Of a DNA stretch of 64,000 nt, positions 1 to 64,000 are shown in pieces. The translations under genes and the position numbers were made by a program. This DNA is from Salinivirgaceae bacterium (GTDB lineage Bacteria; Bacteroidota; Bacteroidia; Bacteroidales; SZUA-534), in contig JAKSOL010000012.1 in assembly GCA_024405635.1 (NCBI GenBank), positions 1-64,000 on the forward strand, read 5' to 3'. Numbering within the stretch: the first letter of the stretch is position 1; every line of letters begins with the position of its first letter. The notes beneath the pieces were generated by a model. It ran no database searches. It was not told where the DNA came from and saw nothing but the letters and a program-made list of their open reading frames with translations.

Positions 1-2053
1 CAATTCGTGGTGGAACTTTGTAATCTCCATATTTACAATTATCAATGGGTCTTGATGGCATAGGCAAAATACAGCCTTTTGCCCAACCTTTAGCGTCATC
101 ACTACCCTTGTGCACTAAAACGCCATCCCTTCCATTTTCAATGTCTGAAATTATTCGCAAAGAATTATTTGTGAGATATTGTTTCTTTTCTTCCTCGTAC
201 ACCTTTGTATTGACCTCAAAATCATAAGTTCCTTCCATTATGCAATAGCAATCATAAGGAATTGATGTATCATCACAACTAGTCTTACATTCATCATCAG
301 TTCCACGAGGCAGCTCTACAGTGTAGCCACTAATTGTTCCATCATCAGTAACCAAAGTTCCTGTTGTTGAGTGTTCTCCTGTATTTGTACGAGTGATGTA
401 AATGACTATCTCATCAGGGTTGTATGCACTATTCAGTACATAATTCTTCAAATCATCAACACAATCGTAATTGCATGTTATCTCAAGAGGATACTTGTCT
501 CCATTCTTTTTACCAAACCCTAATGTAACGTTAGGCTTTCCTAAATCCAACCAATCCTTTTCAGACACATTAATTTCATCCTTGTTATTCACAGTCACAT
601 TCTTTGCATTGATGTTAAGCGTAATGTCGCTTATCAGCTTACCATTTGGCAAGGTAATTTCTCCTGTTTTGGTAGTTGTATTTTCAATATTTCTCGTAAA
701 ATTCAGACCTTTCTGCCTTGCCAAACGCATCGCTCTTACGATTTCCAATATATAATCATTATCATCGTCTTCCTTTACTATATATGGGCATTCTTTTAGG
801 TCAGAAGTCATAAAATAACTAACCCAGTTATTCGCACTAGCATCACTAGCACATGAATACAACGCACTTTGAGTTCCCGACTCTTGTACTTTTGATGCAT
901 CATCATATATGCACAACTTATATATATTGTCAACACTTTTCACCTTAATTAAATGATCTTTTTTAACCTGTATCTTATCGGAAGATGATATGTACTCTTT
1001 GTTATTGAATGAGAAACAAATGTCTCGCAATTCTGTATTCAACGCATCATTATTCAATGGCATATAAATATGCAAGTAATCCAATATAGACATAATTGCA
1101 TTGTCTGTACAACTCCCTGATATTTGAATCGTCAATGAAGGATTGATTTTTCCATTGGAACTGGATTTTCCACCTTCGACAAATGACAAAAGCCAATAAT
1201 CATAACCTTTACACCTGTCAACATATAAATATTTCTTGATACTTGACAATTCCAATTGCTCCAAATCCGTAACAACGACTTTTTTCAAATTACCTATACT
1301 TTTCGTTGTTGTATTATTATATATGGCAATATTATATTCATTACCATCAGGCATTTGTAATTTTCTAATGTAAACTCTTTTCGGGTTCAATGTTATAGAT
1401 GCAATATTTTCATCAACAGCAGCGTCACGAATTTTTTGGAAAATACCGCTCAAAATCTGGTCACTAATATTTGCTCGAATCTTCCACTCACTAAGCCATT
1501 TAATATCATCATCAGACAAATCCTTTAGTTCATCATCATTGTCTTCTTCCTCAATATCAATTGTTGTATTGTCCGAGCCTTCCACCACATCAGCACCACC
1601 TTGATTTTCATTGCCTCCATCTTCTTTTTTGCTTAAGAGTTTCTCCATTTTTTTGCTTTCAAACTGGATATCAATATCATTTGAGTCCCCATTTTGTATT
1701 GTTTTGAAGTATTCCTCACAGTTCGCGTTATTCTTTGAATGTACCTTGTTTAGCAACACAACAAATTTGTCAAGCAAATTGTCTTGCACACTTTCCCCCT
1801 CACTCTCATCCGCCAAAAATCCCAGCAGGTTTGTGTGCGACTCGTGCATCCATTGCCACTGCAGGTGGTTAAGCGTAGTACCGCCGGAGTAGTCCATAAG
1901 GTTTGGCGTGGTGCCTTGGGGGGCATGGTAGCTCTCGCTCTCATCGCTGAAGGTGTGGTGCAATGAGAAGGCGCCGTGGGACACCTCGTGGGCTATGGTG
2001 CTGGCGACATCGAACTGCTCAAAAATGAAGCCAAACTGGCGCCCTACGGGCAT
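1..2053 (-). CDS. Orphan polymorphic-toxin cassette 3 (runs off window edge): truncated HExxH zincin module + DESEGE junction + AT-rich variable region ending in a DUF5675-like domain
   Basis: Not in the ORF track because no stop is reached. Manual translation from ATG at 2053 gives MPVGRQFGFIFEQFDVASTIAHEVSHGAFSLHHTF...NLMDY...FLADESEGE|SVQDNLL..., open in the segments checked down to base 2. The C-terminal part reads IYITRTNTGEHSTTGTLVTDDGTISGYTVELP...GVLVHKGSDDAKGWAKGCILP. Confidence 0.85.
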   Translation of the reverse strand, partial: MPVGRQFGFIFEQFDVASTIAHEVSHGAFSLHHTFSDESESYHAPQGTTPNLMDYSGGTTLNHLQWQWMHESHTNLLGFLADESEGESVQDNLLDKFVVLLNKVHSKNNANCEEYFKTIQNGDSNDIDIQFESKKMEKLLSKKEDGGNENQGGADVVEGSDNTTIDIEEEDNDDELKDLSDDDIKWLSEWKIRANISDQILSGIFQKIRDAAVDENIASITLNPKRVYIRKLQMPDGNEYNIAIYNNTTTKSIGNLKKVVVTDLEQLELSSIKKYLYVDRCKGYDYWLLSFVEGGKSSSNGKINPSLTIQISGSCTDNAIMSILDYLHIYMPLNNDALNTELRDICFSFNNKEYISSSDKIQVKKDHLIKVKSVDNIYKLCIYDDASKVQESGTQSALYSCASDASANNWVSYFMTSDLKECPYIVKEDDDNDYILEIVRAMRLARQKGLNFTRNIENTTTKTGEITLPNGKLISDITLNINAKNVTVNNKDEINVSEKDWLDLGKPNVTLGFGKKNGDKYPLEITCNYDCVDDLKNYVLNSAYNPDEIVIYITRTNTGEHSTTGTLVTDDGTISGYTVELPRGTDDECKTSCDDTSIPYDCYCIMEGTYDFEVNTKVYEEEKKQYLTNNSLRIISDIENGRDGVLVHKGSDDAKGWAKGCILPMPSRPIDNCKYGDYKVPPRI

Positions 2054-2055
2054 GT
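1793..2055. repeat. 263-bp direct repeat, copy A (zincin-DESEGE coding module); copy B at 3992-4254
   Basis: Manual alignment gives 10 mismatches in 263 bp, with a 167-bp identical core (1813-1979). Similarity ends abruptly at the DESEGE codons. Confidence 0.95.
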
Positions 2056-2330
2056 TGCTCCAATCTTCTTTTGCTTGACCAAAAGAAGCAAAACTCAAGC
2101 CCAAATTAATGCGCTCCCCGCTCTGCCTGCCCTCGCTAAATTCCCTTGCAAACGTGTTCCAAACCACGTTTGTGGAATTTATGCTCGGTTGGCATTCACA
2201 ACTGCGCACCCTCGCCCTCCCGATAGCTATCGGGATTGGGCGCGCCCACGCACTCGGGTTTTGCAAACCCGTTGGGAATTTGCTTCTGCGCTTTATGGAA
2301 GTGGCGAGAGATTTTATGCAGAACGATGCA
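2056..2330. repeat. Highly structured non-coding element (REP/MITE- or ncRNA-like)
   Basis: Hairpin cttcttttg/caaaagaag (2065-2088) whose loop gcttga is complementary to tcaagc (2095-2100). Perfect palindromes tcccgatagctatcggga (2218-2235) and tgggcgcgccca (2237-2248). Stems caaacgtg/cacgtttg and cgggttt/aaacccg, enclosed by aaattccc (2138-2145)/gggaattt (2274-2281). Confidence 0.6.
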
Positions 2331-3002
2331 TTAGTTATCACAATCTCCGGTATTAAAGCAATCTTCCCAATCAAGCGTTTGTAAAAGTGGCAATAAATTA
2401 TCCGGCACATGGTCTATTTCATAATTTTCCTTTATTTGCTCAAATCGTAATGTTTGTGTATTTATTCGATAAATAAATGCCTGCATTTTTTTGTCAGATT
2501 GTATATTCCCAGCAACAAATATCATTTGCTGTTCGGGGTTTAAAAGCCCACTTATGCTGTTTTCATATTCATTGCCTTTCACAACTAGAAGAGAATCAAT
2601 TTTTTTGTATTCTTTGTTAAAAATTTCAAAAAACATAAAATAGTCAGTCAATTCATTCGGGGCATTACACTTCAATGATGTATGTGCTATCAAAAAGTAA
2701 GTATCCGTTGTGATTTTCAAACATTTAATTGGTAATTCTCTTTCTCTTACATAACCTCTATTTTCTTCTGTCCACATATCAATATCAATTTTAGTGCAAT
2801 TGATATTTGATGTGTCGCCATAATATACGAATTTGATTGCATCAGATTCATTTACACGTTGATTTGATTGCTCCAAAAGGCTACAGTCAATAATACCACA
2901 ATTTGTGTATTCATCATAAGAATCGATATATATTTTTAAATCTTGAGAAATTACAATATTTGAATAAACTATAAGTAGTAATGCAAGAGTTTGTTTTTTC
3001 AT
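2331..3002 (-). CDS. Exported hypothetical protein, candidate immunity protein for the cassette-2 tip
   Basis: 223 aa, AT-rich, with signal peptide MKKQTLALLLIVYSNIVISQ. Starts 2 bp after the stop of 3005..4816. Confidence 0.75.
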   Translation of the reverse strand: MKKQTLALLLIVYSNIVISQDLKIYIDSYDEYTNCGIIDCSLLEQSNQRVNESDAIKFVYYGDTSNINCTKIDIDMWTEENRGYVRERELPIKCLKITTDTYFLIAHTSLKCNAPNELTDYFMFFEIFNKEYKKIDSLLVVKGNEYENSISGLLNPEQQMIFVAGNIQSDKKMQAFIYRINTQTLRFEQIKENYEIDHVPDNLLPLLQTLDWEDCFNTGDCDN

Positions 3003-3004
3003 AA

Positions 3005-4816
3005 TTAGTATTTAATTACTTCTGTTAGTGTATAATTATTTTTGTTATAAAATCCAGAATAATAGTTAAGAGAATGATCTAGATAAAGTTTATTGGCATC
3101 AGATTTTGCATCACTTTCGTTTTGTTTTTCTCTTCCAGCATCAAAAAATCTTATATATCTAACTCCATTTTCATTTCCTATACCGACTACTACCATAAAA
3201 TGGCGTGTAGCCCTATTGCTGTTGTTGGGAACATTACCACTAGACTTGTTATGGCCAACACCAATCAAAACAGGCCTATTGGCTTCAAGTTCCGATTTTA
3301 TGTAGTTGTAGGCCTCATCTACCGCATTCGCGTCATATATTAGAGGCGTACTGTTGTACTCACTAAGATTGTAGTTCTTATCATTATCAGCGAAATAAGC
3401 GACTTTTATTGTTCCTATTTGAACTTTATATGGAGCTTTTTTTGCGATATCAGAATTATTGCAATCTGCAACCTTGTTATTGCCTAACATATACTCACAT
3501 GCACGTCTACAACACGAAGACCTCCAACATCCTGTACATTTCCCAAATATATTTTCGTCAAATTGGCTAACCCATGCAACTTTATCTGAAATGTCAACAT
3601 TGGGCGAATACAGGTAATTTTCAAACACTTCACATTCGTCGGTTTTTACCGTAAAGGATAAGCATTCGAATTTTTGCTCCGTCTTGAACTTATAGGTTGT
3701 GTAGCTTACGCCATCGTTGGTGCTAACGGTTTTATTCCTTTCGTAAGGAATAATTGAAATCGCCTTTGTTGTTGTCACATCAGATATTGTGTTGCCTTTT
3801 TCTTCATTGAAAGTAAGAGCAAACATAAACAGATAGTTCAATTTAGTTGAATCATCGAGTGCTATTTGTCCACTTTTGCCGTAACTCCAATCCTTATCGA
3901 TACTGAGCACAAGCGATTTTTTGTTGTCGAAGTTAGCCTTGTGTATTTTTTCAAGGTACGATAACACTTGTAAACTATCAATGTCTTTCAATTCCCCCTC
4001 GCTCTCATCATCCAAAAATCCCAGCAGGTTTGTGTGCGACTCGTGCATCCATTGCCACTGCAGGTGGTTAAGCGTAGTACCGCCGGAGTAGTCCATAAGG
4101 TTTGGCGTGGTGCCTTGGGGGGCATGGTAGCTCTCGCTCTCATCGCTGAAGGTGTGGTGCAATGAGAAGGCGCCGTGGCTTAGCTCATGGGCTATGGTGC
4201 TGACGACATCGAACTGCTCAAAAATGAAGCCAAACCGGCGCCCTACGGGCATGTAGCCGCCCACAATGGTGCGGTTGCCGTCGGGGTCGAGCTTGGTAAC
4301 GTTTTTTACCAAGAACAGGTAGTAGGTGTCGCTTTGTTGCGTGCCGAGGGCCTTTATTGCCGACTTCTCGTCGGCACTGTAAACCGAAAGAGGTCCGCTT
4401 CCGCCATGCACGAAGTTCCGCCCGTCGGCATATTGTATTTTCACTGATGGCGCTGTGCTGAGCCTTACGCTGGCAACGGCGGGCCTGAAAATGTCATTCA
4501 GCTCTTTTTCAAGTTTTTGTATGCCTGGCAGGCTGACATCATTCACCGGTACAAGGCAGATGTTTATCTCTTTGGGCTCGAACGTATCAAGGTTGAGCTT
4601 GCCGACCACCTCGGTGGTGGTGTCGGAGGTGGCCACGTGGGCATATACCGGCGACTCGCCTGCCGTGGCATCGCCACGGAGCTCCACGGCGTACGGCACG
4701 CCCAGCTGGTTGCGGAAGGTAACATTGACAGAATTCGCAAATACGTCAACCCACAGCACGCACAAGCAAGCAATGGCTATGAGCAAACTAAAGATATGAC
4801 GGGATAAGGAATTCAT
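3005..4816 (-). CDS. Polymorphic-toxin cassette 2: signal peptide + zincin (HELSH) module + DESEGE + papain/peptidase C39-like Cys-His-Asp tip
   Basis: 603 aa. From VTFRN to DESEGE it is homologous to the middle of the 1290-aa protein. The tip contains VAWVSQF...CCRRACEYML...RPVLIGV...HFMVVVG...YIRFFDAG. Confidence 0.85.
   Translation of the reverse strand: MNSLSRHIFSLLIAIACLCVLWVDVFANSVNVTFRNQLGVPYAVELRGDATAGESPVYAHVATSDTTTEVVGKLNLDTFEPKEINICLVPVNDVSLPGIQKLEKELNDIFRPAVASVRLSTAPSVKIQYADGRNFVHGGSGPLSVYSADEKSAIKALGTQQSDTYYLFLVKNVTKLDPDGNRTIVGGYMPVGRRFGFIFEQFDVVSTIAHELSHGAFSLHHTFSDESESYHAPQGTTPNLMDYSGGTTLNHLQWQWMHESHTNLLGFLDDESEGELKDIDSLQVLSYLEKIHKANFDNKKSLVLSIDKDWSYGKSGQIALDDSTKLNYLFMFALTFNEEKGNTISDVTTTKAISIIPYERNKTVSTNDGVSYTTYKFKTEQKFECLSFTVKTDECEVFENYLYSPNVDISDKVAWVSQFDENIFGKCTGCWRSSCCRRACEYMLGNNKVADCNNSDIAKKAPYKVQIGTIKVAYFADNDKNYNLSEYNSTPLIYDANAVDEAYNYIKSELEANRPVLIGVGHNKSSGNVPNNSNRATRHFMVVVGIGNENGVRYIRFFDAGREKQNESDAKSDANKLYLDHSLNYYSGFYNKNNYTLTEVIKY
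3992..4254. repeat. 263-bp direct repeat, copy B
   Basis: Matches 1793-2055 with 10 mismatches. Confidence 0.95.
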
Positions 4817-5319
4817 TGTTGCTTATTTGAGGTTGTATTGAACTTCTGTTTTTGGACCTCATTATACCTTTTTTTCTTTATACGAATCAAAAACAATGTT
4901 CTCAAAAACAACATTGGTATTATCAAATCCCAAAAAACTGGATTTGCCATATCAACAAATGGATTACAAACTATATTTAACCAACCATTATTAAAAACTG
5001 TGATTCTGCTACACGAACCATGCATACCATCTAGCATTGTCATAAATAGCAAAAACAAATAGGTGCATGGAAACCAATCAATATTTAGAAATGAAACTAT
5101 TACAAATTTTTTGTATGATGTAGAATCAGGTAACAATAAAAATAATTGCAACACTATAAATGGGAAATATAATAGAGCAAAAAATAACGAGAATTTTAAA
5201 CCACACCTTGAAAATAACGACGACAAAAAAGGTATTAAGATTTCAAGAATAGCAAAAGCAATCAAAATTTTATGTGTGGTACCACTATTTTTGAAGGGTA
5301 CATATCCAATAATTTTCAT
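4813..5319 (-). CDS. Multi-pass membrane protein, candidate immunity protein for the full-length toxin tip
   Basis: AT-rich with about four hydrophobic segments. ATG at 5319 (TTG alternative at 5328) overlaps the toxin 3' end, and the stop overlaps the next start (ATGA). Confidence 0.7.
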   Translation of the reverse strand: MKIIGYVPFKNSGTTHKILIAFAILEILIPFLSSLFSRCGLKFSLFFALLYFPFIVLQLFLLLPDSTSYKKFVIVSFLNIDWFPCTYLFLLFMTMLDGMHGSCSRITVFNNGWLNIVCNPFVDMANPVFWDLIIPMLFLRTLFLIRIKKKRYNEVQKQKFNTTSNKQQ

Positions 5320-8300
5320 TTTTTTCAAATGTTACTTTGACATTGTTGTCTATCATGTAAATATTCATTTCAAATATTTGAGATTGTGTATCTGTTTCAA
5401 AATTTGATTTATGCATTTTTTCTTTATAATAGATATAAAAGCCTTTTGCTTTTGTGTCAAAAATTTCTTCCGGTAGATTTTTAATTGGAATTTTAAATGA
5501 TGGTTTTTCATCCAACAATGCTATTTGAAGAGCGAAAATACCATCCAATCGAATTGTTATATTGTTTTTACTTTTACCCCAATCCACTACACTTTGAACT
5601 GTAGCCTGCGCATCGCCAGCATTACCTTTTGCACCAAATTTTTCCAACAATTCAGTAGCACGTTTTACATAAAGCATAAATAAATTAGAACGTCTAATAA
5701 TTTCATCCGGTTCACTTCCGTCACTTGTATGTCCAAGCGTAAACGCCATACACCCATTCACATCATCACCATACATTTTGTATGTGTTTTGGCGGGCTTC
5801 GGGTAGATACTTCAATAAATTTTCTTGTGAAAAATCCGTTGTGATTACGTTATCAGCATTCTCGGCACATAGAATGGACCCCACAACTTTATTTATGATT
5901 GCATCATTGGAATAGGTTGTCAGACATTTACCATCGGACATTTGGAAATAAGAGTTTTCTCCTAACACTTTGACAGTTCCGTTTGTAAGTAGGATTTGTT
6001 CCCCGACTTTTGTGAAAATGAATTTATCATTAACAAACTTTTCTACCGCATCTATATAGTCTTGTAGAGGCACATCGTCAAAGCCTTTCGAATCGTTTGA
6101 TATTTCAAAATGCGCAAACACATCGCCAAAACGATGTAATAAATACTTTTGAAATGCCACAGAGTTTGGATATTTTGTTATTGCATAAGCCGTTGCTGCC
6201 AACTCAACACCATGGTATCCACCCGTTAAAGCGTGGTTACGTTGTTGTAGTCCACCAATCAGCCATGTTGTATTTTCAAGCATATTACCGACTTCCGAAC
6301 CTTCGGGAATAGTTAGCGTTACATCATTGCCCATTACCACGGTTCCTTTTTTCAAGTCGTCCTCGGTTATAACATGCGTGTCAGGTTCCTCGGCATATCT
6401 GCCAAGTTCTTCAGCCTCCCCATAGCTCATTCCCATCAACATTCCCAAATACGTAAACAAATAATAATGCCCGTCGGTAGTCCATTCTCCCTCACTCTCA
6501 TCCGCCAAGAACCCAAACAGCCCGCTGCCGTGTTTCTCGTGCATCCAAGTCCATTGCTTGTGGTTAAGGGCGATGCCATCGGCATAGTCCATTAAATTGT
6601 CCGTTGAGTATTGCGGTGCACTAAAACTCTCTGTTTCAGAAGAAAAAGTATGGTGCAAACCAAACGCGCCGTGGCCTAACTCATGAGCCACATATTTGGC
6701 GGCTGGCACGCCAAACAGAAATCCGTGCTGTCGGCCAATTGGCATATAGCCTGCCAATATATCTTTCATTGGCGTGCCATCGGCGTTTAGGCGTGTTACA
6801 TTGTCAACTACAAACAAATAATAAGTGTCGTTGTCGGCATTCTGCAACGTTTTAATTGCATTTTTTTCGTCCTCGCTATACACTGAGAGCAATCCGCTAC
6901 CTCCATGCACAAAACCGCTGCCGTTGGCATATTGTATATTTATAGGTGTTGCAGTGCTCAGTTTCACACTTGCCACGGCAGGTTTGAAAATCTTATTCAG
7001 CTCTTTTTCAAGTGTTTGCGCGTTTGGCGGAGTTGCGCCATTCACAGGTACAAAGCAGACGTTTATCTCGCGCGGCTCAAAGGTGAGCAGATTGAGTTTG
7101 CCAACCACTTTGGTGGTGCTGTCGGTTTCGGCCACGTGGGCATAGACGAGCGTTTCGCCGGGCTGCGGCTCTCCGCGAAGAAGTATCTCGCCATTGGCTT
7201 TTGCGTATGGCACGCCCATATTATTGCGGAAGGTTACACCATCCATTGGGTCGGCTAAAATTTTATCTGTCTGCCATTGTGCAATACTTTTATAAGCAGG
7301 ACGGTAGCCGCCCTCAAGTGCGGAATATATTTCGGGATAATTATTGCTTGTTTCGTTATAGGCGTCAAAACCGTAGGTTTGCAAACTGCTTGGTGAGAAA
7401 ACAACTTCACCTGCGGCTATCTGCTTGTCTTTGCGCTCGTTGTCGTTCTTAATGAGCGTGCTGTTCTTGCCGGTGTTGTGGTACTGCTCGGCGCTCATCA
7501 GGCGGTGGTCGCTTGTTACAACCATCTTGTTTCCTTCGGCATCTTCTACCATGGTGCGGCCAGCGTTGGCCAACAGCGGTGTTACGTTTTTTTCTGTGCC
7601 GTCTTGTAGTACGGCTATGTAGTTGTCGTTCTGGTCTTTATAAATGGTTTGTACGGTATAACTGAGTTTCAGAGTGTCGCGAATGCTGTTGTCGTAAAAA
7701 ACGGTTGCGGTGTTGTTTCTTATGTCAGTTATGGTGGCGGCAATGGCTTTGGGACTGACCATCAGGCCGTCGTTGCGCACGCTGCGCCACTGGCCGTCGA
7801 AAATCACGCCGTCGGTGTTCACCTTCAGGTCGGTGTAGTCGCAGCGCACCTTGGTCTTCCACAGCTCGAGCCACAGGTAGAACTGGCCGTTGTATGAGCC
7901 GTCGCCGTTGGGCACTGCCGTGAGCACAATGAAGCGTGTGCGGCCGGTGCGGTTCTCAATGGTATCGCCCTCGTGCAGCTCCTTCAGCTCGTAATTGGTT
8001 ATGGTGCGCGGCTTGGGCGTGTCGTCGCAGCCGCAGTTGGGGCACTCCTCGGGCGTGGGCGGTGTTCCGGGCGGGTCTATCTCAAAGTCGCTCCACGGCG
8101 ACCAGTCGGCTTCCAGTCCGCCGCTGCACTCGCCGCGCACCCGCACCTTCCATGTGCTGCCCCGCGGAAAGTCGTACAGCTTGAACTGGCTGTCGTAGCA
8201 GTCGTTGAGCTCCGACACTCCGTTGTCGCCAACCAGCTCAACCTGGAAATGGGTGTGATACGGCGACGGTGTCCAGCTGAAATCGACACGGGCGTTGTGC

Positions 8301-9157
8301 ACTTCGGCCGACACTTCGTCAACAGCAGGGCAGGTGTGCAGGTAGGTGAACTCGCGCACTTCCGACTGTCCGTTCTTGTTTATAACCGCCTTCCCGCTCG
8401 GGTCGAACACCGTTACGCGCCAGCAGTATTGCATGCCGGGCTCAAGGTTCATGGCGGCCGGTATGGCTGTGTAGGTGGTGGCGGCGGTGGTTGTCTCGAA
8501 GATTGGTGACATGCTTGCTGCCACAGTCTGTGCCGGAACTCCCTGCATGCGCATCTCCCACACCTGCAGTTTGTACTGCACAGCCTCCGTTCCGCCGGTG
8601 TGCTTGCTGGGCTGCCAGTTGAAGATGAGCGGCAGCGATGCGTTGTCGGGGGCCTCGGTGCCGTTGCGCGGTGTGGTTAGCTCGGGCGGGTCGTAGATGC
8701 TTATCCATGCGGTCTGCGAGCCGCGGTTCGAGAGCACGCGGTGGTTGTAGAAGTGGTGCACTTCGACGGTCAGCCGCCACATGCCGCCGGGCAGTTGTCC
8801 GGTTTGGCGGTACTGCTCCTTGCTGTAGCCGCGGAAGTCGAGATTGTCAAGACGCAGATACTGCGCCAAGTCGCTGCCGGTAAGTACCAGTGTCTCGCCT
8901 CCGCCCAAAAAGAGCGGTGTCACGGCGGAGGTCTTTATGCTCTCAATGGTTATGTCGTTGGACTCCAGCTTGAAGTGCAGCCGCACGGGCAGGTTGCTGG
9001 CCGTCAGGTCGTTGACGGTGATGGTTGTCATCAGCCGCGCCGAAGCGGGCGCAGTCAGCTCGCTAAGGTTGAGTGTGTAAGGTGTCAGCAGTGTCGGGGT
9101 AACCGTCACCGGATAGCGCTGTGCCGCAGCCGTCAGGCTCAGCAGAATAGCGGTCAA
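5285..9157 (-). CDS. Full-length secreted polymorphic toxin-like protein: TANFOR-like N-terminus, fibronectin type III-like repeats, HExxH zincin metallopeptidase, DESEGE junction, Zn-PLC/S1-P1-fold tip
   Basis: 1290 aa. Signal ends AAAQ-RYPVTVTPTLLTPY. FN3-like segments (LIFNWQP...YCWRVTV; VDFSWTP...WKVRVRGEC). AHELGHGAFGLHHTF...NLMDY (HELGH at 6671-6685). DESEGE at 6485-6502. The tip starts WTTDGHYY...AEEPD...KYLLHRFGDVFAH. Confidence 0.85.
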   Translation of the reverse strand: MTAILLSLTAAAQRYPVTVTPTLLTPYTLNLSELTAPASARLMTTITVNDLTASNLPVRLHFKLESNDITIESIKTSAVTPLFLGGGETLVLTGSDLAQYLRLDNLDFRGYSKEQYRQTGQLPGGMWRLTVEVHHFYNHRVLSNRGSQTAWISIYDPPELTTPRNGTEAPDNASLPLIFNWQPSKHTGGTEAVQYKLQVWEMRMQGVPAQTVAASMSPIFETTTAATTYTAIPAAMNLEPGMQYCWRVTVFDPSGKAVINKNGQSEVREFTYLHTCPAVDEVSAEVHNARVDFSWTPSPYHTHFQVELVGDNGVSELNDCYDSQFKLYDFPRGSTWKVRVRGECSGGLEADWSPWSDFEIDPPGTPPTPEECPNCGCDDTPKPRTITNYELKELHEGDTIENRTGRTRFIVLTAVPNGDGSYNGQFYLWLELWKTKVRCDYTDLKVNTDGVIFDGQWRSVRNDGLMVSPKAIAATITDIRNNTATVFYDNSIRDTLKLSYTVQTIYKDQNDNYIAVLQDGTEKNVTPLLANAGRTMVEDAEGNKMVVTSDHRLMSAEQYHNTGKNSTLIKNDNERKDKQIAAGEVVFSPSSLQTYGFDAYNETSNNYPEIYSALEGGYRPAYKSIAQWQTDKILADPMDGVTFRNNMGVPYAKANGEILLRGEPQPGETLVYAHVAETDSTTKVVGKLNLLTFEPREINVCFVPVNGATPPNAQTLEKELNKIFKPAVASVKLSTATPINIQYANGSGFVHGGSGLLSVYSEDEKNAIKTLQNADNDTYYLFVVDNVTRLNADGTPMKDILAGYMPIGRQHGFLFGVPAAKYVAHELGHGAFGLHHTFSSETESFSAPQYSTDNLMDYADGIALNHKQWTWMHEKHGSGLFGFLADESEGEWTTDGHYYLFTYLGMLMGMSYGEAEELGRYAEEPDTHVITEDDLKKGTVVMGNDVTLTIPEGSEVGNMLENTTWLIGGLQQRNHALTGGYHGVELAATAYAITKYPNSVAFQKYLLHRFGDVFAHFEISNDSKGFDDVPLQDYIDAVEKFVNDKFIFTKVGEQILLTNGTVKVLGENSYFQMSDGKCLTTYSNDAIINKVVGSILCAENADNVITTDFSQENLLKYLPEARQNTYKMYGDDVNGCMAFTLGHTSDGSEPDEIIRRSNLFMLYVKRATELLEKFGAKGNAGDAQATVQSVVDWGKSKNNITIRLDGIFALQIALLDEKPSFKIPIKNLPEEIFDTKAKGFYIYYKEKMHKSNFETDTQSQIFEMNIYMIDNNVKVTFEKNENYWICTLQK

Positions 9158-9190
9158 TATGGCTAAGAAACGATTTATTGCAGTTAGGAT

Positions 9191-9250
9191 TTACGAATTA
9201 TGAATTACGAATTACGATTTTTCGTTATCGTTAGTGTTTATCGTTTTCAG
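9191..9250. repeat. Short intergenic heptamer/hexamer tandem repeats
   Basis: ttacgaa-ttatgaa-ttacgaa-ttacgat (9191-9218), then degenerate ttNtcg units. Confidence 0.7.
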
Positions 9251-9265
9251 TTTGCGTTCATATCA

Positions 9266-10165
9266 TTACTCAATCACTTCATAATCTGGATTATCGGCAA
9301 ACCATTTACGCACCATGCGCAAGGCACCTTCGTAATCGTCAGTCTCAATCATTCCAGTCTCCGAAGCCGCATACGGAAATCCTTTGACAACGGGTGCCAG
9401 CAGTTCCATTATGCGATAGCCACAGAGTATTTTCGTATCAACCGTAGGATTGGCAGAAGCGCACTTGCAGCCATCATCTTGCAGAATTTTCACGCAGACA
9501 TCAATGGCTTGTTTTTGCCGTGTGTAGATAAGTTCTGGAATAATCAAGCGCATCAGGTCTTCAACGTATTCGTATGGAATCGATGCCGCCCGGCGAGTCA
9601 CAAAGTCAATGTCGCGCTGCTCGCCTAATCGTGCCATGGCCAAATGCATCGCCCACCGCGTTTCCACATCCGACTCTTTGTCAATCATTTGCCGGCTGAG
9701 AATCTGTTCGTAACCAACGCCCAACTGAGCAGCCATTTTAGCCACTTGTTCGTAGTAGATAGCATTCCGTTTGTTGAGACGCTCTTCGATAAGCCGCTGT
9801 GCAGCAGTGTCAACATCGGTTTTGCCAAAATACCGCAATCGGCTGATATTGTTCGACACTATGCGTGAGCTACCGTTATTGAGCCCGCCAGCCAGAAAAC
9901 GTACAGCAGCCTGACGTCCTGCAGCATTGCCAGAATTCCGACCAGCAAGTGCCACAATGTTGTAGGCTTCGTCGGCTACATCGGTCACAGAATCATGCGC
10001 ATAAGTGTTCAATAGTTCGGTCAACGCCACCACATCCGTTGTTTTCCACAGATGTTCAGGTGTTTCCCGCGTCTTGCTGTTTACTCTTATATCATCAAGA
10101 TATTCAATAACTTGTGCCGGCGCCATCAGCGGTGTCAGCATCAGAAACAGAAAAAAGAATCTCAT
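9266..10165 (-). CDS. Exported alpha-helical (HEAT/ARM-like) hypothetical protein upstream of the toxin gene
   Basis: True start is likely the ATG at 10165 (MRFFFLFLMLTPLMAPAQ signal peptide), giving 299 aa. The ORF-track extension to 10390 lies inside the IS. Confidence 0.8.
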   Translation of the reverse strand: MRFFFLFLMLTPLMAPAQVIEYLDDIRVNSKTRETPEHLWKTTDVVALTELLNTYAHDSVTDVADEAYNIVALAGRNSGNAAGRQAAVRFLAGGLNNGSSRIVSNNISRLRYFGKTDVDTAAQRLIEERLNKRNAIYYEQVAKMAAQLGVGYEQILSRQMIDKESDVETRWAMHLAMARLGEQRDIDFVTRRAASIPYEYVEDLMRLIIPELIYTRQKQAIDVCVKILQDDGCKCASANPTVDTKILCGYRIMELLAPVVKGFPYAASETGMIETDDYEGALRMVRKWFADNPDYEVIE

Positions 10166-10223
10166 ATATGTTTGTGTTTCAAACCGCCACAAGTTAGCAT
10201 AAAAGATGATATGATTTGTTAGG

Positions 10224-11563
10224 TGTGCCCTTCTCCAAAAACCGGACAGGTTTGAATTAGACAAAAGAACGATAATTTTGTCAAAAGGAGGAAGAAAATG
10301 AAAAAGAAGATTCACAGCGAGTCGGAGATGGTGAGAGCCGTCCAGGAATTGGAAAGAGGCATAAATGCCGAAGTAGTGGCAAGGGACCACGGAGCGTCAC
10401 GATCCTCCCTCTACAATTGGAAATCGAAGTACAGCGGAATGGAAGTCAGCCAAGTAAAGCGACTGAAAGAACTTGAAGAGGAAAACCTGAAACTGTAGCA
10501 GATGTATGCCGACCTTGCCCTCGACAACCAGATTCTGAAGGAGGTCATCGAAAAAAAAACTCTAGAGCCCGAGATAAAGAAAAACCTAGCCAACGGTATC
10601 GTAGAAGAATATGGAGTGAGCATCTCTCGGGCGTGCAAGATGATGGACATCCACAGATCTTACTTCTACTACGAAAGCGTAAAGGACGACGCAGAAGTTG
10701 AAGAATCCATTAGAGAAGCCGCCAAATATGGAGATGGCTTTTGGAAGATCTTTGAGATAATCAGACGTGACGGTTACGCTTGGAATCACAAAAAGGTGTA
10801 TCGCGTATATAAGGCAATGCACTATGAAAAGCGCAAGCGTCTCAGAAAACATCTGCCAGCTAGGGTTAAGAACCTACTTGAACAACCGCTGAAACCCTTC
10901 GTGGCATGGTCTATAGACTTTGTGAGCGATGTTCTTGAATGCGGTCGCAAGTTCCGAGTTCTTGACATCCTTGATGATAGCGATAGAGTTGCGGTAGCAC
11001 AGGAAGTATCAATGTCGTTCCCAGCAAAAAGGGTTATCAAAGTGCTTGAGAAGGTGATATGGCTCAATGGCAAGCCAAAGAATATGTGATGCGACAATGG
11101 CCCTGAATTCATTGCCGGGGAATTCAGCGAATGGTGTGCAGGCAACGACATACGCATATTATACATTCAGCCAGGTTGCCCAACGCAGAATAGCTACATT
11201 GAGCGATTCAACGGTAGCTATCGGAGGGCTATACTTGACGCATACATTTTTCGCACGCTTGGCGAGGTGCGAGAGAAAACTGAGGAGTGGATGTCATATT
11301 ACAACAACGAAAGACCCCATGAATCAATAGGTAACATACCGCCAATGGAACAAAGGACAAATAAGTGGGAATATGAAGATTGATATTCTGACATGCAAAG
11401 AAAGATGCGCCTACGGGTTGCGCAAGGCCATGCCAAGTGCCCTGCGGGCAGCCTTGCACAACTCTCCGGCTTTGCTAGTTTATGCATATCAGAAATCAAT
11501 CCAGAGAAAATAATTAATATTTGTTGTCTAATTAATAACTGTCCTAAAAAAGGGAAGTTTACA
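10224..11563 (+). mobile_element. IS3-family insertion sequence (degenerate)
   Basis: TG...CA ends with imperfect IRs (left tgtgcccttctccaaaaaccggacaggtttgaattagacaa; right reverse-complement tgtaaacttcccttttttaggacagttattaattagacaa). OrfA is HTH-like; OrfB has DDE motifs WSIDF, CDNGPEF, NSYIERFN, YNNERPHESIG. Confidence 0.9.
10298..11383 (+). pseudogene. IS3-family transposase orfAB, interrupted by two nonsense codons
   Basis: TAG at 10496-10498 within orfA and TGA at 11087-11089 just before CDNGPEF. The same frame continues to TGA at 11381-11383. Confidence 0.85.
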
Positions 11564-11699
11564 ACAAATGGTAGATTTGCCGTTTGTGAGTTTTTTTTGT
11601 TTACACTTCGTATTGTTAGCCTGATAATTCTTGTGGGTTGGGTTTATAGTTTAAAATAAGCAATCAAATGCTAATCATAAGACCGTTATCCTTAGTTTA

Positions 11700-13328
11700 T
11701 TAAAAATCGTAGTAGATGTTTTGTAATGATGTGCGTAAACCAAAGGTTATTAGATTTTGATTATTAGATTTTGCATTAACCTTTTCAGCACGGTAGGTGT
11801 ATCCCACAAACGCATTCATATTTACTCTTGGATTAATTAAAAACGAAGCTTGTGCGTTAAAGTTGGTTAACGTAACTTTTTGACCTTGAGATATTTTGCA
11901 GTGATATTCGGAGGCATGCGTTTCGTATGGTAAGTAAATATTGTTGCCAAAGTTAAGTCCAGCGGTGTCGCGACCATGAATAGCGTGGGTTAGTTTTGCC
12001 TCTACAAACAATCGTTTATAGTTGTATCGGCCTATGGCAACTAACTCTTTAAAGTTGCTACCTAATGGGTGAGCTAATGGTTGTTGGTAATGCGCGTAAT
12101 TTTGTATCGTAATGGTGTGCGAAAAAATGTAAGGTCGCGCAATATTGTATTCAAGTTGAATGTCGAGGTGCTTAAGCCCAAATAAATCGAACGTTTTGTA
12201 GCCCATTTGCATGGCCCATTTGTTGCCCCACCAACCCCAAGTTCCACTTGTGTCGCTGCTGTTAAATGCGTGTTTTATGTCGCGACCAAGTTCCTTAACC
12301 TTGCACTCGTCAATTATGGCTTGTCCGTACAAAATATGGTTTTTGCCTAAAGTTATTTTTCCGCTAATGCCCATAAGTGCATTGTCGCTTGACCCTACAG
12401 AAAACTCAACTGGGCGAGTAAAAATTACAGGGTTAGCATAGTTTATATCAAAGCCGCGGTGGCTAACACTATCGGCGTTTGCCCAAATTATAGACTCAAA
12501 CAACCCAATGTTGAGCCAATCGGTTACATTGATGCTTAAATAGTTGAACGAGCCCCATTTTTTATCGTGCGGATGACCATAGAAGTAGTGATTGGTAAGG
12601 TCTTGAAACTGAGCCCAAATGTTAACATATTTTATGCGCCAGTAGTCGGTTGTGATGCGCAAAAATGGGTAGTTGAAGGCGCAGTCGCTCAAAAGCATCG
12701 ACCTATAACCATCGCCAATAAAGTTTTTACCGTGTCCCAATGTGATGTCGAAATGCTCGTTTGGTTGAAATGTTAGATACGCATCGCTTCGTGCATAGTC
12801 GTAGGCGTTAGGTTTGTCCTTAAAACTTTTTGGTTGGCCTTGTCCCGGAATAACTCTACATGCCGAAACTACATTGTATCGATAGTCGAAAAACTGAGCT
12901 TGATTTTCGTAAAACGATGTACTGAAGGCTATTTTGTCGCCTAACCTTGCATTAATAATTATGCCGCGTGTGTTAATCCAACTTTTGTCGTCGGCTTTGG
13001 AGTCAAAACCCAACTGAAAATCAAATAATGGGTCGATGCTGAAACTCAATTTGTCGTCGCTAGTGAAACTAATCCAACTATTGTTAAGCAGTATGTTTGC
13101 AAATTTGCTTTTAACGTTAATGCGGTAAATTGAATCGGCATCAACCAAAGGAGTTACTTGTCGCAATTGTATTGGCTTAACGCTTGTGTGAAAATGTGCA
13201 TCTTTTTGGTATATGTATCGGTCAAAGTGATTGAATTGGTGATCTTGATACATTGATATAAACTCTTGGCTTTGAGCCGAAAAGCTGACAAGTAAAAGTA
13301 TAAGAGCAATTGATGTTTTCAGTTTCAT
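11700..13328 (-). CDS. Outer-membrane beta-barrel protein (Wzi capsule-assembly / RemB-like family)
   Basis: 542 aa with signal peptide and C-terminal YYDF. Motifs GHGKNFIGDGYRSMLLSD, GLFESIIW, QPLAHPLGSNF. Confidence 0.7.
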   Translation of the reverse strand: MKLKTSIALILLLVSFSAQSQEFISMYQDHQFNHFDRYIYQKDAHFHTSVKPIQLRQVTPLVDADSIYRINVKSKFANILLNNSWISFTSDDKLSFSIDPLFDFQLGFDSKADDKSWINTRGIIINARLGDKIAFSTSFYENQAQFFDYRYNVVSACRVIPGQGQPKSFKDKPNAYDYARSDAYLTFQPNEHFDITLGHGKNFIGDGYRSMLLSDCAFNYPFLRITTDYWRIKYVNIWAQFQDLTNHYFYGHPHDKKWGSFNYLSINVTDWLNIGLFESIIWANADSVSHRGFDINYANPVIFTRPVEFSVGSSDNALMGISGKITLGKNHILYGQAIIDECKVKELGRDIKHAFNSSDTSGTWGWWGNKWAMQMGYKTFDLFGLKHLDIQLEYNIARPYIFSHTITIQNYAHYQQPLAHPLGSNFKELVAIGRYNYKRLFVEAKLTHAIHGRDTAGLNFGNNIYLPYETHASEYHCKISQGQKVTLTNFNAQASFLINPRVNMNAFVGYTYRAEKVNAKSNNQNLITFGLRTSLQNIYYDF

Positions 13329-13630
13329 AAACTTTTTGTTTGCGTCAAAAGTACCAATATTAAAAGTTGAATGATGCGCATTTTCATAAAAGGCTGTAAA
13401 TAAAGGACAAACGACAATTCTTGTTGTTGAGTGTTCTGTTTATACTTATTGCGCTATGTGTTTGACTATCGGTAATCTCAAATTGTATAAAGCTGCGTAC
13501 TTTTTGGCAATATAACACTCCCCATATGCACATATAACACTGCTAAAATTCGATTTCGGTTTTGAAATAAAGGAAAATTTATTTGTAACACTTTGATTAT
13601 AAGGCAGAAATGATTTTTATAAAAATATTA

Positions 13631-13661
13631 TTTGGTGTTTATACTTTCCTTTATACATTTG
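13631..13661 (+). promoter_or_regulatory. Bacteroidetes sigmaA promoter (-33 TTTG / -7 TAnnTTTG) of the ABC-GntR operon
   Basis: TTTG at 13631-13634, a 19-bp spacer, then TACATTTG at 13654-13661. Confidence 0.7.
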
Positions 13662-13662
13662 C

Positions 13663-13686
13663 AGTATTATATATAACTATAACACT
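13663..13686. promoter_or_regulatory. Putative YtrA/GntR operator
   Basis: Inverted repeat agtattat-N8-ataacact (1 mismatch) immediately downstream of the -7 box of an operon that ends in a YtrA-type GntR gene. Confidence 0.55.
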
Positions 13687-13719
13687 ATAAAACGGGACCG
13701 AAAAAAATTATTATTTATT

Positions 13720-14487
13720 ATGAAACTACAGAATTTACAATTTGGTTACAGAAAACACGAGGTGTTCAGCAACCTAACAATCAACTTTGAGGCAGGCAAA
13801 ATATATGGCTTGCTAGGTAAAAATGGCGAAGGCAAATCAACTATGTTATATCTAATGACTGGTTTGCTAAGAGCCAAAAGCGGAAGCGTTACATTTAAAG
13901 GTAAAGACATGAGCCAAAGGTTGCCATCGGCATTGGAGGATATGTTTCTTGTGCCTGAGGAATTTGAACTTCCACAATGCAGCCTAAAGGAGTTTGTTAA
14001 ATCGAATGCGGGTTACTATCCAAACTTCAGTCAAGAGATTTTTGAAAAGTGCCTACAAGGTTTCGAACTCGACATAAACCTCAATCTCAAAAAACTTTCG
14101 ATGGGCACAAAAAAGAAAGTTTACGTCTGCTTTGCCCTTGCCACCAATACATCGCTTTTACTTATGGACGAACCAACCAACGGCCTTGATATTCCTTCAA
14201 AGAGTCAATTCCGCCAGGTTATTGCATCGTGCATGACCGACGACAAAACCATTATCATCTCGACCCACCAAGTGCGCGACGTTGAGAACCTTATCGACCA
14301 AATAATGGTGCTAAACAAAAAGGAAATTGTATTTAACCATAGCACCGCCGAGATAAACCAAAAACTTGCATTCAAGAATGGTCAGATAAGCAAAGTAGCG
14401 GCAGAGTCGGACGAAACGACTATCGACATTGAGGCATTATTCACTGCTATTGTAAACGGTGACGAATTAGTTAAAACAGCTTTTTAA
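13720..14487 (+). CDS. ABC transporter ATP-binding protein (YtrB-like)
   Basis: Walker A GKNGEGKST, signature LSMG, Walker B LLLMDEP, STH switch. Confidence 0.95.
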   Translation: MKLQNLQFGYRKHEVFSNLTINFEAGKIYGLLGKNGEGKSTMLYLMTGLLRAKSGSVTFKGKDMSQRLPSALEDMFLVPEEFELPQCSLKEFVKSNAGYYPNFSQEIFEKCLQGFELDINLNLKKLSMGTKKKVYVCFALATNTSLLLMDEPTNGLDIPSKSQFRQVIASCMTDDKTIIISTHQVRDVENLIDQIMVLNKKEIVFNHSTAEINQKLAFKNGQISKVAAESDETTIDIEALFTAIVNGDELVKTAF

Positions 14488-14499
14488 TTGGTAAATACT

Positions 14500-15345
14500 A
14501 TGAATTGGAAAAAACTTGGATTGTCAATCTATAGAGACTTCCTACAATATCGACAATTGATACTGCTGTCGTTAGCATTTGCCATTGTGGGAGTGATAGT
14601 TACGCTGGCCGATAATTATTCGCCGTTTATGGAAAATGGTTCAGCCGCAGGCGTGTCATTCGGATTGTTAATGGGCGTTGCTTTTATGCTTGTTTCTCAG
14701 TTCTTTACAATATTTAAAGACAAGAAATCTACTATACCTTTTATGATGGTTCCTGCATCGAACTTGGTGAAATTTATGTCAAAGGTTATAGTGCTCGCCA
14801 TTGCTCCTGTAATGCTAATATGTATTGCAAAAGCTGTAGAAACTCCTGTGGTTGGTTCTGTCTTTGTTGGGCAAATTGGCGTTGAAAAAACTGCTGAAAA
14901 CATGGAGCTATTTCATCCCGAAGAGATAGAATGCACCAACTTCTTTACCAGCGAAACACGCAGCTACCAAAACGATTCGGTTATTGTTATGCGTTACGGG
15001 CGATTTAACAACGTGGTGGTAAACAAGTATCACAACGACTGGATTCAAGTTGGGATAAACTCCACTGCGTTTGGCGACATAATGTTCTTCATCGGGATTA
15101 TAGGAATAATGATATTCTCGCAGGTTTGTTTTAACGAGAACAAGTGCAAATCGATAGCCTCATTTTTCCTTGGAGTTATATTGGTGTGGGGAATAGTAAA
15201 GGGAATAACCAAAGTATTCTACCATAGCATGAGCGTATCGGTAACCGAAAACTTTATCCTTTTAGCAAGTGTGGCAATGGGACTCATAGGACTTTTCTTC
15301 CTATGGCGTGCATATAAGATATTCGACAACAAACAAATAAACTAA
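14500..15345 (+). CDS. ABC-2-type permease-like membrane protein
   Basis: Multi-TM with MVPASNLVKF motif; follows the ATPase. Confidence 0.75.
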   Translation: MNWKKLGLSIYRDFLQYRQLILLSLAFAIVGVIVTLADNYSPFMENGSAAGVSFGLLMGVAFMLVSQFFTIFKDKKSTIPFMMVPASNLVKFMSKVIVLAIAPVMLICIAKAVETPVVGSVFVGQIGVEKTAENMELFHPEEIECTNFFTSETRSYQNDSVIVMRYGRFNNVVVNKYHNDWIQVGINSTAFGDIMFFIGIIGIMIFSQVCFNENKCKSIASFFLGVILVWGIVKGITKVFYHSMSVSVTENFILLASVAMGLIGLFFLWRAYKIFDNKQIN

Positions 15346-15351
15346 ACAACT

Positions 15352-15954
15352 ATGAGAAGCGATATATTTAACTTTAAAAGATACTGGGATTATCAGAAAC
15401 GTGTAATTACAGAGTATCCATTAACATGGGTAGCATTGGCATTGGGAATTGTAAGTCTGATAGTTGCAACGTTTGTAAAATCTTATGCAGTAGGAAATTT
15501 CATGGTTTCATTTTTTGTCTCTTGCTTAATGATTTTGGGAATGTTTTGGAAACTATGCAAGAAAAACGAATGCCTCATTGAGATGCTGATACCTGCTTCG
15601 ATGTTTGAAAAATATTTGAGCAGAATGGTGTATTACTCATTTTTACCATGTCTGATTTGGGGTGCAAGTATTATGCTAACAAATGAGGGATTAATTGATT
15701 CTCACGAGCCAATTTTGTTTGTGGCAATAATGTGTTCGAGCGTACTTATTAATGTTGTAACAAAATTCTGGGGTTACTTTTTGTATTGCATGGTGGGTTC
15801 TTTTTCAAAATGGACGGCACCTTATGCAGAAAGCATTCCAAGCAATGGAGTAGAAATGTGGATAACAATGGCGGTGATGATTTTTTTCACTTACGTAGTC
15901 GGCTACTTCCTATTCAAAAGGCAGTCGTTAACTTTAAAAGATTTGAGAAAATGA
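15352..15954 (+). CDS. ABC-2-type permease-like membrane protein
   Basis: Multi-TM with MLIPASMFEKYLS motif. Confidence 0.75.
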   Translation: MRSDIFNFKRYWDYQKRVITEYPLTWVALALGIVSLIVATFVKSYAVGNFMVSFFVSCLMILGMFWKLCKKNECLIEMLIPASMFEKYLSRMVYYSFLPCLIWGASIMLTNEGLIDSHEPILFVAIMCSSVLINVVTKFWGYFLYCMVGSFSKWTAPYAESIPSNGVEMWITMAVMIFFTYVVGYFLFKRQSLTLKDLRK

Positions 15955-16310
15955 CATTCAGCAACGACAAACCAATATACCTGCAGATAGTTGACATAAT
16001 CTGCACGCGAATACTCTCGGGCGAGTACAAGCCCAACGAGCGCATTCCGGCGCTTAGGGAGTTTAGCGCGCAACTGGAGGTGAATATCAACACGGTGATT
16101 CGTTCGCTTGAATATCTGCAGCAAAACGAAATAATATACAACAAACGTGGATTAGGATTCTTTGTTTCCGACCATGCTTTGGATTCTATAAAGGCCGTTC
16201 GCCGCAAAACCTTCCTTGAAGAAACCATTCCCAATGTGATAAAAGAGATGCAAGTGCTCGGCATCACTTGGGACGAGGTGATGGCAATATCGGCCGATGA
16301 CGAAAAATAA
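15951..16310 (+). CDS. GntR-family (YtrA subfamily) transcriptional regulator
   Basis: MTFSNDKPIYLQI...RIPALREFSAQLEVNINTV...KRGLGFFV. ATG at 15951 overlaps the upstream stop. Confidence 0.95.
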   Translation: MTFSNDKPIYLQIVDIICTRILSGEYKPNERIPALREFSAQLEVNINTVIRSLEYLQQNEIIYNKRGLGFFVSDHALDSIKAVRRKTFLEETIPNVIKEMQVLGITWDEVMAISADDEK

Positions 16311-16321
16311 ACATGATAATA

Positions 16322-16356
16322 AATAGGGCTACTCCTTAATTTGGGGTAGCCCTATT
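16322..16356. terminator. Hairpin terminator between convergent operons
   Basis: aatagggctactcc...ggggtagccctatt. Confidence 0.7.
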
Positions 16357-16422
16357 AGTTTGAGGTGAATAGAAAATCCTCTTTTAATCAATAGTCAAAC
16401 CGAAAAAAATATGGCATTCTAT

Positions 16423-17349
16423 TTAAAATGCAAGCAATTGGAAAAGCCTTGAGTGTTGATGAACCAAGGGCCTTAGGTGAGCAAAGAAAATCATACCGTC
16501 AACGGGCGATTCAATAGTTGAACGAGTCTCGCCAGTATAAGGGTCGATGATTTTGCCAAGCAAGTCGCCGCGCTTAACGGTGTCGCCAACATTGCAAGTT
16601 GAGTAAAACAACCCAGCTTGTTTTGAAGCAACGGTATGTAGCGATTTTTCGCTGAAAACGTGGCTCTTGTATCCTAAATGGCAAGGGTGCTTAATCAATC
16701 CCTTAGAGTCAAGAAAACGCAAAATCGAAATCCATGTCATTTTTGCCAAATTCTTGTCGATGGTGTCGGTTGAACCGCTGTATAGCGAAAAAGCCTTAGT
16801 TTCAAACACTTGCCAGTTATAGTTGAGCACGCAAGTGTCAAACGGCTTTGGGTCATAAACGTAAACGTAAGGCAAACCAAACGAGCAAGCATCGTCAATG
16901 TCCTGATAACCAGTATTCATAACACGCACATGAGGCACAAAGTTGCCATTTAGGTAGTACGATGCCAACTGAATTCCATACTCGTAGTCGCGTACAGCAT
17001 CAAAAATGGCAGATGCAATGCGTTGCGTGGTTTCTCCCTTGTCGTAGCCCGGAAACATTCGGTTTATGTCGGTGTTATCCATGGCCCAAAAGCGTTTCTG
17101 AATGTTCATTGAATAGTGGTTGGCCGAAGGAATAACTAGTATTCCGTGGCTGTCGGAAATCATTCCAGACTCCTCAAGGTGAATTAGGTTTTTTACAATT
17201 TGCGATGCTATGAAAAGTTGCTGAACCTCGTCGCCGCGGAGCGAGCCCACAATGGCCACTGTTTTTTCGCCGTTGCCAAAATAATATCCTGGAATAGTGA
17301 AATCGTCGCGAAAGGGCGATTTCATTGAGAATAGGCTTATCTGTTTCAT
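16423..17349 (-). CDS. M14 / succinylglutamate desuccinylase-aspartoacylase family protein, probably catalytically inactive
   Basis: DINRMFPG is retained, but GSLRGDE replaces GxHGxE and IQLAS replaces DxH. C-terminal barrel-sandwich hybrid segment (IESPVDGMIF). Confidence 0.85.
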   Translation of the reverse strand: MKQISLFSMKSPFRDDFTIPGYYFGNGEKTVAIVGSLRGDEVQQLFIASQIVKNLIHLEESGMISDSHGILVIPSANHYSMNIQKRFWAMDNTDINRMFPGYDKGETTQRIASAIFDAVRDYEYGIQLASYYLNGNFVPHVRVMNTGYQDIDDACSFGLPYVYVYDPKPFDTCVLNYNWQVFETKAFSLYSGSTDTIDKNLAKMTWISILRFLDSKGLIKHPCHLGYKSHVFSEKSLHTVASKQAGLFYSTCNVGDTVKRGDLLGKIIDPYTGETRSTIESPVDGMIFFAHLRPLVHQHSRLFQLLAF

Positions 17350-17355
17350 TTTTAG

Positions 17356-18279
17356 TTAGTTTGATTCGGTAAAAATTCGTGCAATGAGCGAGCCTTCGTA
17401 CACCACTGGGTAGCTTCTTATTGTAAACACTAGTCCATCAACTGGCGATTTAACTTCCTCTTGAATGGAGCCTTCAAGCGAACTGACTAGCAAGCAAATA
17501 GTGTCGCCTTTTTTTACGCGCGTACCATGTTTCACAGCACTTATTATGATGCCCGAGCGTGATGCATTTATAAACGAAACGTTTCCTGTTTTTGAGTCGA
17601 TTGGCGAGCTAACAGCATCGGGTTTGGTGCCAGTCCACACGTTCATGTGGCTCATTAGGTTTAAGATTCCGTCAACAAGTTGGTCTCCATATTCGCGGGT
17701 TATTTTCATACCGATGCCCATTTCAACCACCACGGTAGGCGTTCCAATTGAGTTGAGCGAGTGCGCTATTGTTGCTTCAAGTACGGTTGCCGCATCGTGG
17801 GTCCAAATAAAATCGAGATTGAGTTTGTCGGCCAACGGATAAAGCTTATCGGCATAAATGTTTGAAATGCGCGCTTGCGGCATCTCATAAAGGTAAATGT
17901 TTGACGAGTGAATGTCAATAACCAAGTCGGCTCCGCGAAGGTCTTCAACTACTTGATGCGCAACGTTTTCAATCATGTGACCGTTGGGCGAGCCGGGAAA
18001 TATCCGGTTCATGTCGAGGTCGAACGTTGGAATGCCGCGTGTTACGCTATCAACGCCAAGCGGGTTTATGGCCGGATAAACTTCAACTTGTCCGTGCAAC
18101 TCGTTGGGCTGAAGTTGAAGCCTGCGCAATAGTTCGTAGCAAACGTATTGCCCCTCAAGCTCGTCGCCGTGAATGCCGGTAACTATGCAAATGCGTTTGC
18201 CTCCGTTGCCTACAACGTTTTTCTTTATCAATAGTCGTTCGTAAACGGGCAAATCTTCTGATACTAAAGTCTTTATCAT
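17356..18279 (-). CDS. M14 / succinylglutamate desuccinylase-aspartoacylase family metallopeptidase
   Basis: GIHGDE, DMNRIFPG, DIHSS and VVEMG all present. Confidence 0.9.
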   Translation of the reverse strand: MIKTLVSEDLPVYERLLIKKNVVGNGGKRICIVTGIHGDELEGQYVCYELLRRLQLQPNELHGQVEVYPAINPLGVDSVTRGIPTFDLDMNRIFPGSPNGHMIENVAHQVVEDLRGADLVIDIHSSNIYLYEMPQARISNIYADKLYPLADKLNLDFIWTHDAATVLEATIAHSLNSIGTPTVVVEMGIGMKITREYGDQLVDGILNLMSHMNVWTGTKPDAVSSPIDSKTGNVSFINASRSGIIISAVKHGTRVKKGDTICLLVSSLEGSIQEEVKSPVDGLVFTIRSYPVVYEGSLIARIFTESN

Positions 18280-18285
18280 TGTCTG

Positions 18286-19080
18286 TTAATCTTTTATATA
18301 ATGGGGTAGTCGTCTAATTTGTTCAACCAAAAGGCTCACTTTTACCGTTTGTTGTACAATTCCGTTAAAGTGTCCGCGGTTGATTGAGCAGTCGTTAAAA
18401 TCGCGACCATGAGCAATTTTTATATATGAGTCGTCAACGCAACGGTTGTTGGTTGGGTCAAAAGCGCGCCAAGTTCCGTTGTCGAAGTATTCAATCCACG
18501 CGTGAGTTGCGCCTTCGCCTATCATAAATCCGTTTACATATCGGGCTGCAATGCCAGCTTTGCGACACATGGCAATGGCAATGTGTGCGTAATCTTGACA
18601 AACTCCTTCGCCTAAACCAAATGCCTCGGCGGCGGTGGTGGCAACGTTGGTTGTGCCGCTGCGATAGGCAAAAGTTTGTGCAAGTTGGTTCGACATTTCC
18701 GCAATCCAAGCTTTTGTGTCTGATGCCGATGTGCTGATGCCCGCAATGGTGTTGCAAATTTTGTCCGATGGCATTGTTAACGCCGACGGGTGCCTAAAAA
18801 TTGGGTCCAACTCTTCGTGTGTCTCGTGTCGTCCAACGTCAACAATTCCCTTCGATTCGAACATAAAAGCATCGTGAAAATCGGCCACGTAGCCAGTTTG
18901 CACAACGCTTCCAAACGAGTCGGTGCTTTTACCAATCTGGCAGTTGGGAATAACGGTGGTCGATTCGTTGATTATGCGCTGAAACGGGCACGAGTAAGGC
19001 ACGCATCGCAGCATAAACGTATGCGAACTAACTGGTTGCGAGAACGTTAGTAAGGTTCGATATGCGTATTTCAGCAACAT
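18286..19080 (-). CDS. Transglutaminase-like protein with bacterial N-terminal domain
   Basis: GVCQDYAH, ATHAWIEY, FDPTN triad; IAHGRDFND. Confidence 0.95.
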   Translation of the reverse strand: MLLKYAYRTLLTFSQPVSSHTFMLRCVPYSCPFQRIINESTTVIPNCQIGKSTDSFGSVVQTGYVADFHDAFMFESKGIVDVGRHETHEELDPIFRHPSALTMPSDKICNTIAGISTSASDTKAWIAEMSNQLAQTFAYRSGTTNVATTAAEAFGLGEGVCQDYAHIAIAMCRKAGIAARYVNGFMIGEGATHAWIEYFDNGTWRAFDPTNNRCVDDSYIKIAHGRDFNDCSINRGHFNGIVQQTVKVSLLVEQIRRLPHYIKD

Positions 19081-19086
19081 TTGTGG

Positions 19087-19776
19087 TTATGCGGCAAATA
19101 GGCTGTTTACTACCGATAGTGTTTCTATTGAGTTGAATCCGGGTAACCCAATTCTCTGTTTTAGATTCGCAAAATCGGTGGTGTTATAAAAGTCGCTAGC
19201 AAAGGTTTCAACACGCTCAAGTCGAGTCATTATGTCCTCAATTCTCGATGTTTCGTAGTTAAATCGGATAAACAAATCGAGTTTTTCAATAAACCGACCA
19301 GTCTCAATAATGTCGCGAACTTTTGAGTTATAGATGCGGTCTTCAATTGCGCCCCAAAACGAGTACATAATGTCGGTAACATATTGTAACTCATATAGTT
19401 TTAGTCCATTCTTTTCGGCTTTTTTCATAAAGTTGATGGCCAATTCAATGTACTGTAGGCTTTCGCTTTTCAGCTCTTCGCGTAGTAAAATGGCGTTGTC
19501 TTTCACTCTTTCGAGCATGTTTATTACTGATACTGAACTGGTTGTGTCGTATAGGTACTTGTTTACGAACTCGCGCGAATTGGCATAGTTGCAGTCAATG
19601 CCCATTTTGTTGCAAAATTCAATGTGAGCCACTGAATTTTCGTTGTCAATAATCTCATCGTAGTACTTGCGCAAAATGTGTAGGGCAGTGCAAACACGCT
19701 CTGAGTAGCGACCCAGCCAATAAAGGCGGTTTGCCTTGGCGGGTGAAATTGCCGAAAGAAACATTTTTGTTGTCAT
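19087..19776 (-). CDS. Alpha-E domain protein
   Basis: ANRLYWLGRYSER and GRFIEKLD ER-type motifs; position after the CP-ATP-grasp gene. Confidence 0.9.
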   Translation of the reverse strand: MTTKMFLSAISPAKANRLYWLGRYSERVCTALHILRKYYDEIIDNENSVAHIEFCNKMGIDCNYANSREFVNKYLYDTTSSVSVINMLERVKDNAILLREELKSESLQYIELAINFMKKAEKNGLKLYELQYVTDIMYSFWGAIEDRIYNSKVRDIIETGRFIEKLDLFIRFNYETSRIEDIMTRLERVETFASDFYNTTDFANLKQRIGLPGFNSIETLSVVNSLFAA

Positions 19777-19813
19777 ATAGCTATTTATTTGTGTGTTAAT
19801 AATTTACAGTGTT

Positions 19814-21133
19814 TTATTCCGAAAGGACCCAAGTGTCTTTAAATCCGCCACCTTGCGACGAGTTGACTACAAACGATTTTGGGTCGCGAGTAAAGCGTGT
19901 CAGTCCGCTTGGCCAAACTTTGGTTTCCTTGCCCGAAATAACAAAGGCTCGCAAGTCGGCTTTGCGCATCACTCGTTGGTCTCCGTCCATTATTTCAAGG
20001 TCAATAAAGTCAATCACCTCTTGAGCTATCCAACGGCGCGGTTGAGTGCGTACAAGTTCGCGTACTTCTTCAAGTCGAGTTTCGTCCATATCGCGACCAA
20101 ACATCACGCCGTAACCGCCAGCTTCGGATACATCTTTAATCACCAGTTTTGGCAGGTTTTCAAGCACATATTTCTTATCGCTGTCGAAAAATGGAAGATA
20201 AGTAGGCGCGTTTTTCAAAATCGGTTTTTCGTGTAGGTAGTACTCCACCATTTTAGGCACAAAATAGTATATGCCTTTGTCGTCGGCCACACCGTTGCCA
20301 AAGGCGTTTATAATGGCCACATTGCCCTTAGTGTAAGCGCGAAACAAGTTTGGAACGCCCAACAGCGAACTTTTTTCAAAAGTCATAGGGTCAAGATATT
20401 CGTCCGACAAACGGCGATAAATGGCGCCCACACGTTCGCGCTCGTTAAACAAGCCTTTGTAGTAAACTTTGTCGTCGTCAACAAATAGGTCGTCGGGGAA
20501 AGCCAGAACCACGCCAGCCTTTTCGGCCAAGTACGAATGCTCAAAAAAAGCAGAATTATAGCGGCCAGGAGTTAGAATAACTTCCAATCCGCCATCAACG
20601 TTCACGTTGTCCATCATTTCGCGAATCATTTTTGCGTAGTCGCGGTTGTCAAAAATTGGAGCGCCGTCAAATGTTTCGGGCGACGATTTGCGAGTTAATT
20701 GTCTGGCAATCATCGGATAAGAAGCGCCTGATGGAATGCGCAAATTATCTTCAAGAACGTACCAAGTGCCGTCTTTTGCCTGAACAAGGTCAATGCCCGA
20801 AATGTGCGAGTAGATGCCCATTGGTGGCATAACACCTTCGCATTCAGGTAAGTAGCCCTTTGATGAATATACAAAATCCTCGGGCACAATGCCGTCTTTA
20901 ACAATCTGTTTTTGGCTATAGATGTCGCGCAAAAAGGCATTTAGCGCATCAACACGCTGCCTTAGTCCAGCTTCCAGTTCTTTCCAGTCGGAGTTTGAAA
21001 TGATGCGTGGAATGGCATCAAACGGGAATAATTGTTCACGAAATTCGCCGTTCTTGTAAATGCCAAATCGAACTCCGTAGCGTTCCATCCACTTGTTTAC
21101 CGCCTCTTTCTGATTTAATAGTCTTGCGAACAT
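19814..21133 (-). CDS. Circularly permuted ATP-grasp type 2 protein
   Basis: FPFDAIPRII, VLEDNLRIPSGASY, LTPGRYNSAFFEHSYLA, GNGVADDK, VVNSSQGGGFKDTWV. Confidence 0.95.
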   Translation of the reverse strand: MFARLLNQKEAVNKWMERYGVRFGIYKNGEFREQLFPFDAIPRIISNSDWKELEAGLRQRVDALNAFLRDIYSQKQIVKDGIVPEDFVYSSKGYLPECEGVMPPMGIYSHISGIDLVQAKDGTWYVLEDNLRIPSGASYPMIARQLTRKSSPETFDGAPIFDNRDYAKMIREMMDNVNVDGGLEVILTPGRYNSAFFEHSYLAEKAGVVLAFPDDLFVDDDKVYYKGLFNERERVGAIYRRLSDEYLDPMTFEKSSLLGVPNLFRAYTKGNVAIINAFGNGVADDKGIYYFVPKMVEYYLHEKPILKNAPTYLPFFDSDKKYVLENLPKLVIKDVSEAGGYGVMFGRDMDETRLEEVRELVRTQPRRWIAQEVIDFIDLEIMDGDQRVMRKADLRAFVISGKETKVWPSGLTRFTRDPKSFVVNSSQGGGFKDTWVLSE

Positions 21134-21449
21134 CTTTTTAATTTTTTAGTTGTTTTTGTTTCATATCGAAAGTATAATAATTGATTTGCTTTCAAATTCG
21201 TTGCAAAATTACGCATATACTTATAAAGTGCAATTTTAGCAAGCTACTATTTACAAGATAAAGGGGAGTTTTAGTAAAAGACGTATATAATTAGCCATTG
21301 TGTGCTATTTGTAAGTCAATTAGATTAGTTGCCAGTAGTTGAAAAACAATCATTATGGAGGTTTCCGTATTCAGTTAAATACAACCAAGCATTGCAACAG
21401 CCTAATTGAACTTTTTGATAATTTTGCGCACCCAAAAATTCGAAGATAA

Positions 21450-22139
21450 ATGGCACTAATTCTATCGTTTGAGACTTCAACAACCGTTTGCTCGGTAGCT
21501 TTGTCGCGCAACGGAGTGATTGTTGATTCGCAAGAGAGTTTTGAAACCAAATCGCATGCATCGTTGCTTACGGTGTTTGCTCAAGATATTTTACAGCGCA
21601 ATAGTATCTCGGCTCAAGAGCTTGATGCTGTGGCAGTTAGTCAAGGTCCGGGTTCATACACAGGCTTGCGAATTGGAGTTTCGGCTGCAAAAGGTTTGTG
21701 CTACTCGCTTGGCAAAAAGTTGTTGGCTGTCGATACCTTAAAAGCTATGGCACTTATGGCCGCCGACAAGGTTGAGGCGAAGCCCGATGTGTTTTGCGCC
21801 ATGATTGATGCTCGCCGAATGGAGGTTTACTGCGCCATGTTTGACCAACAACTAAACCGCATAAGCAACACTGAGGCTGTGGTGGTTGACGAAAATAGTT
21901 TTGCCGCCACGTTAAGCGGTAAAAAAGTGGCGTTTTTTGGCGACGGAGCAGCCAAATGTATGCCAGTAATCAATTCTCAAAATGCTGTATTAGTTGATGG
22001 TGTTTACCCTTCGGCTCGATACATGGCAGTGCTGGCCGAACAAAGTTTTGCCGCAGGCGATTTTAAGGATGTTGCTTATTTTGAGCCATTCTATCTTAAA
22101 GATTTTGTTGCTACAAAGCCAAAAAACAAAGTTCTGTGA
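21450..22139 (+). CDS. tsaB: tRNA threonylcarbamoyladenosine biosynthesis protein TsaB
   Basis: ILSFETST, GPGSYTGLRIG, IDARRMEVY, EPFYLK. Confidence 0.95.
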   Translation: MALILSFETSTTVCSVALSRNGVIVDSQESFETKSHASLLTVFAQDILQRNSISAQELDAVAVSQGPGSYTGLRIGVSAAKGLCYSLGKKLLAVDTLKAMALMAADKVEAKPDVFCAMIDARRMEVYCAMFDQQLNRISNTEAVVVDENSFAATLSGKKVAFFGDGAAKCMPVINSQNAVLVDGVYPSARYMAVLAEQSFAAGDFKDVAYFEPFYLKDFVATKPKNKVL

Positions 22140-23200
22140 AATTACGCTTTGGCATCATTTGCATATTGCTGGCTATCAGCATAAACTGTTTGGCCGATAA
22201 CAATAGTTGGTTTCAGCGCAATTTTCGCCAAACTGCCGACACTAATTTTATTGTCGATTTGCACAAAACACTTGGCTTAAAGGCGTTCTTTTCAAACAAA
22301 TACTCAAACTTTACCATTCGTAATTTGCAGAACCATAATTCGTTAAATTACGAATCGACAGCAAATCGCGCCATTAATGTTGGTTTTATTTACAAGTGGA
22401 TTGATCTTAATGCAGGTTATAGTTACAACTTTTTGAATAAGCAAAACGACCTTAAAAGCAACAGTAAACAGTTTGATGTACAAGCAAAAATGTTTCTGCG
22501 GTCAACATCGTGGTGGTTGTTTGTAAATGCCTACAAAGGTTATGACCTTTCCAATGCTGGTAAAGTGCTAAGCGACTACAAACCAGGAACTTATTATTCG
22601 CGCAACGACATTAGAGCCTTCTCAATGCGTGGTGCAGTAAACTATTTTTTCAATTACACACAATACTCAAACCGAGCAACTCAAGGCAACGGCGCACGCC
22701 AGCAAAAGTCGGCAGGGTCGGCGGTTGCGGGCATACAATTTATTTTTAATTCGGTTGTGGCCGACTCGTCGTTTGTTCCTACTAACCTAAACAACAACAG
22801 CATTTTTGCCTACAATTTTGACGACATTGAATACTTTTCAGTGGGTGCAAATATTGGTTACACCTACACATTTGTTTATAAGCACAATTGGGTTGCAAGT
22901 TCAATGATTGTGGGAGGAATAAGCTACGGAAATAAAAAACAATACGCTAACAATCAGATAAATACCGACACCGATAACGCATTTAATCTTTTTCTGCAAG
23001 GTGAATTAAGTGCTGGATATTGTTGCAACCGTTTCAATGTTATGTTGCGTCACACTTTTCAGTCAACTCAAACTCCAGTTGGCGACCGATGGAACAACGT
23101 TGTGCTACTAAACGGCAACACTCAACTGTTGTTCATCTATAGGCTGAATTTGAAACGAGACTTGAAATTTATTCCATACCCACATTTGGCCGACTGGTAA
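22136..23200 (+). CDS. DUF4421-like outer-membrane beta-barrel protein
   Basis: Signal peptide; GFIYKW, RNDI, YFFNYTQYS, QQKSAGS, GYTYTFV. Confidence 0.75.
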   Translation: MKLRFGIICILLAISINCLADNNSWFQRNFRQTADTNFIVDLHKTLGLKAFFSNKYSNFTIRNLQNHNSLNYESTANRAINVGFIYKWIDLNAGYSYNFLNKQNDLKSNSKQFDVQAKMFLRSTSWWLFVNAYKGYDLSNAGKVLSDYKPGTYYSRNDIRAFSMRGAVNYFFNYTQYSNRATQGNGARQQKSAGSAVAGIQFIFNSVVADSSFVPTNLNNNSIFAYNFDDIEYFSVGANIGYTYTFVYKHNWVASSMIVGGISYGNKKQYANNQINTDTDNAFNLFLQGELSAGYCCNRFNVMLRHTFQSTQTPVGDRWNNVVLLNGNTQLLFIYRLNLKRDLKFIPYPHLADW

Positions 23201-23203
23201 CCA

Positions 23204-24334
23204 ATGAAAAGCAAAGCAATAATATTGATAATTGTGCTTTTGCTTGCAGTGCAAGTTAAGGCAGAGTGGCTGGCAAAAAGTCAACCAATGCTTTATGAAC
23301 AACCAACCAGCAATGCTTTTTTGCAACAAATCAGCAAACCATTTATTAGGATTGCCGACACCAATTATGTTACCGATCTTACCAGTACATTCATCATTCG
23401 AGGGCTAAATAGTTTCAAAACATGTGGTTTTAACATCGAAGACAAACAAAGCCTATTGGCCTTGCGATACCGAAGCGACACAATTGCATCAATAGGCGCG
23501 GGCATAAACTACAAGTGGCTCAGTTTTGGACTGCAATTAAGCACTGGACGTCGTGCAAAGCATGTAATAGGCCGACAAAACCACATTAACATTCAAATTT
23601 TGCAGCCAACGTTTAATATTAAAACCGATATCAGCGAGTACAATGGTTTGTTCGTTTACAACAAAGACTCAATTATTTGTGGCCTGCCACGCAACGATTA
23701 TTATATACGCAACGATTTGAAATACATAAAGTTGCGCATACAAGCCGATTATGTTATAAATCATAATAAATATAGTGCGGCGGCTGCAACTGGGTTAAAT
23801 ACCATTCAGAAGAAAACTGTAGGTTCGTTTCTTTTGGGGGCCGAGTGGGAGGCAAATATCATTATGGCCGACTCGTCGTTAGTGCCAAGCAATGTAAACG
23901 ATTCGTTATTTGCCTACAAAAGCAACATAAACGGCATAAGTAATATAACATTCGGAGTAACAACAGGATATGCAATGAATGTGGTGCTACCTAAAGGTTT
24001 TTTTGTACATGGCACTTATGTTGTGGGCGTAGGCACCGACCGAAAAACCATTCGCGACCAAACGGCCGATGATTTGCGTTACCGTTCGTTAGCTTCAATG
24101 TTTAGGGCTGAGATAGCTACCGGCTATAACTGCCGTAGATTTTACGCAGGAGCTTGGATAAACTATTCGGTAAACCGGTCGAAAATAGGATCAACAGCTG
24201 CCAATATCTACACCGAAAGCCTTGCTATTCGTATAGTTTTTGCCTACCGCATATTTTTAAAGAAAGATTATCCACTCAACATTGGTGGAATGCGCGATAT
24301 GGTTAACGATTTGCGGCAACGCAACTGGAATTAG
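23204..24334 (+). CDS. DUF4421-like outer-membrane beta-barrel protein (tandem paralog)
   Basis: Same motif series as the upstream gene: ADTNYV, GINYKW, RNDL, YVINHNKYS, QKKTVGS. Confidence 0.75.
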   Translation: MKSKAIILIIVLLLAVQVKAEWLAKSQPMLYEQPTSNAFLQQISKPFIRIADTNYVTDLTSTFIIRGLNSFKTCGFNIEDKQSLLALRYRSDTIASIGAGINYKWLSFGLQLSTGRRAKHVIGRQNHINIQILQPTFNIKTDISEYNGLFVYNKDSIICGLPRNDYYIRNDLKYIKLRIQADYVINHNKYSAAAATGLNTIQKKTVGSFLLGAEWEANIIMADSSLVPSNVNDSLFAYKSNINGISNITFGVTTGYAMNVVLPKGFFVHGTYVVGVGTDRKTIRDQTADDLRYRSLASMFRAEIATGYNCRRFYAGAWINYSVNRSKIGSTAANIYTESLAIRIVFAYRIFLKKDYPLNIGGMRDMVNDLRQRNWN

Positions 24335-24388
24335 TAAATGGCACTTTAACAAAAAGTGCTACTTTTGCCGCCTATTAAAAGAACAAGA

Positions 24389-25021
24389 ATGCCAAGCATT
24401 GAGTTTTTTTTGAAAGGAATACTAGTAGGACTGTTAGTCTCGGCACCAATGGGCCCCATTGGAGTTCTTTGTGTGCAAAAAACTCTAAACAAAGGCCGTT
24501 TCCTTGGTTTCTTCTCGGGACTTGGCGCCGCAACAGCCGACACTTCGTATGCTGTTCTTGCAGCATTTGGCATCTCGTACATTACTTCGTTTCTTGAAGA
24601 ATACCGCGTTGTGATGCAAATTATAGGTATAGCGGTACTTATTTTTCTTGGAGTAAAAATGTTGGTCCGCACTCAAGAAAAACAATTCCGATATTACCGC
24701 AGTGGGTCGCACAAAAGCAATGCAATAACCGATTTTATTTCGGTTTTTTTTCTAACCATTTCCAATCCTCTTACCATCATATTCTTTGGAGCCGCATTCT
24801 CAATGCTTGGTTTGTTGTCCGATAAAGTGGGAGGTAACTTGTCGTTAGTGTCGGGAATTTTTTCAGGCGCCGTGTTGTGGTGGTTTGCATTAACATATTC
24901 GGTTGATGCGTTCCGAAAAAAATTCAGTCTGCGTAGCATATTAATGCTAAACCGTATTAGCGGAGCGTTAATCATTATATTGTCAATAGCATTAGCTATC
25001 AAGTTTTTTCTGTTCAATTAG
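24389..25021 (+). CDS. LysE-family translocator
   Basis: GLLVSAPMGPIGVLC, GLGAATAD, FLTISNPLTI. Confidence 0.9.
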   Translation: MPSIEFFLKGILVGLLVSAPMGPIGVLCVQKTLNKGRFLGFFSGLGAATADTSYAVLAAFGISYITSFLEEYRVVMQIIGIAVLIFLGVKMLVRTQEKQFRYYRSGSHKSNAITDFISVFFLTISNPLTIIFFGAAFSMLGLLSDKVGGNLSLVSGIFSGAVLWWFALTYSVDAFRKKFSLRSILMLNRISGALIIILSIALAIKFFLFN

Positions 25022-25161
25022 TTGAGCAGATAATGCACAATAATTGATATAAATAGTTAAAAATAAGTCTATTGGCGCAGTCGTTATTATACAACGACAT
25101 TTAATAGCCAATTACTCAAACAATAAAATTGATATATTCGCAACTCACATTTATTACAGCG

Positions 25162-25890
25162 ATGAACGATAAAATTGTCATAATTCCCACCTATAACGAA
25201 AAGGAAAATATTGAGGCGATAATTCGTAAAGTATTGTCGCTCGACGGCAACTTTAATATTCTTGTTATTGAAGACAATAGCCCCGATGGTACAGCGCAAA
25301 TTGTTAAACGACTGATGGAAGAATTTCCACAACGTTTGTTTATCAAAGAGCGCAAAGGAAAATTGGGCTTAGGTACAGCCTACATCGAAGGATTCAAATG
25401 GTCGCTTGAACATGGCTACGAGTACATTTTTGAAATGGATGCCGATTTTTCGCACAATCCCGACGACCTTCCTCGTTTGCATCACGCATGCTCAACTGGT
25501 GCCGATGTGGCAATAGGTTCTCGTTACATTTCGGGCATCAACGTAATAAACTGGCCAATGAGCCGTGTACTTATGTCGTACTATGCATCGGCATACGTGC
25601 GCATGGTTACCCGTATGAAAGTGCGCGACACTACAGCTGGTTTTGTGTGCTACCGCCGCAAAGTGCTCGAAACCATTAACCTCGACAATGTCAAATTCAA
25701 AGGCTACGCTTTCCAAATTGAAATGAAGTTTACCGCTTGGAAATTTGGGTTTAAGGTGCTTGAGGTGCCTATTGTGTTCACCGATCGCAAAGAGGGCAAA
25801 TCAAAAATGAACGGTAGCATTTTTGGAGAAGCCGTTTGGGGCGTTATTCGTATGAAATGGCGCAGTTTCTTTACCAATTACAAGCGTTAG
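25162..25890 (+). CDS. Polyprenol monophosphomannose synthase (GT2, DPM1-like)
   Basis: IIPTYNEKEN, GKLGLGTAY, EMDADFSH, GYAFQIEMK. Confidence 0.9.
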   Translation: MNDKIVIIPTYNEKENIEAIIRKVLSLDGNFNILVIEDNSPDGTAQIVKRLMEEFPQRLFIKERKGKLGLGTAYIEGFKWSLEHGYEYIFEMDADFSHNPDDLPRLHHACSTGADVAIGSRYISGINVINWPMSRVLMSYYASAYVRMVTRMKVRDTTAGFVCYRRKVLETINLDNVKFKGYAFQIEMKFTAWKFGFKVLEVPIVFTDRKEGKSKMNGSIFGEAVWGVIRMKWRSFFTNYKR

Positions 25891-25896
25891 TCGCAA

Positions 25897-27231
25897 ATGA
25901 AAACTTTAATTAAAAACGCCCTTATTGTAAACGAAGGAAAGCGTTTTAATGGTTGCATTGTTATCGATGGCGAAACCATTAGCCAAATAACCGAAACAAC
26001 CAACCAATTGCCACAAGCCGACCGCGTTATTGATGCCAAAGGCTGCCTTGTAATGCCTGGCGTGATTGACGAACATGTGCATTTTCGCGATCCAGGACTA
26101 ACTCACAAAGCCGATGTTTTTACCGAATCGGTTGCTGCTGTTGCTGGCGGAGTAACTTCGGTTATGGATATGCCAAATGTGGTGCCTCAAACCACTACCA
26201 TCGAATTGCTTGAACAACGTTTTGCTAATGCTGCTGAAAAATCGGTGGCAAACTATTCGTTTTACATAGGCGCCACTAACGATAATATAGACCAAATTCG
26301 AAATATCGATACTAAACGCGTTTGCGGAGTTAAGGTGTTTATGGGGTCATCAACAGGCAATATGCTTGTGAGCGACCAACAAATGCTTGAACGTGTGTTC
26401 AGTGAGTCGCCAAGGTTGGTGGCAACCCATTGCGAGGTTGAGCAAATTATAAAAGACAATTTGGCAAAATATTCAGCCCTTTATGGCGATAAATTAAACG
26501 CTACCCACCATTCGCTTATTCGTAGCGAGGAGGCTTGCGTACGTTCAACCGAAATGGCTATGCAGCTTGCGCAACGTTGCGGTACTCGCTTGCACGTAAT
26601 GCACATTTCAACAGCAAAAGAGGCTGAATTGTTCTCGTCAGCAAGTCGATTTGAGAAAAAAATAACTGGCGAAACTTGCATCAACTACCTATACTTTAAC
26701 GATGCCGATTATCAAACCTTAGAGTATCGCATTAAATGTAATCCTGCCATTAAAACCAAGCAAGACCAAATGGCGTTGATTAAAGCCGTTGCCGATGGAC
26801 GTCTTGATACTATTGCAACCGACCACGCACCGCATTTGCCTGCCGAAAAATTTGGCGATAGTTACAAAACAAGTGCATCGGGTGTGCCAATGGTTCAACA
26901 TTCGTTGGTGGCAATGATTGATTTGTGCAACCAAGGTTTGCTAACATTTGAGCAAGTGGTTGACCGCATGTGTCATGCTCCAGCTGATATTTATGGCATT
27001 GAAAAACGTGGATATTTGCGTCCAGATTACAAAGCCGATATTGTGATTGTCGATCCAAATAAAAATCAGGTTATTGACCAAAGTAACATTTTATACAAAT
27101 GTGGTTGGTCGCCATTGGAGGGGAAAACTATTTCGGCAACAGTAACACACACTTTTGTAAACGGAAATTTGGTTTACTCAAATGGCGAAGTAAACGCCGC
27201 AATAAAAGGTCAGGAGTTGAGGTTTGCTTAG
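25897..27231 (+). CDS. pyrC: Dihydroorotase
   Basis: PGVIDEHVHFRDPG, GVKVFMGSSTG, KCNPAIK, ATDHAPH, KCGWSPLEG. Confidence 0.9.
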   Translation: MKTLIKNALIVNEGKRFNGCIVIDGETISQITETTNQLPQADRVIDAKGCLVMPGVIDEHVHFRDPGLTHKADVFTESVAAVAGGVTSVMDMPNVVPQTTTIELLEQRFANAAEKSVANYSFYIGATNDNIDQIRNIDTKRVCGVKVFMGSSTGNMLVSDQQMLERVFSESPRLVATHCEVEQIIKDNLAKYSALYGDKLNATHHSLIRSEEACVRSTEMAMQLAQRCGTRLHVMHISTAKEAELFSSASRFEKKITGETCINYLYFNDADYQTLEYRIKCNPAIKTKQDQMALIKAVADGRLDTIATDHAPHLPAEKFGDSYKTSASGVPMVQHSLVAMIDLCNQGLLTFEQVVDRMCHAPADIYGIEKRGYLRPDYKADIVIVDPNKNQVIDQSNILYKCGWSPLEGKTISATVTHTFVNGNLVYSNGEVNAAIKGQELRFA

Positions 27232-27251
27232 CAAACGTTGGTTTTTGATAT

Positions 27252-27289
27252 AAAAAGCGCGAGATTGGATTTCAACCTCGCGCTTTTTT
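27252..27289. terminator. Bidirectional intrinsic terminator
   Basis: aaaaagcgcgag...ctcgcgctttttt between convergent genes. Confidence 0.8.
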
Positions 27290-27290
27290 G

Positions 27291-28454
27291 TTATTTCCCA
27301 AGCACATTTGCTATTCTATTTAATCCGTCAATCAAACGGGAGCGTGGGCATGCAATGTTGATGCGAATGAAACCTTCGCCATCGGTTTTACCAAAAATGG
27401 TTCCACTGCTTACCATTACGTGACCTTTGTCTATCAATAGTTGGGTTATTTGGTCCGAAGTTTTGCCTGTAGCACTAATGTCGGCCCAAACAAGATATGT
27501 TCCTTCAAGTTTGGTGATGCGGATTTGTGGTAGCTTGTTTTTGCAAAAATCAACTAATGTTAAATAGTTGTTCCATACGTAGTTGCACATTTCGTCGAGC
27601 CATTGTTCGCCTTCGTTGTAAGCGGCTTGCAAGGCTATTACGCCAAACGGATTAACGTCGCAAACTTCGTTTATGTTTATTGTGCGATTGATGTTTGCGC
27701 GCATTTTTGCGTCTTTGCAAATAATGTTGGCTATTTGCAGTCCAGCGGTGTTAAACGATTTTGATGGTGAATTAAGCACTACTGCGTTATCAAGACAATT
27801 GTTTGAAATTGTGCCAAATGGTGTAAAATGTTGGTCTGGCATCACAATCTCGCAGTGAATTTCGTCGCTAATAATGGTGGTGTTGTTTTTGCGGCATATT
27901 TGTTCCATTTGCAGCAACTCGTTGGCTGTCCATAGACGGCTTGCTGGATTGTGAGGATTGCAAAGCAAAAAAACTTTCACTTTTGGGTCGGTAGTTTTTT
28001 TGTCAAAGTCTTCAAAATCGATGCAATAAGTGTTGTCTTTGCGAACAAGAGCGCTCTCAACCACTTGGCATCCGTTGTTTATTATTGAAGAAAAAAAGTG
28101 ATTGTAAACAGGTGTTTGTACCAACACTTTGTCGCCAGGTTGACATAATGCTTTTATTGTTACCGACATTGCTGGAATAACACCAGTTGTGTACAGAATC
28201 CATTCGGAATTTATTGCCCAATTGTGGCGACGTTTAAACCAATTTATAATGCTTTGGTAGTAACTATCAGGAATGTATGTGTAACCAAATATTGCATGGT
28301 CAACACGTTGGTGTAGCGCTTTTGTGATGCAGGGTGCAACTTCAAAATCCATGTCGGCTACCCACATAGGCAGAATGTCGTCGTTGGCATACATATCCCA
28401 TTTGTAGCAGTTGGAGTTGCGGCGCTTGGTTAGTTTGTCAAAGTTGTAATTCAT
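27291..28454 (-). CDS. malY: MalY/PatB-family PLP-dependent cystathionine beta-lyase
   Basis: LPMWVADMDF, LCNPHNP, SDEIHCE, SPSKSFN, EGTYLVW. Confidence 0.9.
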   Translation of the reverse strand: MNYNFDKLTKRRNSNCYKWDMYANDDILPMWVADMDFEVAPCITKALHQRVDHAIFGYTYIPDSYYQSIINWFKRRHNWAINSEWILYTTGVIPAMSVTIKALCQPGDKVLVQTPVYNHFFSSIINNGCQVVESALVRKDNTYCIDFEDFDKKTTDPKVKVFLLCNPHNPASRLWTANELLQMEQICRKNNTTIISDEIHCEIVMPDQHFTPFGTISNNCLDNAVVLNSPSKSFNTAGLQIANIICKDAKMRANINRTININEVCDVNPFGVIALQAAYNEGEQWLDEMCNYVWNNYLTLVDFCKNKLPQIRITKLEGTYLVWADISATGKTSDQITQLLIDKGHVMVSSGTIFGKTDGEGFIRINIACPRSRLIDGLNRIANVLGK

Positions 28455-28457
28455 TTG

Positions 28458-29312
28458 CTATTTATTGTTAACTACAATGGTGCAGTTGTTTGGTTGTTCA
28501 ACAAATTGGTCAATAATAACTTCGCCAACCGAATCGACTACAATTTTGCCCGATGTTGGATTTTTAATGCTGGCAATGTGTCCATCAATCACGGCATCGA
28601 CAGTTGAGTATTCAAAAGCGCGGTCGCAGGCTGAGTCAAAAGTACAGTGGTCAAGCACAAGGTTTTGCGCGTGGCACAAAGGTTGTTCGCCGCTAATGTG
28701 GCAACGTACTAGTTTTAGGTTTTTTGAGTGCCAACCAAGATATTCGCCATTCAATTCCGAGTCGTAAACCGTAACATTTTCAACTTCCCAAAAGGCATCT
28801 TTGGTGGTTATTTGTGCGTTGTGTATTTCAACATTCTTCACATACTGAAAAACGTATAACGAGTTTGAAATCAGGTTGTTTATTAAAATGTTTTTGCAGC
28901 CCATAAACGGATATGTTCCGCCGTTTAGTTCAACGTTTGATAGTTTTAGGTTGTCAACATTCCAAAAAGTTTCGTCGGCATCGGTAATGCGCACATTGTT
29001 AAGCTCAAGGTGTTTCATCTCGCGGAAAAATTTTGGCCCGTCAATCACGCAGTTTTCCATTAGCATATTGTTGCTGTACCAAATTGCCGATCTCGATTTT
29101 GCATCGAAATAGCAGTTTGTAATGTGGCTGTTGTTTACGTGCCACCATGGATATTTACCATAAAAACAGCAATTGTTGGCTTCAAGGTCATGGCACATTT
29201 TTATTCCACTCTCGCCATCGGTAATTTCTACGTTTTCAAGTCGAGTGTGATGTATGCCAAACAGAGGTCGTTCGCCTCCAAATTTTTCGTCGTTTATTAA
29301 GGTAAATGCCAT
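28458..29312 (-). CDS. DUF3737 family (beta-helix) protein
   Basis: FGGERPLF, GKYPWWH, TKDAFW, GEYLGWHS, GEQPLC; typical neighbour of MalY/PatB. Confidence 0.9.
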   Translation of the reverse strand: MAFTLINDEKFGGERPLFGIHHTRLENVEITDGESGIKMCHDLEANNCCFYGKYPWWHVNNSHITNCYFDAKSRSAIWYSNNMLMENCVIDGPKFFREMKHLELNNVRITDADETFWNVDNLKLSNVELNGGTYPFMGCKNILINNLISNSLYVFQYVKNVEIHNAQITTKDAFWEVENVTVYDSELNGEYLGWHSKNLKLVRCHISGEQPLCHAQNLVLDHCTFDSACDRAFEYSTVDAVIDGHIASIKNPTSGKIVVDSVGEVIIDQFVEQPNNCTIVVNNK

Positions 29313-29473
29313 GGTGATAGTTTGTTAAATGTGTTTTGTTTCAATTTGGTTGTTTATGCGTCTTTTTATTTTTCAAATAAAAAAAGTGCCGCAAGTTATA
29401 CACAAGCGGCACAAGTAGCAAGTAGTTGATTTTTAGGACTAAAATTTCAGCCTTTTTTTATGATGTTTGGTTT

Positions 29474-31789
29474 TTATTCTTCGCTACTACCTCCAGCGCT
29501 TGAACCGCCTGAGTGGCCTTCAACGCGTTTGTAGTCTTGATATTTATTGGTTCCACCCCAGTTAATGTTCCAACGTATATTAACATTGTATTGGTTTGAA
29601 CTCTTTGTGTATGACGTGGTTGAACCGCCTGCCCATTGGTTCAAATCTTTGCTTGATGATTTTGCTTCTTTTTTGAATGGATTGTTTGCACTAACCGACA
29701 CAAACAAACCGTCGGTTATTTTATAGCTTAACGATGCTCTATATAGTAAGCTACCTTCGCTAATCGATTCGTTGTAAAGCCATTTTGATGGTGTGTTGAT
29801 GCTTGCTTGTAGTGTAAAATTGTAGTGGCTTAATTCTGCTGTTAAGTACGACGACAAACTGCTGAGTGAGTGCGAGTAGCTATTGCTTTCAATTTTTGTG
29901 TTTCGAAAACGAAGGTAAGCGCTTGCCGATAGCCAATCGCGTATAATTTCAACGCGAGCACTTGTTGATAATGATATGCTGTTGTTGTATTTGCCGTTTG
30001 CAAAACTTGAAATAATCATACTCTCGTTATCGTTCCAGTATTTTTCGCTCAAAATTGGTTTGCTGCTGTGGCTTATGTATGCCGTTCCTTTAATGAAGAA
30101 GCGGCTTATGGTGTAACTCTGTTCAATTGAAGCGCTAAAAGTATTGTAGTTTTTCAATTCGCCATTACCTTGTGTAGTTTGAAATCCGTCAACCATTTGG
30201 CTCACACTGGTAAGTTGGCTCACACTAGGTGTGTTGGTGTATGAACTAAGCGAGAAGTTGAAATTTGCTTTTTGCGATTGGCGCCAATGCAAACGCAATC
30301 TTGGTTGTACCGACCATGAACTAATTTTGTCGCGGCCCTCCATTTTGGTAAATTCACGGTTAAGGGCAGAACCCACAGTTAAATCAACATTGCTCGAAAA
30401 GTTGGTCATCAACTCGGCAAATGCGTATGTTGTTCCAGTTTTTGTTGCAAGCGATGTGTTTTGGCTTTCGTAGTCGGTTCCACCTTTGCTGAGACTTTGG
30501 TTCGCTCCAATACTGAATCTGCCCTTTTCAAACGACTTTTCGTAATTCAACTTTACGTCTAGCCATTTTGATTTTGATTTTACATCGTTAACGGTGTTGA
30601 AAAAGTATATACTGCTATCGCTTCCTTTTTCAAGGTAACTACTGCTGTTATTGCTATTTTCAAAATAGCTACTAATGTCGAAAATCAACATTTGGTCGTT
30701 TTTAAATTTGCGGTGGTAGTATAATTCGGCCCAAAGTTCTGTCTGTCTGTCTGAACTGGTATCCATGTGAACCGTGTATTCTTGGGTTTTGCTATTGAAA
30801 ATAGAACCTTGGTTGGCCGACTCTTTAATACGATACCACCAAAGACCTGTGTTAATCGAAAATAGCTGCAATGTATCGGTATAGCTATAACTTAATCCTG
30901 GATATGCATATTGGGTTGGTGAGGCTGCTTTTTTATTTTCCGAAGTGCGCGAATAGGAGGTGCCGTTGCTTGCCGATACGTAGTTGGTTACACTTGTGCT
31001 ATGCGACTCGAATCCGCGTTGGTTAAATCCAAATAATTCAATCGACAATTCTGACTTTCCACTATATAAACTTGCGCTTCCAAATAAATTTTGCGCTGCA
31101 TGGTTTAATCCGCTACCTGCACTAACATTAGCATTACCACCACTATTAGGATTCTCAACTATAAAATCAATTACAGCTTTGGCATCTCCCCAACGCAACG
31201 ATGGTTTGTCGTGATACTCAACACGTTTTATGTTTTTGGGGTCAAGAGCTCGCACTTGTTCTTTCTTTGCAGGGCGGCCGTTTATGCAAAGAGTAACACT
31301 GCCTTCGTCAACCAACGATACGCTTCCGTCGGTTTTGTCAACTATCACTTCGGGAATTTTTAATTTTTCCAAAAATTCAGAACCGTCGCTGCATTGGGCA
31401 ATCATTGCTTCTTTGGGTATGTATAGTTGACGGTCGCTCTTGTTAATTATGCTTGCGGCTTCAATTTTAACTTCGGCAAGTTGCTTGGCATCGGTTGGCA
31501 TAACAATGTCGCCAATGTCAGTTTTGCTAACCTCAATGGTTGTTGTTTGGTAACCAACAGAACTAAAACGTAACACTTTGCCTCCTTTGCTATCAATGCT
31601 AAAGTTTCCAACCTCGTCGGTTATTACACCTCTCACAACCATCGAGTCGGGCATGTTCAGCAATGTTACTGTTACAAATTCAAGTGGAGTATTGTCTTGG
31701 TCAACTACTCGGCCCGAAACGTTTTGTGCCATTAATTTTGGCGCAAGGCCCATTAAGAGTATTGAAGCAATCAAGAATTTTGATTTCAT
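29474..31789 (-). CDS. Outer-membrane beta-barrel / TonB-dependent-receptor-like protein with N-terminal carboxypeptidase-regulatory-like domain
   Basis: 771 aa with signal peptide; VSGRVVD...ITDEVGNF...FSSVGY; plug-like IKRVEY; GNGELK. Confidence 0.8.
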   Translation of the reverse strand: MKSKFLIASILLMGLAPKLMAQNVSGRVVDQDNTPLEFVTVTLLNMPDSMVVRGVITDEVGNFSIDSKGGKVLRFSSVGYQTTTIEVSKTDIGDIVMPTDAKQLAEVKIEAASIINKSDRQLYIPKEAMIAQCSDGSEFLEKLKIPEVIVDKTDGSVSLVDEGSVTLCINGRPAKKEQVRALDPKNIKRVEYHDKPSLRWGDAKAVIDFIVENPNSGGNANVSAGSGLNHAAQNLFGSASLYSGKSELSIELFGFNQRGFESHSTSVTNYVSASNGTSYSRTSENKKAASPTQYAYPGLSYSYTDTLQLFSINTGLWWYRIKESANQGSIFNSKTQEYTVHMDTSSDRQTELWAELYYHRKFKNDQMLIFDISSYFENSNNSSSYLEKGSDSSIYFFNTVNDVKSKSKWLDVKLNYEKSFEKGRFSIGANQSLSKGGTDYESQNTSLATKTGTTYAFAELMTNFSSNVDLTVGSALNREFTKMEGRDKISSWSVQPRLRLHWRQSQKANFNFSLSSYTNTPSVSQLTSVSQMVDGFQTTQGNGELKNYNTFSASIEQSYTISRFFIKGTAYISHSSKPILSEKYWNDNESMIISSFANGKYNNSISLSTSARVEIIRDWLSASAYLRFRNTKIESNSYSHSLSSLSSYLTAELSHYNFTLQASINTPSKWLYNESISEGSLLYRASLSYKITDGLFVSVSANNPFKKEAKSSSKDLNQWAGGSTTSYTKSSNQYNVNIRWNINWGGTNKYQDYKRVEGHSGGSSAGGSSEE

Positions 31790-32132
31790 AATATTTGATT
31801 TTCTGTTGTTAAATAATAATCAGACAAAAGACGAATATTGAATCAAAAGTGTTACACTATTTTTTCTTTCAACTGGACAAAAGAATGTAAAAAGTTTAAT
31901 CAAAAAAACTCTTATAGATAAATCGGGCTTTTTGTACTACCAATTGTTCGAATGTCTATTGCTCTTCAAAGTTTGAGAATCGTAAAAAAGCAAAACGTTC
32001 ATTTCCTTTCAAAAGCAGAACAAAACACACTTTTAGTAGGTGTTTTAAATCTTCAACGTTGCATTATGGTCTTTTTTTGTTAGTATCCGAAAAGATTTAG
32101 AATTTTGTGCACCAATTTAATACTATTGTAGT

Positions 32133-32717
32133 ATGCAAAAACTAGTATCCATATTATTCGTCCTTGCAGCATTCACGTGCTCGGCGCAGACTTATGAAAA
32201 CTTACCACAAAATGTGGTTCAGTACGAAGTGATTGATGGTGATACAATATTTAATGTAAAACTATCGACCGTTACGGTGCGCGCATTTAAAAACAAAAAG
32301 CAAGAGATTCAATATACTAGGCTTGTGCGCAATGTGAAAAAAGCCTATCCATATTCAATAATAGCTCGCAACGAGATTGATACACTTAATCGTCATCTTG
32401 AAAGCATAAGTGGCGACCATGAGCGAAAAAAATATATGAAAGAATATGAAAAGGAGATGTTTCGTCGCTATGAAGATGAACTTAGAAACCTTACAATTTC
32501 TCAAGGTAAAATCATTATTAAACTCGTTTATCGCGAGTTTGATAACACTGCTTTTCAAATGGTGAAGGATTATCGAGGCTCGTTTTCTGCTGTTTTTTGG
32601 CAAGGCGTTGCAAAACTTTTCCGCTCCGATTTGAAGAAAATGTACGATCCCGAAACAGTTGAAGAAGACAAAATGATTGAAGAAATCATTGAGTTGATTG
32701 AACTGGGAATGATTTAG
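32133..32717 (+). CDS. DUF4294 family protein
   Basis: RLVRNVKKAYPY, LTISQGKIIIKL, FWQGVAKLF. Confidence 0.85.
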   Translation: MQKLVSILFVLAAFTCSAQTYENLPQNVVQYEVIDGDTIFNVKLSTVTVRAFKNKKQEIQYTRLVRNVKKAYPYSIIARNEIDTLNRHLESISGDHERKKYMKEYEKEMFRRYEDELRNLTISQGKIIIKLVYREFDNTAFQMVKDYRGSFSAVFWQGVAKLFRSDLKKMYDPETVEEDKMIEEIIELIELGMI

Positions 32718-32848
32718 TAAATAGAAATTATTTAAGTGATTTTGATAAAGCTGTAGCCATAATGACTATGGCTTTTTTTTGTTGTGCAGCCACTCAAATA
32801 ACAACATACTAAAACAAAAAAGCCTCAAGTATTTCTACTCAAGGCTTT

Positions 32849-32926
32849 TGGGGTGGGAGGTGGGGCTCGAACCCACGACATTCAGAACCACAATCTGACG
32901 CTCTAACCAACTGAACTACGCCCACC
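32849..32926 (-). tRNA. tRNA-His (GTG)
   Basis: Minus strand GGTGGGCGTAGTTCAGTTGGTTAGAGCGTCAGATTGTGGTTCTGAATGTCGTGGGTTCGAGCCCCACCTCCCACCCCA. Anticodon GTG, G-1/C73, encoded CCA. Confidence 0.97.
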
Positions 32927-33116
32927 ATGTGTATCGGGTGGCAAAAGTAGAATAATTTATTTAAACACCACCAAAAAAATGAAAATATTTGTGCTTTCGT
33001 GTTGTTTCTTGTTTAAATAATTGTCAATCAATAAAATAAACCTTGCTGTCGAAAGCCGATAAAGGTTGCATTTGTGGCTATTTTTGGCGAATATTGCACC
33101 AAAAAAGTAAATAGAA

Positions 33117-34805
33117 ATGCGAAAATTTGTCAGTCAAGACTTAAAAATTGAATCGTTTGCCGATATTGAACCATATTATAGCACTTTGTTAACTACACCG
33201 CTTACATCAAAAACACAAGTTGATGAGTGGCTACGCAATTGGAGCGAGTTGGATGCTGTTGTTAGCGAAGATTGTGCTTGGCGCTACATTAAAATGAGCC
33301 AAAATACAGCCGACGAAAATGCTGCTCGGTCGTTTGAGAAATTTGTAACCGAAATTGAGCCGCATATTGCACCAAAAGAAAACGAACTTAACAAGCGCTT
33401 TATGCTACCTGAAGTTCAGGTACATATCAACAAGTCGGAGTTGTTTACAATGATTCGGTCTGTTAAAACCAACTTGGAGATTTTTCGAGAGGAGAACATT
33501 CCGTTGCAATCGCAACTTGAGCAACTTGAGCAAGAATATGGCAAAATTTGTTCGCAAATGTCGGTTGAGGTCAATGGTAAGACACTCACACTTCAGCAAG
33601 CTGCAAATTTTCTAAAAGACAAAAACCGAGATGTTCGCAAATCGGTTTACGAAAAAATAAACCAACGCCGAATGTCCGACAAAAAAGCAATTGACGAATT
33701 GCTTGATAAGCAAATTGCTTTGCGACAGCAAATTGCTCAAAACGCAGGTTTTGATAATTATATCGATTATCGATTTAAAGCATTAGGAAGATTTGATTAT
33801 ACCGTTGATGATTGTTGCCATTTTCACGACGCAATAGCAAAAGTGGTAGTTCCTATCGTTGAGCGCATTCATGCCGAACGTAAGGCCAAAATGGGAGTTG
33901 ATAAACTTCGTCCTTACGACCTTGATGTTGATCTTTATGCCGATAAACCTTTGCGTCCATTTGATACAATCGACGAGTTGGTTAAAAAAAGCATGTATTG
34001 CTTTCGCGATGTTGCTCCAGAGTTCGGTATAATGATAAACAATATGAACATTGCTGGAAGGTTGGATTTGGAATCGCGAATGGGGAAAGCTCCTGGAGGA
34101 TTTAATTATCCTTTGCACGAAACCACAATACCATTCATTTTTATGAATGCTACCAACAACTTGCGCGACATGGTTACTCTAATGCACGAAGGTGGGCATG
34201 CTGTTCATGCTTTCTTGTGCGACAATCTTCCGTTGGTGTCGCTTAAGGAAACTCCAGCCGAAATCGCCGAGTTGGCAAGTATGAGCATGGAGCTAATTAC
34301 AATGGCAAATTGGCACCATTTTTTTGCAAATGACGATGAATTGACACGAGCCAAACGTATTCAACTTGAAGATGTTATTGACGCGCTACCATGGATTGCT
34401 GCTATCGATAAATTCCAACTTTATTTATACACACATCCAAATCATACACACGCCGAGCGCTCCGAAGCTTGGGCTGCAATAAAAAAAGAGTTTGGTAGTA
34501 GTTTGGTAGATTATTCCGGCTACGAAGACTATTATAACAATCAGTGGCAAAAGCAATTACATATATTTGAAGTGCCGCTTTATTATATTGAGTATGGATT
34601 TGCACAACTTGGAGCCATTAGCATTTGGAAACTATTCTGCGAGAATAAAAACGAGGCGCTCGATAAATTCAAATTGGCTTTATCAAAAGGTTACAGCCTA
34701 TCTATCCCTGAAATATACCAATGCGCAGGTATTCAATTTAATGCTGATGAAAGTTATATCAAATCATTGATGGATTTTGTTACCGCAGAACTGGCAAAAT
34801 TGTAG
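33117..34805 (+). CDS. pepF: M3B oligoendopeptidase (PepF-like)
   Basis: GKAPGGFNYPL, LMHEGGHAVH, EIAELASMSME, YYIEYG. Confidence 0.85.
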   Translation: MRKFVSQDLKIESFADIEPYYSTLLTTPLTSKTQVDEWLRNWSELDAVVSEDCAWRYIKMSQNTADENAARSFEKFVTEIEPHIAPKENELNKRFMLPEVQVHINKSELFTMIRSVKTNLEIFREENIPLQSQLEQLEQEYGKICSQMSVEVNGKTLTLQQAANFLKDKNRDVRKSVYEKINQRRMSDKKAIDELLDKQIALRQQIAQNAGFDNYIDYRFKALGRFDYTVDDCCHFHDAIAKVVVPIVERIHAERKAKMGVDKLRPYDLDVDLYADKPLRPFDTIDELVKKSMYCFRDVAPEFGIMINNMNIAGRLDLESRMGKAPGGFNYPLHETTIPFIFMNATNNLRDMVTLMHEGGHAVHAFLCDNLPLVSLKETPAEIAELASMSMELITMANWHHFFANDDELTRAKRIQLEDVIDALPWIAAIDKFQLYLYTHPNHTHAERSEAWAAIKKEFGSSLVDYSGYEDYYNNQWQKQLHIFEVPLYYIEYGFAQLGAISIWKLFCENKNEALDKFKLALSKGYSLSIPEIYQCAGIQFNADESYIKSLMDFVTAELAKL

Positions 34806-34924
34806 CCACAATGTCACAAAAAACAATAAACTATGCGCCAACTTGTCGCACATATTAGTAATGGCAAAATAGTTGATAATCAAATTCAGATTGTATAACA
34901 GAAATTCAAATAAATATTATCGAT

Positions 34925-35506
34925 ATGAGTACTGAAAACGAAGAACTAAAAAACGAGAACGAAGTTACTGACAATGCTGCAGAAACTTCAGAAACTCCCG
35001 AGCCAAAAGCTGAGAAAAAAGACAAAAAGGGACATAAAGCCGATGATAAACTGAAGAAAGAGTTGGAAGAGGCAAACGAAAAAATAGCTGAATTAAACGA
35101 CAAATATCTTCGTCTTTCGGCCGAGTTCGACAACTACAAAAAACGCACTTTGAAAGAGCGCAGCGATATGCTTAAAACCATTAGCGGCGACACTTTGTCG
35201 GGTATGTTACCAGTTATTGACGACCTTGAACGTGCACTAGCAAGCATTGAAAAGGCAGTTGAGATTGAACCTGTAAAAGAAGGAGTGTCGTTGATTTATA
35301 GCAAACTACGAGAGTATATGAAAAATAAAGGCTTGGTTGAAATCGAAGCATTGAACCAAGATTTTGATACCGATTTGCATGAGGCTGTTGCTCAATTTCC
35401 AGCCCAATCCGACGACATGAAAGGTAAAGTGGTTGACGTTATTCAAAAGGGCTACAAAATCGACACCAAAGTGGTGCGTTTTGCTAAAGTTGTAGTTGGT
35501 ATCTAA
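34925..35506 (+). CDS. grpE: Nucleotide exchange factor GrpE
   Basis: YLRLSAEFDNYKKR, FDTDLHEA, KGYK...VRFAKVVV. Confidence 0.97.
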   Translation: MSTENEELKNENEVTDNAAETSETPEPKAEKKDKKGHKADDKLKKELEEANEKIAELNDKYLRLSAEFDNYKKRTLKERSDMLKTISGDTLSGMLPVIDDLERALASIEKAVEIEPVKEGVSLIYSKLREYMKNKGLVEIEALNQDFDTDLHEAVAQFPAQSDDMKGKVVDVIQKGYKIDTKVVRFAKVVVGI

Positions 35507-35521
35507 AAAAACATTGTCAGT

Positions 35522-36673
35522 ATGAGCAAACGCGATTATTACGAAGTGCTGGAGGTTCCTAAAACAGCCACAGCCGATGAAATAAAAAAGGCCTATCGTA
35601 AAATGGCTATAAAATATCACCCCGATAAAAATCCAGGTGATAAAGAAGCTGAAGAAAAATTTAAAGAAGCAGCTGAAGCATACGATGTTTTGAGCGATCC
35701 TAACAAGCGCCAACGATACGACCAATTTGGCCACGCAGGAATGGGTGGCAACGGTGGTTTTAGTGGAGGAGGAATGTCAATGGACGATATCTTCTCTCAC
35801 TTTGGCGACATTTTCGGAGGAGGAGGATTTGGCGGATTCGGTTCGTTTTTTGGAGGCGGTGGCGGAGGCCAACGTCGTCGTCAAAACCGAGGTTCAGATT
35901 TGCGGGTAACCGTTAAATTGTCGTTGAGCGATGTGGTTAACGGTGTTCAGAAAAAAATTAAAGTACGCCGCGATGTGGCATGCTCGTGCTGTAACGGAAC
36001 AGGTGCAAAAGATTCTAACTCCTACAATACTTGTAGCAACTGTCGCGGAACAGGCTATGTTACTCGCATTACAAACACAATGCTTGGCCAAATGCAAAGT
36101 TCAGCACCTTGTCCAAACTGTCAAGGCGAAGGCCGTACAATAGTAAATAAATGTACTGAATGCGGTGGCGAGGGTGTGATTCAAAAAGAAGAAGTTGTAA
36201 CCATTGACATTCCTGCAGGAGTTGCCGATGGTATGGAACTCTCGATGCGTGGCGCAGGAAATGCAGCTCGTCGTGGTGGCATTGCTGGCGATTTGCGAAT
36301 ACTTGTTCGCGAAGAGGAGCATCCAGACCTTACTCGCGATGGTAATGACCTTATATATGACTTGTTCCTTTCAATGCCCGATGCTATACTTGGTACCACT
36401 GCTGAAATACCAACAGTTGATGGTAAGGTTAAAATAAAGATTGACAAAGGCACGCAATCTGGTAAAATGTTGCGTTTGCGAGGAAAAGGTATTCCAGATG
36501 TAAATGGTTACGGACGCGGCGATTTGTTAGTCAATATTCAAATTTGGACTCCGCAAGACATTAGTTCTGATGAGGCTAAATTGGTTGAAAAACTTAAAGC
36601 TTCGCCAAATTTCGATCCTATGGGAAGTAAAAACCAATCGTTTTTTGAAAAAATTAAGAATCATTTTTCGTAA
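35522..36673 (+). CDS. dnaJ: Molecular chaperone DnaJ
   Basis: J-domain HPD, G/F-rich linker, four CxxCxGxG repeats. Confidence 0.98.
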
Positions 36674-38031
36674 TGCACTATCATTTTATAGCAATTGGCG
36701 GTAGCGCCATGCACAATTTGGCTATCGCACTTCACCAAAAAGGCGAAAAAGTTACAGGCTCCGACGATGAGATTTTTGAGCCATCGCGTTCGCGCTTGGC
36801 AGCTCATGGCCTGTTGCCTAATTACCAAGGTTGGAATCCCGATGTAATTACATCCGATGTTGATGCCATTGTTTTGGGAATGCACGCAAAACTTGACAAC
36901 CCAGAACTTATTAAAGCTCAACAACTTGGATTAAAAGTTTATTCTTATCCAGAGTTCCTATATAACCAAACAAAAGATAAAACGAGAGTTGTTATTGGTG
37001 GTAGTCACGGAAAAACAACCACAACGGCAATGGTTATGCATGTGCTAAAGTCGGTAGGAATGCCATTTGACTATATGGTTGGTGCCAAAGTTAACGGATT
37101 CGATACGATGGTTGGTTTAAGCAATGAAGCAAAAGTGGCAGTGTTTGAGGGCGATGAGTATTTAACCTCGCCAATCGATCCACGTCCAAAATTTCACTTG
37201 TATCAACCAAACATTGCATTGGTTACAGGCATTGCTTGGGACCACATCAATGTTTTCAAAACCTTTCCAGATTACGTGTGGCAATTCAGTCATTTTGCCG
37301 AATTGGTTGAAAAAAACGGTTCGTTTATTTTCTTTGAAGAAGATGCTGAACTGCAAAAAATAGCAGCAGAGTTACGTCCCGACATAAAACCTTTGCCATA
37401 CGGAACTCATAACTTTGAAATAGCCGACGGAAAAACCTATTTGGTTGATGGAGAAAATCGTTATGCACTAAATATTTTTGGTAAGCACAATTTGCAAAAC
37501 ATTTCGGGCGCATTGCAAATTTGCCTTCAGTTGGGAATCAGTAAACAAGACTTTTATACTGCAATAAGTACTTTCTGTGGTGCCGATCGTCGTTTGCAGC
37601 AAATTTACCAATCAGATAATGGTATCGCATTTTACGATTTTGCACATTCGCCATCAAAACTAAAGGCAACTATTGAGGCTGTTCGGTTGCAATTCCCTGA
37701 CAAGAAAATTGTGGCCTGCATGGAATTACATACATATAGCAGTTTGAGTAGCAATTTCTTGGAGCAATATAACGGTACAATGAGTCAGGCTGACGAAGCG
37801 TATGTTTTCTTTAGCCATCATGCAATAGAACTTAAGCGTCTTGAAGAGATTTCGGTGGCGCAAGTTGAGGCATCATTTAACAAGGATGGATTAAAAGCTT
37901 TTGATGATGTTGATGCGTTAATTGACGTTTTGAAGAATCAAAAACGTTCAAATTTTGTATTGCTATTTTTGAGCTCAGGCAATTTTGCTGGTCAAAACTT
38001 AAAAGAACTTGCATCGGAAATAGTTGGCTAA
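36673..38031 (+). CDS. mpl: Mur-ligase family protein (Mpl/MurC-like murein peptide ligase)
   Basis: HFIAIGGSAM, GSHGKTTT, FEGDEY, DHIN, DFAHSP. Confidence 0.8.
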   Translation: MHYHFIAIGGSAMHNLAIALHQKGEKVTGSDDEIFEPSRSRLAAHGLLPNYQGWNPDVITSDVDAIVLGMHAKLDNPELIKAQQLGLKVYSYPEFLYNQTKDKTRVVIGGSHGKTTTTAMVMHVLKSVGMPFDYMVGAKVNGFDTMVGLSNEAKVAVFEGDEYLTSPIDPRPKFHLYQPNIALVTGIAWDHINVFKTFPDYVWQFSHFAELVEKNGSFIFFEEDAELQKIAAELRPDIKPLPYGTHNFEIADGKTYLVDGENRYALNIFGKHNLQNISGALQICLQLGISKQDFYTAISTFCGADRRLQQIYQSDNGIAFYDFAHSPSKLKATIEAVRLQFPDKKIVACMELHTYSSLSSNFLEQYNGTMSQADEAYVFFSHHAIELKRLEEISVAQVEASFNKDGLKAFDDVDALIDVLKNQKRSNFVLLFLSSGNFAGQNLKELASEIVG

Positions 38032-38057
38032 TAACTTAAAAATGAGCGACATATAAT

Positions 38058-38088
38058 AAGAGAGGCCATTTGGTCTCTCTTTTTTTTT
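38058..38088 (+). terminator. Intrinsic terminator
   Basis: aagagaggcca-tt-tggtctctctt followed by a T-run. Confidence 0.75.
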
Positions 38089-38140
38089 GATTTGTATTCG
38101 TAAAAAGCTATTTTTAAGAGAACAATAAAACCATACAACT

Positions 38141-38824
38141 ATGGAAATGAAAAAGAACCCCAAAGCCGACATGCAACGCCACACTGGCCTATTCTTGGAA
38201 ATTGGGTTGGCTTTATCATTAGCACTGGTATTAGGCGTAATTTCATACACAGTGCGCGAGAAAAACACCTCTTTCTTGACCGACAATCGCGGTGAGGAAT
38301 TGAGCGAGGAACTATTACCTATTAATACCTATAGGCAAGAAACTCCACCTCCACCAAAAGAGATGCCAAAAATTGCTGAGATTATCAATATTATTGACGA
38401 CCCCGATGTGGAAATTCCTGATGATATATGGGAGGTTGTTGATCCAGAAGATAATCTTGCAGTTGACATTATTCCAATGGATTTTACTGAAGAAGTTGTT
38501 GAAGACGAAGTTCCATTTATCACCGCTGAAGTGATGCCGGAATTTCCGGGAGGAATAGTAGCATTGCAAAAGTACATTGCTCAACACGTTGTTTTTCCTG
38601 AAGTTGCAAAACAAAATGGTGCACAAGGAAAAGTGTATGTTAGTTTTGTTATAGGTAAAACTGGCGAAGTTGAGGATGTAAAAATACTTCGTGGAGTTGA
38701 TCCTGCGCTTGACAAAGAGGCAATTCGTGTAGTAAAGAGCCTTCCAAAGTGGAAACCAGGCTCGCAACGTGGAAAAGCAGTGAGGGTGGCATATAACGTA
38801 CCAATTAGTTTTAAACTAAATTAG
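38141..38824 (+). CDS. tonB: Energy transducer TonB (paralog 1)
   Basis: N-terminal TM, PPPP linker, MPEFPGG...QGKVYVSFVI...LDKEAIRVV...WKPG. Confidence 0.92.
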   Translation: MEMKKNPKADMQRHTGLFLEIGLALSLALVLGVISYTVREKNTSFLTDNRGEELSEELLPINTYRQETPPPPKEMPKIAEIINIIDDPDVEIPDDIWEVVDPEDNLAVDIIPMDFTEEVVEDEVPFITAEVMPEFPGGIVALQKYIAQHVVFPEVAKQNGAQGKVYVSFVIGKTGEVEDVKILRGVDPALDKEAIRVVKSLPKWKPGSQRGKAVRVAYNVPISFKLN

Positions 38825-38840
38825 TAAAACATATAGTTCG

Positions 38841-38878
38841 AAAAGCCGATAATTGATTTTCCAATTGTCGGCTTTTTT
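38841..38878 (+). terminator. Intrinsic terminator
   Basis: aaaagccgataattg...caattgtcggctttttt. Confidence 0.8.
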
Positions 38879-39055
38879 AGTGTTATGCCAATTGAAATTT
38901 AGTATCAAGAGTTCAGTGTAGGCTAATTGTAGTAGCCCAATATGTTGTAACACAATTGTTTCAATTAGCGATTAAGTAGTAACAAACGATTGCATTTTTT
39001 GCTTTGTTTTTCTAATCAAAGATTCTACTTTAGGCGCATCAAAAAAATCATTTTT

Positions 39056-39736
39056 ATGGAACTAAAAAAGAACCCAAAAGCCGACATGAGCCGTCATGCT
39101 TTTCTCTTTCTAGAGATTGGTTTGGCTTGTGCTTTATTATTAGTGCTCGGCGCATTTAGCTACACGGTTCGCGAAAAAAATACCGCTGGTTTGGGCGAAC
39201 TTGAAGATGTAGTTGCAGAAGAGGAGATTATTCCTATTACACGTCAACAAGAAGCTCCACCTCCACCACCACAAGAAGTACCAAAAGTGGCTGAGGTTAT
39301 TGACATCGTAGATGACGACGTTGAAATTGAAGACGAGTTGACTATCGATGACGTTGAGGCTGACCAAGACACACAAGTTGAAATTGTGGAAATGGCAGAA
39401 GAGGAAGAGGTTGAAGAAGAGGAAGTGTTTATCGTTGTAGAAAACATGCCTGAATTCCCTGGTGGCGACGCCGCTCTTCGTAAACATATTGCACAAAACG
39501 TTGTGTTCCCTGAAATAGCCAAAGAAAACGGTATTCAAGGAAAAGTATATGTAAGCTTTGTGATTAACCAAAAAGGCGAAGTTGAGAATGTTAAAGTTCT
39601 TCGTGGCGTTGATCCTTCGCTCGATAAAGAAGCTATCCGTGTGGTTAAAGCACTTCCAAAATGGAAACCAGGTTCACAACGCGGAAAACCAGTTAAGGTT
39701 TCGTACAACGTACCTATCAATTTCCAATTGAACTAA
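39056..39736 (+). CDS. tonB: Energy transducer TonB (paralog 2)
   Basis: MELKKNPKAD start at 39056; same TonB C-terminal motifs with an acidic linker. Confidence 0.92.
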   Translation: MELKKNPKADMSRHAFLFLEIGLACALLLVLGAFSYTVREKNTAGLGELEDVVAEEEIIPITRQQEAPPPPPQEVPKVAEVIDIVDDDVEIEDELTIDDVEADQDTQVEIVEMAEEEEVEEEEVFIVVENMPEFPGGDAALRKHIAQNVVFPEIAKENGIQGKVYVSFVINQKGEVENVKVLRGVDPSLDKEAIRVVKALPKWKPGSQRGKPVKVSYNVPINFQLN

Positions 39737-39759
39737 CCAAGAACCTAACAAATAACACC

Positions 39760-39793
39760 AAGCCGACAGCTTTCTTAGTTGTCGGCTTTTTTT
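39760..39793. terminator. Intrinsic terminator
   Basis: aagccgacagc...gttgtcggcttttttt. Confidence 0.8.
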
Positions 39794-39823
39794 GTTCATG
39801 GTTGTTGGCTAAAATTTAGTTTG

Positions 39824-40237
39824 TTACTTGCTGTTATAGTCTTCTATTATTTTGTGAACAATAGGAAGGTCGGCAGCAGCCCAATCAAGATGCATAAGCT
39901 CGTTTGCTTTGAGCCAAGCGAAATCATTGTGTTCAGTGAGTTGAAATGTGTTAGAAGTTTGTTCGCAAGCAAATGCCTGCATTGTAATGTCAAAATCGGG
40001 GTAGCTGTGATGTACTGTGCATAATGCTTTTTTTATAGCTATTTGCATGTGCAGTTCTTCGCCAATTTCACGAACAATGGCATCTTCTGGAGTCTCGTTA
40101 GGTTCAATTTTCCCACCAGGGAATTCCCATTTCCATGATGTATAATTATGAATGCTTGCAGCCCGTTGTGTGCAAAGTATCTGTCTGTTACTATTTATAA
40201 TAACAGCAGCAACAACACTAACGTGTTTGCGGTTCAT
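39824..40237 (-). CDS. NUDIX hydrolase (MutT/NudG-like)
   Basis: WEFPGGKIEPNETPEDAIVREIGEEL Nudix box; WAAAD. Confidence 0.9.
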   Translation of the reverse strand: MNRKHVSVVAAVIINSNRQILCTQRAASIHNYTSWKWEFPGGKIEPNETPEDAIVREIGEELHMQIAIKKALCTVHHSYPDFDITMQAFACEQTSNTFQLTEHNDFAWLKANELMHLDWAAADLPIVHKIIEDYNSK

Positions 40238-40245
40238 TTGAATAT

Positions 40246-41148
40246 TTATTTGGCGTTTTTGATTTTTTCGTACTTGCTGATGTTGCTTGCATCAATCTCC
40301 TTAAGTACGTTGTATGCTTTGTTGCGTAGCGATTGGTCAGAGCACCCACTGAATACGTTCACAAATTCTTCAACTTTTGCATCGCACATTATCTGCATTA
40401 AGTAAGATGCTGATTTTTGGCGATTAACCTTCAGTAGGTTGTTCATGTCGGTGGTTATGGTACGAACTGCGTCAATAGGGTTTGTCGCAAGCATATCCAT
40501 TCCTAGCCGGTGATAGGTGTAGTTAAATTCGCGAATTGGTGCGTAAACTGAGTTCATCAAATTTTCGGTAAGCCAATATCTGTTTCTTCTATCTTCATAC
40601 GACTTCCAACCAGTAAACTGCGAACCTTGAGCATTGGTTACAATTTGTTGTGCTTTTTCGAAATACGGAGTGCCTCCCATTTTTGAGAACGAATCGTAAT
40701 CAAATCCTAAAATGACATAAACGTAGTAGGCAATTAGCGACGAAAGGTCGTTGTGGCTGTTTTCATTAAACACAATTTCTTCGCCATCGGTGTGACGAAA
40801 ACGGACATTTTTGTCCAATATTTTCAGTATTGGCGACTCATATCCAGTGCCATATACTGGGCGACTTGATATGATTTGAATTGTACCTTGAAAATCGTCG
40901 GGATGACTATACTGCGTGATGTTAATCAACATGTTGCACTTTATACGTTCTTCGGGCTTAAAAACGTTGTTAGTCCATACCTGACTTTGTGCAAAGTCAT
41001 TAAGAGCTTTTTGAAGATTATCAAAAATTGTGCGGTCGGCACCTTGAATGTTTGAATGGTTTACTTGAATGCGTAATTCTAGTTCTTGTGCGTTGGTGGA
41101 GAATGCAAGCAGCAGCAAGAGTGAGAGTATTACGCAGTACCTTTTCAT
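40246..41148 (-). CDS. porD: DUF4835 family protein (T9SS-associated PorD)
   Basis: AQEL, SSRPVY, AYYVYVILGFDYDSF, YHRLGMD; canonical position after coaBC in Bacteroidetes. Confidence 0.8.
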   Translation of the reverse strand: MKRYCVILSLLLLLAFSTNAQELELRIQVNHSNIQGADRTIFDNLQKALNDFAQSQVWTNNVFKPEERIKCNMLINITQYSHPDDFQGTIQIISSRPVYGTGYESPILKILDKNVRFRHTDGEEIVFNENSHNDLSSLIAYYVYVILGFDYDSFSKMGGTPYFEKAQQIVTNAQGSQFTGWKSYEDRRNRYWLTENLMNSVYAPIREFNYTYHRLGMDMLATNPIDAVRTITTDMNNLLKVNRQKSASYLMQIMCDAKVEEFVNVFSGCSDQSLRNKAYNVLKEIDASNISKYEKIKNAK

Positions 41149-42350
41149 ATTGTAGAAAGGGTTTCGGTTATTTGGTCTAAAATATCGGCGGCAACTAGTT
41201 GTTTGCTTTTTTGCTCGTACTCGATTTTCTTGCCCGAACGTTGAATGATAGTGACTTTGTTAGTGTCGCATACAAATCCCGAACCCTCAACATTCGCTTG
41301 GTTCAACACAATAAAATCAAGATTCTTTTTTTCAAGTTTGCTTTGAGCGTTTGCTAATCCGTTCTCGGTTTCAAGGGCAAAACCAACTAATGCTTGTTTT
41401 TGCTTTTTTATTTTGCCAAGACTAGCAGCAATGTCGGGATTGGGTTCTAGTTGTAGAGTGAGCGATTGTTCTGTTTTTTTCATTTTTTGCTCTGCAACCA
41501 CAGCGGGGCGATAATCGGCAACAGCGGCTGATAAAATTGCAGCGTCGCAGTTTGCAAAGTGTTCCATGCAAGTGTTAAACATTTGTTGCGCCGATTCAAC
41601 GTCGATTCGAACTACTGAAGGGTTAGAAATTTTTTGTTGCGAAGTACCGCTTATTAGAATGACTTTTGCGCCACGGCTTGCTGCTTCGTTTGCAATTGCA
41701 AATCCCATTTTCCCCGATGAGTAGTTGCCAATAAAACGTACTGGATCAATTTTTTCGTACGTAGGTCCAGCGGTTACTAAAATGGTTTTTCCAGCAAGTG
41801 TCTGTTGTTTGGCAAAGTGATTAGCTATTGTGCTGGCAATTTGCTCAGGTTCTGCCATTCGTCCTTTTCCTATCAATCCGCTTGCGAGTTCACCGCTATC
41901 GGCATCTATAATAATGTTTCCAAAAGAGCGCAAAGTAGCCAAGTTGTGTTGTGTGGCTGGGTGTGCGTACATGTCCAAATCCATTGCAGGTGCAATAAAT
42001 ACGGGACATTTAGCTGATAGGTATGAAGTTACAAGAAGATTATCGGCAATGCCATTGGCCATTTTTCCTATGGTGTTGGCGGTTGCGGGCGCAATGACCA
42101 TTGCATCGGCCCATAGTCCTAGGCTGACATGGCTATTCCAATCGCCGTTTTCAGGGTTATAGAACTCGGTTAAAACGGGATTTTTTGCCAATGTGGCAAG
42201 GGTAAGAGGTGCAATAAATTGTTTGGCCGAGGGTGTCATTACAACTTTTACGTTGGCACCCTCTTTAACAAACAAACGGACGAGATAAGCCGCTTTATAG
42301 GCAGCTATCCCCCCCGTAATGCCTAGTAAGATATTTTTACCCGACAACAT
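41145..42350 (-). CDS. coaBC: Bifunctional phosphopantothenoylcysteine decarboxylase/ligase
   Basis: GITGGIAAYK, APATANT, GKGRMAEP, DPVRFIGNYSSGKMG, GFALET. Confidence 0.97.
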   Translation of the reverse strand: MLSGKNILLGITGGIAAYKAAYLVRLFVKEGANVKVVMTPSAKQFIAPLTLATLAKNPVLTEFYNPENGDWNSHVSLGLWADAMVIAPATANTIGKMANGIADNLLVTSYLSAKCPVFIAPAMDLDMYAHPATQHNLATLRSFGNIIIDADSGELASGLIGKGRMAEPEQIASTIANHFAKQQTLAGKTILVTAGPTYEKIDPVRFIGNYSSGKMGFAIANEAASRGAKVILISGTSQQKISNPSVVRIDVESAQQMFNTCMEHFANCDAAILSAAVADYRPAVVAEQKMKKTEQSLTLQLEPNPDIAASLGKIKKQKQALVGFALETENGLANAQSKLEKKNLDFIVLNQANVEGSGFVCDTNKVTIIQRSGKKIEYEQKSKQLVAADILDQITETLSTI

Positions 42351-42365
42351 AATTGTTGGCCGGTT

Positions 42366-42695
42366 TTATTTTGCGTCTTCGTCAGGATGACGCCAAGTGA
42401 TTTCGTCGTTTGAGAATTCCTCGGTAGCGATAGATGTTGGTTTTGGCATCTTTTCGTAGAACTTAGAAATCTCAATTTGTTCACGGTTTTCAAATACTTC
42501 TTCTAAATTGTCGGTATATGAAGCAAACTCCTCAAGTTTGTTGCCAAGTTCTTTCTTAATCTCGGTTGAGATTTGGTTTGCGCGGCGCGAAATGATTGCG
42601 ATGCTTTGGTATAAATTACCAGTTTTTGATTCGATGCCTCTTAAATCGCGAGTAATGGTGCTCGTTGGAGCAGTAGTTTTTTTGTAATCTGCCAT
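42366..42695 (-). CDS. rpoZ: DNA-directed RNA polymerase omega subunit (Bacteroidetes type)
   Basis: TGNLYQSIAIISRRANQI, LEEVFENREQIEISKFYEKMPKP; lies between bamD and coaBC. Confidence 0.9.
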   Translation of the reverse strand: MADYKKTTAPTSTITRDLRGIESKTGNLYQSIAIISRRANQISTEIKKELGNKLEEFASYTDNLEEVFENREQIEISKFYEKMPKPTSIATEEFSNDEITWRHPDEDAK

Positions 42696-42698
42696 CTC

Positions 42699-43493
42699 TT
42701 ATAAATTTTTGATTTGGTTTACTGTTTTTTGGTACATGTCCTCAATTTCTTTAATGTATTGAGATTGAGGATATTCGTCTATAAATGCGTAGTATTCAGT
42801 AACTGTGTTTTGAAAACGTTCAGCTTTTTTTGATTCAATGCTATTTTCAGCTAATAAATAGCTCGATTTTACCACCATATACATTAGTTCTTCGCGGTAT
42901 TTTGTATCGGGATATTCTTTCAAACTATTGTGAAGAGTAATGGTAGCTGCTTGGTAATCGCCAATTTGGTAGTATAGTTTGGCGGTCATGTATGATTTTT
43001 CTTCTAGTTTGTGTCTCAATTCGCTTATCAAGTTGTTGCAGTCTTCAACTTTGTTACCGTTAGGGAATTTGTTTATGTAAGTTTGAAATGCATTAATGGC
43101 TTTAATTGTAGTAGTTTGGTCTAGGTCGGGTCGTGGAGAGTCTTTGTAGTAGCAATATGCTGCCATGTAGTATGCCAACTCAACGCTATCGTTAAGTGGA
43201 TATGTGGTGTAAAAGTTCTCAAAGTAGTGAGACCCAAACACGTAGTCGCCTAAATGGTAAAAGCAATCGGCATACAAAAACAAAGCCCTTTCTCCTTTGT
43301 CGCTACCTTTCATTACGTTAACAACGTTGTCAAACAATGTTTTTGCACGGAAATAGTCGCCGTATTCGTAGTAATCGAGCGCTTTGTTGTACATTAGGTT
43401 ATAGTCGTTGCTTTGTTGGATACGATAATACTCGCTGCAATTAGCGAATAGTAATCCTAACAACAACCAAGCTATGCTTTTAATTTTATTCAT
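42699..43493 (-). CDS. bamD: Outer-membrane protein assembly factor BamD
   Basis: Lipobox FANC, TPR repeats, SPRPDLDQTTT; bamD-rpoZ-coaBC synteny. Confidence 0.9.
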   Translation of the reverse strand: MNKIKSIAWLLLGLLFANCSEYYRIQQSNDYNLMYNKALDYYEYGDYFRAKTLFDNVVNVMKGSDKGERALFLYADCFYHLGDYVFGSHYFENFYTTYPLNDSVELAYYMAAYCYYKDSPRPDLDQTTTIKAINAFQTYINKFPNGNKVEDCNNLISELRHKLEEKSYMTAKLYYQIGDYQAATITLHNSLKEYPDTKYREELMYMVVKSSYLLAENSIESKKAERFQNTVTEYYAFIDEYPQSQYIKEIEDMYQKTVNQIKNL

Positions 43494-43828
43494 AACTGCT
43501 TATAAACTATTACCTAACGTGCTTTTTTGATATTTATTGGATACAACCCAAAAAATGGACTGCAAATATACATAAATGCTTTATAGTTAATATTCTATTT
43601 TTCTTCTTTGCTATGCTTTTAGGTATGTTTTTGCGATATTTGTTTTGGTTGTTGTGCAGTACGTTGTTTTTTTCTTTTATGGTGGTTTATGGTGTCGAAA
43701 TATGTAATTGCTTTGGTTATGTGTGGTTTAAACTAAAAAAGTTTGTGCTTTTTTGTTAATAAATAGACAATAATCATAAAAATAATGTTGATATATTCGC
43801 ACATGGAACTATTGTAAATGACAAATTG

Positions 43829-44311
43829 ATGAAATTGCTAAAAAAAATAAAGCTGAAGAATGTGTACATAGTTTTGATGGCGTTTTACCTTATTGTGGTA
43901 GGTATAATGTGTATGTATGCAAATTCGGCAGTTGATTTGGTTAAGGGTAGCGATTTGTTTGAAACGTTAAATAAAATCCAAAAGCCGATAAGTGTTGCCA
44001 ATATTGTGTTTTTTGCAGTGCTGTTGGTAGTTTCGGTGTTTATTTATATGCATCATAACAAAAAAATGCCAATGTATTTGGCATGCGCAACTTATAGCGC
44101 ATTCACGTTATTTATATATGTGCGATTAAGCCAAATATTTTATCAGGTTGGCGGCGATGGACCTACTTCGGGCAATTATTGGCTCCTTGTCTTTATTGGT
44201 GTTATTTTTATTGCTGGTGCGTTAATTGTTTCGGCCATGGCCACAATAGCCATCAAGAATTTACTTAAGCATAATCAAAAAATCAATTATATAGAAAGGA
44301 AACAGAAATGA
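43829..44311 (+). CDS. Hypothetical four-TM membrane protein
   Basis: Four hydrophobic segments; overlaps the next gene by ATGA. Confidence 0.7.
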   Translation: MKLLKKIKLKNVYIVLMAFYLIVVGIMCMYANSAVDLVKGSDLFETLNKIQKPISVANIVFFAVLLVVSVFIYMHHNKKMPMYLACATYSAFTLFIYVRLSQIFYQVGGDGPTSGNYWLLVFIGVIFIAGALIVSAMATIAIKNLLKHNQKINYIERKQK

Positions 44312-44727
44312 GCAGTTCTTTGTTTATTAAGGGCAATGATATTTCGCCTCAAGTTTATTTCGATGTAAACAAATGTATATATGAAATAAATGGACGATCG
44401 ATGTCAGTTAGCGCCATCTCAACATTCCAAACTGTTTTGGATTGGGTGGCTAATGAGTTGCCAGGAATTACAAACTCGTTTACTCTTGCGCTTAAGTTTC
44501 AATATTTGAATTCCTCTTCAAGTAAAATGGTAGGGGTGTTGTTATCTGATTTGGAAACACAATATCTGTCGGGAAAAGTGATTGATGTTGAGTGGTATTT
44601 TGATAACGACGACGAAGACATTCAGGCACTAGGCGATGAATTTGTTAGTTCAAAAAAGATGCCTATTAAGCTGATTGGAGTTGACGATATGTCGCAGATT
44701 TTTAGAACTTGGCGTACTGATGATTAA
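44308..44727 (+). CDS. DUF1987 / SiaC-family protein
   Basis: SPQVYFD, INGRS, YLNSSSSK, WYFDNDDEDI...GDEF. Confidence 0.85.
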   Translation: MSSSLFIKGNDISPQVYFDVNKCIYEINGRSMSVSAISTFQTVLDWVANELPGITNSFTLALKFQYLNSSSSKMVGVLLSDLETQYLSGKVIDVEWYFDNDDEDIQALGDEFVSSKKMPIKLIGVDDMSQIFRTWRTDD

Positions 44728-45103
44728 ACTAATTTTAGCTGTAGGTGCGGGCAGTTTCCTTGGGGGAATTGCTCGTTTTTTATTGTCGAAAAGTATAAAT
44801 GCGGTGTCAGTATTTGCTTTTCCATTAGCAACATTTGTGGTAAACATACTAGGTTGTTTTGCTATTGGTTTTTTTAGCGGAATGGCATTGCATTCGTCGC
44901 AAATTAACGAAACATGGCGTTTGTTTTTAACAGTTGGGTTTTGTGGTGGATTTACTACGTTTTCAACTTTTGCAAACGAGAATCTTAATTTGCTGCAAAA
45001 TGATCATATTGTTGGTTTTGCTCTCTATGCAGCTTTAAGCCTTTTTGTTGGTATAATCGCTGTATATTTGGGCAATTTATTATCAAGTAATATTTTTAAA
45101 TAA
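44720..45103 (+). CDS. crcB: Fluoride efflux channel CrcB/FluC
   Basis: GSFLGGIARF, FPLATFVVNILGC, GFCGGFTTFSTF. Confidence 0.95.
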   Translation: MIKLILAVGAGSFLGGIARFLLSKSINAVSVFAFPLATFVVNILGCFAIGFFSGMALHSSQINETWRLFLTVGFCGGFTTFSTFANENLNLLQNDHIVGFALYAALSLFVGIIAVYLGNLLSSNIFK

Positions 45104-45113
45104 CATACTGAAA

Positions 45114-46079
45114 ATGAGACATTTTACATCGGTTTTCGATTTGCCAAACCTAAACGAAGCTCTGAAACAAGCTGCCGAGGTTAAGAAAAATCCATTTGGA
45201 TACGAGCACTTGGGCAAGCACAAAACATGCTTGCTAATTTTCTTTAACAATAGTTTGAGAACACGCTTAAGCACTCAAAAAGCAGCACGCAATTTGGGTA
45301 TGGACGTAATTGTTCTTGATGTTAACCAAGGAGCATGGAAACTTGAAACTGAGCGCGGTGTTATTATGGATGGCGACAAAAGTGAACACTTGTTGGAGGC
45401 TATTCCAGTAATGGCTCAATACTGCGATGTGTTGGGAGTTCGTTCGTTTGCGCGTTTCGAGAGTCGCGAGGACGACTACACCGAAAAGATTCTTAATCAA
45501 TTTATTAAATACTCGGGTAAACCAGTTTTCTCAATGGAAGCTGCTACAGGCCATCCACTTCAAGCTTTGGCTGACCTTATTACCATTGAAGAACACAAAA
45601 AAGTTGAGCGTCCTAAAGTTGTGTTGACATGGGCTCCACATCCACGTGCACTGCCTCAAGCTGTACCAAACTCGTTTGCTGACTTTATGAATGAGGCTAA
45701 TGTTGACTTTGTAATTACTCACCCCGAAGGGTACGAACTTGACCCTAAATTTGTTCGTGGTGCAAAAGTAGAGTACAACCAAAAGAAGGCTTTTGAAGGC
45801 GCTGACTTTATCTACGCAAAAAACTGGTCGTGCCCAGGTGTAACTAATCCTGACAAATATGGTCAGATTTTGAGCAAAGACATGAGCTGGACTGTTGATA
45901 CAGAACACATGAATTGGACCAACGATGCCAAATTTATGCACTGCTTGCCAGTTCGCCGTAACATGATTGTAACCGACGACGTTATTGAAAGTCCAAATTC
46001 AATTGTGATTCAAGAAGCAGCCAACCGCGTTGTGTCGGCTCAAACAGTTTTGAAGATGATTTTGGAGAGCGAGTTTTAA
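45114..46079 (+). CDS. argF: N-acyl(succinyl)-ornithine carbamoyltransferase (ArgF')
   Basis: NSLRT, DKSEHLLEA, HPLQ, WAPHPRALPQAVPNSF, HCLPVRRN. Confidence 0.9.
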   Translation: MRHFTSVFDLPNLNEALKQAAEVKKNPFGYEHLGKHKTCLLIFFNNSLRTRLSTQKAARNLGMDVIVLDVNQGAWKLETERGVIMDGDKSEHLLEAIPVMAQYCDVLGVRSFARFESREDDYTEKILNQFIKYSGKPVFSMEAATGHPLQALADLITIEEHKKVERPKVVLTWAPHPRALPQAVPNSFADFMNEANVDFVITHPEGYELDPKFVRGAKVEYNQKKAFEGADFIYAKNWSCPGVTNPDKYGQILSKDMSWTVDTEHMNWTNDAKFMHCLPVRRNMIVTDDVIESPNSIVIQEAANRVVSAQTVLKMILESEF

Positions 46080-46118
46080 CTGAACTGAAAGTTCTATAGA
46101 ACCCACGTTGTGTATTAA

Positions 46119-46165
46119 AAATCCATGTATCTAATTGGCTTTTATACAATTAGATGCATGGATTT
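46119..46165 (+). terminator. Long hairpin downstream of argF'
   Basis: aaatccatgtatctaattg / caattagatgcatggattt. Confidence 0.65.
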
Positions 46166-46398
46166 CTTTATTGTAAAGTACTATAAAATGCTCGTTGCAG
46201 ACTGATTTCAAAAGTTCCACCTATTACTTGCTTGCAAGTCGTTGATTTTTAACTAGGTATAGACAATGAAAGTCTAAAATCTTTGGTTTTCGATTAAAAT
46301 ACAACGGGGTATGAATGGATACTTTTTACGCAAAAGAAAGGTGTTGGAAGAATAACGCAGAAATCTTTTCGAGATAAAGCAATTGTATTACAATTAAC

Positions 46399-46431
46399 AA
46401 GGCATGCCCACTTGCAAGGCATGCTTTTTTT
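46399..46431 (+). terminator. Intrinsic terminator with no adjacent upstream CDS
   Basis: aaggcatgcc...ggcatgc followed by a T7 run. Confidence 0.6.
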
Positions 46432-46506
46432 GTGTGTTTTGTGAACTTTTATACTTTCCAACTTTAGTACACTTTGCTATATTGCCATAACCAAAACACA
46501 AGAACT

Positions 46507-47385
46507 ATGAAATGTACAATTGAGAATCGTAATTTAAAGGCAAGTATAGTGAGCGAAGGCGCTGAACTTTGCTCAATAAAATCGCAAGCAACTGGAATAG
46601 AATATGTTTGGCAAGCCGATCCGTTGGTGTGGGGCAGTAGCGCACCAGTGTTGTTTCCTATTGTTGGTGGATTAAAAAACGGAAGTTTTACATACGGAGG
46701 AAAACAATATTCAATGCCGCGTCATGGAATTGTGCGCCGTAACGCTGATGTACACGTAGTTGAGCAAGAGAGCGACCGCATTACTTTTGAACTTCAAACA
46801 AACGAACGGTCATTGGCGCAATATCCGTTTAAGTTTACGTATAAAATAGGTTACCGTTTAAAAGACAACTCGCTAATTGTAACCACATCGGTCCGAAACG
46901 ATGACGACAACGATATTTTCTTTTCAATAGGCGCGCATCCTGCGTTTAATTGCCCTATTCATGCCGACCAGTCGTACTCCGATTATTATATCGATTTTGG
47001 CACAAAAGAAGATTTGCTATCGGAAACATTAAATGCCGATGCGCTAGTTAGTGGCAAAACTCGCACAGTGTCGCAAGGTTCGGGACGAATTAATTTGACC
47101 TATTCAACATTTGAGCACGATGCGTTGATGTTTAAGAACCTAAAATCGCGCAAGGCAACTCTTTGTAGCGAAAAATATGGTCCCGTTCTTTCGGTTGAAT
47201 ACGACGATTACAAATACATTGGAATTTGGGCTAAACCAAATGCCGATTTTGTGTGCATCGAACCTTGGTTAGGCATTGCCGATAGTTATAATACTGATGG
47301 TGATTTTACAAAAAAAGATGGCATTATTCGTCTTGAAAAGGGCGGCACATTCTCGGCAAAATACAGCATCAACATTTTAGGATAA
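46507..47385 (+). CDS. Aldose 1-epimerase family protein (LacX-like)
   Basis: GAELCS, APVLFPIVG, MPRHG, IGAHPAF, FVCIEPW. Confidence 0.9.
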   Translation: MKCTIENRNLKASIVSEGAELCSIKSQATGIEYVWQADPLVWGSSAPVLFPIVGGLKNGSFTYGGKQYSMPRHGIVRRNADVHVVEQESDRITFELQTNERSLAQYPFKFTYKIGYRLKDNSLIVTTSVRNDDDNDIFFSIGAHPAFNCPIHADQSYSDYYIDFGTKEDLLSETLNADALVSGKTRTVSQGSGRINLTYSTFEHDALMFKNLKSRKATLCSEKYGPVLSVEYDDYKYIGIWAKPNADFVCIEPWLGIADSYNTDGDFTKKDGIIRLEKGGTFSAKYSINILG

Positions 47386-47903
47386 TGGAGCAACAAGAAT
47401 TAAAGAAATACAAAATATTATTTGTGTGCTTGGGCAATATTTGTCGGTCGCCAAGTGCCGAGGCTGTAATGAAACATGTTGTTGAACAACGTGGCTTGTC
47501 GCATTTGTTTGAGATAGATTCGGCTGGTATTTTGAGCTATCACCAAGGTGAACCAGCCGATCAACGAATGCAGCAACATGCTCGCAAACGCGGTTTTGAA
47601 CTCACTAGCATTAGCCGGCCAGTTAAAACTGACGATTTTTGGCACTTTGACCTTATTATTGGAATGGACGACGGCAATATTCGTGACCTTTACATCCGTA
47701 CACCCGATGTTGAAAGTTCTCGAAAAGTGGTGCGTATGTCGCGCTTTTTCCGAACCGACCGCGGATATGATCACGTGCCCGATCCGTATTATGGTGGAGC
47801 CCAAGGTTTTGAGTTAGTGCTTGACATGTTGCAAGAGGCTTGCGAAGAGCTTGTAGATCAGTTGCTTGCCGACAATGGCGAGTTGATTGAAAAACGCGAT
47901 TGA
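47385..47903 (+). CDS. Low-molecular-weight protein-tyrosine phosphatase
   Basis: FVCLGNICRS P-loop, DSAG, VPDPYY. Confidence 0.95.
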   Translation: MEQQELKKYKILFVCLGNICRSPSAEAVMKHVVEQRGLSHLFEIDSAGILSYHQGEPADQRMQQHARKRGFELTSISRPVKTDDFWHFDLIIGMDDGNIRDLYIRTPDVESSRKVVRMSRFFRTDRGYDHVPDPYYGGAQGFELVLDMLQEACEELVDQLLADNGELIEKRD

Positions 47904-47967
47904 GTATAGTTACAACGGATTGAGAGCCAAAACAAATAGTTACTTTTGCCTATCGTTTTAAACATTT

Positions 47968-49185
47968 ATGCAGCGCTTATTTCTGTTATTGTTGTTGTGC
48001 TTTGTTGTTTTGGGCTGTGCCCGAACACACGATTCGGTAAAGATGCAACCCGAAGAAATAGAGGCTGTTGGGCTGACCGATAGCATAGGCATAGTTGCGC
48101 ATGATGTTGAAGCATGGCGCTCTTTTTTTCAAAAGTTGAAAAATGGAGCTGTAAATATTGTTCATATAGGCGATTCGCATTTGCAGGCCGATTTTTTTTC
48201 AGGGCATTTGCGCAAGCTGATTCATCAAAAATATGGCAGTAAGGTGTCGCCTCGAGGTTTTGTTTTTCCTTATGCAATGGCGTCAACAAACAATCCCACA
48301 AATTTTAGAGTTTCGTATTCGGGAAAGTGGGAGTCGAGTTCGGCGCTAAATAAACCAACCAAAGGTTTGGGAATGTCGGCCATTGAGGTTGCTACTTGCG
48401 ACTCATCGGCATCGTTTGGCATTAAGTTGTTGAGCGACAAAATGACCGAATACAAAACAACAAACGTTACTGTATATAGCAGAATTTCAGATACTGCGGT
48501 GCGTCCTGTTTTAGATTATCCAACCAATGCAAAACTTGTTGCAATTGACTCATGTTTAGGCACATACACGTGGAACTTTTCAAAACAAACCGATTCGGTA
48601 AGTTTTAAAATTATAACCGATTCGGTTCATTCTACGTTTTGCTTGCAAGGATTGCGATTCGGTTTGGAAGACGATAAAATAAACTACCACACCTTGGGCG
48701 TTAATGGGGCGCAAGTGGCGTCGTTCTTAAAGTGTAGCAGTTTTTCGCAGCAATTGTCAACGCTATTGTCAAATTTGATAATAGTGTCGTTAGGTACAAA
48801 CGACTCGTATGCACCCAGTTTTGATAGCGTGCTTTTTTGCCGACAAGTTACGCGGTTGGTAAGCAATATTCGCCGTGCCGCGCCCGATGCATTGTTGTTG
48901 TTTACTACGCCAAGTCATAACATTTACAAAAAGCAAAGCCTAAACCCTAACGCAGCACGTGCAGCTAAAACAATATGCGCTTTGGCAAGTGAGTTACAAT
49001 TCAGCGTGTGGGATTTTAATGCGCTGATGGGTGCACCAGAAAATTTTTACGAGTGGCAACAACTAGGTTTGGCTCTTAACGATGGCATTCATTTTAGTGC
49101 AAAAGGGTACCAATTTCAGGCCGAACTGCTTTTTTCGGCACTAGAAGAATTTGAAAAACAATTACAAACCGAACCCAAACAATGA
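47968..49185 (+). CDS. SGNH/GDSL lipoprotein (PatB/Ape-like O-acetyl transferase/esterase)
   Basis: Lipobox VLGC; HIGDSH, GVNGA, LGTND, DGIH. Confidence 0.85.
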   Translation: MQRLFLLLLLCFVVLGCARTHDSVKMQPEEIEAVGLTDSIGIVAHDVEAWRSFFQKLKNGAVNIVHIGDSHLQADFFSGHLRKLIHQKYGSKVSPRGFVFPYAMASTNNPTNFRVSYSGKWESSSALNKPTKGLGMSAIEVATCDSSASFGIKLLSDKMTEYKTTNVTVYSRISDTAVRPVLDYPTNAKLVAIDSCLGTYTWNFSKQTDSVSFKIITDSVHSTFCLQGLRFGLEDDKINYHTLGVNGAQVASFLKCSSFSQQLSTLLSNLIIVSLGTNDSYAPSFDSVLFCRQVTRLVSNIRRAAPDALLLFTTPSHNIYKKQSLNPNAARAAKTICALASELQFSVWDFNALMGAPENFYEWQQLGLALNDGIHFSAKGYQFQAELLFSALEEFEKQLQTEPKQ

Positions 49186-50675
49186 TTGATATACTGACAT
49201 ATTCGCCCGACAAACCGTTGTTGTTTACTCAGCTATCGTTTTGGATTTTCTTTTTTGTGGTTTTTGTAGGTTTTGGGCTCACTCACAAAAAGATAGCAGT
49301 GCGCAACATGTGGTTGTTTGCCGTAAGCGTGTTTTTCTACTACAAGTTGAGCGGTTGGTTTTTTGTGTTGGTGCTCATGTCGGTGGTGGTAAACTTTTTT
49401 ATAGGTGGGCATATTTCAAAATTAAAGTCAGAAAAAAAGCGAAAAGGTTGGTTAGCTGCGGCAGTTGTTTACAATCTGCTTTGGTTGGTGTACTATAAAT
49501 ATGCTTATCTGTTTGCCGATTGGACTAACCAAATATTTGGAACACAAATAATTGTACACGATTGGCTTGGCGATGCCTTGTGTGCTATTGGTAGTGGAAA
49601 AATGTCGTTTACCGATATTATGCTACCTGTGGGAATATCGTTTTATACTTTTCAGGCAATAAGTTATTGTGTTGACATTTACCGAAAACACATTGAACCG
49701 CTGAATAGTATTGTCGATTTTGGTTTTTACATAACATTTTTCCCACAATTAGTGGCAGGCCCAATTGTTCGAGCATCGTCGTTTATTCCGCAGATAGAAA
49801 GGCCGTTTGTGCTCGATAGTGCCGAGTTTGGTCAAGGTTTGTTCCTTATTTTAAATGGTCTGATAAAGAAAATAGTGATAGCCGACTACATATCGGTAAA
49901 TTTTGTTGATAGAGTTTTTGACTCACCGCTTTCATATTCGGGTTTCGAAAATCTGATGGGCGTTTATGGTTATGCTATTCAAATTTATTGCGATTTTTCG
50001 GGCTATACCGACATTGCCATTGGCTTGGCCTTGCTTATGGGGTTTCATCTTAGTCCAAACTTTGCATCGCCATACAAGGCTAACAACTTTACCGATTTTT
50101 GGCGTCGTTGGCACATTTCGTTGTCAAGTTGGTTGCGCGACTATTTGTACATTCCACTTGGTGGCAACAGAAAAGGCCGCATGCGCACTTATATAAATTT
50201 GGTAATTGTTATGGTGCTTGGCGGTTTGTGGCATGGTGCTAACCTCAAATTTATTGTTTGGGGCGTGTTGCATGGTTTGTATTTGGCAATCGATAAGCTG
50301 GTTGATGCAGTTTTTCGTATGCCAAAACAAATGAAGTGGTTTGCAGTGTTGGTTACGTTTAACGTTACAGCATTTACTTGGATTGTGTTTAGGGCAGGCA
50401 GCATGGCCGATGCTTTAACCATGCTGACACAAATATTTAGCAACACACACTTTGAGCAAATAATGCCAGTACTTTCGGCTTATCGAAATGTGTTTGTTTT
50501 GGTGCTATTGGCGTACGTTGTTCATTGGTTGCCCGAAGAGTTTAAAGATTGGTATCGTGGAAAATTTGCAACTGCTCCATTGTTGATTCAAGGTTTAATT
50601 GTGATGGTAGTGGTTTTTGTTTTGGTTCAATTCCGTACCACAGGTCTTCAGCCTTTCATTTATTTCCAATTTTAG
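49182..50675 (+). CDS. MBOAT family O-acyltransferase (AlgI/PatA-like)
   Basis: LPVGISFYTFQ, FFPQLVAGPI, DFSGYTD, FWRRWHISLSSW, GLWHGA, FIYFQF. Confidence 0.95.
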   Translation: MIDILTYSPDKPLLFTQLSFWIFFFVVFVGFGLTHKKIAVRNMWLFAVSVFFYYKLSGWFFVLVLMSVVVNFFIGGHISKLKSEKKRKGWLAAAVVYNLLWLVYYKYAYLFADWTNQIFGTQIIVHDWLGDALCAIGSGKMSFTDIMLPVGISFYTFQAISYCVDIYRKHIEPLNSIVDFGFYITFFPQLVAGPIVRASSFIPQIERPFVLDSAEFGQGLFLILNGLIKKIVIADYISVNFVDRVFDSPLSYSGFENLMGVYGYAIQIYCDFSGYTDIAIGLALLMGFHLSPNFASPYKANNFTDFWRRWHISLSSWLRDYLYIPLGGNRKGRMRTYINLVIVMVLGGLWHGANLKFIVWGVLHGLYLAIDKLVDAVFRMPKQMKWFAVLVTFNVTAFTWIVFRAGSMADALTMLTQIFSNTHFEQIMPVLSAYRNVFVLVLLAYVVHWLPEEFKDWYRGKFATAPLLIQGLIVMVVVFVLVQFRTTGLQPFIYFQF

Positions 50676-50832
50676 TGCAATAAATGGCATTCTGCCTTGC
50701 TTTGTTACATAAACAGAGTTAAATGGAATAAATCAAAAGACTCTTTTTCGGTATTAGAGAAATTTGAAATAGAGCAAAAGATGTCTTTTGCGCAGATGTT
50801 GCACATTTGGTTTGTGAAAACTTTATTGAAAA

Positions 50833-53685
50833 ATGAAAAGAATAATAATCCCAATTATTTGTGCATTATCGTTTGCAAGTTGCCAATCTGAGCAGCAAAC
50901 CCAAGCCGTAGCACCAATAACCTTTAGTAGGTCGGCGAGCCAATTTAATTTGGTTGACCGAAACAAAACCATCTCCGTGTTGATTGATACTGCCGATTAT
51001 GCAGGCATTGTCGATGTGGCAAAGTGGTTTGCTACCGACTTAAATAAAATTGCACAAAATGAAGTAGCTGCAGTGACAAATCAAAAAAACAACTCAGCCA
51101 ATCAGCTTGTTATTGTTGGAACTTTAGGCAAAAACGCTTTGATCGATAGTCTTGTTGCTGTTGGTTGCATTGATGTAAAAGATGTAGCAGGCCAGTGGGA
51201 AGCTGCAGTGCTGCAAGTGATTGACAATCCGTTTAATAAATCGCAAAAGGCATTAGCAATAGTTGGAGCCGATAAGCGAGGCACAATGTATGGTATGCTA
51301 GAACTATCGCGCCGTGCAGGAGTGTCGCCTTGGTATTATTGGGCCGATGTGCCAGTTCAAACTCACAAGTTTGTGGGCATAAGCGATGCTCGCTATGTTG
51401 TTGAATCGCCAAAAGTTAAATATCGTGGCATATTCTTAAACGACGAAGAGCCTTGCCTTGGACGTTGGGCAGTGAACAACTTTGGAGGTTTTACACACGA
51501 ATTTTACCAAACAGTGTTTGAACTATTGCTACGCCAACACGCAAACTTTATGTGGCCAGCCATGTGGTGGGCAGCATTTAACTCCGACGACTCAGCAAAT
51601 GCTGAATTGGCCGACCGTTTGGGCATCGTTATGAGCACTAGTCACCACGAACCAATGAACCGTGCTCACGCCGAATGGCGCGCTCGCAAAGACCATGGCG
51701 ATTGGAATTACAACACCAATGCTCAAGAATTGCGCGACTTTTGGGCCGAAGGCATTCGCACAATGGGCAACCGCGAAACCGTTGTTACGCTTGCCATGCG
51801 TGGCGATGGCGACGAGGCAATGGAAGAAGGCACAAACATTGCCTTGCTTGAGCGCATTGTGGCCGACCAACGTGCAATAATTGAAAAAGAAACAGGTAAA
51901 CCAGCTTCCGAAACTCCTCAAGTTTGGGCGCTTTACAAAGAGGTTCAAGAATACTACGACCGCGGAATGAAAGTGCCTGAGGATGTTATTCTAATGCTTT
52001 GCGACGATAACTGGGGAAACATTCGTCGTTTGCCCGACCCTGCAAAACCAAAACAACCAGGCGGTTACGGTATGTACTATCATTTTGACTACGTGGGTGG
52101 CCCTCGAAACTACAAATGGGTGAATACCAATACAATTCAGCACACTTGGGAACAAATGCGACTTTGCTGGCAATATGGAGTAGATAAAATTTGGTTGGTA
52201 AACGTAGGCGACCTTAAACCTATGGAGTTGCCCATTTCGTTTTTTTTAGATTACGCATATAATCCCGATGCTATTGGCACACAAGAACTTGCACAATACA
52301 CAAAACGTTGGGTTGCCGAGCAATTTGGTAACGCCTTTGCAAGCGAAATTGCCGACATGATAACTCTTTACACTCGCTACAATGCCCGTTGTAAACCCGA
52401 AATGCTGAAACAATACACGTATAACTTGCTAAACTATCGCGAGTTTGAAACAGTAACTAACGACTATAAGAAACTTGAAGAACGTGCGCGTATTTTAATG
52501 ATGGATTTGCCTTACAATCAGGTAGATGCCTACATTCAGCTTGTATATCATCCAATAGCAGCTTGTGCAAACATGTACGACATGTATTACCACACTGCAC
52601 TAAATCAACTTTACGAGCGACAAGGCCGTGCTGCAACAAATAGCACAGCAGCCAAAGTTGCCGATTTGTTTAACCGCGATAAAGACTTTACTCACATGTA
52701 CCACTCGTGTGCGAATAGCAAGTGGAACATGATGATGTCGCAAACACACATAAGCTATGTTATTTGGCAGCAACCCGACGAGGATGTTGCTCCTCGCACA
52801 AAAACAATTGAACTAGAAGATAAATCGGCTCCATTCCTTGCTGTCGAAGGTCGCGATTCGGTTTATGGCGATGGTTGCCAAGTTTTGCTGCCAACTTTCG
52901 ATTCGTATAACAAGCAAACCACTTTCTTTGAGATATTTAACCAAGGAAGCAAGCCTTTTAATTTTAGCATTAGCAATGCAAACAAGGTGTTAACCTTTAG
53001 TAAAACAAGCGGCAATGTGATTGAGCAACAACGTGTTGACCTTAGTATTAATTGGTCAAGTTTAGCTGAAGGAACCTCAAATTTGAATTTTACTATCAAT
53101 GCCGATAAAAAGACATTTAATGTAACCGTAATAGCAAAGAAATTTGCACAACAGCAACCTTGCAAATTCGTTGAAAACAATGGTGCGCTTGGTTTTGATG
53201 CTACTGATTTTACTCGCAAAACTGGCGATAAATGGTACATTATTCCTGAATGTGGACGATTTGGAAGTTCGGTGTCGTTTGACAGCGTTGCGCTTGAAAA
53301 CAACAATTTCACAACTAGCACACCATGCCTTGAGTACGATTTTTATGTAACAAGCGAACCAACCGATAGCTCGGAAATAACTATCTACACCGACCCAACC
53401 ATCGATTTCTTAGCTCGCGACTTGCATGTTGCCGTTTCAATCGACGACCAACAACCTCAAGTTAAATCAATTCATTGGAACAAAGCAATTGATTGGGGTA
53501 TTGAGCGTAAAGGATGGTCGCAAAGCGTATCGTTTAACTGCTATAGAACCAAATCGAAACATAAAATAGGAGCAGGTAAGCATACTCTTAAGCTATGGCT
53601 AACAGAGTCGGCCGTGGTGTACGAGCAAATTGAAATTGACCTTGGCGGTTTAAAACCTACGCGATTAGGCCTTCGCCAACAATAG
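50833..53685 (+). CDS. Glycoside hydrolase family 115 (alpha-glucuronidase-like) lipoprotein
   Basis: Lipobox FASC; GVSPWYYWADVP, YRGIFLNDE, WPAMW, SHHEPM, MRGDGD, DDNWG, YYHFDYVG, NVGDLKP. Confidence 0.92.
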   Translation: MKRIIIPIICALSFASCQSEQQTQAVAPITFSRSASQFNLVDRNKTISVLIDTADYAGIVDVAKWFATDLNKIAQNEVAAVTNQKNNSANQLVIVGTLGKNALIDSLVAVGCIDVKDVAGQWEAAVLQVIDNPFNKSQKALAIVGADKRGTMYGMLELSRRAGVSPWYYWADVPVQTHKFVGISDARYVVESPKVKYRGIFLNDEEPCLGRWAVNNFGGFTHEFYQTVFELLLRQHANFMWPAMWWAAFNSDDSANAELADRLGIVMSTSHHEPMNRAHAEWRARKDHGDWNYNTNAQELRDFWAEGIRTMGNRETVVTLAMRGDGDEAMEEGTNIALLERIVADQRAIIEKETGKPASETPQVWALYKEVQEYYDRGMKVPEDVILMLCDDNWGNIRRLPDPAKPKQPGGYGMYYHFDYVGGPRNYKWVNTNTIQHTWEQMRLCWQYGVDKIWLVNVGDLKPMELPISFFLDYAYNPDAIGTQELAQYTKRWVAEQFGNAFASEIADMITLYTRYNARCKPEMLKQYTYNLLNYREFETVTNDYKKLEERARILMMDLPYNQVDAYIQLVYHPIAACANMYDMYYHTALNQLYERQGRAATNSTAAKVADLFNRDKDFTHMYHSCANSKWNMMMSQTHISYVIWQQPDEDVAPRTKTIELEDKSAPFLAVEGRDSVYGDGCQVLLPTFDSYNKQTTFFEIFNQGSKPFNFSISNANKVLTFSKTSGNVIEQQRVDLSINWSSLAEGTSNLNFTINADKKTFNVTVIAKKFAQQQPCKFVENNGALGFDATDFTRKTGDKWYIIPECGRFGSSVSFDSVALENNNFTTSTPCLEYDFYVTSEPTDSSEITIYTDPTIDFLARDLHVAVSIDDQQPQVKSIHWNKAIDWGIERKGWSQSVSFNCYRTKSKHKIGAGKHTLKLWLTESAVVYEQIEIDLGGLKPTRLGLRQQ

Positions 53686-53702
53686 TAATTGTTGTTACAA
53701 AC

Positions 53703-53744
53703 AAAAAAGTCCGCATCTTGGCAATGCTGAGTGCGGACTTTTTT
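53703..53744 (+). terminator. Intrinsic terminator
   Basis: aaaaaagtccgca...tgcggactttttt. Confidence 0.8.
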
Positions 53745-53854
53745 GTGTTCTGCTTAATCTGAAAAATGGTGCATATCTTCTTAAAAAAATGAACGAGCAC
53801 CAATCGTTGTAATCTCTATTTTGCGAACGGCAAAACAAAAAAATTCGCACTGAT

Positions 53855-55033
53855 ATGAAAATTGGAACAATTAATACTCCTGCCGGGAAAAAGGCCTTGT
53901 TATGCGGCTCGGGTGAGTTAGGAAAAGAGGTAACTCTTGAATTGCAACGTTATGGTGTTCAGGTTATTGCAGTTGATAAATACGCAAACGCACCAGCAAT
54001 GCAAGTAGCGCACAAATCGTATGTCATTTCAATGCTCGATGGCGAAAAACTACGTGCAATTATTACACTCGAAAAGCCCGACTACATAATTCCAGAGGTT
54101 GAGGCTATTGCTACACAAACATTGGTTGAACTTGAAAAAGAAGGCTACAATGTTATTCCCACCGCGCGTGCAACTTTTCTTACCATGAACCGTGAGGGAA
54201 TACGCCGTTTGGCTGCCGAAGAACTTGGTCTTAAAACCTCGCCTTATCGTTTTGCTTCAAACTACGATGAGTTTGTGGCTGCTGTAAAAGAGATTGGCAC
54301 ACCATGCGTTGTTAAACCTATTATGAGTTCGTCGGGTCACGGACAAAGTGTGGTTAAAACCGAGGCCGATATTGACAACTCGTGGCAAATAGCGCAAGAG
54401 GGTGGTCGTGCAGGAGCAGGCAAAGTTATTGTTGAGGGTTTTGTCGATTTCGATTACGAAATTACTATGCTAACAGTTCGTCACATTGGAGGAACAAGTT
54501 TCCTTGAACCTGTTGGTCACTGGCAAAAAGATGGCGATTATCAAGAATCGTGGCAACCACAACCAATGTCGAGCGTAGCTATTGATAAAGCGCACGAAAT
54601 TGCCGAAAAAATAACCACAGCGTTGGGCGGTAGAGGCTTGTTTGGTGTTGAGTTGTTCATTAAGGGCGACGAGGTTATTTTCAGCGAAGTGTCGCCACGT
54701 CCACACGACACCGGCATGGTTACAATGATTTCGCAAGATCTTTCAGAATTCTCGCTTCACGTTCGTGCAATTTTAGGTTTGCCTATCCCAAACATTGCAT
54801 TCCATGGACCATCGGCATCAAAAGCTGTTGTTGTTCACGGCGATAGCGATAATGTTGCTTTTGATAATCTAGAGCAAGTTTTGGCTATACCAGACACTCA
54901 AATGCGCATTTTTGGTAAGCCAGAAGTTCACGAGCATCGCCGCATGGCTGTTTTGCTTGCTCGTGGCGAATCGGTTGACGATGCTAAAGAAAAAGTGCGT
55001 AAAATGTACGAAATGCTTAAGGTGGAAAAATAG
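53855..55033 (+). CDS. purT: Formate-dependent phosphoribosylglycinamide formyltransferase
   Basis: [44 protein letters not shown]. Confidence 0.97.
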
Positions 55034-55054
55034 AAACACATTGTTGTTTTAAAT

Positions 55055-55091
55055 AAAACGGGTTTCGCTTTTTAACGAAATCCGTTTTTTT
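55055..55091 (+). terminator. Intrinsic terminator
   Basis: aaaacgggtttcg...cgaaatccgttttttt. Confidence 0.75.
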
Positions 55092-55163
55092 ATTGCCAAA
55101 ATCAATCGTTTGGCGCAATTTTTTGATAAGTCTAGCTTCAGTTTTACAATAACTTAATTAACA

Positions 55164-56553
55164 ATGAAAAAAAACTCTATTTACTTTAACAATGGCATTG
55201 TTATGTACCGCAGCTATGGCTAGTGGCTATGTAACCAACACAAATCAAAGCGTACAGTTTATTCGTACAGCTTCGCGTAATGCATCGCTCGATGTTGATG
55301 CAGCATACTTTAACCCAGCAGCTGCAGCTCTTATAGATGATGGCTTTAAACTTCAATACGGTCATCAGGTTATAATACAAAAACGCACAGCAACCGATGA
55401 TTTGGTTTTGCTTAGTCGTCACGAATTTGAGGGAAAAGTGTTTGTGCCTGCTTATCCAACTATTGATGCCATATATAAGAAAAACAAGTTGGCTTTTTCG
55501 TTTCACTTTGGTCCAATGGGCGGCGGCGGTAGTGCCGATTACGAAAATGGTTTAGCATCATTTGAGCGTATGTTTTGTGCTATTCCAACATCAGTTAGTC
55601 AAGTTGGAGCCGCAATGGGAGTAGGTTGCGATAAATACTCAGTTGACATCAATTTTAGCGGTGGCGCAATAATTTATGCAGGACAAATAGGTGCCGCATA
55701 CTCAATTATTGACAACCTTTCGGTTGGTATTGGAGCGCGTTTGGCTTATCAAAAAAATAAATATGAGGGTTCAATCAAAAACGTTATGATTAATCCTAAA
55801 GGTTTGATGTTTGATGGATCTATGATTTCAGCATCGGAATTCTTCCAAGGCTTAGCTGCAATGCCTATGCTTGAACCTATGAAACCAACTTTGTTATACT
55901 ATGCAGCGGCAACTGCAGGTATGGAAGTTGATGCTACCCAAAGTGGTTTGGGCATTACTCCAATTTTGAGCATCGACTATAAACTTGGCGACAAATTCAA
56001 TTTTGCTGCCCGATACGAGTTCAACACAAAACTTGAGTTAACCAACAAGTCAGATGCTGGCAAAGATGCTGGTGGTATGTTTAAAAACGATTCTACATTC
56101 CGTAAAGACATTCCTGGAATTTTGTCGTTGGGTGTTAGCTACAACATTTTGCCAAACTTACGCACAATGTTGTCTTACACACTATACTTTGACAAGCAAG
56201 CCAACTTTAATGGAAAAGAAAATTTGTTTGATGGCAACACAATGGATGTTGCTTTGGGTGTTGAATTCGATGTAACCAACATGTTGACTTTGAGTTGTGG
56301 TTACACTCGCACTCAAACAGGAGCAACAGCAGAGTTCCAGTCAGACATTGATTTTGCTCTTAGTTCAAACTCGTTTGGTTTGGGTGGAAAAGTGAAAGTA
56401 AACGACAAACTTGACGTTGATTTTGGTTTTATGGCTGCGGTGTGCGAAAAGATGAAGAAAAAATCGGTTGACACTACAACAGGGTTAGAGCATACCGAAT
56501 CGTTTATGCGTGTAAACAAAATGATTTCTGCAGGAATAAGTTATCGCTTCTAA
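55164..56553 (+). CDS. FadL/OmpP1-family outer-membrane channel; 5' end frameshifted in an A8 tract as given (open frame from 55192)
   Basis: TNTNQS...DAAYFNPA hatch motif and C-terminal ISYRF. The ATG at 55164 plus A7 would give the full signal MKKTLFTLTMALLCTAAMA. Confidence 0.8.
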
Positions 56554-56675
56554 ACCATTTATAATTTGCTACTCAAGGGCTCGCAGCGCAAGTTGCGGGC
56601 CTATTTTTTTGTTTGTCAAAACCGATGTGCGATAAGCAAAAAAAAGAAGACCAACTTTTGGTTAGCCTTCTTTTG

Positions 56676-56748
56676 TGAATCCGGTGGGGATCGAACCCAC
56701 GACCCACAGATTAAGAGTCTGTTGCTCTACCAACTGAGCTACGAATCC
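56676..56748 (-). tRNA. tRNA-Lys (CTT)
   Basis: Minus strand GGATTCGTAGCTCAGTTGGTAGAGCAACAGACTCTTAATCTGTGGGTCGTGGGTTCGATCCCCACCGGATTCA. Anticodon CTT; CCA not encoded. Confidence 0.96.
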
Positions 56749-56869
56749 GTGCCGCAAATGTACAAAAAACTCGTTTCGCAGGCATTGGCGTTCCCTTTTT
56801 TTAGAAAAAAGTTGCTATGCTAATTTATCTTGCTGATTGTTAAATAGATAAACATTGATTCTGCTTAAT

Positions 56870-56902
56870 AAAAAAAGGGAACCATAATTGTGTTCCCTTT
56901 TT
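56870..56902 (-). terminator. Intrinsic terminator after the S9 peptidase
   Basis: aaaaaagggaac...gttcccttttt. Confidence 0.7.
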
Positions 56903-56934
56903 ATAGCTTGCGGTAAAAGTCAAAATGTAAGGTT

Positions 56935-59121
56935 TTATTTTAACCATTTATCAAGCCAACCAAAGAATGTGCGTTGCCATAAAATTCCATTTTGAGGTTT
57001 CAAAACCCAGTGGTTTTCATCGGGATAGAGTAGCAACTCGGCAGGAATGCCTTGCAAGCGAGCAGCGTTGAAGGCTCCAAAGCCTTGGTTGGCGTTTATG
57101 CGGTAATCTTTTTCGCCATGAATGCAAAGGATTGGAGTGTCCCATTTGTCAACAAATCGGTGTGGCGAGTTTTGGTAAGTGGTTTTAGCGCGGTTGGTAG
57201 CATCGGCGTTCCAATAAGCATTGTCGTATTCCCAATTTGAGAACCACGCTTCTTCGGTGTCGGTGTACATCGATTCGAGATTAAATGCGCCATCGTGCGA
57301 AATAAAGGCTTTGAATCGTTTTTCGTGGTGGCCAGCTAAGTAGTAAACCGAAAATCCTCCAAAACTTGCGCCAACACAGCCCAAACGATTTTTGTCAACG
57401 TATGGCAATTTGCAAGCGTCGTCAATGGCGGTTAGGTAGTCGCGCATGCAGTTGCCAGTCCAATCGCCCGATATGCACTCGTTCCATTCGCTGCCAAATC
57501 CTGGCAGGCCGCGGCGGTTTGGTGCAATAATAACGTAGTCGTTTGCGGCCATTATCTGGAAATTCCAACGGTAGCTCCAAAATTGCGATACGGGGCTTTG
57601 TGGTCCGCCTTCGCAGAATAGCAGTGTAGGGTATTTTTTGTTCTCGTCGAAGTTTGATGGCAAAATAACCCAGTAAAGCATGTCTTTTCCGTCAAACGAT
57701 TTGCACCACCGTTCTTCAACTTTACCAAACGACAGTTGGCATAAAATGTGGTCGTTTTCGCTGGTAATTTGTTCGGCTTTAGCAGTTTCGGCTTTTTTGC
57801 CTGTGGTAACTAAGTATAAATCCGATGGGGCCGACATTGAATGGCGTTCGGCTATAATGGTCTTTGCATCAACCATTTGTAGGCTTCCGTAGTCGTGTTG
57901 ACCTTTAGTTTGTTTTAGCACTTCGCCTTTAAGATTGGTGCGGTAAATTTGCGATGTGCCGTGCCAAACGGCTACAAAAAATAGCTCTTGTGAATTAGGC
58001 GACCAGCTAAACGCGTCAACGTTGGAGTCGAGATTTTCGGTAACGTATGTTTTTTCTTTTGTAAGCAAGTTATAGATGCACAAACGGTTGCGGTCTGATT
58101 CATAACCGTTGCGAGCCATGCTTTGCCAAGCAAGGTATTTGCCATCGGGCGAAAACTGAGGATTGGTGTCGTAGCCGGGATTGTTTTTTAGGTTTTCGGC
58201 ATTGTTAACTGCTTGGTTTGCCATGGTTTTTGTGGCATCAATGGCAGGTTCAACGTAGTTGGTTGGTTTGCATAGGTTTTGTGTTGTGCCGTTTTCGGTG
58301 TCGTACAAATAAATGTCGGTGTCGGTTGAAATGGCGTATGCCACACCAGTTTTTTTGCGCGATGTGTAGGCAATGTATCGCGAGTCGGAGCTCCAGTCAA
58401 TTTGTTCAATTCCGCCGAAAGGTTTCACTGGACATTCAAAAGGTTCGTTGTCCATAATGTCGGTTACGTTTGCAATGCCATTGTTGGTTACGTTTGCCAC
58501 AAAAGGGTGCGGAATGGTTTCAACATATTCGTCCCAATGGCGATAGTTGAGGTCGGTTATTACCAAACCAGTTGAAAGTGGCAAATCGTTGGGGCGAGGT
58601 TGTATGCTTTCGTGATAAGCTATTTGCTTTATTATTAGCACTTTTTGTCCGTTGGGCGAGAATTTGAACCCTTCAATACCTCCGTCTTCGTTGCTAAGTT
58701 GTTTGCGGTCGGTTCCGTCGGCATTCATGCTCCAAAGCTGTCCATCGCTAATAAACGCAATGCGTTGGCCGTTGTTTATCCAAGCTGGTTCAACCTCGCT
58801 TTTGTTGCTTGTGGTGAGTTGTTTTTTACTGGTTCCGTCAATATTCATTACGTACAGAATTTGATGGCCTTTGTTTTGCTCAACGCTGTAGTATCCAACC
58901 TGATACACAATTTGTTTGCCGTTTGGCGAAACTGCGTAATTTCCAATGCGTCCCATAGCCCAAAGTGCTTCGGGAGTCATTCGGTCTGTCTCAAGTTTAA
59001 TTTCGTTTCTGCCAATTATTGATGGCTCTTTTTGTTCGTTGTTTTGTGCTGCCATAGGAGAAATGTTTAATAATCCCAAAACGGCAACATTTATTGCTGC
59101 TTTGCCAAATAAACTATTCAT
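56935..59121 (-). CDS. S9 family serine peptidase (DPP5-like)
   Basis: Beta-propeller repeats, EGGPQS, GASFGG nucleophile, HGEKDYRI, YPDENHW. Confidence 0.92.
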   Translation of the reverse strand: MNSLFGKAAINVAVLGLLNISPMAAQNNEQKEPSIIGRNEIKLETDRMTPEALWAMGRIGNYAVSPNGKQIVYQVGYYSVEQNKGHQILYVMNIDGTSKKQLTTSNKSEVEPAWINNGQRIAFISDGQLWSMNADGTDRKQLSNEDGGIEGFKFSPNGQKVLIIKQIAYHESIQPRPNDLPLSTGLVITDLNYRHWDEYVETIPHPFVANVTNNGIANVTDIMDNEPFECPVKPFGGIEQIDWSSDSRYIAYTSRKKTGVAYAISTDTDIYLYDTENGTTQNLCKPTNYVEPAIDATKTMANQAVNNAENLKNNPGYDTNPQFSPDGKYLAWQSMARNGYESDRNRLCIYNLLTKEKTYVTENLDSNVDAFSWSPNSQELFFVAVWHGTSQIYRTNLKGEVLKQTKGQHDYGSLQMVDAKTIIAERHSMSAPSDLYLVTTGKKAETAKAEQITSENDHILCQLSFGKVEERWCKSFDGKDMLYWVILPSNFDENKKYPTLLFCEGGPQSPVSQFWSYRWNFQIMAANDYVIIAPNRRGLPGFGSEWNECISGDWTGNCMRDYLTAIDDACKLPYVDKNRLGCVGASFGGFSVYYLAGHHEKRFKAFISHDGAFNLESMYTDTEEAWFSNWEYDNAYWNADATNRAKTTYQNSPHRFVDKWDTPILCIHGEKDYRINANQGFGAFNAARLQGIPAELLLYPDENHWVLKPQNGILWQRTFFGWLDKWLK

Positions 59122-59260
59122 ATTCAAAATGTTAAATGTTATGCCTACTTGTGTTAGGCATCAATGGCTCAAAAATATGAAATTTGGTTGTTAGTTATAA
59201 TTCTAAGCTCAACGCATTGAATGGTTGTTTGAGCCTTCAGTGGTTTGCGCTAACAATTGT

Positions 59261-60502
59261 TTAGTTGAATTTTATAGCAGTTGCTGGGCTTATTTTCGAT
59301 GTGAGCAAGGTTGGCAATAACATTACGGCAAGAGTTATAACTATGGTGCCAATGTTGAGTATGGCCACGTGCCACAGTTGCAAATTGATTGGCACTTGGC
59401 TCATGTAGTACGAGGCTTCGTCGAGAGGAACAATTCCAAAGTATTTTTGCAACAAGCAAAGACCAATGCCAATTACATTTCCCCAAATCATGCCTTTGAT
59501 TATTAAGAAAAACGACTGTAAAACAAATATCTTTTGCACTTGCCAGTTGCTGTAGCCAAATGTTTTTAGTAAGCCAATTGTGTTTGTACGTTCAAGAATC
59601 AGAATAAGCAGTCCCGAAATCATATTAACGCAAGCCACTACAAGCATCAGTGCCAAAATAACCAACACGTTCATGTCTTGCAGGTTGAGCCAATCAAATA
59701 TCTGTGGATAGCGCTCGCGTATTTGGCTGATTTTAAGTATAGTTTTTTGCCCAAAGTTGTTGCCAATTGCAAAAAACACGCTGTCGTTAAGGTCGTAAAG
59801 TTGGTCAAAGTTGTTTATGGTTAGTTCCACTCCACTTATTTGGTCGTTGCTCCAACCGTTTAGTTTTTGCAAGTGGCGCATATCAACCAACGCAAAAACA
59901 TGGTCAAAATCTTCAATCGATGTTTTGTAAATGCCACTGATAATAAACGGGCGCATACGAGGCGGATCTTGCACAAAGTACACCGTTATTTTGTCGCCCA
60001 CGTTAAGGTTTAGCAAGTTGGCTATGTATTGCGAAATAACAATGCGGTTGCTTTTAACGCTATCGGTAATGGTAAAAATGCTGCCATCAACCAAGTTGCT
60101 TTGCATAAACGACCAATCAAATTGCTTGTCGATGCCTTTTAGCACCACAGCTTGAATTTCGTTTTCGGTTTTAATAATGCCCGATTTGGTTATGTATGGT
60201 TGTGCATGCTCAATTCCGTTTATGCGCATCACGCGGTCAAAATCAATGTCCGATGTGCTTATTGGCTTGGTCTCAAACGAGTTGTTAGCGTCAAAGTTCG
60301 ATATTTGAATGTGCGCACCAAATCCAGTTACCTTGCGGCTCACTTCGTTTTTAAAGCCGGTTACAATAGCCACACTCAAAATCATTACAGCCAAACCAAT
60401 TGCAATGCCTGCCACCGCAATTTTTACAATTGGAGCCGACATTCGCCGTGCGTTTTCTTTGCTGAAAGTAAAACGTTGTGCTATGAATAATTCTGGTTTC
60501 AA
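59261..60502 (-). CDS. LolC/E-type (FtsX-like) ABC transporter permease
   Basis: ELFIAQR start, VTGFKNE, ILERTNTIGLLK, SKISPATAIKF. Confidence 0.88.
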   Translation of the reverse strand: MKPELFIAQRFTFSKENARRMSAPIVKIAVAGIAIGLAVMILSVAIVTGFKNEVSRKVTGFGAHIQISNFDANNSFETKPISTSDIDFDRVMRINGIEHAQPYITKSGIIKTENEIQAVVLKGIDKQFDWSFMQSNLVDGSIFTITDSVKSNRIVISQYIANLLNLNVGDKITVYFVQDPPRMRPFIISGIYKTSIEDFDHVFALVDMRHLQKLNGWSNDQISGVELTINNFDQLYDLNDSVFFAIGNNFGQKTILKISQIRERYPQIFDWLNLQDMNVLVILALMLVVACVNMISGLLILILERTNTIGLLKTFGYSNWQVQKIFVLQSFFLIIKGMIWGNVIGIGLCLLQKYFGIVPLDEASYYMSQVPINLQLWHVAILNIGTIVITLAVMLLPTLLTSKISPATAIKFN

Positions 60503-60529
60503 CCCGTTGTTTCTTTTTGTGGCAAAACT

Positions 60530-60741
60530 AATGATTAGTGTTTAATGTTTAGTGATTAATGAGTAATGAACTTTAGCTTTTGGCCTTTAGCCATTGGCGA
60601 TAGAATGTTGAATCGTTTAATCGTTGATGCGTTGAACTGCCGACGTAAAACCAAAACATTTAGCTGCCAACGGCCAATGGTCAAGAGCCAACAACTTAAA
60701 ACTTAAAACCTAAAACGTAAAACTTAAAACTCAAAACCTTA
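60530..60741. repeat. Intergenic heptamer repeat arrays
   Basis: Seven tandem aacNNaa-type units at 60693-60741 (aacttaa, aacttaa, aacctaa, aacgtaa, aacttaa, aactcaa, aacctta), plus inverted heptad arrays (cattggc-type at about 60571-60598, gccaatg-type at about 60666-60692). Confidence 0.75.
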
Positions 60742-60773
60742 CCTTGCGCCAAATTTTAAAAAAACATACCGAA

Positions 60774-61964
60774 ATGAATTACATACTTTTTGACGATTCA
60801 ACTTGGGAGCAACTTCTTCCGCTAACCTTTACACGCCCAGTTTGCGAGGTGCGTGTTGGAATTTTAACCATTCGCGAAAAGTGGGAGAAATATCTTGAAA
60901 CAAAAGAACTATCGTTTTGCACCAAACCATATTTGCAAGCCAAGTTTCCAATGAATGTGGCTGCCGACAACATGTTTATTAATGGTTCGCTTATTCCTTC
61001 GGCTGAAATTTTGTCAGAACTCGATACTCTTGCCGATGGCGAGGCTTTGGCCGATGGCGAAGTGATTTATGCAGCGCGTTTAAATGCCGAAAAAGCACAA
61101 AACTTTAATCCTAACGATGTTAGTCAATTGAAAGTGCGTCAGGTAATTAGCGCAACCGACCGCATTGAGCATCTGTGGAATATTTTTCAATACAACGGCG
61201 AGATGCTTGAGCGCGATTTTCGCATCTTGACCAAAAACCGCAAATCGGAAAAATTGAGCGACACCAACCGCGTAATCGGTAATAATGACATATTTATTGA
61301 ACGTGGTGCGGTTGTTGAATGTGCAATTCTGAACACGAACGACGGCCCAATCTACATTGGTAAAAACAGCGAAGTGATGGAAGGGGCAATAATTCGTGGC
61401 CCATTTGCGCTTTGTACAAACTCGGTGGTTAAAATGGCTGCAAAGATTTACGGTCCAACCACCATTGGTCCAAACAGCAAAGTGGGAGGTGAACTTAACA
61501 ACGCAGTGTTTTTTGGCAACAGCAACAAAGCTCACGACGGTTTTATTGGCAATGCAGTGATTGGTGAATGGTGCAACCTTGGTGCCGACACCAACAACTC
61601 AAACCTAAAAAACAACTACGCCGAAGTTAAACAATGGAACTATGCAGCCGAAAAGTTCATTAAAACCGGTTTGCAATTCTGCGGATTGGTGATGGGCGAC
61701 CACAGCAAAGCTGGAATTAACACAATGTTTAACACCGGAACAGTAGTGGGTGTGGCTGCCAACGTGTTTGGCGGAGGATTCCCAAGCGTTTTCATTCCAT
61801 CGTTCTCGTGGGGTGGTGCCGCTGGGTTCGATGTTTGTTCTGTTAAAACAGCCTGCGACATTGCTGAGCGAGTTACCGCTCGCCGCCATGTTGAGTTTAC
61901 CGAAATTGACAAGAAAATGTTGGCCGACATTTTTGAAATGACTGCCAAGTATCGCCAATTTTAA
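60774..61964 (+). CDS. GlmU-family putative sugar nucleotidyltransferase/acyltransferase (Bacteroidetes type)
   Basis: LLPLTFTRPV...RVGILTIREKW, hexapeptide repeats, NKAHDGFIG, GADTNNSNLKNNY. Confidence 0.88.
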   Translation: MNYILFDDSTWEQLLPLTFTRPVCEVRVGILTIREKWEKYLETKELSFCTKPYLQAKFPMNVAADNMFINGSLIPSAEILSELDTLADGEALADGEVIYAARLNAEKAQNFNPNDVSQLKVRQVISATDRIEHLWNIFQYNGEMLERDFRILTKNRKSEKLSDTNRVIGNNDIFIERGAVVECAILNTNDGPIYIGKNSEVMEGAIIRGPFALCTNSVVKMAAKIYGPTTIGPNSKVGGELNNAVFFGNSNKAHDGFIGNAVIGEWCNLGADTNNSNLKNNYAEVKQWNYAAEKFIKTGLQFCGLVMGDHSKAGINTMFNTGTVVGVAANVFGGGFPSVFIPSFSWGGAAGFDVCSVKTACDIAERVTARRHVEFTEIDKKMLADIFEMTAKYRQF

Positions 61965-61974
61965 ACCTATCGGT

Positions 61975-64000
61975 ATGGATTTTGAAAAAGAACCAGAATT
62001 TGAAAAAATATTGAAGGACGTAGCCGAGTCGAGTGGTCAACTTGTTGCCATAAGCTCCGAACCCGATCTTAAGAACATTAACGAGTTTAAAGTGCCTGAG
62101 CAATTGCCCATTTTGCCTTTGCGCAACATGGTGCTTTTCCCTGGCGTGATTATACCTATTAGCGTTGGACGCGAAAAATCGCTAAAACTAGTGCGCGAGG
62201 CCTATAGCGGTGATAAAATAATTGGTATGGTGGCACAACGCGATTCGCGTGTCGAAAATCCTGAACCAACTGATTTGTACTCAATAGGTTGCGTGGCACA
62301 AATATTGAAAGTGCTTGAACTTGGCGATGGCACTACAACAATTATTGTGCAAGGCAAACGCAAGATAAAAATCGAAGAGTTTACACAATCGGAGCCGTAC
62401 TTTAATGCGCGCATCTCAATTATTGACGAGATAATGCCAACCGACGAGCAAGCAAGTGAGTTTGAAGCCATTGCCAGTTCGGTAAAAGACTTGAGCTCTA
62501 AGTCTATGAAAATGTCGGGACGTCTTCCTCGCGAGGTGCTCTTAACAATGCGCAACATTGAAAACCCATTCTTTCTTATAAGTTTTGTTTGTGCTAACAA
62601 CGAGTTAGAAACCGACGAAAAACAGCAATTGCTTGAAATGCCTGCCGTTTTTGACCGCAGCACCCGATTGCTTGAACTTATTGCTCGCGAATTGCAAAAA
62701 CTTGAACTGAAAGAAGATATTCAGCAACGCGTTAAATCCGACCTCGACAAACAGCAACGCGACTTTTTCCTAAACCAACAGATGAAAGCCATTCAGCAAG
62801 AATTGGGCGACAATCCGATTGAAAAGGAAATAGATGCGCTAAAAAAGAAAGCTGAATCAAAAAAATGGAACGACGACGTTGCTACCATTTTCAATCGCGA
62901 GCTTACCAAACTGAGTCACTATAATCCTTCAAGCCCCGATTATGCCATTCAACTCAATTATCTGCAAACGCTAATCGATTTGCCTTGGAACGAATTTTCG
63001 GCCGACCAGTTTGACCTTAAAGCCGCTCAGCAAATTCTTGACCGCGACCACTGCGGACTCGAAAAAGTGAAAGAGCGCATAATTGAACATTTGGCTGTGC
63101 TAAAACTTAAAGGCGACCTCAAATCGCCCATCATTTGTTTGTACGGCCCTCCGGGTGTTGGAAAAACATCGCTCGGAAAATCAATCGCCGAGGCTCTAGG
63201 CCGCAAATATGTGCGCATGTCGCTTGGTGGTGTTCACGACGAGTCGGAAATACGAGGCCATCGTCGCACTTACATTGGAGCCATGCCTGGCCGCATCATC
63301 CAAAACATCCGCAAAGCCAAGTCGGCTAACCCGGTTTTTATTCTCGACGAAATTGACAAGGTTACTGCCGATTATCATGGCGACCCATCAAGTGCGTTGC
63401 TTGAGGTGCTCGACCCTGAGCAAAATGTGGCTTTTCACGACAATTTCCTCGATGTGGATTTCGACCTATCGAACGTGATGTTTATTGCAACAGCTAACGA
63501 TATTTCAAACATCAGCGCTCCGTTGCGCGACCGTATGGAGATGATTGAAGTGCCAGGCTACATTCTTGAGGAAAAACTTGATATTGCTAGTCAACATCTT
63601 ATTCCACGTCAGCTTGAGGCTAACGGACTGAAAGATGCCCCAATAACTTTTAGCAACGACGCCATTGCAAACATTGTTGACAAATACACCCGCGAGTCGG
63701 GAGTGCGTCAGCTTGATAAAAACATTGCTGAGGTTGTACGCAAAATTGCAAAACGTGTAGCTTTTGACGAGCCAATGATTACCAATGTTGATTGTGCTGT
63801 GGTTACCGATTTGCTTGGCAAGCCAAAACGCAATCCCGATATGTACGAAGACAACTCAGTGCCAGGTGTAGTAACTGGTTTGGCTTGGACTCCAATGGGC
63901 GGCGACATTCTGTTTATTGAGGCTAGCACTAGTCAAGGTAAAGGAGCTTTGACGCTTACTGGTAATTTGGGAAATGTAATGAAAGAGTCGGCGCAATTGG
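61975..64000 (+). CDS. lon: ATP-dependent protease La (partial, runs off window)
   Basis: Not in the ORF track. From ATG at 61975: LPILPLRNMVLFPG, Walker A GPPGVGKTS (about 63145), GHRRTYIGAMPG, LDEIDK, ALLEVLDPEQN, GLAWTPMGG. Confidence 0.97.
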   Translation, partial: MDFEKEPEFEKILKDVAESSGQLVAISSEPDLKNINEFKVPEQLPILPLRNMVLFPGVIIPISVGREKSLKLVREAYSGDKIIGMVAQRDSRVENPEPTDLYSIGCVAQILKVLELGDGTTTIIVQGKRKIKIEEFTQSEPYFNARISIIDEIMPTDEQASEFEAIASSVKDLSSKSMKMSGRLPREVLLTMRNIENPFFLISFVCANNELETDEKQQLLEMPAVFDRSTRLLELIARELQKLELKEDIQQRVKSDLDKQQRDFFLNQQMKAIQQELGDNPIEKEIDALKKKAESKKWNDDVATIFNRELTKLSHYNPSSPDYAIQLNYLQTLIDLPWNEFSADQFDLKAAQQILDRDHCGLEKVKERIIEHLAVLKLKGDLKSPIICLYGPPGVGKTSLGKSIAEALGRKYVRMSLGGVHDESEIRGHRRTYIGAMPGRIIQNIRKAKSANPVFILDEIDKVTADYHGDPSSALLEVLDPEQNVAFHDNFLDVDFDLSNVMFIATANDISNISAPLRDRMEMIEVPGYILEEKLDIASQHLIPRQLEANGLKDAPITFSNDAIANIVDKYTRESGVRQLDKNIAEVVRKIAKRVAFDEPMITNVDCAVVTDLLGKPKRNPDMYEDNSVPGVVTGLAWTPMGGDILFIEASTSQGKGALTLTGNLGNVMKESAQL

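Follow-up and report, generated by a model that had tools for sequence, protein, structure and literature searches.

Rhs, CdiA and MafB loci share a plan in which one full-length toxin gene is followed by truncated cassettes, each keeping a stretch of the constant region up to a fixed junction and carrying its own immunity gene, and their tips are AT-rich. The junction is marked by PxxxxDPxGL in Rhs proteins and by VENN in CdiA. TANFOR-headed polymorphic toxins of Bacteroidetes are an already published class, described in 2020 by Jana, Salomon and Bosis (Life Sci Alliance, PMC7073777); according to the main text of that paper they are large Sec-signalled proteins of Bacteroidota that have a TANFOR head at the N-terminus, Fn3 domains, and at the C-terminus variable AHH, EndoU, ADP-ribosyltransferase and cell-wall hydrolase domains, with immunity genes downstream. 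In the PVC-metallopeptidase (DUF4157) toxins of contractile injection systems a constant zinc peptidase lies directly N-terminal to variable toxin domains, and the available part of Zhang et al. 2012 (PMC3482391) proposes that it frees these highly variable domains by self-cleavage.

The window analysed here (64,000 nt, positions 1-64000 of contig C4) holds a locus that very probably encodes an array of polymorphic toxins of the Bacteroidota TANFOR class. A locus of this type encodes a secreted toxin with an exchangeable end, and spare ends are stored downstream, each with an antidote gene. The one studied here also shows a built-in protease and partner genes, the latter of which may explain how the toxin exits from the cell.

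Organization of the locus

All genes of the array are on the minus strand. ORF1 (5285..9157), a full-length toxin of 1290 aa with a TTG start, consists in order of a short signal peptide, a TANFOR-like head (about residues 1-170; 8648..9157), an fn3-like region, a middle region, a constant metzincin module (residues 640-885; 6503..7240), the junction DESEGE (residues 886-891; 6485..6502) and tip 1 (399 aa; 5288..6484). It is followed by candidate immunity gene 1 (4813..5328), a small gene with four hydrophobic segments (4-TM) overlapping the end of ORF1 by 44 nt, and by ORF2 (3005..4816), a short form of 603 aa with its junction at 4009-3992 and tip 2 at 3008..3991. Candidate immunity gene 2 (2331..3002), of 223 aa and with a signal-peptide-like start, comes next. 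ORF3 (2..2410) has module homology only at 2058-1793, the junction at 1810-1793 and tip 3 at 1792-2; since the window begins at C4 position 1, both ORF3 and tip 3 are cut by the contig start. A HEAT-like accessory gene of ~300 aa (9266..10165) adjoins ORF1 directly upstream. The same genome has further copies on contigs C8, C29, C14 and C12.

A sequence-only reading of this DNA had described three co-oriented ORFs with a common module ending in DESEGE and tips that diverge behind it, the first two tips each followed by a small gene. We confirmed this layout, except that the module is shared by all three only in part: the motif HE..HGAF.LHHTFS...NLMDY...QW.WMHE...FL(A/D)DESEGE is present in each, but in ORF3 the module is reduced to its final ~90 residues, starting at MPVGRQFGF, and a signal peptide is lacking. 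ORF3 was therefore rejected as a third complete module and is a truncated spare cassette. Base composition is mosaic in a genome with a GC of 0.40, GC3 being 0.79 in the carrier, 0.52 in the module, 0.30-0.33 in the tips and 0.24-0.27 in the small downstream genes. A domain search found no Rhs, FHA, PAAR or LXG domain, in agreement with the earlier reading. Together, the full-length gene, candidate immunity genes, spare cassettes and fixed junction make the polymorphic-toxin interpretation of the ORF1-ORF3 array, also proposed there, well supported.

Residues 1-900 of ORF1 have 110 homologues. ORF1 has no ATG start, and when it is read from TTG its signal-peptide-like stretch is only 13 residues long; its homologues have classical signal peptides ending AQ|RYPV. 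The TANFOR model TIGR02542 does not match ORF1 itself at E<=1, but among 30 full-length homologues that were aligned, 17 match it at E<=0.01, the best E value being 6.6e-11. The cut-off of the model is 67 bits; the C8 paralogue has 15.2, and none of the homologues was seen to attain it. The head is thus TANFOR-like by transitive homology only, and the fn3-like domains, likewise suggested earlier, are supported through the homologues. Judged by its sequence, the ORF1 protein is a divergent relative of the published TANFOR toxins.

Spare cassettes and the junction

The DNA of ORF2 and ORF3 is 95.9% identical over 266 nt, in a block that ends exactly at the last junction codon (3992 and 1793), whereas ORF1 and ORF2 are 66.6% identical over 686 nt. 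Other near-identical blocks between cassettes measure 327 nt (93.6%) and 337 nt (95.3%), and all these shared blocks (266-337 nt, 94-96%) end at the junction or within 12 nt of it. Because near-identical module DNA stops at or just before the junction, homologous recombination could swap tip and immunity pairs. Contigs assembled from the public runs X5 and X6, which like all assembled contigs may be chimeric at repeats, cease to resemble the window at 6483 and 6484, towards the tip, and the likeness of other-sample contigs, read with the same reservation, is also lost on the tip side at 4004. Of 79 related loci, 8 contain two or three modules. Contig C14 has at its end a cassette that is probably a stored alternative too, the link between C4 and C14 being inferred solely from synteny with genome G004.

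In a comparison of 211 family members an acidic junction is conserved, with variable sequence behind it. Residues 238-255 of the AF2 model of the module (ORF1 877-894) have a pLDDT below 50, and the D/E-rich junction is accordingly predicted to be disordered.

ORF2 differs from ORF3 in having its own signal-peptide-like N-terminus, a complete module, the junction and tip 2. Instead of being a silent spare, it may be a short toxin made in its own right, with its translation coupled to that of the immunity gene upstream; we regard this as a plausible though less favoured view. Besides the plausible signal peptide and complete module, its start codon lies right against the stop codon of the gene upstream, the family has many short forms, and contigs from an RNA library cover 4548-4987, spanning the ORF2 start, although such contigs are no proof of transcription. 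Against independent production, ORF2 does not have the TANFOR/fn3 carrier found in every full-length family member, and its closest relative (P0056, locus L036) has no obvious signal peptide by eye.

The metzincin-like module

In the constant module a metzincin catalytic domain (HELGHGAFGLHH; Met-turn NLMDY) comes after a small beta domain. The AF2 model of the module (pLDDT 82.1) was matched by VIA-align to ulilysin (2cki; Z 13.2, rmsd 2.8, 166 residues aligned), adamalysin (1dth; Z 13.1), PAPP-A (Z 12.2) and mirolysin (Z 12.1), and by Foldseek to profragilysin-3 (E 4e-5), which supports the metzincin-like protease seen in the sequence-only reading. Pfam Peptidase_M43 is matched by only one of 13 relatives (E 0.0071). 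LxHTF after the zinc motif and the N-x-MDY Met-turn resemble the motifs of M43. With its invariant third His the zinc motif reads HExxHx6H, which exceeds the metzincin consensus by one residue.

A phmmer search with carrier plus module returned 1685 representative clusters at E<=1e-3. By eye, HExxH is kept in all 138 stretches listed, and in an alignment of 30 sequences H825, E826, H829 and H836 are invariant, as is the Met-turn save its Met (90% or more). On the model, the constant module is a pappalysin-like metzincin conserved throughout the family.

We suppose that this peptidase would release the tip. It might instead cut surface proteins of the target cell for entry, add a second toxic activity, or be a structural platform whose DNA provides the recombination junction, all of which we consider rather unlikely. 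Precomputed Pfam annotation places PT-HINT and Hint_2, a releasing domain in the case of PT-HINT, after the module in two homologues, so the metzincin need not be the releasing peptidase; several tails have a further HExxH metzincin-like motif of their own, and the closest structural relatives (fragilysin, ulilysin and the ADAMs) are secreted and act in trans. A role in release is favoured by the catalytic motif, conserved in essentially all members, and by the acidic, predicted-disordered junction directly behind the module. The position directly before the tip matches by analogy that of known releasing peptidases such as the PVC-metallopeptidase, as presented in the available part of PMC3482391.

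Tips and candidate immunity genes

Hypervariable C-termini had been anticipated, and were found. Of 21115 family pairs, 21063 have related modules and only 563 related tails; where modules are at least 70% identical, tails are related in 37 of 598 pairs. BLASTP among the eight tips of the genome related none of 28 pairs at E<1e-5. Tails of homologues scored above Pfam cut-offs for EndoU_bacteria, AHH, ART, Peptidase_M23, M15_4 and C39_2.

Tip 1 also occurs as a type on 14 proteins with divergent modules. Its invariant residues are H6, D35, H84, H91, H117, D121, H125, H252 and D260; three of 13 relatives match DUF6765 (best E 4.8e-4), making it a candidate His/Asp-rich metalloenzyme related to DUF6765. 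One of 13 matches Zn_dep_PLPC (E 0.031), and the target is possibly a membrane lipid, the leads towards a phospholipase being weak. A fold search with tip 1 found no match, and a protein atlas gave leads only. Tip 3 matches DUF5675 (E 1.7e-7; 31.5 bits against a 26.7-bit cut-off); for this tip the atlas returned YkuD and Tlde1_dom, as leads only.

Residues 131-319 of tip 2 match PDB chains 9jdd_A and 9jg8_C, named 'Peptidase C39-like domain-containing protein' (E 9.4e-14), and 9jg9 is also among the matches so named. The available part of PMC13699834 cites 9JG8 for the structure of PAAR-GS086, a PAAR protein from a T6SS locus of B. fragilis. With C160/C161, H264 and D284 among its invariant residues, tip 2 is by homology a papain-like (peptidase C39-like) Cys-His-Asp domain.

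Co-variation of tails with downstream genes was also expected. Among 66 non-redundant tail/downstream-ORF pairs (2145 comparisons, 92 tail-related and 15 downstream-related), all 15 downstream-related comparisons were also tail-related, a count that is not phylogenetically independent. At the G004 locus with a tip-1-type toxin a small 4-TM protein (136 aa) again follows the tip, its sequence similarity to gene 1 being low. In loci L029, L036 and L076, candidate immunity gene 2 and tip 2 vary together. Complex prediction for tip 2 and this neighbour, from custom 4-row alignments and with a similar complex possibly already solved, gave a median score of 0.78 (best of three controls 0.00), with a contact agreement of at least 81% between runs and a partner pLDDT of at least 87; as a benchmark, 58 of 80 solved complexes and 2 of 110 mismatched pairs attained the mark set for this score. 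With contacts on tip 2 at residues 155-162, 262-265 and 286-288, the partner is predicted to cover the catalytic site.

That these proteins are not toxins but duplicated surface proteases or adhesins for nutrient acquisition, as secreted metzincins with fn3 domains in a genome from a gut community might be, is very improbable in view of the nucleases, ADP-ribosyltransferases and cell-wall hydrolases among the tails, the co-varying small genes, the immunity-like partner predicted over a catalytic site, and the likeness of tip 2 to peptidase C39-like chains of which 9JG8 is, in the part of the citing paper available, assigned to a T6SS PAAR protein.

Possible routes of export

An accessory set accompanies the toxins: a barrel-like outer-membrane protein, the HEAT-like protein, an fn3 protein and a ~1500-aa protein. 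The HEAT-like gene has a signal-peptide-like start (MRFFFLFLMLTPLMAPAQ), and its family has no name and no Pfam domain, the match to HEAT_2 being weak (E 0.0071). In 16 of the 79 related loci, homologues of the HEAT-like gene are encoded on the toxin strand. Of 41 relatives, 11 genomes are module-positive and 30 module-negative; the HEAT-like gene was found in 9 and 3 of these, respectively, and the barrel-like gene in 10 and 3. The latter occurs in 26 of the 79 loci, in 25 of these on the toxin strand. This conserved set may be the export route.

Alternatively, the toxins could leave by the T9SS, as Jana et al. proposed, with the linked accessory genes serving otherwise (surface anchoring, regulation), which we think doubtful. 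The genome does encode SprA (2473 bits) and 32 ORFs with a Por_Secre_tail domain. A giant protein (2852-3086 aa) lies directly upstream of the toxin in genome G015 and one gene away in G001; the G015 giant has a CTD-like end by eye, and in G001 this end is on a separate 568-aa ORF between giant and toxin. In the main text of PMC7073777, enrichment of SprB and CTD domains is reported for the neighbourhood of TANFOR genes, and a T9SS for >95% of TANFOR genomes, a link that is correlative there. However, the 32 CTD matches all lie outside the toxin ORFs, in line with the missing C-terminal T9SS signal already remarked in the sequence-only reading, and the hypervariable C-termini therefore leave no fixed C-terminal signal. 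The barrel-like gene shows tight linkage and is often the immediate upstream neighbour of the toxin gene, and the terms TANFOR, polymorphic and antibacterial are absent from a 2023 review of T9SS effectors.

Proposed mechanism

We propose that ORF1 is the expressed full-length toxin, provided with a Sec signal, in which the divergent TANFOR-like head and the fn3-like domains would serve delivery, and the pappalysin-like metzincin with its acidic flexible junction would precede the variable toxic tip. The small gene behind each of the two tips with downstream DNA in the window would encode its immunity protein, located in the membrane for tip 1 and in the periplasm for tip 2. The stored alternatives would be ORF2, ORF3 and, probably, the C14 cassette; from these, homologous recombination could bring a new tip, together with its immunity gene, into the position behind the carrier. 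The toxin may cross the outer membrane by way of the barrel-like protein and its partners (the HEAT-like, fn3 and ~1500-aa proteins), of the T9SS, or of both. The metzincin would cut at or near the junction and free the tip, and the tips would kill neighbouring bacteria by attacking the envelope; we infer this release, export and toxicity.

Comparison with known systems

The sequence-only reading took the system to be built on a different chassis. That chassis is not undescribed, since TANFOR-headed toxins of Bacteroidetes were published in 2020, as the main text of PMC7073777 makes clear; unlike these, ORF1 itself has no TIGR02542 match. The words 'metallo', 'zinc', 'peptidase', 'protease' and 'orphan' do not occur in that main text, which thus gives no description of the metzincin module, acidic junction, spare-cassette arrays or unannotated accessory genes; domains of this kind may be listed in the supplementary tables. 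In the literature searched we did not find a family-wide pappalysin-like metzincin module ending in an acidic predicted-disordered junction; spare cassettes whose near-identical DNA stops at the junction, where other-sample contigs diverge; tip and downstream-gene co-variation with a passing complex prediction for tip 2; or a conserved accessory gene set travelling with the toxins.

The plan of the locus is that of Rhs, CdiA and MafB loci, down to AT-rich tips, but it has no Rhs/YD repeats, filamentous haemagglutinin repeats, PAAR, VgrG or MafB domain, and its junction is an acidic D/E-rich motif that ends a metzincin. The module is similar in fold to fragilysin and to pappalysin-family metzincins (ulilysin, mirolysin, PAPP-A; MEROPS M43), in which the third His is one residue nearer; those are free proteases, whereas the module is embedded in a toxin carrier. 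As to the PVC-metallopeptidase toxins, as far as the available part of PMC3482391 describes them, their signature is HExxHxxQ-E, in contrast to the third His, Met-turn and metzincin fold of the ORF1 module, and here the peptidase follows a carrier of ~640 residues and immunity genes are regular.

Organization of the toxin locus

ORF1 (5285-9157, minus strand, 1290 aa) is followed by a small ORF of 171 aa with four hydrophobic segments (4813-5328, minus strand), and then by ORF2 (3005-4816, minus strand, 603 aa), in which a complete module lies behind its own signal-peptide-like start. A second small ORF, of 223 aa and with a signal-peptide-like start (2331-3002, minus strand), separates ORF2 from ORF3 (2-2410, minus strand), which is cut by the contig end. 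The motif HE..HGAF.LHHTFS...NLMDY...QW.WMHE...FL(A/D)DESEGE is common to ORF1-3, in line with the sequence-only reading of a module present in all three, although ORF3 keeps only the last ~90 module residues and has no export signal. GC3 declines along the locus from 0.79 in the carrier (the part of ORF1 before the module) through 0.52 in the module to 0.30-0.33 in the tips and 0.24-0.27 in the small genes. The gradient within ORF1 (5285-9157) is extreme, its head (0.79) and its tip (0.30) being outliers in opposite directions.

ORF1 has no ATG, and translation from TTG leaves just MTAILLSLTAAAQ as a signal-peptide-like start, while the N-terminus of close homologues is MHRLLTIITTMLLSLTAMAQ|RYPV. 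At 9119-9190 (minus strand) the frame in the window reads ILTAINRFLAILTAILLSLTAAAQ, with TTG as the sole start; close homologues begin with MHRLL... or MRRIL... and have a classical signal peptide. The same short start is called in three close database relatives that are 84-88% identical to ORF1.

The genome (2.66 Mb in 36 contigs, 40% GC) holds further copies of the module: a full-length gene of 1603 aa on contig C8, an array on contig C29 (779, 596 and 158 aa) interleaved with small genes having signal-peptide-like starts, a 644-aa cassette at the end of contig C14, and a 95-aa relic on contig C12 (C12:199329-199613). Inside the C29 array lies a 143-aa ORF (C29:6097-6525, minus strand) that is PIN-domain-like by eye. 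The relic is found 1.8 kb upstream of the genome's copy of a ~1500-aa accessory protein (201463-206046), and this points to a third locus that has decayed. The rest of tip 3 is absent from the assembly. Synteny with the related genome G004 suggests that contig C4, whose first 64 kb are the window, runs on into C14 (a putative join), and given this join the toxin array would be flanked by a HEAT-like gene and an fn3/barrel pair. The last 31 nt of C14 also occur at the ends of C15, C25 and C35, which suggests an artefact of assembly or a repeat common to these contig ends. Three consecutive ORFs in shifted frames (10298-11400, plus strand), flanked by the HEAT-like gene and the gene for a 542-aa outer-membrane protein, are IS3-family transposase-like by eye, an OrfA-like helix-turn-helix preceding an integrase-like part, and are possibly broken.

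Relation to the TANFOR class

With ORF1 residues 480-900 as the query, phmmer retrieved 1685 clusters at E<=1e-3 from 1.84 billion representatives, 1108 of them at E<=1e-10. In full-length members, about 1150 to 2150 residues in total, the module ends near residue 900; many short proteins of the family start within the module. Three loci (L035, L046 and L070) with this otherwise Bacteroidota-only module come from records labelled Clostridium sp., Bifidobacteriaceae and Rickettsiales, labels that are likely binning errors.

A TANFOR-like carrier had been proposed for ORF1. The HMM search gave no match between ORF1 and NCBIfam TIGR02542 (TANFOR) at E<=1, and the best match in the genome, that of the C8 paralogue, scored 15.2 bits, below the cut-off of 67 bits. 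The model was matched at E<=0.01 by 17/30 aligned full-length homologues of ORF1 (best E 6.6e-11). P0213 matches it with 32.5 bits, and its alignment covers 97% of ORF1 residues 1-900. Since these homologues match the model and ORF1 itself does not, ORF1 is a divergent relative of the TANFOR class; its homology to the domain is transitive only, and the proposal stands in this indirect form. A Pfam scan of ORF1-3 at E<=0.1 detected no Rhs-YD repeats, haemagglutinin repeats, PAAR/VgrG, MafB or LXG, in agreement with the earlier reading on the Rhs, haemagglutinin, PAAR/VgrG and LXG markers.

Variable tips and candidate immunity genes

Among 206 tails, counting those of the window and some duplicate database entries of identical sequence, the modules were related in 21063 of 21115 pairs and the tails in only 563. 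Even where modules were >=70% identical (598 pairs), tails were related in just 37. The eight tips of the genome itself were unrelated at E<1e-5 in all 28 pairs, and each of them is found elsewhere on divergent modules, tip 1 on 14 proteins. The tails of homologues include, above Pfam cut-offs, EndoU_bacteria, AHH, ART/ADPrib_exo_Tox, Peptidase_M23, Peptidase_M15_4 and Peptidase_C39_2, and PT-HINT is present in two (precomputed Pfam). Under single-linkage clustering 97 tails fell into one cluster through internal sub-domains that long tails have in common, which makes the tails mosaics rather than single domains. As in the TANFOR class, a constant N-terminal part is followed by toxin domains that vary at the C-terminus.

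Tip 2 resembles PDB 9jdd_A and 9jg8_C, both named 'Peptidase C39-like domain-containing protein' (E 9.4e-14). In PMC13699834, 9JG8 is cited for the structure of PAAR-GS086, a B. fragilis PAAR protein from a T6SS locus. Tip 3 contains DUF5675, with YkuD and Tlde1 as leads only, and had no match among PDB sequences. The C14 tip shares 68% identity with a tail bearing Peptidase_M15_4. Tip 1 is weakly related to DUF6765. For Zn_dep_PLPC (Pfam; zinc-dependent phospholipase C / P1 nuclease), one of 13 relatives gave a weak match (E 0.031) and the protein-atlas score of 0.85 is a lead only. The idea of tip 1 as a zinc phospholipase C whose ligands include an N-terminal Trp was drawn from W892, right after the junction, together with a His/Asp pattern, and was set aside, weak leads being all that is left, as fold searches give it no support: Foldseek returned nothing at E<=0.001, VIA-align a list filled by the small C-terminal domain only (best Z 7.9), and phmmer against PDB nothing relevant. 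Trp is the first tip residue in only part of the tip-1 group.

Related loci yielded 66 non-redundant pairings of a tail with its downstream ORF, in which the downstream genes co-vary with the C-termini. In 2145 comparisons, 92 were tail-related; all 15 with related downstream ORFs were tail-related too (Fisher p 1e-21, the pairs being phylogenetically non-independent). An N-terminal hydrophobic stretch is present in 41/66 downstream ORFs, and small polytopic membrane proteins follow in tip-1-type loci. Tip 2 and its 223-aa neighbour occur together in three loci. Complex prediction for this pair, made from our own 4-row alignments and with a similar complex possibly solved already, gave a median of 0.78 vs 0.00 for the best of 3 controls; the mark applied is reached by 58/80 solved complexes and 2/110 mismatched pairs. 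The runs agree in at least 81% of contacts, the partner has a pLDDT of at least 87, and the predicted contacts on tip 2 involve the Cys160/161, His264 and 286-288 regions. The downstream small genes are predicted cognate immunity genes, as in the TANFOR class. The sequence-only reading of the locus as a polymorphic toxin array is upheld, and the locus is real.

Spare cassettes and possible tip switching

The DNA of ORF2 and ORF3 is 95.9% identical over 266 nt, the block ending exactly with the last junction codon, and that of ORF1 and ORF2 is 66.6% identical over 686 nt. Similar blocks are shared by the C14 cassette and ORF1 (93.6% over 327 nt) and by the 596- and 779-aa cassettes of C29 (95.3% over 337 nt), and together with that of ORF2/ORF3 they end at the junction or <=12 nt from it. 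The 779-aa cassette also shares 300 nt with the C8 carrier at 99.3% identity, a block that lies inside the carrier. Two or three modules with interleaved small genes were found in 8/79 related loci. Truncated cassettes with constant DNA ending at the junction and with their own candidate immunity genes constitute an orphan-cassette architecture.

Hybrid contigs from other public sequencing runs give only a hint of recombination. Tip-side likeness to the window ends at 6483 in run X5 and at 6484 in run X6 (an RNA library), the tip starting at 6484, and in a contig of run X2 likeness to the window ends at 4004, within the ORF2 junction; window positions 2150-4000 are mostly uncovered by the contigs of these three runs, which are uninformative on absence there. 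Two contigs of other public runs fuse ORF2-type and ORF1-type module halves at homologous positions, but could be chimeras of the assembly. In a further study, a contig of 1993 nt has tip 1, the small gene and the start of ORF2 in the same order.

The metzincin module and the junction

The AF2 model of ORF1 residues 640-1290 (pLDDT 82.1) consists of a small beta domain, a catalytic domain, a low-confidence junction stretch and the tip, with pLDDT <50 over residues 877-894, junction included. In VIA-align the catalytic domain (model residues 54-239) matched ulilysin (Z 13.2, rmsd 2.8, 166 aligned residues), adamalysin (Z 13.1), PAPP-A (Z 12.2) and mirolysin (Z 12.1); 25 chains had Z>=8, and the 25 top-ranked were all metallopeptidases, mostly metzincins. 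Foldseek matches ranged from E 4e-5, for profragilysin-3, to 1e-3. NCBIfam metzin_BF0631 was touched by 10/30 homologues. The module has, on the evidence of the predicted model, a metzincin catalytic fold and is pappalysin-like; both the fold and the Met-turn agree with the metzincin-like protease of the earlier reading.

HExxH, the third histidine and the NLMDY Met-turn are retained family-wide, the Met-turn in 138 of the 150 best representatives, the remaining 12 being fragments or without the motif. The zinc-motif consensus of the family, AHELGHGAFNLxHTF, departs from the metzincin consensus HExxHxxGxxH: the invariant third His stands seven residues past the second and not six, and the Gly of the consensus is missing from its position. 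Across 211 members the junction is a conserved acidic motif, typically of the form [FW]xQDE(E/S)EGE, beyond which the sequence is free. Metzincin and junction together are a candidate release device.

Export and accessory genes

The genome has a type IX secretion system (T9SS), and export of TANFOR toxins by this route is, in PMC7073777 (Jana, Salomon and Bosis 2020), a hypothesis drawn from neighbourhood enrichment. Por_Secre_tail (TIGR04183) has 32 matches over the cut-off in the genome and none inside the toxin ORFs, which confirms that these ORFs carry no C-terminal T9SS signal. In the related genomes G001 and G015 the toxin gene is separated from the accessory genes by a giant gene (2852-3086 aa; L109 and L110). 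The product of the giant gene in G015 has a T9SS-like C-terminal end by eye, whereas in G001 a separate 568-aa ORF, downstream of the giant gene, bears this end; no such giant gene is present at the locus of the window.

Four genes are linked to the toxins: the HEAT-like gene (9266-10165) that lies immediately 5' of ORF1, a gene on C14 for a 575-aa barrel-like protein, the adjoining gene for a 682-aa fn3 protein (fn3 E 2.7e-14), and the gene for the ~1500-aa protein beside the 95-aa relic on C12. Among 41 tool-selected relatives, the barrel-like gene was found in 10/11 module-positive vs 3/30 module-negative genomes and the HEAT-like gene in 9/11 vs 3/30; in six genomes accessory genes and module are on the same contig. 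At the toxin loci the barrel-like gene occurs in 26/79 (14/27 of those with full flanks), the HEAT-like gene in 16/79 (10/27), the ~1500-aa gene in 15/79 (9/27) and the fn3 gene in 14/79 (7/27), on the toxin strand in 25/26, 16/16, 13/15 and 13/14 cases, respectively. Many loci of Cytophagales and Flavobacteriales have the barrel-like gene directly 5' of the toxin gene.

The 575-aa protein has a signal-peptide-like start, a C-terminal Phe and 21 alternating amphipathic 9-mers vs 7.25 +/- 2.4 after shuffling. Pfam gave no match, and the profile of its family found no relative among PDB sequences (best E 1.9). Judged from these sequence features it is a barrel-like outer-membrane protein. Another candidate, the 542-aa outer-membrane protein of the window, was rejected as a TANFOR partner barrel: it is independent of the toxins, being present in 33/41 relatives and in 0/85 toxin loci searched. 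Its gene (11700-13328, minus strand) is a core gene, and the product has a signal peptide and a C-terminal YYDF.

As a tentative proposal, and one that we consider rather doubtful, TANFOR-type toxins might cross the outer membrane by a dedicated, hitherto undescribed apparatus encoded next to them and not by the T9SS, after which the metzincin would free the tip outside. The apparatus would comprise the ~575-residue barrel-like outer-membrane protein, a periplasmic HEAT-like protein, the ~680-residue fn3 protein and the ~1500-residue protein, and the built-in metzincin would cut the acidic junction so that the tip is freed outside the cell.

Comparison with known systems

To our knowledge, nobody has yet shown how TANFOR toxins are processed and exit from the cell. 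They are widespread in Bacteroidota from guts, soils and seas, and a dedicated apparatus, if real, would give this phylum a new way to secrete and deliver interbacterial toxins. The conserved catalytic glutamate and the acidic junction offer a mutable handle on self-release, the linked unannotated genes, the barrel-like outer-membrane protein first, a deletable handle on export, and the spare cassettes with exact homology boundaries a handle for following tip switching. Cultivable carriers, e.g. Marivirga tractuosa, Ohtaekwangia koreensis and Aquimarina species, exist among the retrieved loci, and such experiments are therefore practical.

Literature queries that combined metzincins and polymorphic toxins, or the T9SS and interbacterial toxins, returned nothing on this subject, and in a preprint TANFOR is listed simply among trafficking domains. 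The main text of PMC7073777, whose supplementary tables may list such domains, lacks the words metallo, zinc, peptidase, protease and orphan; that paper proves one new DNase tip. The passages searched of PMC3482391 (Zhang et al. 2012) have no TANFOR, fn3 or metzincin; its PVC-metallopeptidase is a different zincin (HExxHxxQ-E), and membership of the module in that family is ruled out by the zinc motif. The metzincin module, the junction and the spare-cassette arrays were not found in the literature searched, supplementary tables aside. The points of interest are the combination of metzincin and junction, the arrays of spare cassettes and the barrel-led gene set as a candidate export route. The locus itself is a polymorphic toxin array of a kind known since 2020, and its orphan cassettes are arranged as in rhs and cdiA loci.
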